Below are positions 1-64,000 of a DNA stretch of 64,000 nucleotides, piece by piece (position 1 is the first letter of the stretch; the number at the start of each line of letters is the position of its first letter). The notes beneath the pieces are model-generated. The model was not told the origin of the DNA. It worked only from the letters and a program-made list of their open reading frames with translations, and searched no databases. Made by a program: the position numbers and the translations under genes. This stretch comes from Lingula anatina (lineage: Eukaryota; Animalia; Brachiopoda), in the NCBI GenBank assembly GCA_051362555.1, contig CM120642.1, forward strand, positions 14,136,001 to 14,200,000, read 5' to 3'.

Positions 1-1410
1 ATGTATTTATGGAATGGCACAAATCTGAATGAAAATGAAGAGTTCATTTTTACCATATTCAATTGTACTGCAATGTAGTTCGTTTGCAAAACTTAAACAA
101 TTGATACATTGATAGAAATGAAGGTTATTTTAATCAATAACCATATCCTGCAAAGGCCCAATTTTTGTAATGTGCCATACAGCAGTTTAATTTCAAACAT
201 TTTTTCTGAAATCTTTCTTCGTGGTAATGAGCAACCATATGGTTACAATTCCTTATCAATTTATCACATCGATTTAATGTACATATTGAAAACCATTTTT
301 ATTTTTGGAATTATAAATATGCGTAAAAATCACACAAAAATGAATTTCTGCAATGTTTGCGTTTCTCAGAGAATATATTGTGGCTTTACCTCAATGTGTT
401 TTCTCTCTGCAGAAGCCTCAGATTTGGACTGAACTTACTCTCCCAATATGAACCAGATAGTTCTTGTACTTTTGACGTCAATGGCTGCTCCACTTCATCA
501 TCTTCACTCGTTCCACTAATCCACCACAGGGGACTCCACGTAAAAACAAGGGCAAAAGATGAGCATGGGAAGCTCAATGTTTTGGTTACCCTGCACAGCT
601 ACATTATATCTTTACTCTCATGGCCCCAAACATGTGTATCCACATCTGCCCTATCAGTTGTGTAAAGGAAGTTGAGAGTGATAGAATAATCTCTTAACCA
701 AGCCTGAGCTTTCATCCCTGACCAAAAAAAAAAGTAGAAAAAAAAAGGGTCGAGTTGAAACCCAAGTGTAATGAAACTGAGTAATTCCACTACAACTTTT
801 TATCTTACATTGTGTGCCATTTGCAGTAAAAGTTCTGATAAGATGTGGGGGTGGGAGATATAATTGGACTTCTGGCTAAATATATAATAAGACAAGAAAA
901 AAGATGTATATATATATACTTACAGACATACAGATTACAAAGAAAAGAGAAACCTTTAATAAACTTTGAGGACTTTACATTTATTCCTTTGTTGATAAGA
1001 ATGCAAATTTAGATGGTATATATCCCACTTCATAACTACATTTTACTAAATAACTAGTTAATAACAGTTAATTTACCATGAATTTGAAAATGGTGTTTCA
1101 AGTTGGGCAGACTTAACTTTGTACAACCAATCTCATCATGTTGTATGATTATGGCTAGCTCACCACAGAAGCCAATCTGATTGCATGAATTCTCTCTCTC
1201 TCTCTCTCTCTCTGGGATGGGAGAAAAGAGGGATTAGATTTACTACTGGTGAGCTAATCATGGGCAGGTGCCACAAAGGAGTTACAGCCTAAACATTGTT
1301 CTACAAACTTTTGGGCCAAAAATTTTGACTGACTTGGATGGTAAATCCTGTGTTCAATGCAAATAATATTGCAACTGGATTACTGCAACTGTCCCTGTTC
1401 ATGCAAGGAC

Positions 1411-1584
1411 GGGGGCGTCTCGATAGTCCGAAGGTTCGTTGGTCCGAAGGTTCATTGGTCCGAAAAGTGGTAACATTTTCATCGATTTTTTAATCAAGGG
1501 TTCATTGGTCCGAAGGTTCTATAGTGAATATTCGGACCAATGAACCTTAGGACTATTGAACCTGCGGACTATCGAGACGCCCCC
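1411..1584. mobile_element. MITE with 27-bp TIRs, internal GGTTCATTGGTCCGAA repeats and long (12-14 bp) TSD
   Basis: GGGGGCGTCTCGATAGTCCGAAGGTTC ... GAACCTGCGGACTATCGAGACGCCCCC (26/27 match). GTTCATGCAAGGAC is duplicated at 1397-1410 and 1585-1598. Confidence 0.9.
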
Positions 1585-4500
1585 GTTCATGCAAGGACTG
1601 GCTTAAATGGAAATCTACCATTATGTTCCATTTTTACATCATGGGTGACCTACCCAACAGGGTCCTTTCATAATTCTCCAATAATCCCAGTCACCACAGC
1701 GCATGCATTTCATCCAACTTAATAAGATTCTAAACAACACATTTTAGTTTATTTCCCATTCCCAGTTATTCCTGTGTCTGAAAGTGCCAGCAGGAACCTA
1801 CTCCATCAAAATGCCCGTCCCCAATGTCAATCAGTGTACAAGCGTGATTATTTATATCTACGCTATGGTATCATTTGTGTATAAATTTACTCTTCCTTAT
1901 TTTAAACTGTCTAATCAATCTGTCTAAACAGACTAATCAATCAATTAATCACCCAAACAGTGAGGGTACATGCACTTATCATTTCTTTGCCAACTGGAAG
2001 TCGTACGGAATCCTTCCAAAGTCTTGAAAAGTAGCAATGTCATACAAAGTGCATGTGAAGTTATAAAGTAACATTGATTAATTACATAGTTCTAAATATA
2101 GAGCTCAAAGCTTGCAAGGTCCTTGACTGTTTTAAGTCACAATGAGTGCTTGCAAAACTCTTAGGTCACAATCAGTGCTTGTGAAGTTTTTAAATGAATC
2201 CAAATGCTGGTTAAGTCTGTAAGACTTATAAAGTCTAAAATGATATTACAGCAGCATTAAAAATAATATTCTGTATGCCCATCAATTTATTGGGATGCAT
2301 ATGCACAAATACACCCATGTCCACAAGCGCACACATACACACATATGCACAGCAGATCCATGCTGGCACCAATAAACAAAATGCACAATCACAGGACATT
2401 TGTTTTCCATAAACTATTGACCAAAGGTGACATATCTATAGATTGCATAATTTAATGACCATTTTTACAGGGGAATGGTCATGCTCATGGCCAGTTAATT
2501 TACAATCATGAATGGTCACCTCTGCTTAAAGACCAGTGGGTGTGGTGCCTAATGACCTCTAAGGTGTGCAGAATACATTAACAGACTGCCATTGCTTCTC
2601 ATTATAATTTTTATGAATGAAAAGAGGGCAGTGTTTTGATGGAGGGGGGGGGGGGGGAGGGAGGGTTTTATGTAAGCTAAGCTGATAAAGGGCATTTTAG
2701 TTTTGTTTGCCACAGAGGTTATTTTTTCTAAAAAAAACTTCGTCAACCTGTTGCATGCTGCTTCAAAACGGACAATTATAACCATTTTTACACCTATCTT
2801 CATCAATCACGCAAGTATTTTCTAGAAACAAATTATATACTGGTATGATATGCACTGTGCGGTTAGAAAACATTAATACTGGTAGCTCAAGAGAATAACT
2901 ACTGAATTGTGTAGAGAGTGCCAGTGCACCATACAAATCTTGGCAAGCATGAAATGACGCGAGGCAAGAGGGTGGATGATAAGTGAATGTTTTGAACCTT
3001 CGTTACTTTTTTCTCTTTCATTACAATAACATTTATCAAAAGCCACAAGATTCTTAAAATAGAGACTGCATCTGACTGGGTACTAAATATCAATACTCCC
3101 TATTTAGATTCAGACAAAGAAGGGAGATTTTATATAATCCATGACGCTGCTGATCACTCCCCCCATAAAAACCATGTATGTTTTTTTCAAATATATAAGT
3201 GAATGTTTCCTGAGCCTTGAAGCATTACATCTGAAATGCATTTCTCCAAAAACTGCAATGAAAATTGGGTAAAAGTTTAAATGTGCCTAAAAACTAACAC
3301 ATTACCCAGATTAGACATACAATATGTCAGCGATATGTTATCCTCAGTTACTTTGTTTTCATTTATTCAACTAGAGGATCAGAGAGGTGATACTGCCTCT
3401 GGGTATTGTACCACCACTGGAGTAAGGGCATTTGTATGGAAAAGCAAAAAAAGGGACACCACCTTCAGTGTTGTGCTTGACAAGCTCTATAAAATGCAGT
3501 AAACAAAAGTTCTCAATAATTTTGTTGAAAATTACCATTTAAAACAAAATCATAGGTAAAAATAGTTTTATTCCAAATTTGTGAAGTGTAGTTCATGGCG
3601 AAAAGTAGGTCAAAGGTCAATGTAGTTTCTGAAAATTGGCAAAAATAAATTTTTCTTGCAAAAAATTCTCATTTTTAGAAAAATTTTGCCTGTTTGACCT
3701 TGAAATAAAGGTCAAATCCAAGGGCATATTTTAAATCTCCACATGATTTTCGGTAAGCCATCTGTAGAAATTTTCCCATAATTCCTTCAGTTTGGGAGAT
3801 ATTTAGCAATTAATTTTGCAAATTTTGGACAGGGGTGCATTGCAACAAGTGCCACGCCTAGACCCCAGCACTGACAAAGCCCAAAATTTACGTGGATCAA
3901 GTTGAGATTATATGTGATGTAAATCCAAGAGATGAAAAGAGAGCAGTAACCAAAAGATATATATGTGCATTCAGTAGAATTATTTTGCTAAAAGTCAATG
4001 TAAAGATACTTGCCATTCTGAAGACATTTCCAAATTAATTTCACATTTTTTTAGTTATTTAACAAATATTAAGCATAAAAACAAGAATGAAAAAGCTCAT
4101 GTGAAGAATAACAAAAATTCTGTATTTATTATAACAAAAGAAGGTCTGTGATAAATAAAAACTAGAAATTTATGCAATAATTGCCACTGGTAAAAATCAA
4201 CACAAAATATAAAATGTCAACTTTCTTAACAGCCTCATGCCCATATTCTTTATATTTATCACCATATTCATTATAATTAATAACAAGCATCAAGTGAAAG
4301 ACATCAGTGAAGACATGAACTTATGTATGTTACCATGCTTTATGTACTATCAGAGGTGCTTTGAATTTTTTTTTTAATGTGAGAAATGTTTTGTCATTCA
4401 GTTCATGATGCATCTTCAGCCATTCAGGTTGGGCCCCCATTGTTTTTCTTTTCTTTTCTTCTTTTATTTTCTGAAGTCCACATCAACCATATGCCTAAAA

Positions 4501-4975
4501 AGTAACGAAACAAAACTTTTTCATTGATTTTACCTTTCCAATAACTTAGCTTATGGATTTGCATTACTGGGATCTTATCTGGAAAAAATGGACTACTTTA
4601 AATGCTTTCATGGACAACTTGTCTTTGGCACCATTTATGCAGTAACATGTACCAAAACACTAATATGATGTTTAGGTCACAACATCCTGAAAAAGTCATT
4701 GAAAAAATGTTCACTTATGATGATGATTCCATACTGATAACATTCTTTGTCATACCAAATAACACTCAGGAGGCTAGCCGCTATGCCAGTCATTTTAAAA
4801 TCTTTTTTCTTTCACTATCTTGCATGCATTAGCATGGTTATCGTGGACCTTGTCTGCTCCTGCAAAGTAAATCTTGACTGACATAGCATCAAATAATAAA
4901 ACATGAAATGTCATGTTAAGTTTTTTTTTTCATTTTATCAGAAGCTGAGTTTTTAGGCATCTAATGTTAACAAAG

Positions 4976-5233
4976 GGCTTATTCCCATTGCAACTATCAG
5001 TCTACATAGATCGATCAAACTCCATTGGGACTCTCGCTGAATGCCATCACTCAGATAATCATAACAGATTAAAATGCCTCCTCTTGTTTCCAAGGTACTC
5101 ATTTAATCACCAGGTATTCTGTATTCTACTGAAAGCCAGGAGGAAGCATGTTAATCTGTTAGACTAAGGACATTCAGTCCCCTCGGAGTTGGATCGATCT
5201 ATATAGAGTGAAAGTGTCAATGGGAATGAGACC
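4976..5233. mobile_element. Old foldback MITE (~250 bp; family shared with 56390 and 61731 copies)
   Basis: Imperfect long inverted arms: ggcttattcccattg...tagatcgatcaaactcc and ggagttggatcgatcta...caatgggaatgagacc. Confidence 0.7.
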
Positions 5234-6901
5234 TAAAACACTTGACCATGGCCATGTCTGTTTAGTAAAAGTGTGTATGCTTCACTGACAAAATGGGGAA
5301 AATTAAGTAAATGAATACAGAATAATGAAAAAGAAGCGCAGCATTACAATGACTAAAATTTATTTTAATAAATATTGAAATAGTTAAAGGAATTTGCAGT
5401 GTTACCTCACTACTGTAATAAAATATGAATTTAAGGCAAAAAGCACCTAATTAGTTTGTGATATGTTATATAGTATTTTTTATAGCTTTTATTGAAAATA
5501 TCACACTGAAGTTGAGGAGTTAGGGGACTCACACATGACAAAAGTAATAATCAGCATAAAAAATATATAGACATACACAACTACAACAGAGAGAGCCTGA
5601 CAGTCTGACACTTAAGAAGAGGAAGAAAAAATAAATTTAAATTGTATCTCTCAAAGTCAGTTCCTCTGATCATTATCATTCACCAAATTTAATCTAAAAT
5701 CATATAATGTCAGAGATATGTCACATCAGAGTAAAACCAAACTCCAATCCACAAGAGAGAAACAATTGCATGCTGCCACTGCTTTAACTCCGTGGCATCA
5801 ATCCTGAAAAGAATGCTGCTGTCATCCAAAAAGCCAAGCTTAATACAACTCTGTTTTTGATTCAATGAGTAAGGTCAGGGCTAGGAGGCGTAAACAGTAT
5901 ATATGGAGAGATTTAATAACCAGCAACACAGAAACATGACAGAACTGGTTTCCCTCGCTAATGTACTTATAAGGAGGATGTCCATACTTCTTTCTTTGAC
6001 ACTTAAGTTCAAGCTGATAGTAAACTTTGACATGCAATCTATGCATAAACTGATATAAGCAAACTTACTGATTTATCAGGATAAAAAGGGAATGCAGTTG
6101 TATCTCATATTGTGTAAATTAAAAGTAATGTCAGAACAAGAGGAAAATGTAAAGGTTATTTAAGACAGTGCATTTCCACAATAACTAAATTCATATTAAA
6201 ACAAAAAGATGAAAAAAAAGAAAAATCTACAATATATTGTCAAAAGTCCCCCATAGATCAGTTGTGTTGAATATAATCGATATGAAGGTAATTGTTTTAA
6301 ACAAATTACTTCAATGCAACATATTGTACCTTTGAAACTATTCCTTGATGCCCATTGCCATAATTTAATTTTTACTGTTTCCAAATACAATTTCCGTTTT
6401 GAATTTTAGGTGGTGTCAACCAAAATCTGTAGCCAACTCTTCCCATCAAACACCACTATGTGCCATCTTGAATTTATTTCAATGTTTCTTTTTTTAACAA
6501 ATGCAGTTTTAACTTTTTAAACACATATTGAAGTTATATAATGCTAATCAATAGCAAAACTTTGCTGCGCTTGATACAAAACAACTGCCTATTTTGCCTT
6601 TGTGAAATGTAGGAAGCAGTCATCTACCTCCCCCTCCAACAATGGGAAAATTAGCAGTGGATCTATATTCTGTACACCTCATTCTTATGCATAGGCACAA
6701 TTTCTACAGTAACTGAGGACCTATAGCAATTTGACTTCACTGGATTGAATTTCCCCCATTAACTGACCACCCTAGCAGATAAATGCACAGGGCATATAGG
6801 TACATGCATAAATCTAAAACTTCCACAGAGACCACACAGTCAACTAGTTTGATGTTCATGTTTACAATTCAATGAAAACATCTAAATTCTAGTCTAGTTC
6901 T

Positions 6902-6922
6902 GAGAGAGAGAGAGAGAGAGAG

Positions 6923-6956
<34 letters not shown>

Positions 6957-6982
6957 GTGTGTGGGGGGGGGGGAGGGGGGGG
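6902..6982. repeat. (GA)n microsatellite plus poly-G
   Basis: Directly visible in the sequence. Confidence 0.95.
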
Positions 6983-8825
6983 ACTGAGTGCACTTCACTA
7001 TCAAGTGTAATTTCCATGCATTGATGTATTATTAACAAGACAGACACTGAGAACAGTTCCTTGCATCAAATTTCCATTGCAATATATCATGACTGAAAAA
7101 CATAGTGGCATCTATTTTGATCTCTGCACTGCTTCTTGTTTTTTAAGTCATGAGTGTTTTGAAAAATGAAAAAAACATGAAAATTAGAGCAGAGATGATT
7201 CGAGGTCTATGTCACTGTCTTTTATAAAATATCCTTGCTATATTTCCATATTTCTTTGCACAAAAATAAATTATTTTAAATAAAATGAAAGTTCCATTTA
7301 AGATAGCTATAAAACTTTGACATTTGAAATATTTCAATAATATATATTATGGGTAAATAATTTTTTTTCTGCACAACCTTTTATTAAATTCTATTTTAAA
7401 GGCTTTTATGAATAATCTTCAACAGTCAATAACATCCAATTTTACATTTTAATTTCTTCTGTCCCAGTGAAAACTAAAAGTTATGGCTTTAGTTAAAAAA
7501 AAACATAGGTGGGATTGAAAATACGCCTAGGATAGGCTCTCTTTTTATTTCTTTCCAATGATATAAAATCTTTGAAATAAAAGCAATGAGAACCACAAAA
7601 TGTACGGCTACCTTTCCAGGTTACCTTATACAATAATTAACAATATAACCCCAAATAGTTCAAACACAAATGTCTCTGCACTAAGAGTATATTGGGAAAA
7701 AAAGTCCTGTTCGATCTTCCCACCATTTTTCCAAATACCCCCATGTGTCCTTCCTCACTGCTCATTATCGAGGACTGTGATCCATCACTCTGTGTTTTCA
7801 CTGCATACTGGAAACACTAGACATCATTTGTATACAATTTCATTACGTGAAAAAAGTACATGTGTTTTGCATGAAGACAGATCATTTCCTGCACTCCAAA
7901 ACACAAAAGTAAACTTCCCATTTTTCACAGCCAAAACATTGCATGGTCACATGACCTTTTTTTCATCCCTTCTTGATAATGATAAGTCGAGCCCATACGT
8001 GAGGTTAAAACGTTATTAGTTGTTTCTTTAGAAGTGCATTAGAGTGCCATCCACCTCTTGTACGAGGGCCAATGTGTAAAAAAATACATTTGTTTTATAT
8101 CTAATTACATTAATCTTAAATTAACTTTTTCGAACCTCTTTTAAACAAAAATGTCTGCTGCAGTTCAAAAGATGTGATTTTTTTAAAAGAAGTTATATGC
8201 AATTAAATAACCTTTACAAAATGAGTTGTTTTTTAATACTTAATACTTAAATACTTAAAGTTTTGTATGGTAAAAATGATGCAAATATTTTCCTTAATAC
8301 CAAAATTTTAAAGTATGTTAATAAATGCTTCACATACAATTTATTCTTAAATATATAATTGTAGATTACTATAAGAAATCCCAGGTAATTTGGGAGAGGA
8401 CGAAATTGCATACTATCCCTATAAGATCTGCATGACTTTCTTTTACGGATGAATACTGTCCTTCTTTATTTCTGATGTCATGACACAAAGTGACACAATT
8501 TTCATAGTTTTAAAGGTAAACACTTAGTGCCATACACACACTTAGACTATTGCAGCCATATCAGATTTACCTACTTCTTCACTTTTTCTCACAGTGTTGC
8601 AGGATCTTAGAATGATTTTGGTGATTAAGGCCCCCAAACGTCAAATTATTCCTTTCTGCAGCATATGTGTTGGAAGCTGGTCTGCTTTATGTGCTAATCT
8701 TGCACATGTGAGATGGGAAGGCTGAAACAACATACATGTACAGTATGCAGAACTCCTGAAAGAGGGAGGGGAGAGAGAGGGAAGAGCGCAGAGAGAAAGG
8801 GAGAGAGAGATAAAGACAAAAGGTG

Positions 8826-8993
8826 CAGGCCCGTAGCCAGCAATTTCAAAAGGGGGGTTCTTTTTCTGAAAAAGTGGACCTTTTCCCATAAAAACTTCAT
8901 GTACCTAGATCAAATTTTACCCAGAGTGGACCTTTTTCCAGCAAAAGGGGCGGTTCTTTCGAACCCCCCGAACCCCCCCTGGCTACGGGCCTG
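8826..8993. mobile_element. MITE (168 bp), 15-bp TIR CAGGCCCGTAGCCAG, 5-bp TSD AGGTG
   Basis: Perfect TIRs. AGGTG at 8821-8825 and 8994-8998. Internal AGTGGACCTTTT repeat present twice. Confidence 0.9.
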
Positions 8994-9029
8994 AGGTGGA
9001 TAATGCTTATGTTTCACAAGTTAGAATGA

Positions 9030-9152
9030 AGAGAGAGAGAGAGAGAGGGGAAATAAGGGAGAAAAAGAGGGCAGAGAGAGAGGGAAAGAAGGAGAGAGAG
9101 AAAGAGGACAGAAAGAGGGTGCAGAGAGAGAGAGAGAGAGAGAGAATAGGGT

Positions 9153-9191
<39 letters not shown>
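9030..9191. repeat. Interrupted (GA)n purine tract
   Basis: Directly visible in the sequence. Confidence 0.93.
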
Positions 9192-9197
<6 letters not shown>

Positions 9198-10102
9198 GTG
9201 GTGTAAGGAAAATTCTAAACAAATGTTTTTGAGTGACTGCTCAAAAATGCAGCAACAGGTGCTGGATTAAATGCATTTATAGGGCTTAAGAACAGTTTCA
9301 CAAGTAATCATATGCATTTTCTATCATTTAATCAGTGAAAAACAGGCCTAAATGCATAATTAAAATTTGCCTCCAAAATATCAACTCATGTCACAGAGAC
9401 ATACAGAAATGATCTTATACTGTATTTTGTCATACTGTTCTTTTTTGACAACTGCAATAGTGTCTCTAACCTATATTCTCGACACACTGCACCAATTCTT
9501 TTTGAAGGGACGGAAATGTCATAGTAAATCCAACCTGATGCCTATCTTCTGCAATCAGGACTTATCTGTCAGTTTCGTATATTTCTTTCTGCTGACAAAG
9601 ACATAATTACTTCACTTTTCCTGAGTTTTATGGCAGCCCGTTTCCCCTTAGAATATCGACTGTGCACAGGTCACGCATTACCATATCCAGATTTCATGGC
9701 ACATGTATTAAACAAAACCTCCACAAAACATGGATGAGTATATTAAGTGGGTGTATTGTAAGTCAATATTTACAGCTTTACATAAAAGTAAAATTCTGAG
9801 AAAAATCAATAAAAATACAAATAAATACATTATATATCTATTTGATTTCAATTTCTTAAAATATATTTTTATTTATTAAGGCAATTTCTTTTAGCATGGA
9901 ATCAAGTCCACGACACAATACTGTACAAATGTTAGCATATGTCACCCCTAGTCCAAGGGCCCACCCTCTGTGTACTTCAAATTTCTAGATGACACAGCTG
10001 ATCATGTGACATCCGCTATAATTATGTCTGTGGTACACCACTCACCGGAACAGTGTGGTTATAAATTATCATAACTGATCTTTTTATTCATGTTCTCCTT
10101 AC

Positions 10103-10222
10103 AAACCTAAAACACAAATCTAAAATGGCCTAGGTGATGTAAGTAGTGCTAAATTTAGCTCATTATCAACCTAAAAACAAATCTAAAGTGAACTAAGTGA
10201 TGTAAATAGTGTCAAATTTAGA
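10103..10222. repeat. Diverged ~65-bp tandem duplication
   Basis: aacctaaaa..caaatctaaa.tg..cta.gtgatgtaa.tagtg..aaatttag occurs twice. Confidence 0.7.
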
Positions 10223-10694
10223 TGGCCTTGTTATGGGTCTTCCAAAGGCGGTTGCCTTGAAAAATTAATAAAAGGGAAAAATGAACAATCTAAACAATTT
10301 CACAATATTAGCCTTGGATGATAAAAAAAAAAAAAAAAGAAAAAAAGAAAAAAAAGGCCAACATATTTTTACAATATTGGCCAAGGGTAAATATCAGCCT
10401 GGATGTAATACTGTTATTTAAGGCTGTAAGATATCCTCTGTACAATTCTGATACAATACTTTTAATTTAACCTGAATACGTATAATAAAGTAATAAACTG
10501 GGATCTGTTTTAAAAATGAATTTTTAACTCAGTAAGTATAAACTCTTAGACTAAAGTTTTAGTCTACTTTGACCGGGCCAAGATAAATCATTAGTAGTAT
10601 AATTAAATGAAATATGGTGCTACGTAAAATGCAAAGGTAATGCTTCAGGCCAACACTTTTTTCATTTATGTTGGCCATGCAATGAACAAATCGG

Positions 10695-13600
10695 GCAGAG
10701 TTTTTGGATCGAAACGTTTGATCAATTTTCAGTTTTAAGATAACTTATGTGACAATAACATGACTCCAAATGATAACATGAAATCAGACAAAATTTTTAA
10801 TTGAAAAGTTTGATCAATTTTCAGTTTTAAGATAACATGTGTAACAATAACATATGACTCCAAGAGCACTGTGAGCACATATTTAGACAATTTTCTCTGT
10901 CTGAGCCAAAATGTGAAAACAAAATGTGAAAACAAAATGTGAAAACTTGCTCTTGTTAATTTGCAGAGTAATGATGTAAGTTTGGTTTGGTGCATGTCAC
11001 CATAATAGAATTCAAGGAAAAACACCTCAGTCACATCCTGTGTGATTAAATTCATAATCTTAATAATGTGGGTAGTGATAATCAAAGCATCCTTTTTAAA
11101 ACTGGAAACAGGTGCATCTAATAATGCTATTGTACTTGTTGCTAATATTTTCCATTGAAGTCAATTGTACTCCTAACAGTGGCAATAAGGTGACAAATAC
11201 GTGGGCAGTAGTTGTTGAGGAAAGCAGTCTTTTACGCAGTTAACGTGAAAAAATATATCATATTGAAATTTTGCTGTAAAGTGTTGAGGACGTCATTTTA
11301 AACAAATTGGTCTTTCAGTGCATGGTAAATAAAAGTGAAAAATTCTACAATATTGGATTCTCATTTCAGACATCTATACAATAAACTTATTTGCCACAAA
11401 TGTACAATTAAACTAAAACATACTAAGTTGTTTGGTACAGTGATGGAATATAAATAGCTTCACTCAGTCAACCTTTCATTATTTCTTTCTTTTATTCTTT
11501 TTATTTATTTACTTATAATTTTTTTTTTTTGGGGGGGGTGGGGGGTGAAACTTCTGAAGCTGGTAGGAGGAGGGAACAAGTATCTTGCACTCCTCACCCC
11601 CCAGTTCTGCCACTGTAAACAGTGGTGACAGTCTCACATCATAACTACACACCACGGTGACACAGATACCATGTCAATCTCATCCTCTCTAAACTGACTT
11701 GCTAGGCAAAGTTTTTGAACAAAAAGTTTAATCAATTTTCAGGTTTAAGTTAACTTGTGTGACAATAACATGACTCCAAGAGCACTGCGAGTACATATTT
11801 GGACAATTTTCTCTGTCTGAGTCAAAATGTGAAAACTTGCTCTAGTTCATTCGCAGAGTAATGATGTAAGTTTGGTTTGGTGGATGCACCATAACCTTCT
11901 CTTCTATAGAATTCAAGGAAAAACACCTCAGACATATCCTTTCTTCATGATTAAATCCATAATCATAATATTGTGGGTAGTGATAATCAAAGCATCCTTT
12001 TTAAAACTGGAAACAGACGCATCTAATAACGCCATTGTACTTGCTGCTAATATTTTCAATTAAAGTCAATTGTACTCCTAACAGTGGCAGTAAGGTGACA
12101 AATACGTGGGCAGTAGTCATTGAGGAAAGCAGTCTTTGATGCAGTTAACGTGAAAAAATAAATCATATTGAAATTTTGCTGTCATGTGTTGAGGACATGA
12201 TTTTAAACAAATTGGTCTTTTAGTACATGGTAAATAAAAATGAAAAATTCTACAATATTGGATCCTCATTTCAGACATCTAAACAATAAACTTATTTGCC
12301 ACATATGTACAATTGAACTAAAGAAATATATATATATATATATATATGTAATTGGGGCCTAAAGGTTTTGCTGGGGTGGGTGATTGGCAGAGTGGTGGGG
12401 GAAGGGAGAGAGGAAGAAGGACAGAAAAAAATATATTTGCTTTGCTTCACTTGGGATCACTGTGCATTTTAACCTAAAACATACTAAGTTGTTTGGCACA
12501 GTCATGGAATAACAATAGCTTCACTCAGTCAACCTTTCATTCCTTCTCTCTTTTATTTTTTTAATTCATTTACTTATATTTTTTTTTTTGGGGGGGTGGG
12601 GGAGGGGACAAAACTTCTGAAGCTGGTAGGAGGGAGGAACAAGTGTCCATGCACTCCTCACCCCCACCCCCAAGATGATGATCTGCCACTGTAAACAGTG
12701 CTGACAGTCTCTCATCATAACTGTCTCACACACCATGATGACACAGATACTATGTCAACCTCATCCTCTCTAAACTGATTTGCAAGGCAAAGTTTTTGAA
12801 CAAAAAGTTTGATCAATTTTCAGTTTTAATTTAACTTGTGTGACAATAACATGACTCCAAGAGCACTGTGAGCACTTGTTTTGACAATTTTCTCTGTTTG
12901 AGCCAAAATGTGAAAACTTGCTCTTCTTCATTCACAGAGTAATGATGTAAGTTTGGTTTGGTGCATGTCACCATAACCTTCTCTTCTATAGAATTCAAGG
13001 AAAAACACCTCAGTCACATCCTGTGTGATTAAATCCATAATCATAATAATGTGGGTAGTGATAATCAAAGCATCCTTTTTATAACTGGAAACAGACGCAT
13101 CTAATAACGCCATTGTACTTGCTGCTAATATTTTCAATTAAAGTCAATTGTACTCCTAACAGTGGCAGTAAGGTGACAAATACGTGGGCAGTAGTTGTTG
13201 AGGAAAGCAGTCTTTTACGCAGTTAACGTGAAAGAAATAAATCATATTGAAATTTTGCTGTCATGTGTTGTGGATATGATTTTAAACAAATTGGTCTTTC
13301 AGTACATGGTAAATAAAAATAAAAAATTCTACAATATTGGATACTCATTTCAGACTTCTATACAATAAACTTATTTGCCACATATGTACAATTAAGCTAA
13401 AGAAATATATATATGTAATTGGGGCCTAAAGGTTTTGCTGGGTGGTTGGTTGGTGGGTGGTTGGCAGAGGGGGGGAGGGGGGGAGGGAGAGAGGAAGAAG
13501 GACAGAAAAAAATATTTGCTTTGCTTCACTTGGGATCACTGTGCATTTTAACCTAAAACATACTAAGTTGTTTGGCACAGTGATGGAATAATAATAGCTT

Positions 13601-14200
13601 CACTCAGTCAACCTTTCATTATTTCTTTCTTTTATTCTTTTTATCTATTTACTTCTATCTCACACACCTAAAAAAAAAAAAAAAAAGCATATTGAAAATG
13701 TGTTTCCATGTGTTGAGGATGTGATTTTTTTTTTAAATTCGTCTTTGGGTGCATGGTTATTGAAAAATTATACAATGCTGGATCCTCATTTGGGAACCCT
13801 ATACATAAAAATGTATATGATACATATGTTCAACAATTAAAAAATATATGGAAGTGGGAAGAGCACACAAATCAAAAATTTCTGCCTGACTTCATTGTGG
13901 TTATTGCATATTTAAAATAGATTAAATTTGTATGGCACATTTATGAAAAACTAATAGCTTCATTCAGTAAACCTTCCTTTTTTTTTGGGGGGGGGGGGGG
14001 GGAGTGGTGGTGGTGAGGGGGAGGTGAAAGTTCTGAACCTGGGAGGAGGGGGGAACAAGTGTCCATGCACTCTTCACCCCTCCCCACCCCCAGATCTGCC
14101 ATTGTAAACCAAGACAGTGCTGACTTAACTGTCTCAAACACCACAGTGACACAGATACCGTGTCAACCTCATCCTCTCTTAACTGATTTGCAAGGCAAAG
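10695..14200. repeat. Long-period tandem repeat (~0.9-1.1 kb unit, 3 copies plus a degenerate partial 4th)
   Basis: Anchor GACTCCAAGAGCACTG at 10856, 11772 and 12853. The unit end cctcatcctctc..aactga recurs at ~11680, ~12760 and ~14170. Confidence 0.93.
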
Positions 14201-15636
14201 TTAACAGCTTAATGATAGCCACTTGAATCCAAAAAATATTGATGTTAATTTGTAAACAATGGACTGTTTCCTGTTCTTAGGAAGTCTGTGGAATGAATCT
14301 CAAACAGTGTTCTTTATTTCTCTCAAAATGCTATGCTGCAGATTAGAGGCTTAATGGCATATTAAAAGTACACAAGGCATGGAAATCACAAAACAAATAC
14401 ACTTAAAAATGACATTATAGGATAAGAGATAAAATAAAAAAAATTGAAATGACAATTTCCATGTCGATTTATTAACATAGAGCCTATTCATATATTTTTA
14501 TCGATTGATTGTATGGAAAAAATTACCAAAATAATTTTAAATAAAGCCAAAAATTTAAAATCAAATACACTGTGCTTTATGTATTAGGCCACAGCTCAAC
14601 TTGGTTGTGAACATTGGGCCCAAGTACTGATGCACTGACACTGACAAGTAGACTGACACATATGTTTTTGCTTATATCGCTCCATGATATTCTTAAAACC
14701 TTCAACCTCTGATGAACTGATTCAGTAAAACTTTGGAGATCATCTTTCTGATGATCTATACTAAATCAGCCTTATCATCAGCATCATCTGAACATCTCCT
14801 AACATACTGTAATATTAATCAGTGAGCAGGACGGGATTCCACTTAGCATAACACTATCAGATATAGTCCTTAATATTATGTAAGGTGTGAAGAATCCTTA
14901 CAGCATCAGTGAATCTATCTTCTTTGATGTTACTAATGAGGAAGGTTAAGCCTATTTAGGTTATGTATTCTTCCAATAGCAACCAGAAAGAAGCTGTTAC
15001 ATGTATTAGTATTTGGCTTCTCTGATATATCAAACAGAAAGAGGATTTCTGTCTATCATTTTATCCATCACTTTCTTTTAGGAACACCTTAGATCCACCA
15101 TGTATCATAGGGTCCAAGTCATCACACATAAGTAAAATTTATTGATTGTGTCTAAAGTATCTAACAAGATTGAGGTACAGTCTATCTTATCATGGCTTCT
15201 TTTAATCATCAAACAGCTAAAGTGATTTTAATTCTATTATGAACATATTTACTGATGGTTATCTTCAAAGTGAACAGGAATTACTATTAAATCTTTAATT
15301 GTGGTACCATGTTTGGTCAACACCAAAAAACCTGCTCAATTCGTATAAACTTATTTACTGATGCTATCCTCTTCAGATACCAGTAACAGGATTAATTTAA
15401 ACACAAAACACTTCAAAGGGATATATATGATTAAATCTGTGATAATTTTTAACACAGTGCATTAGAGTTCTTTGAGGATTCAGAGTTGAGTTTCATTTTA
15501 TTACTTCATAATCTGATGCTATCAGAAAATATAATGTTCCCCTGTTTAATGTATGTGATAATTGTATGCAATACATAAATAATAAATAAAATCCAATGCA
15601 ATTTACAAACTAATTTAAACAATATTTTCTTTACCT

Positions 15637-15795
<159 letters not shown>

Positions 15796-18700
15796 TGAGT
15801 AAATATTGTTAATAAAAAATTTGTTATACCATGTATAATAAGTCCAGGATTTTACTAAGAAACAAATACTGGAAAGGTAAAAATTATAGGTAAAGAACTG
15901 AGATTTTTAGAAAAATAACTATATTTTCAATAATCATACTTTATCGCTCCTTATTAATGACAAAAAACTTAACAAACCAATAACAACAAAACTGACAGAC
16001 TATAAATACAGTATCCCCATACTGCGAGACATCAAGACTCATTCCTTATATAGAAACCTGAAGGTTTCGTCTGAAAAGGTCAGCTAAAGCCACCCACCAC
16101 AACCACTGAAATATTCATGTACACCAATGGGGCTGAACAGGCCCTTTGATCTGTAATTCAATTAAATAGTCTCATTAGGCTGATTTACAATGAATAAGAA
16201 GATGCTATTTGATCTGTAGCCACAGCTGTGATATTTGGGGGGGGGGGGGGGGCGCACTGGACTTAAAACTCTGACAATTTTGTTTTTGCATGGAGCATTC
16301 ACGTTGCATCTCTATTTTTTGTCATTAAGGTAAAAAAATGTATGGTACCCTACAAACATTCTGTTCCTATATTTTATTTCTATGCAACTGAGCTGCATCA
16401 AGGGACAAAGATATAGCTGAGGATGTCATATTGTTATGTACTACTATCTAAAATGTAGATATACCAAATATACTAAAATTAAAATCTTTTTTAGATACAA
16501 ATGCTGATCCAAAAATCAAATAAATTACATTTTAACATGAGTTTACACATTTTCTAAATTCAGACAAAATAATTTCGAAACTTCAAAGATGCCAATTATT
16601 TCTTTCACTTCAGGGTGCTGCAGTTAGCTGCGTGATCAAAACACTCCATTATTTTAAACCCTTTGAGCTTCACTTGGGGTGTACCTATATTTTGACAGGG
16701 TAGGACCCAAACATGAAGTCCCAGTGCTTGTGTAATGCTATCCTAGATGTCATTAATGGAAATGTAGCACAATTTCAATTCAGTATTTATTACAATATTT
16801 TAGTAGGGCTGTGAATATTGAACATCCCACTGACCTTGCTTGCGAAATGTGAAATATCACATTTGTTACTTCACAAATCATTCTGTTGTGGGTATGTTGG
16901 AAGAACTTTCAATCACATCAAATATTAAGTTTATACATACACATGACACTATATTTCATTTTTATTGATCATCACAGACTAATTTATTTTATTCTCTTTT
17001 TAAAGCAGGTGTCTGCTGAGAAAAAAAAGCCTGGCAGAATCAATACCTGCCTGAGAATGGCCATCAGCTAAACTTGACTTAAACAGCCTCACTCTTATTC
17101 TCTATTCCATAATTATTTTCATGCTTAATAAATGTCAATTTTTATGGTTCTAAACGGTAAAGGTAATGATGCTGCCTAGGGATTAAATGCATCAAATTGT
17201 AAGAAAAACACTGAATTACACCAAAGCATTGTCATCCAAGCAGTAATAACTGTCTGCAAGATTTGGGCATAGAGCAAAGAGGAGCGCACACTCATCTATC
17301 AATGACAGCCTAAGACAATGCTTAAACAACTTTGAAATTTGCTTCAGTCCCAAATCCATGCCAAGTTTCTATGTTGAAAATAACAATTAGTTTGTCGTTC
17401 ATCTTTATGTGTTTCTATTGATAGATACTGGTGCCAGAAATTTTGTCAACTGTCAAAATACCTGCCTTCCCCACAGGTCAAGGTGGTGTAGGTCAACTTA
17501 AAAAAAGTATCCATTGGTCATTTATGAAATGAAAACTTTAAAGTATACATAATGTTATTAAATATCATAATAAAAAAGATTCGCCAAAGATATTGTAAAG
17601 GTGTGTAATTGTGTTAGTGTGCAGTGTGATGTTTTCTCATTGTTATAAACATCTAGACAAACTGTGATCATCTTTTGTTGTTATTTTCCATTTGTCACCC
17701 TCTTTGCTTCATAAACTCGCTCCACTTTTGACAATGGACGTCTCTAACTAGAGCTTTTCATAAAAACTGACTAAAGATGTCATTTCAGGGATTCTTTTTA
17801 TTCCTAAACAATTAAACAAAAACATAAGATGTTTTTATAGATCTACTAATATTATAAGAAACTACCTGAATAGAATGCTGCTGTTACAAACAATTCATCT
17901 AGGCAGTCAGCCTACTTGGTTCCTATGATTTGTAAGATTTCAAATTTCATAAACTAATTAAAAAACTAAGTATTGTCAGTCAGTTTCAAATTTATTTATT
18001 CAAAGGCTAATTAATGATGGAAATGTCAATGAGGACATATGCCACATTCAGTCCGAACTATTAAAACAAAACTCCGCACTGTGTCAATTCAGTGAGGTTT
18101 TCAAACAAAACTCAGCACTATGTTACCAGGGTCAATGTGGTCAAGCTGTACCCTAACAGTGGACTGGTCAGTGACAGCAGGAAATGGACATAAGTGCAAG
18201 GTGTCTTCTGTTTTCCATGATTTGGCAGCAGGCTTCAGTCAACAACTGTCAGTGTTGTGCATGTCTTCTGATATAATTATTGGTGACGGGTGGGGACATC
18301 TTGACAACTGACATCTGCTGGCTGCTGTTTGATTCTCACAGAAACTGATAAAGATGTACATGTACATTTTGTTTTATTCCTTTAAAAGCAGTTGTCTGCA
18401 GTCTTTAGAGTGTGTGACCCCCAAAAGAAAAATGATGAAAAGCAGATATATGAGTACATTCAAAGGAGAAAGATACAGTTGTGTGTATGACAACTAATGC
18501 TTGAAGATTGATAGAAAGTGAATACTAATGGTTCCAAGAAAAATAGTTCAACAAAAACCAAATTGTGCACAAGAAAAAAAATGCATGTCAACGATCATAC
18601 AGAATATAATTGTGATGCATCTCTTTATAAATTTTATTAGGAAGCAAAATGCACTGTTAAAACTGACCTTGATGTGTCATTTTGCCTAGAGAAAGTAGGA

Positions 18701-21700
18701 TAACATTCAAAACAAGTGAAAGGGTAAGTCTCTAATTCTATTATTCAATGACCATTTCTTTCATCTCTCCCTCTCTCTATCTCTTAATTTTTTTAATTGC
18801 CAGGCCAGTTTCAGTGAGACTGCAGATTTTCAGAAGTGAACAGGACAGGGAGATGAGAATGTCTACTGGGCAGTATGTCAACTGACCAGTCTGGCAACAT
18901 AGGCATTTGGTCAACATTACTACCTTGGGCAGTGACCAGTTAACAAGACAAAGATGAATTACCCCATCTGTTCATACACATGTTCAAACAAACAGAATGT
19001 CACCTCTAATTGTGAAGACTAGAACAATATCCAGTACTTGAGCTTGTACCATTACTAAGACTGTCACCCCTCTTGTCCCACCTTGACATATCCTTTCTGT
19101 GTACATGTATGGGGTGATTAAATACAGTTTATTGCACTGGGAAATGAATTTATGCCTACGCCAGGCATTTATGCCCAGTTTGGTAAATGATGGGTGGTTA
19201 AATCAGAGACCTGTTGCTGTAAAATCCATCCTGTCAAACAAATTTGTTTCACCATTCCACTTGTTTTCAACTCGGACTTTATGAATGAATTGCTATTATT
19301 GTGACCCATCATGTTGTGGATGACAATGATTTGGCAATCACTTATTTTATGAAAAAAAAATATAAAGTATACTTTCCAATATAATGTTGTTGTAGTAAAA
19401 CTGAAGCACCTACATTTTTTAAAAATAAAATGCATTTATGAACAAGTTTGATTTTTGTTAAAGATAATGTTTTTGAGACAAACTGAATGTTGCTAAGAAG
19501 TTTGATATTTGAAAAATGTGAGAAAACACCATGATATATAGAGTTATCAAAAGACGTATCTGTCATCCTTGATACAAATATCATGGATGGAAAATAGATA
19601 ATCAATAACTTGCTGTATTTTCAGGTGTAAATATGTAAATAACTTGAGAAACATCAGACATATTTACATCTAGCATTTTTGAGTACTATGAATTTTGGCA
19701 ACTCCACACGGCTCATAATCTAACCACACACAAACCAGATCATCACCTAATCGCCCGATTGGAGTTTGCTTTTTGATTCAGCTAACAATATGTGAAACAA
19801 GTTCAAAAAGGTCTGGAAATGACATTCTGACAGAGCCTACACTGTATACCCAAGGATTTCACGCAATCTTGCTTTTGCTTGGCACATCAAATCTTTCCAT
19901 CTTTCCTATATATTCAAACTGAAGTTTACTTTGGGTCAACCTTGGTCCTTGGTTCATCACAGCTATAGAAATAAATGCAGGGAATCGTAAGTACAAAGAA
20001 AGGCAATTTTGATGTGTGACTGGTACAAGAAAAAAGTTAAGAAACAACAAACAGAGATCAATTTCATACCTGCTGAGCTATTTCATTGTACAATTTTAAG
20101 AACCAATTCTGTCAAAACATGAAATCATTGATATTTTTGATTACCCTTTTCAGTATGTTTGACTGTTCATCAGTGAGCATCAGAACCACGCCTGTTAATG
20201 TAAAGTTTATCATCAAAAGATTATTCTACCAGTATTTCCATTTATCCAGTCTTAAAAAATGCATGGTAAGTTTAAAAGAATAAGGAAAAAATCTGTCCCG
20301 TTTCCTTCAATTTCTGTTTTTCACTCAATTTTCTTGCTACGTGGGTGTTTATTAATAAATCTGGCACATTTCAGAAGTGAGAGCCTTGGTTGGCTGTGTG
20401 GGTTATTCCCCACCTCTCCCAAGGATTAAGTGGAAAAACACTTACACAAGAGAGATAAAGGTGTAAATTTTGCAGACCAGTTTCCTTCAAGTATTGGGGT
20501 ATCATTTCCAGGACAATTCTACTGCCAGAGAATGATTAACATTATTTAGTGCATATTAATACCTACTGATTGTGTGGGCCTTAGCTTTCATATTAGGTAA
20601 TTAAGTAATTAAGAATTCAGGCAACTACAAAATATTTTGAATGAATAGATACAAAAGTTCTGATTCTGTGGCATTTGGGAGACCAAATTTGAGAGAAGAA
20701 AGCAATTTTATGGATAACTTTTTAATTAAAGTGGTTATTTATACAAGTTAAGGTTCATGTAATATAGATAATCATAATTTAGAAAATATTTCTACCAGTT
20801 TCAGAATTACCTTTACACACCAAGACAAAATGGGTTAAGAAAGATGCTGTATTTTTATTTATTTGTGAGTGAATGGAATAAATGTATGTCCTGCATGGCC
20901 AAGACTTACAGAAATATATAGAACCTAAAAATTACAAACATTTCTAATCCTTCCTCCCAAAATCTTCAAAAATTAAAGCAATACACCATGCCTATCAGAA
21001 CCTGGTTTTCCAGCTGTTTACAATAGTCCAGGTAACCCTCCATTTTACTGGTATTTCATTTTTAATAGATGGCATGTGTGAAACAGAAAAGTCCTTGTGG
21101 TCAGTAGTGTTTTCTTACTGAGATTCAATAGCCCAGGGTCAGTTGACAAGTGCCAAGCAAATTACCAGACAGGAAAAGCACTGCCAGTCATTCACCATCA
21201 TATGTCAAAAACACTTGGGTACTTTTCTAGAATCGTGTTACCACATACTCTCAGACAGATTTGGCAATTCTGATTAAGAAATAGCCTCTGGTAATTTTTA
21301 CAGAATCAGTTATTACTTACTTCAAAAAAGCTTTTTTTTTTTTGTTCGTTATATCAATTTTTCTTTATTATATATTCCCATCAGGAACAATAAAAAACCT
21401 AATTGATATAAGCATACAAGGAACTCTGCTAAAGATTTTTACACAATAGCTTGTTGTTCTTTCTTTTCACTTGTAATAAATGAATTATTTTTAAGAAAAT
21501 GCCACTTACAGTGAGTAACTTCATGTTGTATATAAGATCACTGTCCTTACTGATATTGAGTTTTTTGTGAATTGGTTTATTCATAGCTTAAAAAATTCAA
21601 CGAAAAAAATATATACATGTACTACATTACACGAAAAGAGAAAAAAAGATGGGGTTAAAAAACTAATAATATTTTATTATTATCAGCAAATCAGAGCAGA

Positions 21701-24700
21701 TTGGGTGAGAAGTGAAAGAGAAAATGAGAAGGTAAACATGTCTGCCACAATATCAGTATCAGCAGCAGACGTCTGCATCAGTAACTCAGAGTCCATGTCC
21801 TCTGCATATCCTGCAGCTGCACTGGCAGGAGGGCAGCCATTACACGTCGCTTATCAAGATGTCAAACTGATCATATCTGATAGAAATGACAAATGTGTTA
21901 TTGGTCAACTGGATGCCAGGTTGATTTAATAGACTGGAAATGGTTCTTATTGGAAAAGGCTTTTAACCAGTGGGGCTTTTTATTCAGCAAATTTGTTCAT
22001 TTTGCTAGTTTTTGGACAAAAAGGTAAATGGAGGGTGAATATATGCTATTACTCAAAATGGATAAAACACTGACCAATATTTTTGGTGTTTCAGCAATTT
22101 GTGTTTGACTGTTGCATTCCTGATCATTTGAGCTGAATGATTTTATAATGTTATTATTGTTTAATACTATCCTTAAGTATTGTTTTAATTATGATTTCAA
22201 ATCCATATTTTAGCTCCTTTTTATAATTGCTTTATCATGGCCTGGACACCTAGCTGATATCTACAGTCACCAGTAGACTTTTCCACTGATCTGTGACATT
22301 AACTAATAAGGTGCAATCAGACAGGAACACACCTAAACTGATTTTGGTCTAAAACATGTCACAAGTTTACCACATGATTTTACTACTTTAATTCCCTTAA
22401 GCAATGAGGGATAGATACCCAAATGACAACCAAATACACCTCTAGCTTTTTTGTAATCTATAAAATAATTTTGTTTTAAAGTGCATTCTTAACTGATTAT
22501 ATATATATATATATATATATACCCATAATCTTCCTCTCTTTTCCTGGAGGAAAACTGAAAAAAAATGTGAACACTTATTTACCTTGGACACATACACTTT
22601 TTTATAACATTTTCCAATTTTGGAACATTCCAAAAAATTAACTTGGAAGGAGCCTTAGTAAAACACAACATGCACATTATGTGTTATGGTTACAACATAA
22701 ACACATGGAACATTTTAACTGTGAACCACTTCCTGCAAACAATTTGATTACGAAACCCACAGTCATAACCAATTAGTTGAAAGTTGTAGGCCTAAGGCTG
22801 CCAAACTTTCCATGTCAATTCTTTTATTTTGACCCAAATTGATGTGTACCCTGTATCTCAAAACTTTTGGAAAATTAAATCAAGAGTCTGAAGGTTTAGT
22901 TGAGAGAAGGACCAGATGGTTGTAGTCAAGTTACTCCATTATTTTTTAGCCCTCGGTTATCAATGCAAAAAACAGGTCAATTTAAGACAATTATTATATT
23001 TGAATGTCCCTAATGAATTCATTTGATTGTCCATCATACCAAAACTGGTTTTATTTAGGACAAGTCTGAATGCAGCCAAACAGGTTCTTGCAAATGCTCT
23101 GAACAGTCCTGAAACTCAGGGGTGACCATATATTTTTAGGAGTGTAATGAAACTTCCGACACTGTCTTCAACTTCTTTTGGGATTTCACAGGGATAAATT
23201 GGGTACCACCTGCTGACATCAGCCCTTAAGACTGCAGGACTACCAGTGTAGGGGCAAACCTTCAAAGCCATTGCCACTTTCTTGCTGTAAATGTAAAATG
23301 ATTCTTCCTGCAGCAAGGATACATAGTTCAACAGCCACTTTTCTGAAGTCATAAATGTTGGGGAGAAATCTCCTGCTTTTGTGTTTTGCAAGACAGTTTA
23401 TATTTTAAGAAAAGGTAGAGACTTTTTTATATTTTGATAAGTTTGAAGTTTTTCTTAACATGATATTTCACTCAATGCTTTTTTTCATCTAGGTTGATTT
23501 GAATAGAACATATTTTTTCATTATGTAAGTTATTGTTTAACGAATGACATTGAAGTGAGGGTATAAAGGGAATAATTATTTATAATAATTCATAATAATA
23601 ATTTTGAAACTCACTTTACCTATACTTAAAAGTAGGAAAAAAGTTACAGTTTTCAACTTGTCAATTCAAAATTATTTTTCCATATGACCTTTAAAAAAAT
23701 GTTTTAGAGTTTGTCTATTAATGCAATTTAAGTACAAATTTTTTTTCAGTTGCAAATGGTTTGAAATTAACTACAATGAATGTGCAGGATTGCTTCAGCT
23801 TTAGAGCATTTACCTAAATATATACTTTTTTTGCATGAATTAAATGTTCATATTGCCTCAAAACTTTTTCTTGTATCCCATTAAGATGTGTTCATGTTCC
23901 CACAAACACATTTTCTTTATATTTTACATTTTCTATTTCAGTCCAGAATTTTGAGCCATAAGTAAATTTCTAAACCAAGGATATTTTTTGTTTGTATTTT
24001 TTTTTCTTTTTGAACAAGCTTGTCTTATATATTTACAAACCTAATGTCTGTTTATTACTGGCGGGTGATTGCAGGTGTAAATCAAAACAATCTCACCTGG
24101 TGAATTCCTATTGATATCAGTCGTTATCAAAATTAAATATTTCTATTAAAGCCAAGGCCAACAATACATATTGCAATGCAGCCAGTTTTATCAAAGTGTT
24201 GTTTGCATTGTTTTCTTTGTGACTACTTGGGCTGTACCAAGACTTCCCCTTGCACCAGCAGCACTGTTTGTTATAAAATTCACAGAAGAATGTTGCCTTT
24301 ATAACTAAGTAGGTGATTAAATCAGAAATGGAAGAATACACAAATACGTGGTAAATGGAAAATGATTTGTTACTTATTAAACAAGTTAATGAAAAAGCAA
24401 CTAAGATGAAAATATTTAACAAAACTGATGAAGCAGGTGATACCAAAGGCATGCATATCCCAGACATAAAAAGTATGAGTTTCATAATCCATATTGAGGG
24501 TGCAACTAGACTTTACTGTTTGAAGATTGAATACACAATTGTCACTTCCTCATCACTGGCATCTTGTTTATGGACATTTGTGGAGTTTATATATGATGGG
24601 GCTTCTTACCTAATCCAGACAAGAATGACCAAGACACCTAACAACAACAGGAACCATTTTTCACTTGGTGCCTGATAAGTCCACACTTACTGTACTTTGT

Positions 24701-27700
24701 TGGTATTGCAAATTCTTTACATATATGTATATTTCATACACTTTAGGTTATGTTTTCTCTATGTACATATGTTATTCTGTTTTAACAAAAAAAAAAAAAA
24801 ACATTTAAATACAATTTTAATAATTAGTATGTTGGTAAGCATGCATTATTTCCCTTCAAAAAGTCTTAAAGTTATCCTTTTTCAAAATATTTTTTTATAG
24901 AAATAATAAAAGTACATTTTATTAGAAAGGGTTAATATATTTGTATGTTACTTGTCCAGGCAACTAGAGCATTGCTTGGTAAGAAGAAGTCTGGCATGTT
25001 CAGATATTCTCTATGTCTGCCAATGGAAATTTTAAAAAAAAGTTTCTACTGTTCAACTGAATACTCAAATTTTGAACTTGCCAATGATTGAGTCTTTGTC
25101 CAACTACATGTAAAACTGTTTATTGCTGTTTATGTCTCCCTACAGTATAGTATCATTTCATTGTCTTCTTTTTCAAATTAATTCAGACACATGGCTCAAA
25201 TACATGTACATGTCTCATGAGGGTACACTGAGAGGATGGAGAGGAGGTTGCATTATAAGTATTAATATTGATCATGACTTCTGTTCATTTAACTGATTTC
25301 CTCCCCCCCCCCCCCCCCAACTCCAACCCCTCTGAATCTATTCCTGCTATTCACCTATCTACAGATCCATTTGTTCATGTCTTATACAACATGACAATTC
25401 TTTCCAGGCTGACCATTTGCTGTAGCTCTTGACATTTAATTTCTAGACTCCGTTACAAGTGCTTTCAGCAGATGACCCACTAAGACCAACGTATCACTCA
25501 CGAAACTTTTATTTTGTTGCCAGGGTCTTGAGTCTCCATAACTGAATGTGCTGTCACCTCACCTAAGTTCTGCAGGTGTTCAATTAAAATCAAATTTAGT
25601 CGACAATCAGTTCTATAGACTAAGATATGTGGCAGTAATTGAACTTAAAATTCCTCCAGTGCAGCGTTCATAAAATCATTATCATTTTCCTTTATTTGCA
25701 AAAGAGGTGCAGATCGACAAACCCCCATCCTAGTGTACACCTTGCCGCATTTAGCAGATAAAAATAATGATACCCCTCGTAGATAAAACCTTCATAATGT
25801 TTTGGAGACTTTCATGTCATCAACTAGGACCATGTAATGACAAAAAGAACCACTGGTAAGATTCCATCTCATTTTCTTACCTTCAGCGTTTATTGAACTC
25901 CACAATTTTGTTCTGTACACCTGCATAATCATAAAGATAAAGTCTGGCTTCCAGTTACAACAGATTTTTCATTGTTGTTTAGAGTAATGTCTATGAGCAA
26001 AATTCTCCTGTAAATTCCATTTATCAATAAACTAGTCCAGCGATTATCAGAAACCACACATTTTTATCATCCGAACACATACTAGTTTGCTACGTGACAA
26101 ACTTGCACTAAAAACACTAGCCTCAAAGTAGCATATTTTTACTAATGCTAGAAATATTTACTCAGGCTGAAGGAAATAGAAATATTTGATTACATCTGGC
26201 TAATTAATCACTGGTTAAGTGAAAAATCAGTTATTTGTCCAAAACGGAAAAATGCCGTCCAGTGAGTGCAAAAATGCCCTCCTCAGATCCTAGCTTTACT
26301 AACATTATTTTAAAAACAATTTGTAATTATCAAATCAATATTAATTTAATCAGCAAACTCCTGTTACTGCAAACAAGGCACTTTTGTATGAGCCTCCACA
26401 TGTTTTGTTTGCCAACTCGAAGAAATGAGATGTCTAAACTAAAAAGCGCTACATTTGCTGTGTATCAACTCAGTGACAACTTTTGGACCCCATAGCGAGC
26501 CGTGTCAACACTGTAGTGTGTGCCTAGCTCATGCATACATGCTTGCCACGAGTGCACGTAGCCATGTTACAGTGGTCAGTTAATGCTGCACGACATGGGC
26601 TTAAACAAGTCTCGATACTTGAGGTGCTAACCCGGCCTGTGATAAGACAACATACTGTGGGATTAGAGAGAGGGGATGAGGCAAACATGGAGATTTTTCT
26701 CCTGGTTGTTTTAATTTTGTTTCAATGGTTGCATTATAAGAGGCAAAGTAAGAAATGTCACCACCTGTCAATCTTTCTCCACAAAAGAAAAAACTGAAAA
26801 TTGCTAAAATTACATGTAGTTTCATTTTACACAACATGTCAATTGGCAAATAGGGCTCAGTTGGCCTAAACTGCAATTAGTAATTAAAACTGTACATTAT
26901 CAACTGTTGTGAACTATTCTTTAATAAATAATTCTGACCTTTTATAATTTTGCTATAATAAAATTCCACCGTTGGAGTGATTCCAAAGACACCTGCATAA
27001 ACTGCTTCTAGGATTAAGAGATTATCTTTGTGGATTATCATCAGGGATTATCTTGTGGTTTTTGATAGGTCTTTTAGATAAGGATTTCATTTAAATCAAA
27101 TTTATTTTCCCGAATGTAAGTACCTACATACATAGCCATTGGGGTGTTGACAAAATTTTTAATTCAAAATACAGAGCCCTAATTCTGGTTAAAAAAAGGA
27201 AACTGTTACTTCATTACATGGCCTCCATGAAATAAAAGCAAAATGCAGAAGTGTTGCCAAAACAAAGGTTGCAATAATGCTAACAAAAAGCTGAAAATGT
27301 GCTTATCTTTATTTCAATGACTGAGACAAGAAAACAAATAAGCAACAGTGCAAGCCAGCAAAATACTGGCAATATCCCTTCATATTAGCAAAATAAACCA
27401 CTCCAAACCCATTCAACCAGATGTCTAAAAGATAAGTAAATGTCTTTTTAATTCTTTTCCGTCCCATTTCAAGACCCCTTTGGCATTTCCATGGACAATG
27501 AAACCCATCCTATTTCCACTTACTAGATTGTTTCACAGTAAAAAAACCCCTAAAAATAAATAAATAAAATGAAATAAAAATGTGTGTGTGTGTCTGTATG
27601 TTCATACTGCATACGTGTTTGCATACATAACCAATGTAATTGAATGACATATAACATAGAAGAAGCTTTAGTCTGAAAATCAAGGTTGAGAGTTCAGTGT

Positions 27701-28395
27701 ACCGTACAGATGGAAGTAAGTTACAAGGACATATTATATGCGAAAGACTGCTTAGTTATAGGTTAATATTCTTACCTAAATTTATGAGTGGATATGTACC
27801 TTTACTGTTACAAGGGTAGATAGAAAAAATAAATGTCAGGAAAGGGTAGTGATGAAGAAAAACCCAGCACCACACCTCCTTTAGAAAAAATAGAAATGCC
27901 TCATTGTCTAACACAATTAGACAGGAAGAGCAATCTGTATAGCTGACAAAAAGTTTATTCTGACCATTGTAACTGGAGAAACAGGTGGAAAGTGGAAACC
28001 TCAGTAAGAACAGAAGAGATTTGTTTGATGTGGTTCCCACATTACATCACCTGTCTGTGCCTCAATTGATTCATAATCTTGTGGTCCCTTCTGAGTCTAG
28101 ACTAGACAGGCCAGATACTGGGACATTTTGTAGGAAGGGACTAATTATAAGATATCTCACTTATATAGTGACCAACAAGTGACACGTTGGTACTGGTTGA
28201 TAGGAAGAACAGACAAGTTTTAGCTTAAAGTTAAGGATTCACTCACTTACTCTACTAATAACCTTACCACATTTGCCAAAGTGCAGTCTAGTTTGTAAAG
28301 AAGTGATGATTATATTGCAAAGTTTTGAGTTACAGAGATGGTTTATGGGAGATGGTAACTATGCATACTGTATAAGAATACCACCCCTCCGCCCA

Positions 28396-28430
<35 letters not shown>

Positions 28431-31400
28431 CGCATGAACACAAACTCACCACCTACAAAAAAAAAAAAAAAAAAGCTTTAGTGGACCGAAGAACTTCTTA
28501 ATCATCATGGGCTGGAGGAGGGGGGGGGGAGGTCCATGGATGGGGTAAATTTTCTGCTAGGGTTGCTTTGATGAATAAAAGTGGTGATGAAACAACTCAC
28601 TACTAGCACATGTGGATAACAACATAAATGAGGATTTGAGGTGTTGATTATTTATTGTCATCCATGAAGGAAATTGTGAAGTGGTACACACCTTTAATTT
28701 AGAAAGAAATGTGTCCATAAAACTGTTCTGAGAGAAAGTGAGATCAGCACATAGTTAACTTAAGGTGGATAGCAATTTAAAGTTATTTTATGGTTTATTA
28801 ATAACTTTACTATTATCAGAAAACCACTTTAAGTCAACATATCATGCGGGCACATGGTATTCTGAAATCGTATGCTCTGTTGTACTGTGTCAGTGCGCAA
28901 GAAATTCAAACTTGTGGGAAAATATTCCATTTGTGCTTTATCTCTGTGACATGGTGTTCTGGGTGTGATATGAATCTCAATGTAGCAAGAATAGATGGGC
29001 AAACGTTTGATATTTTCTTGACGCAAACGGAGGCTAAATGTGAATCCCATGACCATGTAGCTGCCTCGCATGGTGTAAGAAAACATCCCATGTGCTAGCA
29101 GTTACACCACGTGGTGAGCATCTTTATAGAAAACAGTCATAAAATGATTAGGACCACTTTTTTAGACCTGGCAGGCGGTGCATAAGTACTACCCTGAGTT
29201 TCATGGTTGTTCATTCTCTATTTTCTGAGATGCCTAAATTAGATTGAATGAACTAGTTTACTGGTCAAAAGGTTTGTAGGCTTTGAGTTTCCAAAAGCAC
29301 AGTAACAGTAACGCTACTGCATCTTCCTTGAAAGAAAAAAGTCATCTTATTTGTGACAAAATTCAACAAAATTCAACACTTAAGACTAGTTTGGTAAAGG
29401 AACAATTGGTGATACTTAAACAATATACTGTTTGGACATTCTCTCTGAAGGGATTCCAGATAATTCCTCTGTTGCAGATAGAATGTTCTAATAATGTACA
29501 ATTTGATTTTAAGCAAAAGTAACATCTTAAAATTGTAGGAAGATTAATTGTGTGGAGCCAGTGTTTTGATCTGAATCCTTATGTAGGAAGAGGTGATGTT
29601 AATTTTGTATTTGAATTTCTGTTTTGACTGCCAGGTTTGAAACTCTTGAAAAAGTCTTTATTATGGACTCCTGCAGCAGGACTTTGAAAGGTTGTGTCTG
29701 CATATTATAATCAAATTATGTGAATAACATGCATTTTTTTTTGTTTTGTTTTGGGGCATTTCAAAATAATATCAGAAATATAATGATTGAGGCCCTCTTA
29801 ATGCGCCTTGTAGCTATCGAAAAATGATTCCATTAAACATTAGCCTCCAAACTCAAAATCAGGCACCAAAAGCAGTCTCACATTTTTCCATGCATTGTAC
29901 AAGGGTTTATAGAAACTTGAAAGCAGAGAAAGCTTAGGTCACTGTGAAATTCAGGGTAAAAAGTACAAACAAAAACCTAGAACAGCTTTGAAAATACACT
30001 AGAGAATTGCAGAGCTGGACTAAATCTGGCAGCACTTTTTCTTTACAATATTTTTCTACAAGACACAATGGTAAAAATATTGTTTGTGCTCAGATATCAT
30101 GACAATTTGGCAGGCAAAAGAACCCAACAGAATTATGGATATCCAGAATAATATGTAATTAAAAATGTGTGTTTAACATAGTGATATCAAAATGGCCTAT
30201 GCCATTTCAAAAAGTATTTTGTGGCAAACAGGGAATATTGATAAAATCATGGTCCACTGAATGTGGGCTGAAGATGCATGTACTTGTTGATGCTCTGCTG
30301 CTACTTGACTATCCCATAGTAAATAAGAACAAAAATGAAATAAAATTGAAATTTATTTGCAGACATAATAAATTTGCTTCAAAATACAACAGATTCAACA
30401 GGTACATATAAGACTACAAACGCCATCAAATTACAAATATTACAAATCACAAGTTTTCCAAGTCAATTTGTGGATACAATTCAATTAAGCATGATCAATA
30501 ATACAAATAAGCATTAAATACCAAGCACCTTTCACTTCAACGTGCCACACTAGTCGTGATCTTTCATTTCAAGTTTGTTCTTCCAGTTGTTGGGCTTGGC
30601 ATATTATATGTACATGTTTCAACTCTCTTATTCATCTAAGTAGTTTAAATTCAAACACATTTCTAACACCTGTATACCCAAACCTGCTCTGAAATGAGAA
30701 CTAACTTTCTCCACAGTCACATTACAGACGGGGAAATGGGAAAGTCTCGATTGCAAGGCACCCTGCAATCTCTCCCTGCCATAAAAATATCAATTTCTAA
30801 ATTTGATTCTATATAAATTGACTTATCAAAGTATACATGTTTTTGTATCCTCCTTGCTGTGCATGTACTCTAAGGTTTCATGTTTCCCATGCCCCTAGCC
30901 CAGTGTGTTACAAAACTGGAAATAACCCCTGCTTAATCTTGAATAAAAAAAACAACATCAGGCCTACACTTTGCAGTGCAACTTAACTTTTCTTATTCGG
31001 TTCTTAAAGGAAAAATTTCTAATGCCATTTTACAGAGAGTGACAGAGAAAGGGGGAAGGTTATACCACACTATGACAGTTAAAACACATGCCATTTGCAT
31101 ACATGCAAATTGCAATGGGCTTCAAGCAATGAATTATATCTATATGTTAAAAACTACTTGTATTCTTTAAGCTAAAAATGTTGATCAAAGTATATTTGCT
31201 GTCTTAGAGCACAGAAAGCCAATTTTAGTCCTCATTTTCTATTTTCTCCTTTTTTCATGAAAAGTGGGCCCAGATAGTAATCATTAAGTTCATCACAGCA
31301 TTTTACCTGAATATCCTGTTTACGCAGCCCAGCCTGATTAATCAACCACCTTACTTTATTTTGCGTTCAATTTTTTTTTCGCTAGTAGATGTCAATCATT

Positions 31401-34400
31401 CCTGTAATGCTTACACCTGACACTAGGGCGCAGAACCAAGATATTGGTTTCTTGGCAAAGTATAAATAACTACCCCTTCATAAATCAAAAACTACACTTT
31501 TCAATGCTCCACCGAAATAACTATTTTTTAAATAACAAAGAGAATGACAGAAGTACTCAAAATCAATTAACTCAATTATTATTGATGCTTTCTTTCCAAT
31601 TCACCAGAACCAAATTATTAATTAGTGAGCATTAGAACATCCACCATCTACTAAAAAGTCTGCCCCTATCGCAAGGTAAATATCACAATCAGAGCACTAA
31701 CCTTAATGAAAGTTGGTAGCACTAACCTGTGTGATATCTATATTTGAAGTGCCCTCAGTCACTCACCTGAATTTCCTCTTGTCTGATAATATCATCAAGA
31801 AAATGTTGAGAAAACAGACAAAGATAACTCTGAAAAGGGCAGCCTGTTCAACTTCAGTGTATCCCATAATATTATTTCAAGTGTCAGCCGACATCCTGAC
31901 AAGGCTGACGATTCCACATACCTTCACATATTTGAGGTACAAATTAAGTACTTGGGTGAAAGTTGACAAAACTGAAAATCCTGAAAATGTAGCTTGAAAT
32001 TTCTCATCGCATTTAGACTATATGAAAAAAAAAAAATGATTAAAATGAAGACTGAAAAATTCTGAAATCGGGCATAATCCTGAAAACTTTCACCCATGTA
32101 TTAGAAACTGATTACTGATTTTTCTGTTGTTTCTCTTTCATAAAATAACATTGAGAGTTTCCATGCAATCAACCTTTTCAAATTATGGAAATATCAAATT
32201 TATGCACCTTTTATTCAGTTGAGGGATAAGACGTATCTTTATTTTTGTTCTGACTCGATAAATTGATGTCTACAAAACTAAGACAAAAAACATTTGAAAC
32301 TAATTCAAAATAATAAAAATCTTTAAAATGTCATAAACAATAAACCAGGTCAACTGAAACAGAAAAGAAACAGAAATAAAATAGAAAGATCAGATTACGA
32401 AGACATAAAATCCAGTGCTATGTTATTACATATGGACATGAAACCCAAGGCCATGCCAAAGATTTGCTGTAGACACTGGCTTTATTACTATTTCCTAAAT
32501 TAACTTTCTTCAACAACATTTCCTGTTTACTCTGCAGATATTGACGGCACTCTGATAAGAAGGTAGATAACCAGGCTATCAAAGCGTGGGAGGACACCTG
32601 GAGCATTCAGCCTCAGTTAACCTTTCAGGAACAAATACTTAAAAGTAGAATAAGGCGCCTTTTTAAAATACTCATCTTGTCTCAGAAAATAATGGAATCG
32701 TCTTTGATCTAAGCAAGATTGTCCTCTGTAATTTTGATTTAAATTTCTTTTGTTATTTATGTATATTTTACAGACTAAAATTACAGGGGAAAAGGAGAAA
32801 AAAATAACAACAGGAAAAGTAAAAAAAATGTTAGGGACAGCCTGTCAGTTCAGACAAAGATAGAGAGTTACCACAGGTTATGCTGTGCAAAGTGCAAAGA
32901 AAAGCATGAAAACACCCTCTATTATGACATGAAAATAACTTAATTCAAAAGGGGGTCCTTTTGAACAACACCCCCCCCCCCTTGGGACATGTTACAGGGT
33001 TTTAGCAAAACCTCTGCCTATATCAGGCCTCAAATGATAATTGTGATCTCAAGCCAAGGGTTTGTACTGGCAAATGCCAAATTAAGACTAAACGTCTATT
33101 TTATTTATCAGACCTGTCTGTGGAAAGTCTGCAATTCATGGTCCTTCTGGTTATTTTATTTATTTGCTTCAATTCAGTTTCTCATTATATTTTTTTCTCT
33201 GACCATAGCTTCTATGAACAGGTACGTAATCTGAAATAAGACCACATCGTTGCACTAACATCTTTCCCAGCATCTGAGCTTTTGGCAAAGGAATTTTAGT
33301 GCATCTTATATCATAATTAGGAGTATCAATGATATTTTTTCATCTTTTTCCATTATTATGTCCTGCAATGCCATTTGTAACATCTGGTATCTCCATAGAT
33401 AGTCCGGGGCAGTGTATGTCAGAGGCCACCTTTGTCTGGTGTAGAAATAGCTTCATCAGCCATGTACAAGACAAGAAAGTATTTTCATCAGGAAAAAGCC
33501 GTCAAGAGAGACCTTTCTTTACTGATAAGACTGTTACTTTTTTACCACATCCATATTCTTTTGGCATTCAGTTGTAAAGGTCTGTTGTCTTTGTATTTGC
33601 ATGCACTGGGCATACATAGTCATCATCCACTGACAAATATTCAGATGTGCACACAAATTAACATCTTTTAATCATATAATTTGTGTGTGTGTGTGTGTGT
33701 GTGTTTCACAGAAATAATAAAACTTCTTTCATATTAAAGGTTATTCGAAAAACAAAATTTTCTTTAGTTTAAAGTAAATGCAGTTTCCCTTAATAGTTAA
33801 CCAAAAGTATGTAAACTGGCAGATGCTTTGGTCTCCTAAATTTTACTTGAATGACATATCTGAGAAAGTGGACACCTTATTAACAAAATTCAAGGTCATT
33901 TCTACAGCGATTTTCTGTCATTTCAGTGATTTATGCCATTTAAGTTATCGAATGAAATATGAGACAGGTCTATTTGATGTTGAAGGAAAATAAAAACACT
34001 GGAAAAAACGGAAGTTCTAACTTGACTTTTGTGCTTGGGTAGTAGTGTGGGAAAAATACACACTGCTACAGCATGCAGCTGACATCCAGTTAAAAAATTT
34101 ACTCTCATGTTACACAAAATTTTGATTGACGCTTTTGTAAGCTCCCTCTCCGATTTCAGGCTAACACCACATTTTTCAAAGACAAGTATCACACTTAGCT
34201 AAGTATAAAGTGTGAACCACCTAGACCACTTCATTGGTTAAAAACAAAGCCAATCAAAAGCAGCAGTTTCCAATAATTCTCTACCAAACACTCTCCTCAG
34301 TGCCAGGATGCAATCTTGAGATCTCCATTTGGATTGGCTCTTAAAGTCGGGGTAAGAGACCCAGCCTCACCCCAAATTACACCTTACAGCCGTTCTTTCC

Positions 34401-37400
34401 TACCTGCCAAGACTGGCCTGTCAACTTAAATCTGTGTTGTAGTTAAGTTTCATTGAGTTGACATTCCCTCCCACGAACATAGTGAAAGGGTTTTTACTTG
34501 ATCCTTTTTTATCCTCTGTCCAACCTCCCCTAGGTGTGGGATTCATGTAGGTCAACAATACAGAGTAATACCAGCAATATATCTCCAAATCAATTTGCCG
34601 AAGACAAGACAATATTTCAAAATTAGAATGACATGTTACGGATCATGACAAGAATTTAATGCTTATTAAAAATATTGTAGATTATCAAATTATGAATTGG
34701 GCTTCTGTACTAATTTGTCTTTTTGTGCTGTTTTGATTGTAATGTAGAAACAAATTAATTGTAATTCCTTGAATATAAAACACAATACGAAAAGTATGTC
34801 ATTCTCTTTTACATCTCGAATATTTCACGCATTGTATGAATGAATGTTTTTAAAATACAAAATACAGCTTCTCCTCCACGGCATTTCTCTTCTTGTATTA
34901 TGTGTAGCATTGAAGCAAATAAGAAAAAAAACCCAAAATGTTCATTCACAATTTCATGTATTCAACTTTGAACTATAATGAGGTTATTTGTTATAATCTG
35001 ACAAATTTAACAAGTCTATAGATAAGATTTTCAGACTTCACCAACTTCCTGGGTTATTAAAGCCAAAATTAATTGTAGGGGGACTTCTGGTCTGACCTAT
35101 GATTTCAAGCAAAAGTCCTTTACCCCTTGAGCTTTCCCAACAGAAGTCGGCTTATCCATGAGCAAGTATCAATCAAATAAGATTAGATCTAAGACTTATT
35201 TCAGATGTCCCCCAAGGTGTAAGAAATCCCTTCCCTACACAGTATCAAATCTGCTTGACAAAATTCCCAATCAATTTTCAATTAAAACTGTTTGAGATGC
35301 CCATACTGGTGCACCAAATCCTCTCAGATGCCAAATTACAAAATCTGCTTTGATGCAGTATAACCCTAACTTCCGTTCCCGTCTGTGACATATGGACTCC
35401 CCTGTATATTGGCTGAGTCTACTCTTATATCAATAAAGGGGTCCACAGATCCTGTCACTTGAAGGCAACAATTAGCCAGCCTAGAACTCTTCTCTTCATG
35501 TTAAGTTGCACAAAACTATTGTTTTTCATCAAATCAAAGCTTTGTTCCTTTCCGCCTAATACAATATTAATACAATCATAATGTTTAAGAAGCAATTTGC
35601 ACATGAAGTGATCTGTGGTTAAAATTTGTGTATTTGTTCAATGATAAGTCTGTGTGGCTTATAAGTAACATTAGCTTATAGATTTCAAATGAAATTGGGT
35701 TTTAGTGTTTGTCATTGACTAGGCTTTGAATGGCCCACTTCACCAACCAATCATACTCTGTGACATGGTACAAGTTAACGGTTGGAAATTTTCAAAAGTG
35801 TAAGCTGCTTCTTTATTAATACTTTCACCCACTCACCCCCATTCTAAACCTAGGATTGAAGATTGGGTCCTAGCCTAAACTAAAAACTTTCAAAAGGGTA
35901 TTTAACAGATTTTGTATCAGTGTATGGAAACTTTCCTCCAAATATTATTGTTAAGCAGAACAAGTTAGGTCACAATATATTTAGTTTTACATCAACTTAA
36001 CAACTAACCATCAAAGAGGCAATTTGTCATTGACATATTCCGTATTACACAAACGTATTCTTTTTATTTGAAACACACAGAAGAGGTTACAGATGGCGAA
36101 GAAGACTGGTTTCATACATATACAAAGCACTGGAAATTCTGATGCATTAGATTTTTGAAATGGGCTTAAAAATTCTTTGAGTATTAATTTCTCATGTAAT
36201 ATCTGGAGCAAATTTGGGGCATGTTTCCACACACACAAATGAACGTGACAAGTGTAATATGAAGTAGGAACGAAGTAGATCTCAAACTAATGTGCTAATC
36301 ATTTTTATCACTTATAAATGAATAAATAAATAAAGTTGGAATTCTGCCATAATTTTGAAAAAAAAATCATGTCTGAGAGAGTCTATACAAGTTATACCAA
36401 CTTTTCTAAAAATAAAAATAACAAAAAGCAACTAAAACAGCCTTCTTTCCATGGGTCAGTTGATAAATTACAGAATAACAAAAAATCAACAAGATCACAT
36501 GTTCTATAGTATTTATTGATACAACAAAGCACTTCCCCTGGGTTTACAATTTGCCACTACAGGCTATATAGTCTTGTACAGTTCACGTATTGAATAGCAC
36601 GACACAGTAAACTTAGGATTATATCTCCTTATAATACCTTTGCCAGATTTGATCTCCTACATTTTACTCTTGTCATGAAGAGCACAATAAGACCACCTGT
36701 TCCATCAAACTGCCTTCTGCAAAACAGGCAGATTTAAACCTCATTCTTTTCCATTTTCAGCTCCCTTATCAAAAGCAATATTTGTGACCAGATAACATCT
36801 TGTTTTTAGTGCTATTAAACATATTCTACCAGTAATATATCAAAACTGTTGCTGCTACTAACAACATATGTTATTTGGCAAGATTATATTATTTTTCATA
36901 TTATTTAAATTATTCTTTTACCAACGTTCCACTGCCACCATCCCCCCCCCCCAAAAAAAAATAAAAATAAAAATAAAAAAAAAGAATGATATGTTATAGA
37001 CCAATTTAGTGTCTGAATAAAATTCAAAATTGAAATGAAATAATAAGCTTATACTATGACAAAAGCCTACTATAAATTGTTGTTGCAATATAATACCATC
37101 ATTAATTCAATAATTCAATTTATTTTCTAAAAACAATGTATTATCCAGAATATTTCAATGCAGAACCAATGACTAGAATTTTAACATAAACATTGCACTA
37201 TCTCCATCTATGAAGTTTACAATTTAGTGATTGATTTTTCCTATCTGTATTTGTACGTGTTTATTTGGGATATAGCCTTCAGCAAAAGTTATACTAGTAC
37301 CATTATAAAATATGAAAGAAGTTCACACAGACCCAGCACCAGGTTATTCACCACATAAATGCTCTGTACAGACAATGCAATATATTACTACATGCACTAG

Positions 37401-39472
37401 AGTACACGAGAAAAAAAATCTGTAATAACTGAAATTTTTAATATATTATCATAATTCTGGTAGCAACATTATCCATTTTATATTGTGATTACGTACATTA
37501 AAGAACCGTTGAGAAATATCTCCAATATGTTTTTGAAATAAGTCCTTTTTAATATTTCCACATTGCACCCATTCAGCTTAATCTTCAGAGCTCTGTAAAA
37601 GATCAATGGAAGAAATTTAGTCAAGTAAATACACATTAACATTTATTTGAACATCCACACCTCGCAAATATTGAATTATGAATGAATGGCTTCCTGTTGT
37701 CCATGCATCAAAACCATTCAATTTACATAGTAGCATTAAAACAGATGTGTATTTCATAAAATAATCATTACCAATTTATTTTTCATTAATATTTATCAAT
37801 TTTAATATCTAGACAGATGAGGAGAGGCAGTGGTTGAGGTTAATCCTTTCCCTATTACAAGCCTCCAGCTAAACGTTACAAAACAAATACTGCTCCACAC
37901 GACTACACTTACACCAATAAAAGCAACAGTTTTAAGCATTTTACATTCATTGCATGATATATGATATGCACTCTTTGCTCAGACCGCAAACCACAAACTT
38001 GATACAGCCTTGTTAAAAGCTGAAAAAGAAGTGTTGTTAGAACCAACTCCATTCAATGAATTATACAGACATCAAAAGTATGCAAGAATACAACACCTTC
38101 AGCACACATTACAAAGGTTCAAACAGAACAATAAAATAAAATGCAAGACAGACATTCACCGTAAGTATACCTCACCTAACAGACATTTTAAATGTGCAAC
38201 AACTGTCAATCACCATCCCAAACTTCAAAATAGCATAATCGAACTATATGAATAATAAATGAAATAAATAATCAGAGAAAAACACGATTTCATTCAGGCT
38301 ATGAAGTGATTCTTCTGAGATCAAATAATAACCAAGGTCATGATTGAGTGACTTGGTTCACCAGATCTGTATTACATAGGAAATGTGATTTTTTTTAAAC
38401 AATTCCTTTAGTTCTTCTCTACCAGAGACCAATGCTATATATCAAGCCACTGCAAACTAACACAGAAATGATGGGTCCATCATCTTTATGCCAATGTAAT
38501 TTCATATCAGTCAAATGCATTCTTTTATCTACTACCATATACTGTTGTATGAATGTCTTTTGCATACAGCACACTGTAGGCTGACAATTTCATCTAGACT
38601 GCTCAACTTGCTGATATTTATGAAAAAAGAAAAAAACATGCCATTCTTTAAATCTTGTACTTCTGCTCATAATTTGAATAAATAAAATATTGATCTATCT
38701 ATTCTATAGTAAAGAGACCTTGCAAATGGAACATTAGGGCTGAATACATCACTATCAAAACTCAAGGACTGCTTAGATAATGTACACATAAATTTCATAG
38801 AATCACGTCTCACCCAGTCATGTCACAAGGTGAAAGCTGCGTTCATTAACAAGGAAACGGAAGTTGTTAAAGTTATTGAAAGACGTACCACAATTTTTCG
38901 CACTGAATTTACCACTGGCGCACCTTGCAATTGCATTCATCAATTATTCATAACCTGTGAAATATCAGAAACCACGTTCTAGTAAATGGACCAAACATCC
39001 TGGACTTTTTCTGAGATAATTTGTAAGGATAACTTTTTAATATATAAAACTGACTGAATAAGAATTCAAAAAGTTTGCATGTCAAATGAAGTACATATGC
39101 CTCTTAAAATGACATTTTCATACACTGCAAACATAACCTTATTTTCAATAATTGGCAAAAAGTAAGAAGCAGTCAATATCAACAGAATCTTGATATGAGG
39201 TGTTTTATTAATGATAACTAGCATTTTTTGTTTTATTTGTTTTTTTTTCGTTTTCTTTAAGGTAATGGTTCTTAAAAACAGATAAGACTCGCAGACTGAC
39301 TGATTCTTAAAAGAAGACATAAACAAATAGATATTACCAGTGCCAAAGTGCATCTGCACTTTACAAGGGAAAAAAAACCCTCCAAAGCTATTTATATACA
39401 GATATAAGATAGAAGTGTTCTGGGCTTATCATTGCATTTTTTCTACATAGTAACTTGGTTGCCATTGTTAAA

Positions 39473-39507
<35 letters not shown>

Positions 39508-39989
39508 GCACACACTTGTGCACAAACACAAACTCTCACAAACTGCCCATAACAACACAATCTTAGTACGCAACAGATTATAAATATATTATGTTCACAT
39601 TTACAGAATGTTGATTGTCACGACTCACAAGGATGAGAAATGGTGAAACATATCATCTACAAAATCATACAACCATTCACTTCACAACTTTCACTTTGCA
39701 TTTCTTAGGTAAAGTAGCCAGCATCTATATTTGATAACTTTCGTAGAAAACAGTGAATCATGACAGTAAAAGCATGGTACATTAAATAAATGCTAATGAA
39801 GCTGTTCTATCTGGTAAGCTGAGCATACATCAAACCTGACAGGACTGCCAGATACATGTTGATAAAATCATACAGATAGATTTATCAGTGAAATATTTTA
39901 AGTTGGTTACCCAATTTCCTACCATGCTACCTGGATTGTATGTTATCAGGCCTTGATTAGGAGTTAATTAGGCACAGCACTCATATACC

Positions 39990-39991
<2 letters not shown>

Positions 39992-40036
<45 letters not shown>
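39992..40036. repeat. (GA)n microsatellite
   Basis: Directly visible in the sequence. Confidence 0.95.
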
Positions 40037-40039
<3 letters not shown>

Positions 40040-43000
40040 GTGAAGGAAGAAGGACAAGTGAGAACAAAAAGAGAAAGTGCGAGTTTGGGGTGGAGGATGA
40101 GAGCAATGGGAGAAAGGGGAAGGGGAAAGGAGGAAGAGAGGAGACAAAAAGAGAAAAGGGGAACAGTATGGAAGGGGATTACTTGTACATTGAATTTTCA
40201 TGCCAAATGCAAGCCCATTTCAGAAGATGATACTATTTAACAACAATCATAAGCTAACAATCACTTACTAAAACTGGCTGCTATGCCACATTAAATTGAA
40301 ATATTCAGGGATGTGTCCATTAGGCCTTGAGGTGGGGGATTATTAAAAATATCTCTTTGGGATAAAACAGTAATAATCATAATAATAAAAAAAGGAAGTA
40401 CAAAAACCAAAAAAAAACATTATTAAGTATGAAATTTTGAAAAAATTTTTTTTAATTCACCCAAGGAAAAAATACATGGAAAAAAAAAACACAAATGACC
40501 CAAGACTGAAAATATATCAATTTCATTATTCAATCCTGCAACACACATTCTCCCCAAGACCTCTAACCACAACCATCCTCAGCGATTCCAAACATAATAC
40601 AGTCCTATTTATTTTATCCTGTAACCCAACTAATCAACTTTGTTCGACCTAAACCATAGATTCCGCGCTCTACCGTTTCCCACACCTGGACCCATCCTAG
40701 CCCTGCCAATCTTTTCAAAGATAGCGCAGAGCTTTCTGCTCGAGTAAGCAATGTGGAGGCTGTCAGCTATGCGCAGCCCGAGCTATCGTCAGGGGTCAGA
40801 GGACGTCTTACACAGACAGGAAGTATGGTCGGGTTGGGGGCAGTCCCTATTGTGTTTGAGCTGTCAGACTCTCAGCTGACTGGACACGCACATCGGTGCA
40901 CAGTAATAATACCATTGAGGGAACGGTTCATGAGATTTGATGAGATTTTGTGTTTGTTACAAACAAATGTCAGTGATAGAGCTCAGGTTCAGTATGTGCT
41001 GATCACAAGCAATATGCTGCAAAAACAGCACTTTCGTACTTGGAATCACTTTTATAACTTTGTGATGAAGTTGAATCAAATTCTACTTTTCCTGCATCTA
41101 ATTACGATGCAGAAATAATATAAAAGCTTTTATTCCCCATTTCTTACTTTGTACACTAAAACATCTTTACTACTTAAACATTTGAATCCTGACTTTTCAC
41201 AGCCATTTTCCCTTACACAAAATAGTGCATCAAAGTTTTACCCATTCAATGCAACATCAGAGACTTCCTACTACCTGTATACGTCTTACACTGTCACACA
41301 GAGTCCAGGGATAGTATTTCACAGTCTAACAATGTCATGAAATGACCCCTTGATAGATCTGAGGGCTTTTACAACTACCCAGTGAAGCATGCAACTGAAA
41401 ACAAACCTCTCTAATCCCCCATCCTCTTACTTCCTGCGTGTGACCCTATGGCTCGGGAGTTTTTCCTTTGGGAAAGGTGCAGTTGTTTACCTGTTTGGCT
41501 AGAGATTGGCCATGCAAAATAAACAAAACTGAACACACCTGAGCACCATAATTGCTGGTTTGTGAATGAGAGGCCTCTGTTTAATATGACAGGTCAATGG
41601 AATGATGGGGAATGTTCAATTTGTTCCCATGTGTTATGTCAGACTTTCTTCCACTTCTTTGCTGTATCATCGGGATTGCCATCCATGAAATGTGTAGATT
41701 TTCTGTTAAACATGTTACAATTAAACAAACAACTTTTAATAAATCGTGGCTGATTAGATATCTGTCTGACAAAAACATGAAAATTCACTGATATGTGAGG
41801 AAATAGCAATCAAATGCATGATTATGTACAAGTATTTGGTTAGTGTCAATCATGTTGGAGTTTTATAATAATCTCTGTCATGGCAATTACTCATAAATTA
41901 GAAACATTTTACTTATTCTGATATATTTTCCCCCAATATTTTGAAATTAATTTCCTCACAAAAACTTTCCTTTTGACATTTAGCTAATTTATCTTAGGCT
42001 TTACTAAAAGAACACTGCTTTTAGAAATATGACTTTTTAAATATTTGGGAGGAATAAGGGTCCTAAATTTGGAACATTTTGTCAAAGACAAAGGGTTGTG
42101 AAACCAAAGTAAAACAGAGTTCACCTAACACTAGCTGAACACACAGAGTAAGAAATTGTAGATGACAGAAATGTGAAATACTTCACACCACTCAATGAAA
42201 AATCTTCTCATTTTTCTTTTAGTCACAACTTCTAACATAAATCTCAAAATGACAAGAGGCATTCAAAGCATAAGAAGTGTTCAGTGAGAGGCATTTCTGG
42301 AATACAAAGTACTTGCATACAGAAATACATGAGAAGCATTCTAATCTAATGGAAGACTGGAAATCCAGCTGAAGGTTAAACCCAATAACCACTGCACTTT
42401 GATAAAATGATATCAAGCACAAATTAGCCTAGTTACAGACACACTATGTGGCGACTGATTCATATCACAGAAATATTTTGACAGCTTGAGAACTCATATG
42501 AGTTGGAATGAGGAAGGAGCCAATGAGCCATTACCATATTTCAGTCACCATGCCATGGCAAGCGCAACCATGATGGTTTCAGTGGCGTTTGGCACAATCA
42601 TCTGACACAACCGCATCTCATCTAACACATTTACCAGCACATTTATCTGTTTTCAAATTGCACCAAGGATACAGAAAGATTAACAGTGGAAAAAGGTTTT
42701 AACTACTCTATTTATAAGGCCATGACAAAAAAATGTAGCAGTTTTATTATTTCATTTTTATACAAAGAGAAAATGTTATATTCTATGCATCAAAAAGCTG
42801 GTACATCCAAACACATGTATCAAGCAATGTGTGACCACAAACACATTCTGCAAAAGCTGTTATTTCATTGTTACAAGCATGCATTATATATCCTATATGG
42901 CATTGCTGGTATTGACAGCAGAACAGACATAGGGAAACTTCTGGAGATACCAAAGGTCTGGAAGACCTGCACTACAAGTAGAAATCTACAGGTTTGTCAA

Positions 43001-43050
43001 TTCTGTGATGGTCTGAACTAAGTACTTCCAGTAGTCTATGTTAACATGTA

Positions 43051-43052
<2 letters not shown>

Positions 43053-43110
<58 letters not shown>
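43053..43110. repeat. (TTA)n microsatellite
   Basis: Directly visible in the sequence. Confidence 0.95.
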
Positions 43111-43539
43111 GTATTTTCACATAGACCTTGCCAGTCCAGTCAAATTTTAAGTGATTGTGACCTGTCAGGCAGGTAGTTTCCCCATGAATGCAACAGAAAT
43201 GGGCATTTGTTAATATATGTGACCACAACCTAACTTATGACAGACGTTTCTGCTTGGTACATGTCAGCATATATAACATATGTCAATTGCTTGATGATAT
43301 GTTACACTTTGATCCATGATAATAAAAGTGAATAACAAGTTATTTGGCTAAACAGAAAATGTATAAATAAAAAATAAACTTGAGATAAATGTTAGAGTGA
43401 TTCTAAGGCTGTGCAACATGAATAACCACAGACATAAAAATACTTACTTCAGCTGGGGAAAAAAGTAAATAAGAAAATACCTGTAACTATTTAACACAGC
43501 ATTTATAAACATTATGCAACTGATAGGGCAATGCTTACC

Positions 43540-46500
43540 TCACATGTAAAACATGAACTTGCTGCGAGACTGAGATGACAGTCTCTGCCACTTGTATTTC
43601 ACACTCACATATCTCACACAGCCATGGAAAAATATCAGGAATCCTAAAATAAATCACAATTTGATGTTAGAATTGAGGATACCTTCACAAATTATGATAA
43701 AAAGTGTTGCCCCTCTTCATCAAACAGGCTAATACAGTCAGCAATGTTAACACTGGCCCCACGCTAAATGCCAATATAGAATTGAAGGCCAAGCTGTAAA
43801 ATATTTGAAATTTCTTCAGTTTCTGGACACCTTTTCTACTTTTAAGTCTATTTAGACCAGTAAAGATTTTAGCAGAGATTGTTAGTCATCTTGTGCTTGA
43901 GATACTTAAACACAATTTTCAGGAGGGCACCAAAAATAATCGATGCAAAACCTCTCTGTGCCTCCCCCAAAAAAAGGGCACGCAAAACAAGAAAACATTA
44001 AACATTTTATAAATGATATTGACAATAAGATTTTTTTTTGTAGAAGTAAATTACTCACCTAAAAACATAAGCAACCACCAGAGCCAAGAGTCAGCATCTG
44101 CATATCCAGAACCACTGATCCAGTGACTATGCTACAAAGGAACATTCACCCATGTTAGAGTTATTATCAAACATATCTGAATAAAACTTAAGGACATTAA
44201 AAAAAAATACATATTGTAACGATTTTACATAGCCTTAAAATTCATGGTAAAATTGCCGCAGTAAGCTTTAGCCTTTTGTTTACATTCTTGTGTGTGTTGA
44301 ACTTTGAACCTTAAGTTGGAATGGCTTGTAAGTGGTATCAGTTTACGAAAGAGGGGATTGTGGTGTCCAGTAGAGGGGTTGGCGGTCAACCATTCAAGGC
44401 CGTCCACTTTTACTCTGGCTGCCAGTCAAAGTAGCAGTGAACCATTCAAGGCCGTCCACTTTTGAAATGTATAAATACAGCTGCTCTTCGCAGTGTCGTT
44501 CAGTTAGAGTTCAGTTAGAGTTACTGTAGAGTATAGTGGCAGTACTCAGTGAGAGTATAGTGTCAGACTTAGTTTCACAACTTAGTTTGAGTCAGTTTCA
44601 CAATATAGTTCCAGTTAGTTTATTGTAGCTGAGTTGCAGTTGTTTAAATTAGAAGTACAGCAGTACAGCAAGAATAGAGACAGTGTTTAGTAAAAGATAC
44701 AGAAACATGTACATTTGTGTTGAGAGTTATTCGTAGAAATAAAGTTTACAAAACAGAGACCTTGTTTTGTTGGTGGCAGCGAAGTAAGAGAACCGTACAC
44801 TGGTGGCAGAAAAGCGAAGACCTTTACACTGGTGGCAAGCGCTGGGATACAGACTTTAACACGCCAAGAGAAAAGCTCAAGAAATCAAGAAATTCAAAAT
44901 GCCTCCTAAAAAGGACAACAGATCTGACCAGGAGGAAGTGAGAAACCTGGAGGAACAGATTGAAGAAGCCTGCAGAGCTCTTGAAGCTGAAAAAGAAAAT
45001 TCTACTCACAGAATTCAAGTTGCTGTAGAAGAAGCAGAGGCAGAGAAAGAAAGATTAATTAGAAAAGCAAAAGAAAATGCTGACATCTTAGAGGCACGTG
45101 CTGAGGCTGCAGAACAGAGAGTCAGAGCCCTAGAGCGACAGAAAGAGACAGAAATAGAACACAGAGCCCAGAATGAACGCATATCAGAAACAATAACCCC
45201 TACACTTACCCCATTTCACAGAATTAACGGCCGTAGTAACTTTGAAATACCTTTGCCCAGACAGACTCTCTTTAGTGGAAAAGAATCCTGGGAGGGTTTC
45301 ATTGAGCCATTCAAAGCACTAAGCCAGACTTGTGAATGGAGTGAGTCTGAGAAACTGTTTAGATTATGTAACAGTCTGCGTGGTGAGGCTGCTGATTTCG
45401 CCTTTGTGCAGTTGTCAGCAGAAGTGGTAAATTCCTACCCTCTGCTACAGAGGGCGTTGCAAAACCGATTTCAAGAAAAGCGCACTACAAGCTCCTATCT
45501 GTCAGAGCTAGAAAATAGAAAGCTTAGTTCAAGAGAGAAACTGCCAGAGTACATATCCGATATTAGAAAGTTAGTGTTAAAAGGTTACCCGACGGCTGAC
45601 TGCACCACACGTGAGGCCATTGCATTGCGCCACTTCATAAAAGGGTTGCCAGACCATCAAGCCGCCGTGGCAGTGGGCATGAAAACGCCCAAAAATCTAG
45701 ACGAAGCAAGGGAGGCCCTTGAAATGTATAACAGTCTAAGAGAAGAGGCAGTGAAAAGACCAAGTGTTAGGGCAGCAAATCCTGAGGCTGTTGTAACAGA
45801 AAGTCAGCTACACCAGCTTGAAAAGAAGTTTGACCAGAAGTTAGATGAAATTAAAGACTTGATAATGAAAGAGAAAGAAAAAGACAAGAAAAGTCCTCCA
45901 CCACCCAAGTCAGAAAATTGGAAAAACAACGTAGAGTGTTTCAAGTGCCATAGATATGGGCATCTGGCAAGAGAATGCAAGGCACCTGTGAAAGAGGCTC
46001 AGCATGTAAACAACCAGGGAAACTGAGAAGGGGCATTCCAGCCGGCCAGAATGAACCCCTAAAAACACCTGTTGACCGTGACATTGAAACCGTCAGTTGT
46101 AGAAATGCTAGTGTTTCTTGGCCAGTGAAGATTCAGGGCCAAGAAGTGAACTTTATTGTAGACACTGGTGCGTCAAAAACAATTATATCTACCCACAGTT
46201 ATGAACAAATTCCCCATGATTTTAGACCTGAACTGAAAAAGACTCATAGAAAATTGCAGTTGCAGGTTGCAGACAGTAGAAACATTGAAATTGAAGGCCA
46301 TGTAGAAATAAAATTTCAGTCTGGTGAAGAAGTGTTTATTTGGGACATGCTTGTAGCAAAAATAAAGGATGATGGTTTGTTAGGAATGGACTTCCTGTGC
46401 CATCATGATTTTTCACTGGGTGTGAACGGACTGAAACTTAATGGGAAGAGAGTGCCCTGTTTGGTTGAGAGGGAACCAAAGCATGCCTTTAGAGTGACAG

Positions 46501-49500
46501 TGACTAATGACGTTATTATTCCTGCAAACAGTGAGTTGGTCATAGAAGGGACAGTTGATTCTAGCAAAATAAAATCAGGATTTGGACTGGTAGAGGCAAT
46601 TCCAGAGAAGTCGAGTGATTTTCTGATCGGACATGTGCTAGTTGATCCTTTCACAAGAGACAATAAAATACCTGTGAGACTCCTTAACCCTTCTAATGAA
46701 GACATTTCACTTTTGAAAGACACCTGCGTTGCTCATTTACATGAAGTAGACCATGTGATTGGTGATAAACTTGAAGATAGCCTTTCTGTGCCCACCTTAC
46801 GAGCAGACTTAACCCCTGGTAAACAAAAGTCAGACTTAACCCTTCATAGCCCAGAATTGCCTGAGTACCTGGCTGACCTCTATAAACAGTCAGGTGAGAA
46901 TTTGACTGACTTTGAAAGATGTGAATTAAAGAAACTCCTGCAGAAGCACAGTGATGTTTTTGCCAAGTCTTCCAGTGACATGGGTCACACATCTGTCGTA
47001 AAGCATAAGATTGTCACTGGTGATGCAAGACCCATAAAACAGCAGCCCAGAAGACCCCCTAGAGCGTTTGCTGGGGAAGAAGAGAAAATAATTCAGGAAC
47101 AGCTCCAAAATGGTGTTATTAGAGAGTCCACCTCACCTTGGTCATCTCCACTAGTTTATGTCAAGAAAAAGGATGGAACAACAAGACCCTGTGTTGACTA
47201 TAGACGCTTAAATGATGTAACAGTGAAAGATGCTTACCCTCTTCCTCGAATAAATGACTGTTTAGACTCTCTTGGTGGCTCAATTTTCTTTTCAATAGCT
47301 GATTGCCAGAGCGGGTATTATCAAATCGAGGTAGCAGAAGAAGATAAGCCAAAGACTGCATTTGTGACCAGAAATGGTTTATATGAATATAATGTTATGC
47401 CTTTTGGTCTTTCTAATTCTCCTTCAACCTTCGAACGGTGTATGGAACTGATTTTACGTGGTTTGCAGTGGCAGACAGTGTTGATTTACCTTGATGACAT
47501 CATCGTGTTTGGTAAATCGTTTGAAGAACACTATAAGAGACTTGACGAGGTTTTTAATCGTCTTGGGAAAGCAGGACTAAAACTGAAACCAAGCAAATGC
47601 AGGTTGTTCCAGACTGAAGTTCAGTTTTTGGGACATGTAGTGACACAAGATGGCGTTAAACCAGATCCTGAGAAGGTAGAGTGTATAAAGAAATGGCCAG
47701 TTCCCAGGAATCTGACTGACGTACGTAGTTTTCTAGGACTGTGCTCATATTATCGTAGATTTATAAAAGGATTTTCAACAAGAGCTGCTCCAATTAATCA
47801 CCTGCTCCAGGCCGGCCAGGCGTTTACTTGGATGGACTCTTGTCAGACAGCATTTGAGGACCTCAAAAGTGCCCTTACAGGTAATGAGGTAATGGCGTAT
47901 CCGAGAGACAAAGGGCTGTATATTCTCGACACTGATGCTTCAGCCACGGGCATTGGTGCCGTTTTATCTCAGTTACAGTGGTGTGAGAAGACCCAGAAAG
48001 AAATAGAGAAACCAGTCGCGTATGCAAGTAAGTCATTGACGAAAACTCAACGCCGTTACTGCGTGACTAGAAAAGAACTGCTTGCCGTTGTTACCTTTGT
48101 TCAACAATTCAGACACCATTTATTGGGTAGACAGTTTTTGGTACGAAGCGATCACAGTGCCCTCCGATGGGTTATGTCCTTTAAGGAGCCCAATGATCAG
48201 ATGGCCAGATGGCTGGAAGTGCTATCACAGTATGATTTTAAAATAGAACACCGAGCAGGGGCCAGGCACGGTAACGCAGATGCAATATCGAGATTTCCAT
48301 GCGACCCAGATGAGTGTCCATGCTATGATGGAGAGTCCATTTTAAGCAATTTGCCATGCGAGGGTTGCGTACAGTGTAAGAAGAAACATGAACAATGGTC
48401 CAGATATCTGGAAGAAGAAGTCGTCCCTTTAGTAACCAGACGAGTGACAGAAAACCGAAAGAAAGAACTAAAATCAGACAACGGAGTCTGTGGCAGTGGT
48501 CAAGCATTGGGAAACCGAGGAAAATGTCCAGTAAAACGTGTGTATACAGCAGCTTGTTCAGTTTTATTGACAGGCCTTTACATCCTACTGACATTGTTCT
48601 TTGCAATCCTGAGCTGGGTGACCATGAAATTCAGGTGTATCTTTAAGGAAGTTAGAGCACTTTCTCTTCGAAGGATGAGAGTTTCCAAGAAAAAGGAAGT
48701 GCTGCCTAGAGAAAACTTGACATTCAAGGATCAAGATTTTTCTCATGGTGATGAAGATACAGATCTCAGTGAATCTGAGAGTGACAGAGATAGACTTCCA
48801 GCCGAGTGGCTGGGCAGTTACACTGTGAATGAATTGTTTAATTTGCAGCGTGAAGACCCCGAGTTGAAGACTGTGCTGTACTGGAAGGAACAGTCATCAC
48901 AGAGACCAGAAAGAGATAAAGTGGCCGCAGAAAGTCCTGCAGTGCGACAGTTATGGTTGCTTTGGGACCAACTCGTGCTGCAGGAGGGCATTTTATATAA
49001 AAGATGGGAAACTTTAGATAAGACAGGTTCCTTTTTACAGATATTGGTTCCGAGAGAGATGAGGAACGAGGTGATGAATGGCGTGCATGACAAAGTCACG
49101 TCAGGTCACCTTGGCGTCAAGAAAACAGTGAGCAAGTTGAAAAGACACTTCTACTGGTACAAGATGAAAGAAAGTGTAAGAGATTACATAAGAAGATGTG
49201 CTATTTGTGGTGGGAGAAAAAGGCCACGGTCAAGACCCAAGGCTCCTTTGCTAAGATATGCTGTAGGCGCTCCCATGGACAGAGTGGCAACAGACATCTT
49301 AGGACCTTTTCCAGTCAGTGAAAGAGGCAATAAATATATTCTTTTAGCAATGGACCAGTTTTCCAAATGGGTGGAGTGCTCTGCCATCCCTGACATATCA
49401 GCTAAAACTGTAGCACACAAGCTAGTGACAGAGTTTTTCTCTAGATTTGGCCTACCCCTTGATCTCCATTCAGACCAAGGTAGCAACTATGAGTCACAGT

Positions 49501-52500
49501 TATTCAAACAAGTATGTCAACTATTAGAAATAAATAAAACCCGAACATCCAGCTATCATCCCTCAGGAAATGGAATGGTGGAGAGATTCAATATTGTGTT
49601 ATGTGACATGATATCAGCTTACGTGTCAGAAGACCAACGGGATTGGGACATTCATTTGCCTTTATTGACTGCAGCATACAGGTGCTGTAAACATGAAAGC
49701 ACTGGTTATTCCCCTAATTTGCTTATGTTGGGCAGAGAAGTTCACACAGCTACAGAACTGATCTTTGGAAAACCACCAGAAGACCGATCTGTGACGTCTC
49801 CTTCAGAGTATGTCAAAATGTTGCAAGAGAAAATGACTAGAATTCATGAAATAGTGAGATTGCATTTGAAAAAGGACTTTCAAAGGCAGAAAAGAGACCA
49901 TGACACCCGTATTTCGCAAAATAACTATAAAGTTGGTGACTTGGTGTACTTACTAGATAGCACTAGAACAGTGGGACTGAGCCCAAAGCTGAAACGTGAT
50001 AAATGGCAAGGACCTTTTGTTGTTGTCAAAAAGCACAGTGATTTGTTGTTTGCAGTGAAAGGCAAGCCTAAGTGTAAAATGAAGATCGTGCACCATGACC
50101 GTCTTAAGCCATTTTTAAGTGACCAAGTTCCAGATTGGGTGTCCAGTTTGCAGAAATGTTTACATAAAGGTAATTATGTAGAAGGCAGTCCACTGAAACG
50201 TGAAGGAAGTGCCATCAAACACAGAATGAAGCAGAGTGGCCAATCTAAACAAGTGCAAGTACCCAAGAACCAACCTGACAGTAATTTGAGAAATGAGGGA
50301 AGACCGCAAAGGAAAAGAAGACCTCCCAAGAGATTTGCTGATTGACTGTGACAATGACCTTTTAAAGTGACCATTATTATTAATCAGACAATGAACTTTA
50401 AAGTGAACATTATTAATAATCAGACAGTGAACTTTGAAGAGAACACTATTATGAATCAGACTATGAACTTAAAATGATTATCATTGTTGAACTTTAGAGT
50501 AATTTTATTAATCAAAGTGACACTGAACTATTGAATGAACTTTATGAACTGACTGAATTTTTAACTGCTTAAATGTTTCAGAATATTTTTAGTTTTAACT
50601 GATTTAGTAGTTGGGCAGATCCCCGGTGGGATCAGACCTAGGGGGGGAGAGTGTAACGATTTTACATAGCCTTAAAATTCATGGTAAAATTGCCGCAGTA
50701 AGCTTTAGCCTTTTGTTTACATTCTTGTGTGTGTTGAACTTTGAACCTTAAGTTGGAATGGCTTGTAAGTGGTATCAGTTTACGAAAGAGGGGATTGTGG
50801 TGTCCAGTAGAGGGGTTGGCGGTCAACCATTCAAGGCCGTCCACTTTTACTCTGGCTGCCAGTCAAAGTAGCAGTGAACCATTCAAGGCCGTCCACTTTT
50901 GAAATGTATAAATACAGCTGCTCTTCGCAGTGTCGTTCAGTTAGAGTTCAGTTAGAGTTACTGTAGAGTATAGTGGCAGTACTCAGTGAGAGTATAGTGT
51001 CAGACTTAGTTTCACAACTTAGTTTGAGTCAGTTTCACAATATAGTTCCAGTTAGTTTATTGTAGCTGAGTTGCAGTTGTTTAAATTAGAAGTACAGCAG
51101 TACAGCAAGAATAGAGACAGTGTTTAGTAAAAGATACAGAAACATGTACATTTGTGTTGAGAGTTATTCGTAGAAATAAAGTTTACAAAACAGAGACCTT
51201 GTTTTGTTGGTGGCAGCGAAGTAAGAGAACCGTACACTGGTGGCAGAAAAGCGAAGACCTTTACAATATCACTTGGCTAAACTTCATTAAAGATTAAAAA
51301 GGAAAATTATTGGAAAAATATACTGTTGAAATTACTCTCACATCCAATGCACATGACTGGAACCTACAAGGAAAAGGGCAGAGGGGTAAGCCATATAACA
51401 CATGGTGCCATGACATAAAGGCAGATACCAAGAAACTAGGCAGCTTGGAGACAGCTTGAGATGATATTGGACATATGAAGGGAACTTGAAGGTCACCCAT
51501 GCCCCACAAGAGGTAATAAGCATATTGGATCCAAAGATGTCAACTATACTCACAAGCCATTTGATCAATGTTGTTTCAGATACCCCTCAAAACAGAACCG
51601 ATTTGACAGATAGTCTTCTGACTGAAGTCGGACAACGGACGGGGAAGGGGAATATTCAAAGTCATACAGCTTAGTTTCCATTCAGTTATTTACTAGTCAA
51701 CCAAACTGTTTGTCTAGTAGTCACACTCATATCCATAACAGCTTTAAGTGTCAAAGCCAAACTCCATTTGATTTTTTGCTTAATAGTGTAATATCATTTG
51801 AGCACTATTTCTTACCTGGACAATGGCCACCCACTTGACCATAGAGAGTCCAAAGCCAGCAAAGGCTCCAAATCTACCAGCTATAGTGGTGGATGCACAC
51901 ATGGCAAACAACAGGCCAAACCAGTTGAACAGGAATGCAACTGAAGCAATACAAGATATAACTGACTAGACAGACAAAATACTGACATTTGCCAAATATT
52001 AATTTGTCAATATGAAAGTTATAATTTGAGTTTACTATCATTTTGATAACTTACAGTCATGGTTTGTTCATATTATGATTCCTTATAATCTAAAATGTGT
52101 CCTGATTTTGGATTCAAGAAGAGGGAAACAAGTTTATTCCCACGATACAATATTCTCATTTTTAAGCTTATTACGAAGCTTATTTTCATATATCTCAATC
52201 ACAGAAAAATCGGTGTTCACTTATCTGTTAATGAATTAATTTATGCATTCTTACTCTTTCTAGCCCCAAGTATCTACTATAAGATTCTTTCACTTATATT
52301 GTACTTTGTTAGAGGCAACCTACTTAAAAATGTGCACATGAATATCCCATCTGTCCCAAGGGTCAGTTCATCAAACTGTTCACTTGAAACTTGCTGCAAA
52401 CAGATGATAAAATATTATAAATATTCAAACATTCTTCACTTGGTTAAACCATCTTTTGAAAAGTCAGTCTAATATGATAATGTTACAGCTATAACTACAT

Positions 52501-54025
52501 CTCCTTAACAGGAAACTAGATCAGACACATTCACATTTTAATTCAAATATCATTAGAAGAAACAGTAATTCAATCAATAGGTAAGTATCAATATGCAGTA
52601 TCAATCCTCTTTAAATATTTTAAAGTGTTGTGGTACAAATAAGAAACTAAGTAGAAATGGATTGATTTTTTTTTACAAATAATTTTATCAAAATTCTCTC
52701 ACATCAAAGTAAGAATTGCTTTCTTCATCATGTTTCATTTGTTGCTTCGATATCTCTGCTTCTTCATAACTTGGCAGTTTAGTGGCCACATCATATGGTG
52801 GTGGGATAAAATCAGACTCCTTGTACGCTGAAAGGAAAAGTCCCATCATTTTAGCTATATGAAAACTGTTATGTCATCACCCCAATGCATTTTTGAAGTG
52901 ACAGGATTATCTCATAACATGACCATGTTTATATCTGCATTATCTAAGTGGATAAGGAAATAGATCCTTAAATATCAATCCACTTTAAACTGAAAATGTC
53001 ACTATCTTAAACCTGTGTTTGCCATCTTAGGTTCAAATCTGATTATTATCTGAATGGACTAAAATAAAAACTTTTTTTACTATTCTAGTCCAACAAATCT
53101 ACAACTGATTTAAAAAGTGCTTATTCAGCTTTTAGACTCACCTGGTGGTGGGGTTGTGTGAACTTCACTGTGTTCCATAACTGAGGGTTGTGGAACAGGC
53201 GCTACCACCATGGCCAAAGGGACTGCCTGGGCTGGTACGGAAGACTCCTCCTCCTCTTGGAGCTATAATATACAGGGGCGTAACCAGACCATTTAAAATT
53301 GTACGCACAAATTTTGAAAATTCCCAGGTACGATTATATTCCGTGAAAAATACACTGAATTTAAGGAGAGTAATATCATGGTTGGCTCAAAAAATTGTAC
53401 GCACAGTGCATTCATGCGTATGCCTGGTTACGCCCCTGATATACACACACCAAGCACATATATTCACTTAGTGGCACAACACAAAAAAAAGCATAATTTT
53501 ACTTATGATATTATGGAAGGTTTGTAATTATATTCGCTTGTGATAAAAGATGCTTTCCATCAAATGACACTGTAACAATATATTCATATTTCTTAATTGA
53601 TATACACCTTCACAAATAAGGCACAATCATGAGCATAGACTACTATCTACACAGTTTCACAAATAAATATGACTAAAAAGTTAAATGAAATTAAAAGACG
53701 TGGCAAAATATCATAATACCACCTATTACATATAAAAACAATAACCAAGAATTATTTTCTAATTACCAAAAATAATAAATCCGTTGATAAACGAACCATA
53801 CACACAATAACGCTACATTCATTATCAAGCCATTCATGGTCAATTTTCTAGCATCATTTATGATCTATCATATGTAAACATGATGAGAAGGGAGAATATA
53901 ATTTGGTCATGATAATCCAGATTGTATTTGGATGAGCGAAGTCAAAATATTTCAATCACACAATCAAGAAGATGATAGTATTATCAAAGCTCACTTACGA
54001 CTTGATATCTAGCACCACTTTCCAT
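43540..54025 (-). CDS. NDFIP1: Nedd4-family interacting protein (NDFIP1/2 homolog), 7 coding exons, 214 aa
   Basis: Hand-spliced GT-AG exons with consistent phases: 54025-53999 (MESGARYQV), 53262-53142, 52827-52703, 52393-52324 (LGTDGIFMCTFL), 51940-51816 (AFLFNWFG...AGRFGAFAGFGLSMVKW), 44131-44059 (WLWWLLMFL), 43643-43540 (GFLIFFHG...stop). PY motifs PPAY, PPPY and LPSY plus three hydrophobic segments are typical of NDFIP. Assignment to NDFIP1 versus NDFIP2 is not meaningful for an invertebrate single ortholog. Confidence 0.93.
44215..44828 (+). repeat. 5' LTR (614 bp)
   Basis: Starts TGTAACGATT and ends CCTTTACA. Matches 50652-51265 with no difference found by eye. Confidence 0.97.
44388..44505 (+). 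promoter_or_regulatory. LTR core promoter: duplicated 24-bp U3 motif, TATA box, Inr
   Basis: AACCATTCAAGGCCGTCCACTTTT at 44388-44411 and 44440-44463. TATAAATA at 44470-44477 and TCAGTT Inr at 44500-44505, 30 bp downstream. Confidence 0.75.
44830..44848 (+). promoter_or_regulatory. Primer-binding site, tRNA-Leu-like (TGGTGGCAAGCGCTGGGAT)
   Basis: TGG starts 1 nt after the LTR end. It resembles the complement of the metazoan tRNA-Leu(AAG/UAG) 3' end (TGGTGGCAGCGGTGGGAT, recalled from memory) with one insertion and one mismatch. Confidence 0.75.
44899..46026 (+). CDS. gag: Gag (coiled-coil N-terminus, capsid-like region, CCHC zinc knuckle)
   Basis: 375-aa ORF 70 bp after the 5' LTR. E/A/R-rich heptad N-terminus and CX2CX4HX4C knuckle CFKCHRYGHLAREC. 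Confidence 0.95.
   Translation: MPPKKDNRSDQEEVRNLEEQIEEACRALEAEKENSTHRIQVAVEEAEAEKERLIRKAKENADILEARAEAAEQRVRALERQKETEIEHRAQNERISETITPTLTPFHRINGRSNFEIPLPRQTLFSGKESWEGFIEPFKALSQTCEWSESEKLFRLCNSLRGEAADFAFVQLSAEVVNSYPLLQRALQNRFQEKRTTSSYLSELENRKLSSREKLPEYISDIRKLVLKGYPTADCTTREAIALRHFIKGLPDHQAAVAVGMKTPKNLDEAREALEMYNSLREEAVKRPSVRAANPEAVVTESQLHQLEKKFDQKLDEIKDLIMKEKEKDKKSPPPPKSENWKNNVECFKCHRYGHLARECKAPVKEAQHVNNQGN
45975..50345 (+). CDS. pol: Pol polyprotein (protease, RT, RNase H, TM-containing linker, integrase), probably expressed as Gag-Pol by -1 frameshift at ~46023
   Basis: 1456-aa open frame. Motifs: protease FIVDTGA; RT RPCVDYRRLN, MPFGL and YLDD (47487-47498); RNase H DTDAS, ELLAV, SDH and NADAISR; integrase H..H..C..C, ATD, HSDQG, GMVERF and GPF. 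Confidence 0.97.
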   Translation: MQGTCERGSACKQPGKLRRGIPAGQNEPLKTPVDRDIETVSCRNASVSWPVKIQGQEVNFIVDTGASKTIISTHSYEQIPHDFRPELKKTHRKLQLQVADSRNIEIEGHVEIKFQSGEEVFIWDMLVAKIKDDGLLGMDFLCHHDFSLGVNGLKLNGKRVPCLVEREPKHAFRVTVTNDVIIPANSELVIEGTVDSSKIKSGFGLVEAIPEKSSDFLIGHVLVDPFTRDNKIPVRLLNPSNEDISLLKDTCVAHLHEVDHVIGDKLEDSLSVPTLRADLTPGKQKSDLTLHSPELPEYLADLYKQSGENLTDFERCELKKLLQKHSDVFAKSSSDMGHTSVVKHKIVTGDARPIKQQPRRPPRAFAGEEEKIIQEQLQNGVIRESTSPWSSPLVYVKKKDGTTRPCVDYRRLNDVTVKDAYPLPRINDCLDSLGGSIFFSIADCQSGYYQIEVAEEDKPKTAFVTRNGLYEYNVMPFGLSNSPSTFERCMELILRGLQWQTVLIYLDDIIVFGKSFEEHYKRLDEVFNRLGKAGLKLKPSKCRLFQTEVQFLGHVVTQDGVKPDPEKVECIKKWPVPRNLTDVRSFLGLCSYYRRFIKGFSTRAAPINHLLQAGQAFTWMDSCQTAFEDLKSALTGNEVMAYPRDKGLYILDTDASATGIGAVLSQLQWCEKTQKEIEKPVAYASKSLTKTQRRYCVTRKELLAVVTFVQQFRHHLLGRQFLVRSDHSALRWVMSFKEPNDQMARWLEVLSQYDFKIEHRAGARHGNADAISRFPCDPDECPCYDGESILSNLPCEGCVQCKKKHEQWSRYLEEEVVPLVTRRVTENRKKELKSDNGVCGSGQALGNRGKCPVKRVYTAACSVLLTGLYILLTLFFAILSWVTMKFRCIFKEVRALSLRRMRVSKKKEVLPRENLTFKDQDFSHGDEDTDLSESESDRDRLPAEWLGSYTVNELFNLQREDPELKTVLYWKEQSSQRPERDKVAAESPAVRQLWLLWDQLVLQEGILYKRWETLDKTGSFLQILVPREMRNEVMNGVHDKVTSGHLGVKKTVSKLKRHFYWYKMKESVRDYIRRCAICGGRKRPRSRPKAPLLRYAVGAPMDRVATDILGPFPVSERGNKYILLAMDQFSKWVECSAIPDISAKTVAHKLVTEFFSRFGLPLDLHSDQGSNYESQLFKQVCQLLEINKTRTSSYHPSGNGMVERFNIVLCDMISAYVSEDQRDWDIHLPLLTAAYRCCKHESTGYSPNLLMLGREVHTATELIFGKPPEDRSVTSPSEYVKMLQEKMTRIHEIVRLHLKKDFQRQKRDHDTRISQNNYKVGDLVYLLDSTRTVGLSPKLKRDKWQGPFVVVKKHSDLLFAVKGKPKCKMKIVHHDRLKPFLSDQVPDWVSSLQKCLHKGNYVEGSPLKREGSAIKHRMKQSGQSKQVQVPKNQPDSNLRNEGRPQRKRRPPKRFAD
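46017..46060 (+). promoter_or_regulatory. -1 programmed ribosomal frameshift signal (slippery G GGA AAC plus stem-loop)
   Basis: GGGAAAC at 46017-46023 is in X XXY YYZ register directly before the gag TGA, and pol is in the -1 frame. After a 5-nt spacer, AGGGGCATTC (46029-46038) pairs with GAATG-aa-CCCCT (46049-46060). Confidence 0.85.
50350..50485 (+). repeat. Degenerate 36-37 bp tandem repeat (about 4 copies) in the retrotransposon 3' UTR
   Basis: Units GACA(A/G)TGAACTTT...ATTATTAATCA start at 50350, 50387, 50423 and 50459. Confidence 0.85.
50640..50651 (+). promoter_or_regulatory. Polypurine tract
   Basis: AGGGGGGGAGAG abuts the 3' LTR. It is preceded by the hairpin GATCCC-cggt-GGGATC (50618-50633). 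Confidence 0.92.
50652..51265 (+). repeat. 3' LTR (614 bp)
   Basis: Follows the polypurine tract directly, copies the 5' LTR and is followed by the TSD ATAT. Confidence 0.97.
51175..51180 (+). terminator. LTR polyadenylation signal
   Basis: AATAAA followed by the GT-rich TTGTTTTGTTGGTGG. The 5' LTR equivalent is at 44738-44743. Confidence 0.7.
53273..53438. mobile_element. MITE (166 bp), 15-bp TIR CAGGGGCGTAACCAG, 5-bp TSD ATATA, in NDFIP intron 1
   Basis: Perfect TIRs. ATATA at 53268-53272 and 53439-53443. Internal AAAATTGTACGCACA repeat present twice. Confidence 0.9.
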
Positions 54026-54440
54026 TCTCCATGCACTGTTTATCTTTTTTAGGTGCGAGGTTTTCCCTGTAACTTTCGGCCGTAAAATATAAACTGTCAC
54101 GGACAAAGAGAAAAGCAAACGGGAGTCTCTGATTGGACATTATATTAATTTATCTTTTAATAAAATTTATTTCTACATTTTATTAACTTTGGGCATATTT
54201 TTTCAGTATAAGTCATTTTCCGAAGATGGATAAGTCTGTTCACTTTTTTCTTCCAGAGATAAAACCAGTTTCACAACATTTCGTGCGGGATGACAAAATT
54301 GCTTGATTTCCGGTTGAACAGCAGACGGCAAGGTTGACCTGCCTGGCAATAATTTGCGAATAAAACACTTTTGTAAGTGCTTAGATATTTGAATAAATAC
54401 AGACTGTTGCATTTCATTTGCGTGGATTCAACTGGTATGT
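54026..54440. promoter_or_regulatory. Probable bidirectional promoter of NDFIP and NUDT6
   Basis: Divergent start codons lie <900 bp apart with locally raised CpG. CCAAT (ATTGG ~54132) and an ETS-like TTCCGG (~54308) are present, with candidate NUDT6 5' UTR splice donors at ~54373 and ~54436. Confidence 0.6.
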
Positions 54441-54916
54441 TTTTTTTGTGTGTATGTTATGATAGGATAAAAGAAAAATGTAGGTTTCCCTTGGGTTGTA
54501 CAGTAGTGTTTCATAATAAAATGTCAACTAGTTTCATAATTCCATTCTTGGCTGTTACGTTGATCTGTAAATTAATCTAAAAACCACTTAAAAAGACTGA
54601 AGGGTACCACCCTAGTGAGTGTAATGCCACAAATAACGACCAATATCGGTTTAGTATTTTAAAACGAATTTTAAGCCGACATTTATACGCATGCCATACC
54701 AGTACTAGTAGTTTAAAAAATGCACACCTACAGTTTGTGTCTCTTTAGTTAATGTACAGACTGTTGACTTGTTCAGAGCAGCAGTACTCAGTGTCTAATA
54801 CCCACAAACATTCTCTTTCCCGTCACGTCAGTGCCAAGCAGGTCCTGCAACCATAACTTTTTCAGATTCAGTTGTTTTTTTACTCATTTCCAGGTAAAAT
54901 TTAATTTTCATTTCTG

Positions 54917-57900
54917 ATGATGAAAAGTTTAATAAGACTAATGACATGGCCACATCAACAGAAACTATTATCCAGGACACTCGGCTTGCAGAAGACAGCA
55001 TCTTGTCGCCATTGTTCACAACAGCAGACCATTGAAGCTAGGCATTTGAAGCAGAATCCTCTCACCTTCACAGAAGACAAGTTTAATGGTGTCACTGTGG
55101 ACTTGGCACAGATTCCTGTTGAAAAGTCTGAATATGATTTCCAAAATATTCTTGAAGGTATTAGTGACTGAAAAAGTGTCTTATTATCTTGATCATATTT
55201 TACTAAGTTTATAATTTTTAAAAATTGAACAGAAGATTCAACTTTTTGTAATAGCTTACTTTAGTTGTATGTTGCAATTTTCTCTGCAGCATGAAATAAA
55301 AGTGGGGCGTGATTTGTAACTGTTAAGATTTATATATGTTCCAGATGCACTGTTAGAATGGAAAAGCTTAGGCAAAAGAGCTGTGTGGTTGAAGGTACCC
55401 ATCCAGCAAGGCAGGTTTATTCCAGTGGCTGCCAGGAAGGGCTTCACCTTCCACCATGCAGAGGGTGACAGTGCCATGTTAACTCTGTGGATGGATAACA
55501 CTACAGAATCAAGACTGCCAAGATACGCCACACATCAAGTTGGGGTAGCAGGTACAGGTTAAGCTTAAGATCATTTCATCTGACTTAAGAAAATATGGAA
55601 TTTATTTATGGTTGATTTAGTTAACATTTATTATTTTTCTTGTATTTAAATAAATGAAAATAGATAAAACCTCACAGTAAAAAACAGAGGCCCAACATGA
55701 TAGTTTTTAAGAGAAAAGTAAACCCATTAAATATTTGTTATTCATGAGAGTAGCACCAGAAAACATGAAAGTTCATTGTTAAAGATCATAAGTGTGTGAG
55801 GAGTTCAGAAGAACTGACACAGACAGCATTTGAAAAAAATATAGTCTGTGCTTCAATGTGAAAACTGATTACCATTTTATATTTGGGTGAATGAATGTAC
55901 TGGGTGGATGATTAAATAGCACTATCAACATGCAAATTAAAATATGTTTTTAAAGTACATGTAGGTGCTGCAATTTGGAAATTTGGCACTTTTCAGATGT
56001 GTGTTTTATTTGCCAGATGTTTTATTACAATTACATGCCCTATGCAGACTGAAACATTGAAAATAAAATTTGCTATGTAGACAGCAGAAAAAATAGTTCT
56101 TTGACCAAAGCTTAATTAAATTTACAACAAAATATAGTATTATATCATTATCTTTAGCTGCACTGAGTAGCCTATACTCTGTACCCATATAAGTAATATG
56201 GGTATATTGCAGTTAAAAATTGATACATTTATGTTTAATTTTCTTTGCATAGCTTCTTTTATAGCAGTATTTCTAAACTTTTTGTCTCAGGGTTTGTTTT
56301 GAATGAGAAAACAGGAGAAGTTGTGGTTGTAATGGACAAGCACAGAAAAGTGAGTCAATTTACAAAGATTCATAACATTTTGAATCTAAGACCCCATTCC
56401 CATAGACACTTTCAGTCTTCATGGATCTACTCAACTCTGTGGGGACACTCACAGAGTGCAGTCAGCTTAACTGAATGACACACCGCCTCTTGTTTCAAAC
56501 ATACTCGTATAATCACCAGCTTTTCTGTATTCTATTTAATGCCTGGAGGAGGTGTATCATTCAGTTGAGCTGATTGCAGTCAGCAAGAGTCCCTGCAGAG
56601 TTGGGCTGATCCACATAGACCTATCTGTGGGAATGGGGCCTAAAACTAAGACAAAATTTGCCAGAACAATACACATAACTATGTGGTCCCTTTAAGAAAA
56701 AACCTTTTGTTTGTTTGTTTTTTTGGGAGAGGGGTATTATTCTGATCTTGCTTGATACATTTTAAACTGGACTAACAAAACCAGAAATGTACTTTTTAAA
56801 TCCGTTTTCTGACTCTCTGTTGCTGAACATGGACTTGTTTAGAATTCTTTGTTGAGGTCCCTACATAATCTGATCATCTGGATACTTCACTTGAATTTAG
56901 TTTATTACTGGGTTTGGAGGCAAACAAACCTTAAGAAACTGCTGTAAGCCTGACTGTAGTATAACATTGTTATCTCTGACTTTCAGCGTCCCTTGTGGAA
57001 GTTCCCTGGTGGATTATCAGACTTAGGGGAAGATATAGGTAAGACTTTTAATTGATGAATATTACAGTATAAAAGTATCTTAGAAAAATACTGTCACATT
57101 GAATTCTTTTTTATCAAATAATACATACAAGCTTATTTTGTATAAAAAATGATGACATAAAAGCACAGTGTATATTATGCTTACTCTTGTTCATATGATT
57201 TATTTAAAACATAGATCAAAGAGAAACCATTCATAAATACTTTGTTATAAATAATCCCCTGGTACAGTAGGTATCTACTTATTTGTACAAATGATAACTA
57301 CCCACTTCTTGAAAATCTGGTCACCAAATAATAACATATGGAAATTGACTGACTGTTAAATATATATATAAATAAATTGGCCCTGCAAATGAAAATAATA
57401 AAAAGCGGGTGTTAAAAACCCTTATTAAATACCCACTTCAAAATAAAAAGGAATACTACTAGTACTTATACATAGTGATCTAGAGTTATGAACTGTTACC
57501 TTGTGAGAGGTCTTACATATATGTAAGTTGGTTAACAAGTGCAATACAAATATGCAGTAGAACACCTTGTTAATAGTAGTATAGAGGTATGTGTAGGTTT
57601 TTTAAGTAAATACATGAAAATCAGTGCTGTACAAATATTTTAAGTTAATAATCTTGGTCTTGTACTACCAACATAATTGTAGAGTCAAATTCAGCTTGAT
57701 GCACAATTCAACTTCTGCACAATATTGTTCCTATCTTGATAGGTCATAACTTCAATAACTCACTCTACATTTGAAACAAATAGATTTATCTTTAAAAATT
57801 CATAGTATAGGATGGTAGATTTTAAAACATATTCAACAATTACTGTGAGAATAAGTCTAATTGTAGGAAATGCCAAACATATGGTACTAGTGCCAAGCTA

Positions 57901-60900
57901 ATACATGTATCTTTATATGGCCTGAATGAGTACTTGTTACATCGGTTACAGCCCAGCTACATGTATGTACAATGCTACATGACAGTAAAAAAAAAACATA
58001 TTAGGAGGTAAAAAGGATTTTAAATTATTTTAATAAATATTAAAACTATTTACACATATATTACTCATTGACAACTTCAAAACCTGAAGCCATAAAGAAG
58101 TGTTGTTAATAATTTTAACTATATGTACAAAGTTTGTGTCCTCTGTGGCAAAATTGGCATTCAGGTTTTTATTTTGCCCACAACTAAGATAGTCACGGAA
58201 TAATGTCGTAAGTTTCAGCTTCCCAGTTTTCTTCAGTGTCACTGTTAATAGCACTATTATCTTCTTCATAATTGGCATCTGTATCGTTATCATCATTATC
58301 ATCATCATTAGACCCATCCGTGTTACTCTCTTTCTTTACACTTGATTGTCCATTATTTTTGTTGCTGTGATGCAAATCTTCAATCAGCCAAACAAGGTTT
58401 TCAACCAAAGCCATCACTTGGCCTTGATTAATTATTATTTTATACAAATCCCTCTTGTCTATGAGCATAAAGTTTAAGGATAGAAACTCAGTACAAGACC
58501 TCAGCAGTGTTTGCATGTTGTATCTATGGCCCAAGATGAACCTTTCGCTTATGTTCTCTTTTGTGATGGTCTCACAAAGGGAGGCCTCACAGATGTCTCT
58601 AAGTGTGCCTCCAGGACTCTCGGACCATTCTGAGACAGCTCCTGGGAAATCTTTGTCATTTGGCTTGTCTCTGGGGGACTTCTTGTGCACTTGGTTAGCT
58701 GTGAAGTCTTGCATTGGGGGATAGTCATCTGGATGCTTCACACTTACTAAGATGTCTATCAAAGGCTCCATGTTAAATTCATAATCATCTTCTGAAGACT
58801 CCATTTTTTCTGAATGGTCTTCCAAAGACTCCATTTGAGTGAATGATTGGTTCTTTTCCTGAAATGGTTTTAAATATATAATATCAGTTACAGTGTAAGG
58901 AAAAAATTACCGACTATATCTTGAATGTGAAGTACATTGAATAATATTCAAATTAGCCCTTATAGTCAGATGAATCAGATAAATCTACCTATGATTAAGC
59001 ATAAATATGCTATCTTCATTTGTTAAATGAAGAAGCTAAATGAAAAAAGATAAAGCAGTTGCAGTTGTTTGAAGCTTATTTGCCACATTCTATAATACAA
59101 ACCTCCACCCCTCTGTGTTATATTGCTAAGTTAACAGGAGCTTACTGAAAGTGGAAATTATAGTTTCTATACTCAAAATGCACCATATGTACATGTATAC
59201 GCCACCTCCTATGGTCTTGTCTTACTCACATCAATAATATATTGTATACATATATTGATTCAAACAACTTACGTATGAAGTGTTTACTTTGAACAACAGC
59301 AATCAATTTGATAATACTGCCCAACTGTGGTTATGTAATTTCTCTATACATTGATGTAATAACTGCATGAATGGGACAGAGAATGTGGAATTGTGTAAAA
59401 TGCATTAATATATAAATTAATATTTTTTCCCAATTCACATTATAGATATGTGTGTTCATATGACATACATAAAGAGACATTGCCCAGCTTTTATCAGTAG
59501 ATTTCAGAGTATTTTATTATAGTATAAAAGTCTATTCAGTGCACTTTTGACTACTTAGTTGTTCACAGCAACTTGACTCAATTTTACAATTTATCATGCA
59601 TTGCAAAATTTTAAAGTGAAGTCCTTTCCAACATCCTTACAGTTTCTGAAGTGACGTACTGGTCGTCCCGGACATTTTGATCAACCTAATTGTGGACATT
59701 GTGGTCACTTTATATCCTTTAACCTTACCCTTTTGAATATATGGAGCTTTTGCATACAAGCATTTACCTTTCTGAAGGCTACAAATTCCTAGTTGTTTGA
59801 CAGATGGATTGGTGTTTGAAGATGTTGATTATTTCATTATGTACACATTTCTTTTCATTTAAATTACTATATTGTGATTGAACCTGTAGTCCTTACTCTT
59901 GCCTAATAACCTAGTCTTATTAAATACTATGTTGTTAATGAGTGAATGCTTTTAATCATCTGGTATAATAGATCAGTCAGTTGCTAATGCCAAGTACAGT
60001 ATCAGAGTTGGACACAATTTTCACTATGTTGTAATGTCCATATGTTGAATATATATGGATTATTGCCTGCAGTTTTGCTTCCAACTTTGCATCTCTAATG
60101 CTGGAACTTATATTTGTGGCTCACATGCTGTAGTATAGATATTGCTTACCTAATTTGCTATGAACTCAAATTTCTCTGCACATAGAATACTCTGCACCCA
60201 GACTCTGCTAAGTACTGAATGCTATATATAACAGATACCATATGATGGCCATCTCATTATTAACCATGGCCATGATGATATAACCTTTCAGATAGTATAG
60301 CTTTTAAGTCAAATGCAACTCACCTGTTTAAAATGAAAATGTTTCATGGGTAACTTAAATTAAGACTGCGTAAACTAGAAGCAGTGAAGTTAAGGTGTAG
60401 AATGTTAAAACATACACAACTTACAGATACCTGTTCCTGTGCTTAATACATGTCCAGGTATGAGAATAATTAAGTAGATATATTTGTATCATGGGCTAGT
60501 CATCAGCTTAGATGATATCTCCTGCATGTTTAAATTACATCAGTGATAGCCTTGGCATACCTCTTTTAGTGCTATACCTACCAGTGTCAGCGGTTAAGTC
60601 ATATCCAGGTGTGAACACAAAATAGACATGATAGTCCATGGGATAGGTGCTTCCAAGTTAGATGATCACCTGGCCAGTAATTAAGGCCCTGCTTCCCCAT
60701 GAATGGTCAGATTATATCTCAGCACAGGATATGGCATTATAATCACCATGGGGTAATGATGGTATATACAGGTAGTGCTGATCCTCCCTGCAGGACCATA
60801 TGGACCAGTCAGAAACTTGAGATTTGTCTTTCCTGCCCACTTTTTCAAACTAAATGGTGCAAAATGATATGTTGAAAGATGGAGGTGTTCTTAAAGATGG

Positions 60901-62427
60901 AGACTCACTGGTAGTTTGGAAAAAAATTGATTGAAAAAATAACAAGGTTACAGCAAAATGCAAATATTACTACTGTTAAGGGAACTACAAATGTCCTTAA
61001 TTAGCATGAAATGCTTGGAGCAAGTGTTAATGAAAAATATAACAAGTTATGATAATTACTGAAAGAAAACTCTTAACATTTTTTAATTGAGAATGATGCA
61101 TTAGTTGTTTATATGCTTTTGGAAGACATTAACAACATTCCACATAACGGCAGTAGTTCTCAGTATTTTAAAAAGAGCAAGTGGAGGGCTTAATTACAAT
61201 GTAAAGATAACATACCTGAAGACTGTAATCCTTGAGATGACTTTTGTCAGGTATTTACAATAGAGATGGAAGGCCATTGTTATCTTAATGCAGCAAATCA
61301 TACTAAAGATAACTAGGTAGTCAGTCCATGTTGATTGCATTTAGAGTAAAGAAGTATTTGTATTAAATTACAATCAGTCGGTTTAATTTGCAGAGAGGGG
61401 AAAAGCATATTGCTCAGACACTTGACAACAATCAATTATATTACTAGTTGTTTCATATTAAAACACTAATTCTGCGATGGATTTTATTATGCTTTTTTCA
61501 TGCAGTATGAAATGGTCATTAAGTTAACTTTTTTTTTCATTTACCAGAAAATACAGCAGAAAGAGAAGTTTTTGAAGAAACTGGAATAAGAGCAAGTATG
61601 TAAAATTTCACAAGAAAATAGAATTGGAATTTGCAGAATATTTTGCCTTTAAAAGGATACCTCATATTCAAATAGAGAAGCTCATTTTTAAAATGAAAAG
61701 AATGATATTATGAAATAAAGTATTGGTCTTAATTGATCAGTCCAACTCTGCGGGATTCTGGCTGAATGTAATCAGATTAACGTGCCCCCTCCTGGCATTA
61801 AGTAGAATACAGAAAAGCTAGTGATTATACGAGCATGTTGCAAACAGCAGGAGGCATGTTAATCTTACAAACTGATTGCATTCAGTAAGAATCCTTGCTG
61901 AGTTGGATTGATCTATGTAAAACTATAGTTTTATTGGGAATGTGCCCTAAAATAATATATTAAAAGCGTTCAAGAGTACCAAATTTATTTATGAACAACG
62001 GAGTGTCCTAGCTTACACTTTAATTTTATCATTTACAATTGAAGTATTCAATACTAACATGCTTTACGTTATCTTATTCCATGCTTAAATTTTAGAGTAC
62101 CAGAGCATTCTTACCATGAGACAGCATCATGACCACCCTTCAGCCTTTGGGCGCTCTGACATCTACATCATCTGTCGCCTCTCGCCTGAGACATACGACC
62201 TTCACCCCTGCTCTACTGAGATCTCGGCCTGCCAGTGGATGCATGTGAAAGAACTTCTGTCACACGAGGATACCTCATCACTCACTAAAACTCTGTGTAA
62301 ACTGGCTCTTTATGGACTTGAAGAAGGTTTTGATAAGGTGGACATTTCATCTGAGATACATGAGTCTATATACCAAGGTTACCAGTTTAAACTGTTTCAT
62401 AGGCCACTGCCAAAGAAGTGGAGTTGA
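54917..62427 (+). CDS. NUDT6: Nudix hydrolase 6 (NUDT6), 6 coding exons, 312 aa
   Basis: Exons 54917-55157, 55345-55551 (RAVWLKVPI...GFTFHHAEGD...LPRYATHQVGVA), 56291-56349, 56987-57038 (WKFPGGLSDLGEDI), 61548-61595 (AEREVFEETG) and 62096-62427 (RQHH...AFGRSDIYIICRL). Phases are consistent and the Nudix box spans exons 4-5. The start codon choice is tentative. Confidence 0.93.
56390..56640. mobile_element. Foldback MITE in NUDT6 intron 3 (PIF/Harbinger-like ends)
   Basis: Ends gaccccattccca...tgggaatggggcc with TAA flanks. Imperfect inverted arms of ~95 bp (cagtcagcttaactgaatga / tcattcagttgagctgattg). Confidence 0.75.
58193..58834 (-). CDS. Nested antisense gene in NUDT6 intron 4: acidic protein with BACK/SPOP-C-like segment
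   Basis: 213-aa ORF in AT-rich DNA. Segment LRDICEASLCETITKENISERFILGHRYNMQTLLRSCTEFLSLNF matches the pattern seen after BTB domains. In-frame acceptor ...catttcAG at 58860-58859, and AATAAA on the - strand at 58173-58168. Confidence 0.6.
   Translation of the reverse strand: MESLEDHSEKMESSEDDYEFNMEPLIDILVSVKHPDDYPPMQDFTANQVHKKSPRDKPNDKDFPGAVSEWSESPGGTLRDICEASLCETITKENISERFILGHRYNMQTLLRSCTEFLSLNFMLIDKRDLYKIIINQGQVMALVENLVWLIEDLHHSNKNNGQSSVKKESNTDGSNDDDNDDNDTDANYEEDNSAINSDTEENWEAETYDIIP
61731..61947. mobile_element. Foldback MITE in NUDT6 intron 5 (5'-truncated, same family)
   Basis: gatcagtccaactc...gaatgtaatcag pairs with ctgattgcattc...gagttggattgatc. The right end is gggaatgtgccc. Confidence 0.65.
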
Positions 62428-64000
62428 TGTGGCCTTTCTAAATGAAGGCTAAAGATTTTAGATCATTTGTTTTTGCTTCTCATCAAGGCCAGGATACTTT
62501 TTTTGGCTCTGATGCCTTTTAATATTTTATAAAGATATAAAATTTTGTAAGTTAATTATATATATATACCAGTGTGTACATATATATTTTTTCCTTCACT
62601 TTGTAAAATATGAACTAGTCAGTTTGAAGTTTTAGTCTATGAAGGCATTTACTATTGAACGCTGATATAAACGATGCTTGAATGAAAGAACATCTCATTC
62701 AGTTGTGTATTAGAGCTCTTAAAATTACTGATTATGACAATAACTATGCGATATGCAAAGGGGGAATGGAAGTAGCATGAGTGGAAGGTGGGTCTCATGT
62801 CACAGGTTTTTTTTTTTTTTTTTTTTTTTGTAATGACAGTAAGTAATTACACTTTTTTGCTTTCTTCATTCCAAATTTGCCCATTAAATATGGCACAGGT
62901 GCTGAGCTATTAGATGCCCTAATTCTTAGGACTCTTAGTGAGCATTCCATTCCAACTCTTATTATAACTTGCTAGATCACTTCAAAAATGTATACATAGA
63001 TAGATGTATGCTTTATCAAGAATTGTACATTCTTGGTATTATGAATACTTAATTTCAACACTTTCACAAATTCAGGATTGCATATGTTTGTTTCAGTATT
63101 TTTTTCAATGTGATGTAATGAGGGTGCATCTCCAAGGTGCATGGTTTCTGTAAGTTCAAGTTAATTATATACTTCCAAATATTTTGTTTGGGTGTGGTAA
63201 CTTAAAAAAAATTGATTTCACTGATGAAATGGGAGTTTCTACAAATCATCTTGTGATATTTTCCTTTACGAAATATGTAATCAGGTAGCACAAGTTATGA
63301 TCATGTATTAAGCATTACCATAAATGCATATCACAATAAAAAGTTAATGAATAAAGGAATGCCTTGTTGTGCCTGGATGTGGAAGCATATTGTACAGGAT
63401 GTGGTGTGAGAGAGCTGTAATTTTTCAAATGCGGTTGTTGAGATATGAGCACATCAAGAGTACTGGTAGAGATTCTTTAAATCACATCTACTGCAATTTG
63501 CTGTGAATATAGTGAGCAGTTCTAACTTCCTTGCAATAACATTGATTACACATTTATCCAGAAGTACTGAGAAAACTGAATTTGAATTTTGACTTTTTTG
63601 TATCATTTCAGTTAAAAAACTTGCTGACAAGCTTTTTTTGATAGAGCAGCTAATTGATTTAATTTCATTATCATCTCAGAATTAAACTCAAGATGTATAT
63701 GTAACTTTTATAAATTTGTATTCTAGTCTTGAAAATAATTCAAAATTTCAAATTAATTTTCAGGAAAGGACCACAAGGGTGTTTATGATAATATTCCAGT
63801 ATGTTTGAATTTGCACATTGGTAATCTCTTCAGTAGTTTCCTGCAGATTGCCATCTCTTTTGCAGTACAGCTTTGCATTAATAATTAACACATTTGGTCT
63901 AAAGCAAATGGCATTCTAAATGAAGACAAAAACAAGGAAATACTTTTCAGATCAAAGCATTTATTTACAAGCTAATAGCACTAATAATTGCAAAGATGAA

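Follow-up and report, generated by a model that had tools for sequence, protein, structure and literature searches.

A hydrophobic helix cassette between RNase H and integrase in the Pol of two lineages of env-less Gypsy retrotransposons

The window analysed here, a stretch of 64,000 nucleotides of Lingula anatina DNA, contains at positions 44215-51265 an intact, env-less Ty3/Gypsy LTR retrotransposon, in which the linker between RNase H and integrase carries a membrane-length hydrophobic helix. Gypsy Pol is usually taken as a soluble, particle-internal enzyme chain. Comparison with related sequences indicates that the helix-bearing cassette is an old, lineage-wide trait of two env-less Gypsy lineages, repeatedly lost, and not the recent insert in one element that a first-pass annotation of the window had suggested. 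The cassette is very probably a selected membrane-interacting unit.

An intact retrotransposon with a hydrophobic Pol linker

The element is organised as follows:
44215..44828, + strand: 5' LTR, 614 nt, TG..CA, with the ATAT target-site duplication just before it
44830..44848, + strand: primer-binding-site-like sequence, beginning TGG, one base past the LTR
44899..46026, + strand: gag, 375 aa from ATG, with a PNMA-like capsid match and a CCHC zinc knuckle
45954..50345, + strand: pol, encoding protease, RT, RNase H, linker and integrase (H2C2, rve, p58 C-terminal)
46017..46023, + strand: GGGAAAC heptamer with a hairpin behind it; predicted site of -1 frameshifting between gag and pol
50637..50651, + strand: polypurine tract upstream of the 3' LTR
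50652..51265, + strand: 3' LTR, followed by ATAT and matching the 5' LTR at 614/614 positions

Pol comprises 1463 codons in the -1 frame relative to gag, and the Pfam order is gag upstream, then PR-RT-RH-IN. The GGGAAAC heptamer is a candidate slippery site for the gag-pol frameshift. The identical LTRs, the TG..CA ends and the ATAT duplication bear out the earlier description of the element as intact. No third ORF for an envelope glycoprotein was found in the element, where the pol stop lies ~300 nt from the 3' LTR, and no small membrane ORF or sORF was found on its sense strand. The element lies intronic and antisense; the host gene around it is expressed and belongs to the NEDD4/Bsd2 family.

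The linker is not an assembly artefact, since it is spanned without indels by contigs from four DNA runs of four studies; many variant copies exist. In four RNA runs, of each of which 6-25% was read, there were only scattered reads, at most 0.8x across the linker, with depth near zero and no joints.

The following features were recognized in the linker, which measures 171 aa and is in frame with pol:
48267-48293, + strand: RNase H end (sequence motif)
48300..48431, + strand: Cys-rich RNase H extension, CDPxxCxCY..LPCxxCxxC..W..VVPL, with CDPDECPC at 48300 and CEGCVQC at 48357
48540..48626, + strand: uncharged hydrophobic run of 29 residues, KD19 2.41, opening a predicted 39-residue helix (48540-48656)
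48549-48620, + strand: 24-residue part of this run noted in the first-pass annotation (sequence)
48627-48695, + strand: basic tract (sequence)
48669..48806, + strand: basic-then-acidic disordered segment, predicted integrase N-terminal tail, pLDDT under 50
48807, + strand: WLGSY on the integrase side (sequence)

The first-pass annotation had placed all of its motifs correctly, and had rightly described the linker as in frame and the element as env-less. Hydropathy was scored on the Kyte-Doolittle scale in a 19-residue window (KD, or KD19). The peak value for the whole Pol, 2.41, falls on the linker run, the runner-up window in Pol reaching 1.04, and only 0.3% of linker-sized random stretches (sense codons, base composition of the element) attain it. 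AlphaFold2, with a 67-row alignment, predicts a 39-residue helix at Pol 863-901 (core pLDDT 93-95, flanks below 50), which in the window copy runs on into a basic amphipathic stretch. The earlier proposal of a membrane-length helix thus stands, 'TM' denoting in this analysis the combination of hydropathy scales and the AlphaFold2 helix. Between the end of RNase H and the helix, the window copy contains no in-frame Met.

The Cys-rich stretch and the following VVPL form an ordered extension of RNase H in both structure models, and probably bind zinc. The closest structures to the RNase H model are the CaMV and Ty3 RT, and in a fold search with RNase H plus the extension, all matches listed had RNase H/RT folds. 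The stretch had previously been counted as part of the membrane module. It precedes the first boundary motif (see below) and persists in relatives that lack the helix; it belongs with RNase H, is older than the membrane cassette and lies outside it. On the same two grounds, its position upstream of motif 1 and its presence in helix-less relatives, it was rejected as a candidate FAST ectodomain.

Distribution of the helix and selection on it

A first search yielded 24 relatives, and in 17 of them a hydrophobic window occupies the equivalent position. The profile for a second search was restricted to the end of RNase H and the Cys stretch, and was therefore blind to the helix; the best 120 of 900 matches were considered. 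Of 125 proteins, 85 had a whole linker, 68 of these being non-redundant. Among these 68 linkers, KD reaches at least 1.5 in 48, for a chance level of 14-17% of linkers, six are weak and 14 are without helix; KD of at least 2.0 is found in 31/68, with 2-3% expected by chance. Outside the linker, KD 1.5 is reached in 8/67 full-length Pols. The variable linker of the window copy shares a median identity of 18% (maximum 24%) with those of 47 other helix-bearing relatives. A further 137 proteins came from an index-free search; 83 of these more distant relatives had whole linkers, and the helix was present in 2/83. Proteins without a whole linker were left out (40/125, 54/137 and 8/55), as were the rows P0024, where the top-scoring window falls within an unrelated domain inserted there, and P0352, a long branch.

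Trees were computed from RT-RH-IN with the linker columns left out (FastTree, or quick IQ-TREE without bootstrap). In the clade to which the present element belongs (clade 1, SH 99), 51/60 rows carry the helix (KD of at least 1.5), five are weak and four are without it; outside clade 1 the helix occurs in 1/57 tree rows. That single outlier led to a second lineage (lineage 2) with a different Cys motif, in which 27/47 whole linkers have the helix and 17/47, half as long, do not. The two groups join with support 74, and both a single and a double origin are compatible with the tree. Helix-less rows are nested among helix-bearing rows at several tree positions. Linker length among helix-bearing rows is ~110-360 aa, and linkers that lack the helix have roughly half the length. 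The repeated clean loss implies that the cassette is accessory. Named hosts include the sea cucumber Holothuria leucospilota, with the helix, and a goby and a nemertean, without it; several relatives filed under bacterial symbiont genomes are read as host DNA.

The helix changes as quickly as its surroundings: in 16 related pairs, its identity was 0.53 vs 0.51 for the rest of the linker. Of its substitutions, 14/141 introduced a charged or amide residue, His or Pro, vs ~40 expected (p 3e-6), in a test on pairs pre-chosen as helix-bearing, with a simple neutral codon model and one pair without an aligned helix dropped. These comparisons show that what selection keeps, as judged by substitution patterns, is the hydrophobicity of the helix and not its sequence. 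Fast turnover together with few polar substitutions would fit a lipid-facing helix, and not a protein interface.

It is very unlikely that the segment is a soluble helix packing on RT, integrase or a host protein. Such a reading would account for the one long, confident AlphaFold2 helix, and the membrane call is a matter of hydropathy; however, the identity of 18% leaves no conserved residues, all faces are hydrophobic over 19-29 residues, the flanks are disordered, and turnover is as fast as in disordered linker.

The run might also be a neutral or nucleotide-level by-product, i.e. captured sequence, a T-rich RNA signal, or the trace of an overlapping or antisense gene. Linker length is indeed varied, 9/60 clade 1 members are weak or without helix, and two further ORFs overlap the linker of the window copy, one of 83 aa in an alternative frame and one of 118 aa antisense. 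Against this, prevalence is far above chance at a fixed position, and polar substitutions are few. The fraction of T by codon position is 0.29/0.67/0.20 (95 codons, 5 loci), i.e. high at position 2 only; for this reason, and with no acceptor-like pattern in the five loci, a polypyrimidine tract or splice acceptor was rejected. An overlapping or antisense ORF was likewise rejected as the cause of the run, the open frames not being common to the five loci and having no Pfam match. The first-pass annotation had itself proposed that length-variable linkers with no conserved hydrophobicity would point to neutral capture; in the relatives, hydrophobicity turned out to be conserved. The by-product explanation is scarcely credible, and these comparisons largely refute it.

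Boundaries of the cassette

The limits of the cassette were sought in motifs on either side of the helix:
48435..48446, + strand: boundary motif 1 (TRRV), where RNase H ends; putative protease site, within EVVPLVTRRV (48417)
48651..48662, + strand: boundary motif 2 (VRAL), score 8.4, the best linker match to the motif learnt from helix-less elements
48666-48677, + strand: alternative motif 2, LRRM (sequence)
48441..48656, + strand: putative released membrane peptide, Pol 830-901, 72 aa, or 77 aa with a cut at LRRM

EVRAL at 48648 lies 77 codons past EVVPLVTRRV at 48417. The putative peptide would consist of a polar N segment of 33 aa, the hydrophobic helix and its basic amphipathic continuation. 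Helix-less elements have a [VI]-R-x-[VLI] motif after VVPL. A weight matrix built from 62 such helix-less boundary motifs finds a second copy past the helix in clade 1 (z 4.6, 0/300 shuffles), with z of at most 1.7 in 12 control windows; the VRAL score is tied among the best in the whole window Pol. In lineage 2, the same matrix finds copies on either side of the helix (z 6.6 and 4.9), and the helix-less linkers score too (z 5.5). It gives no significant mark at the pre-RT junction (z 1.5) or at the protease N-terminus (z 0.6), though protease sites are expected there. When the matrix was trained instead on motif 1 of the helix clade, z was only 1.7, and a de novo motif scored in controls as well (z 3.0 and 3.6). 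For a Ty3-type protease, aliphatic residues are suitable at both P2 and P2'. A furin-type RxxR reading of motif 2 was rejected, the last Arg being absent in many lineage-2 motifs.

Median lengths in clade 1 and lineage 2 are respectively 84.5 and 88 aa for the cassette and, if motif 1 is cut, 30.5 and 22 aa for the N segment. No Pfam family scored above cut-off for the cassette. Because the boundary motif of helix-less elements recurs past the helix, the cassette, of ~85 residues, appears dispensable and is probably excised by the element's protease. Of the earlier idea that duplicated motifs bracket a released peptide, the duplication has therefore gained from a matrix test that is not circular, and the peptide would measure 72-77 aa; its release we infer from sequence.

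Possible functions

The function that we favour, with a likelihood somewhat short of even, is that of a removable membrane anchor for Gag-Pol, later cut away. Gag-Pol with the helix would be made via -1 frameshifting, hence at Pol-level amounts, and the helix would tether the precursor to the cytosolic face of a cell membrane. Since neither RT nor integrase can leave the cytosol, and clade 1 has basic flanks on either side, it would be expected to insert in the lipid in-plane, re-entrant or as a hairpin, an uncut single-pass helix not being viable with both enzymes in the cytosol; alternatively, it might insert only once released. The element's protease would cut both motifs, freeing RT and integrase and leaving a membrane peptide of 70-100 aa. 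The role would be accessory, affecting where particles assemble or are delivered and not core replication. A second hydrophobic segment in 10/48 clade 1 linkers and the equally basic flanks argue for an anchor. A precedent is Ty1, where SRP and Gag steer membrane-directed particle assembly, according to the available text of PMC3945221. On the other side, Pol lies inside the capsid, so that any tethering would have to take place before the particle is assembled, while it assembles, or via openings of the shell; an uncharged run of 21-29 residues could span the bilayer and send integrase into the ER; the charge bias of lineage 2 favours N-in/C-out; and the doubled motif was weak or unspecific in two further motif tests, two expected junctions being unmarked.

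Nascent chains with a long uncharged run are recognised by SRP. The helix could thus be a signal-anchor that diverts some Gag-Pol into the ER, where it is degraded or parked, lowering the amount of Pol or integrase; the charge of lineage 2 would fit N-in/C-out, and the helix is dispensable. Pol, however, is already tuned by frameshift efficiency, and deep retention, two flanking motifs and a constant cassette length exceed what a degron needs. We regard such a role in dosage or sorting as quite improbable.

Small protease-released membrane peptides are known from non-enveloped and polyprotein viruses. By analogy, a viroporin or penetration peptide might be cut as the particle matures, travel inside it, and serve to breach the membrane of an endosome, a vesicle or the nucleus. 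Cleavage in the particle would come first, which would solve the topology problem, a low copy number would be enough, and in the window copy the helix extends into a basic amphipathic stretch. Nevertheless, the core is an uncharged run (median 21 residues), unlike the amphipathic helix of a lytic peptide; amphipathicity past the helix is weak (0.57 vs 0.50 shuffled, 28/48); and no conserved polar or Gly face is present to line a pore. This function is unlikely, and more clearly so than a fusogen.

The first-pass annotation had likened the module to FAST fusogens. A FAST/sORF2-like peptide would be released, would sit N-out/C-in in the plasma membrane, and would mediate cell-to-cell transfer of particles without Env; we consider this improbable. 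The criteria are those in the available portion of bioRxiv 2025.03.14.642691, where sORF2/FAST proteins have their own ORF of 60-210 aa and an ectodomain of 10-50 aa. The sORF2 proteins described there measure 63-107 aa, with an ectodomain of ~30, are mostly myristoylated with a polybasic tail and a juxtamembrane Tyr, and in the Drosophila MDG1 group are encoded by an ORF of their own, located before gag or after pol. Our counts are given for clade 1 and lineage 2 in this order.

The sizes of the cassette and of the N segment (33 aa here, if motif 1 is cut) fit sORF2, and the element has neither env nor sORF. The cassette has no short ORF of its own, being in frame within Pol. Hydropathy and the predicted helix agree on a single membrane-length helix, alone in 38/48 linkers and accompanied by a second hydrophobic segment in 10/48. 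Gly at the new N-terminus, as required for myristoylation, was found in 0/42 and 0/29. A polybasic C-side (at least three K/R in 15 aa) occurs in the window copy, with five Lys/Arg, and in 21/48 and 7/29 relatives; the N-side is at least equally basic (23/48, 16/29), Lys/Arg counts in the N and C flanks of clade 1 being 2.48/2.48. Tyr after the helix is absent in the window copy and present in 7/48 and 4/29. For an amphipathic helix in the tail, another sORF2/FAST trait, the signal is the weak one given above (0.57 vs 0.50 shuffled, 28/48).

FAST proteins of the p10 type are marked by a juxtamembrane dicysteine and an ectodomain cystine loop. These marks are lacking in the cassette: in the window copy one Cys follows the helix and a pair of Cys lies in the N segment, a juxtamembrane Cys occurs in 37/48 and 12/29, and two N-segment Cys are found in 11/42, with scattered spacing. 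Net charge in clade 1 is C>N in 28/48 and N>C in 13/48; in lineage 2 it is N>C in 18/29, favouring N-in/C-out, opposite to FAST topology. The FAST-specific marks of the earlier comparison are thus traits of the window copy and not of the family. By the criteria in the available portion of bioRxiv 2025.03.14.642691, the cassette is placed by its sequence outside the sORF2/FAST family; a similar job is possible.

Further points concern biology. Proposals of FAST proteins cut from pistolvirus polyproteins (PMC12945298, in its accessible part) lend a fusogen some plausibility, and the cassette is accessory and repeatedly lost, like Env in Drosophila Gypsy elements (PMC13486581, likewise). Yet sORF2 is reported in the same text as stable and not repeatedly lost, the cassette lacks the signal peptide of the pistolvirus proteins, the frameshift product would be scarce, and the cut is expected inside particles. 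A broader hypothesis, which we hold to be doubtful, is that two Gypsy lineages of aquatic animals carry a spread factor in Pol, a protease-released membrane peptide doing the work of Env or sORF2 with no gene of its own. If true, an in-Pol factor would carry particles from cell to cell across membranes and would be gained and shed like env with switches of lifestyle.

Comparison with known systems

No report of a membrane segment in Gypsy Pol was found in the full-text literature searched, subscription journals and Repbase reports lying outside it. The cassette would be a new form of membrane peptide released from a polyprotein, of which an earlier mention is possible. The survey of the Gypsy 'bridge' region (PMC13524379) names, in its available text, RNase H-like and mini domains only, and no membrane segment. 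Screens for Env-independent fusogens covered short stand-alone ORFs only; as the sORF2 screen described in the available part of bioRxiv 2025.03.14.642691 looked at short ORFs with MGxxxS/T, it could not have detected a cassette inside Pol. The occurrence of the cassette across dozens of diverged families points to a whole class of accessory peptides so far invisible, and natural pairs with and without it make it testable whether env-less elements of aquatic animals differ in lifestyle (expression tissue, assembly site, spread among cells and species).

The element shares with env-less Ty3/Gypsy elements (Metaviridae) the LTRs, PBS, PPT, gag CCHC and PR-RT-RH-IN order, and differs from them in the hydrophobic cassette between RNase H and integrase. 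It is named here to the Ty3/Gypsy level; MolGy is an example of a named Gypsy clade (PMC6238403, available text). Errantivirus-type elements have env as a third ORF, whereas the present element has none. The sORF2 proteins resemble the cassette in that they too occur in env-less Gypsy elements and have one short membrane segment, a similar overall length (63-107 aa) and an N segment of ~30 residues; they differ in that the cassette is in frame in Pol, and myristoylation, polybasic tail and Tyr are not features of its family. Reovirus FAST proteins are similar as small single-helix peptides and, for the window copy, in juxtamembrane Cys and basic residues; unlike them, the cassette has no myristoylation site, conserved dicysteine or cystine loop, signal peptide, or consistent N-out/C-in charge bias. 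With the putative FAST proteins of some pistolviruses (PMC12945298, accessible part), the cassette shares a proposed release from a polyprotein, and it lacks the signal peptide present there. Ty1 (PMC3945221, available text) is likewise an LTR element using an ER-targeting route to set the site of assembly, which it does by Gag translocation, with no membrane helix in Pol.

Even on the plain anchor reading, the cassette would be a new design of retroelement polyprotein. Membrane peptides in RNA-virus polyproteins, such as potyvirus 6K1/6K2, picornavirus 2B/3A, alphavirus 6K and HCV p7, have anchor or pore roles. The cassette differs from these in residing in a reverse-transcribing, particle-packaged Pol, in having no sequence relation to them, and in being dispensable in many lineages; by analogy it would resemble them as a hydrophobic peptide of <100 aa lying between putative processing sites in an enzyme-bearing polyprotein.

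Variation of the helix among related elements

The linker between RNase H and integrase in the Pol of the Gypsy element carries an uncharged hydrophobic run of 29 residues (the helix, window 48540-48626). In 7 of the 16 pairs of related helix-bearing Pol proteins, conservation was lower in the helix than in the remainder of the linker, 16% against 69% in the extreme case; the pairs cited for low helix conservation are P0474/P0477, P0004/P0106 and P0124/P0134. These seven pairs hint that the helix turns over rapidly. In the second lineage, a separate group of Gypsy elements (P0461-P0514), the motif DDGRxxPK was found C-terminal to the helix in 12/29 helix-bearing linkers and in 0/17 helix-less ones.

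Long linkers, with the hydrophobic unit (a putative protease-released membrane cassette) in apparent tandem duplicates or triplicates, were observed in P0019, P0462, P0464, P0465, P0478 and P0492. A single contig from one DNA sequencing run (X10) displayed an in-frame skip of 249 nt (window 48549-48799) removing the helix and the putative boundary motif that follows it, a weak observation, as its short side spans only 27 letters.

Two further reading frames overlap the linker:
48395-48646, plus strand, alternative-frame ORF of 83 aa
48238-48594, minus strand, hydrophobic antisense ORF of 118 aa
Both were absent from the relatives checked, and the antisense ORF had no Pfam match.

The element and its surroundings

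The LTR end (window 44770-44848 and 51207-51265) contains TGGTGGC three times in series, twice within U5 and once at the primer-binding site. Protease and RT are separated by some 100 aa (window 46480-46780) that are kept among relatives, and no Pfam family scored above the cut-off there.

The element lies inside an intron of an expressed minus-strand NEDD4/Bsd2 (NDFIP-like) host gene (window 43570-51941); RNA reads from the exon at 44058-44133 extend beyond it, and the adjoining sequence matches positions near 51819 and 43614 of the window. Elsewhere in the window are an array of roughly 1.08-kb tandem duplications (10700-14200) and a minus-strand ORF of 237 aa (58193-58906).

Among the related elements, one locus (L013:7102-9102) has a downstream ORF of 666 aa with a TatD DNase domain. 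Several Gypsy Pol proteins (P0072-P0074, P0174, P0198, P0504 and P0511) are annotated within metagenome-assembled genomes of Thiodiazotropha and Sedimenticola, and these records are likely to represent contamination from the animal host.

The Cys-rich extension of RNase H

The Cys-rich stretch 3' of RNase H (window 48300-48431) is kept throughout the wider lineage and is modelled as ordered. It had no Pfam or PDB counterpart among the matches listed. This extension is probably an undescribed module that binds zinc.
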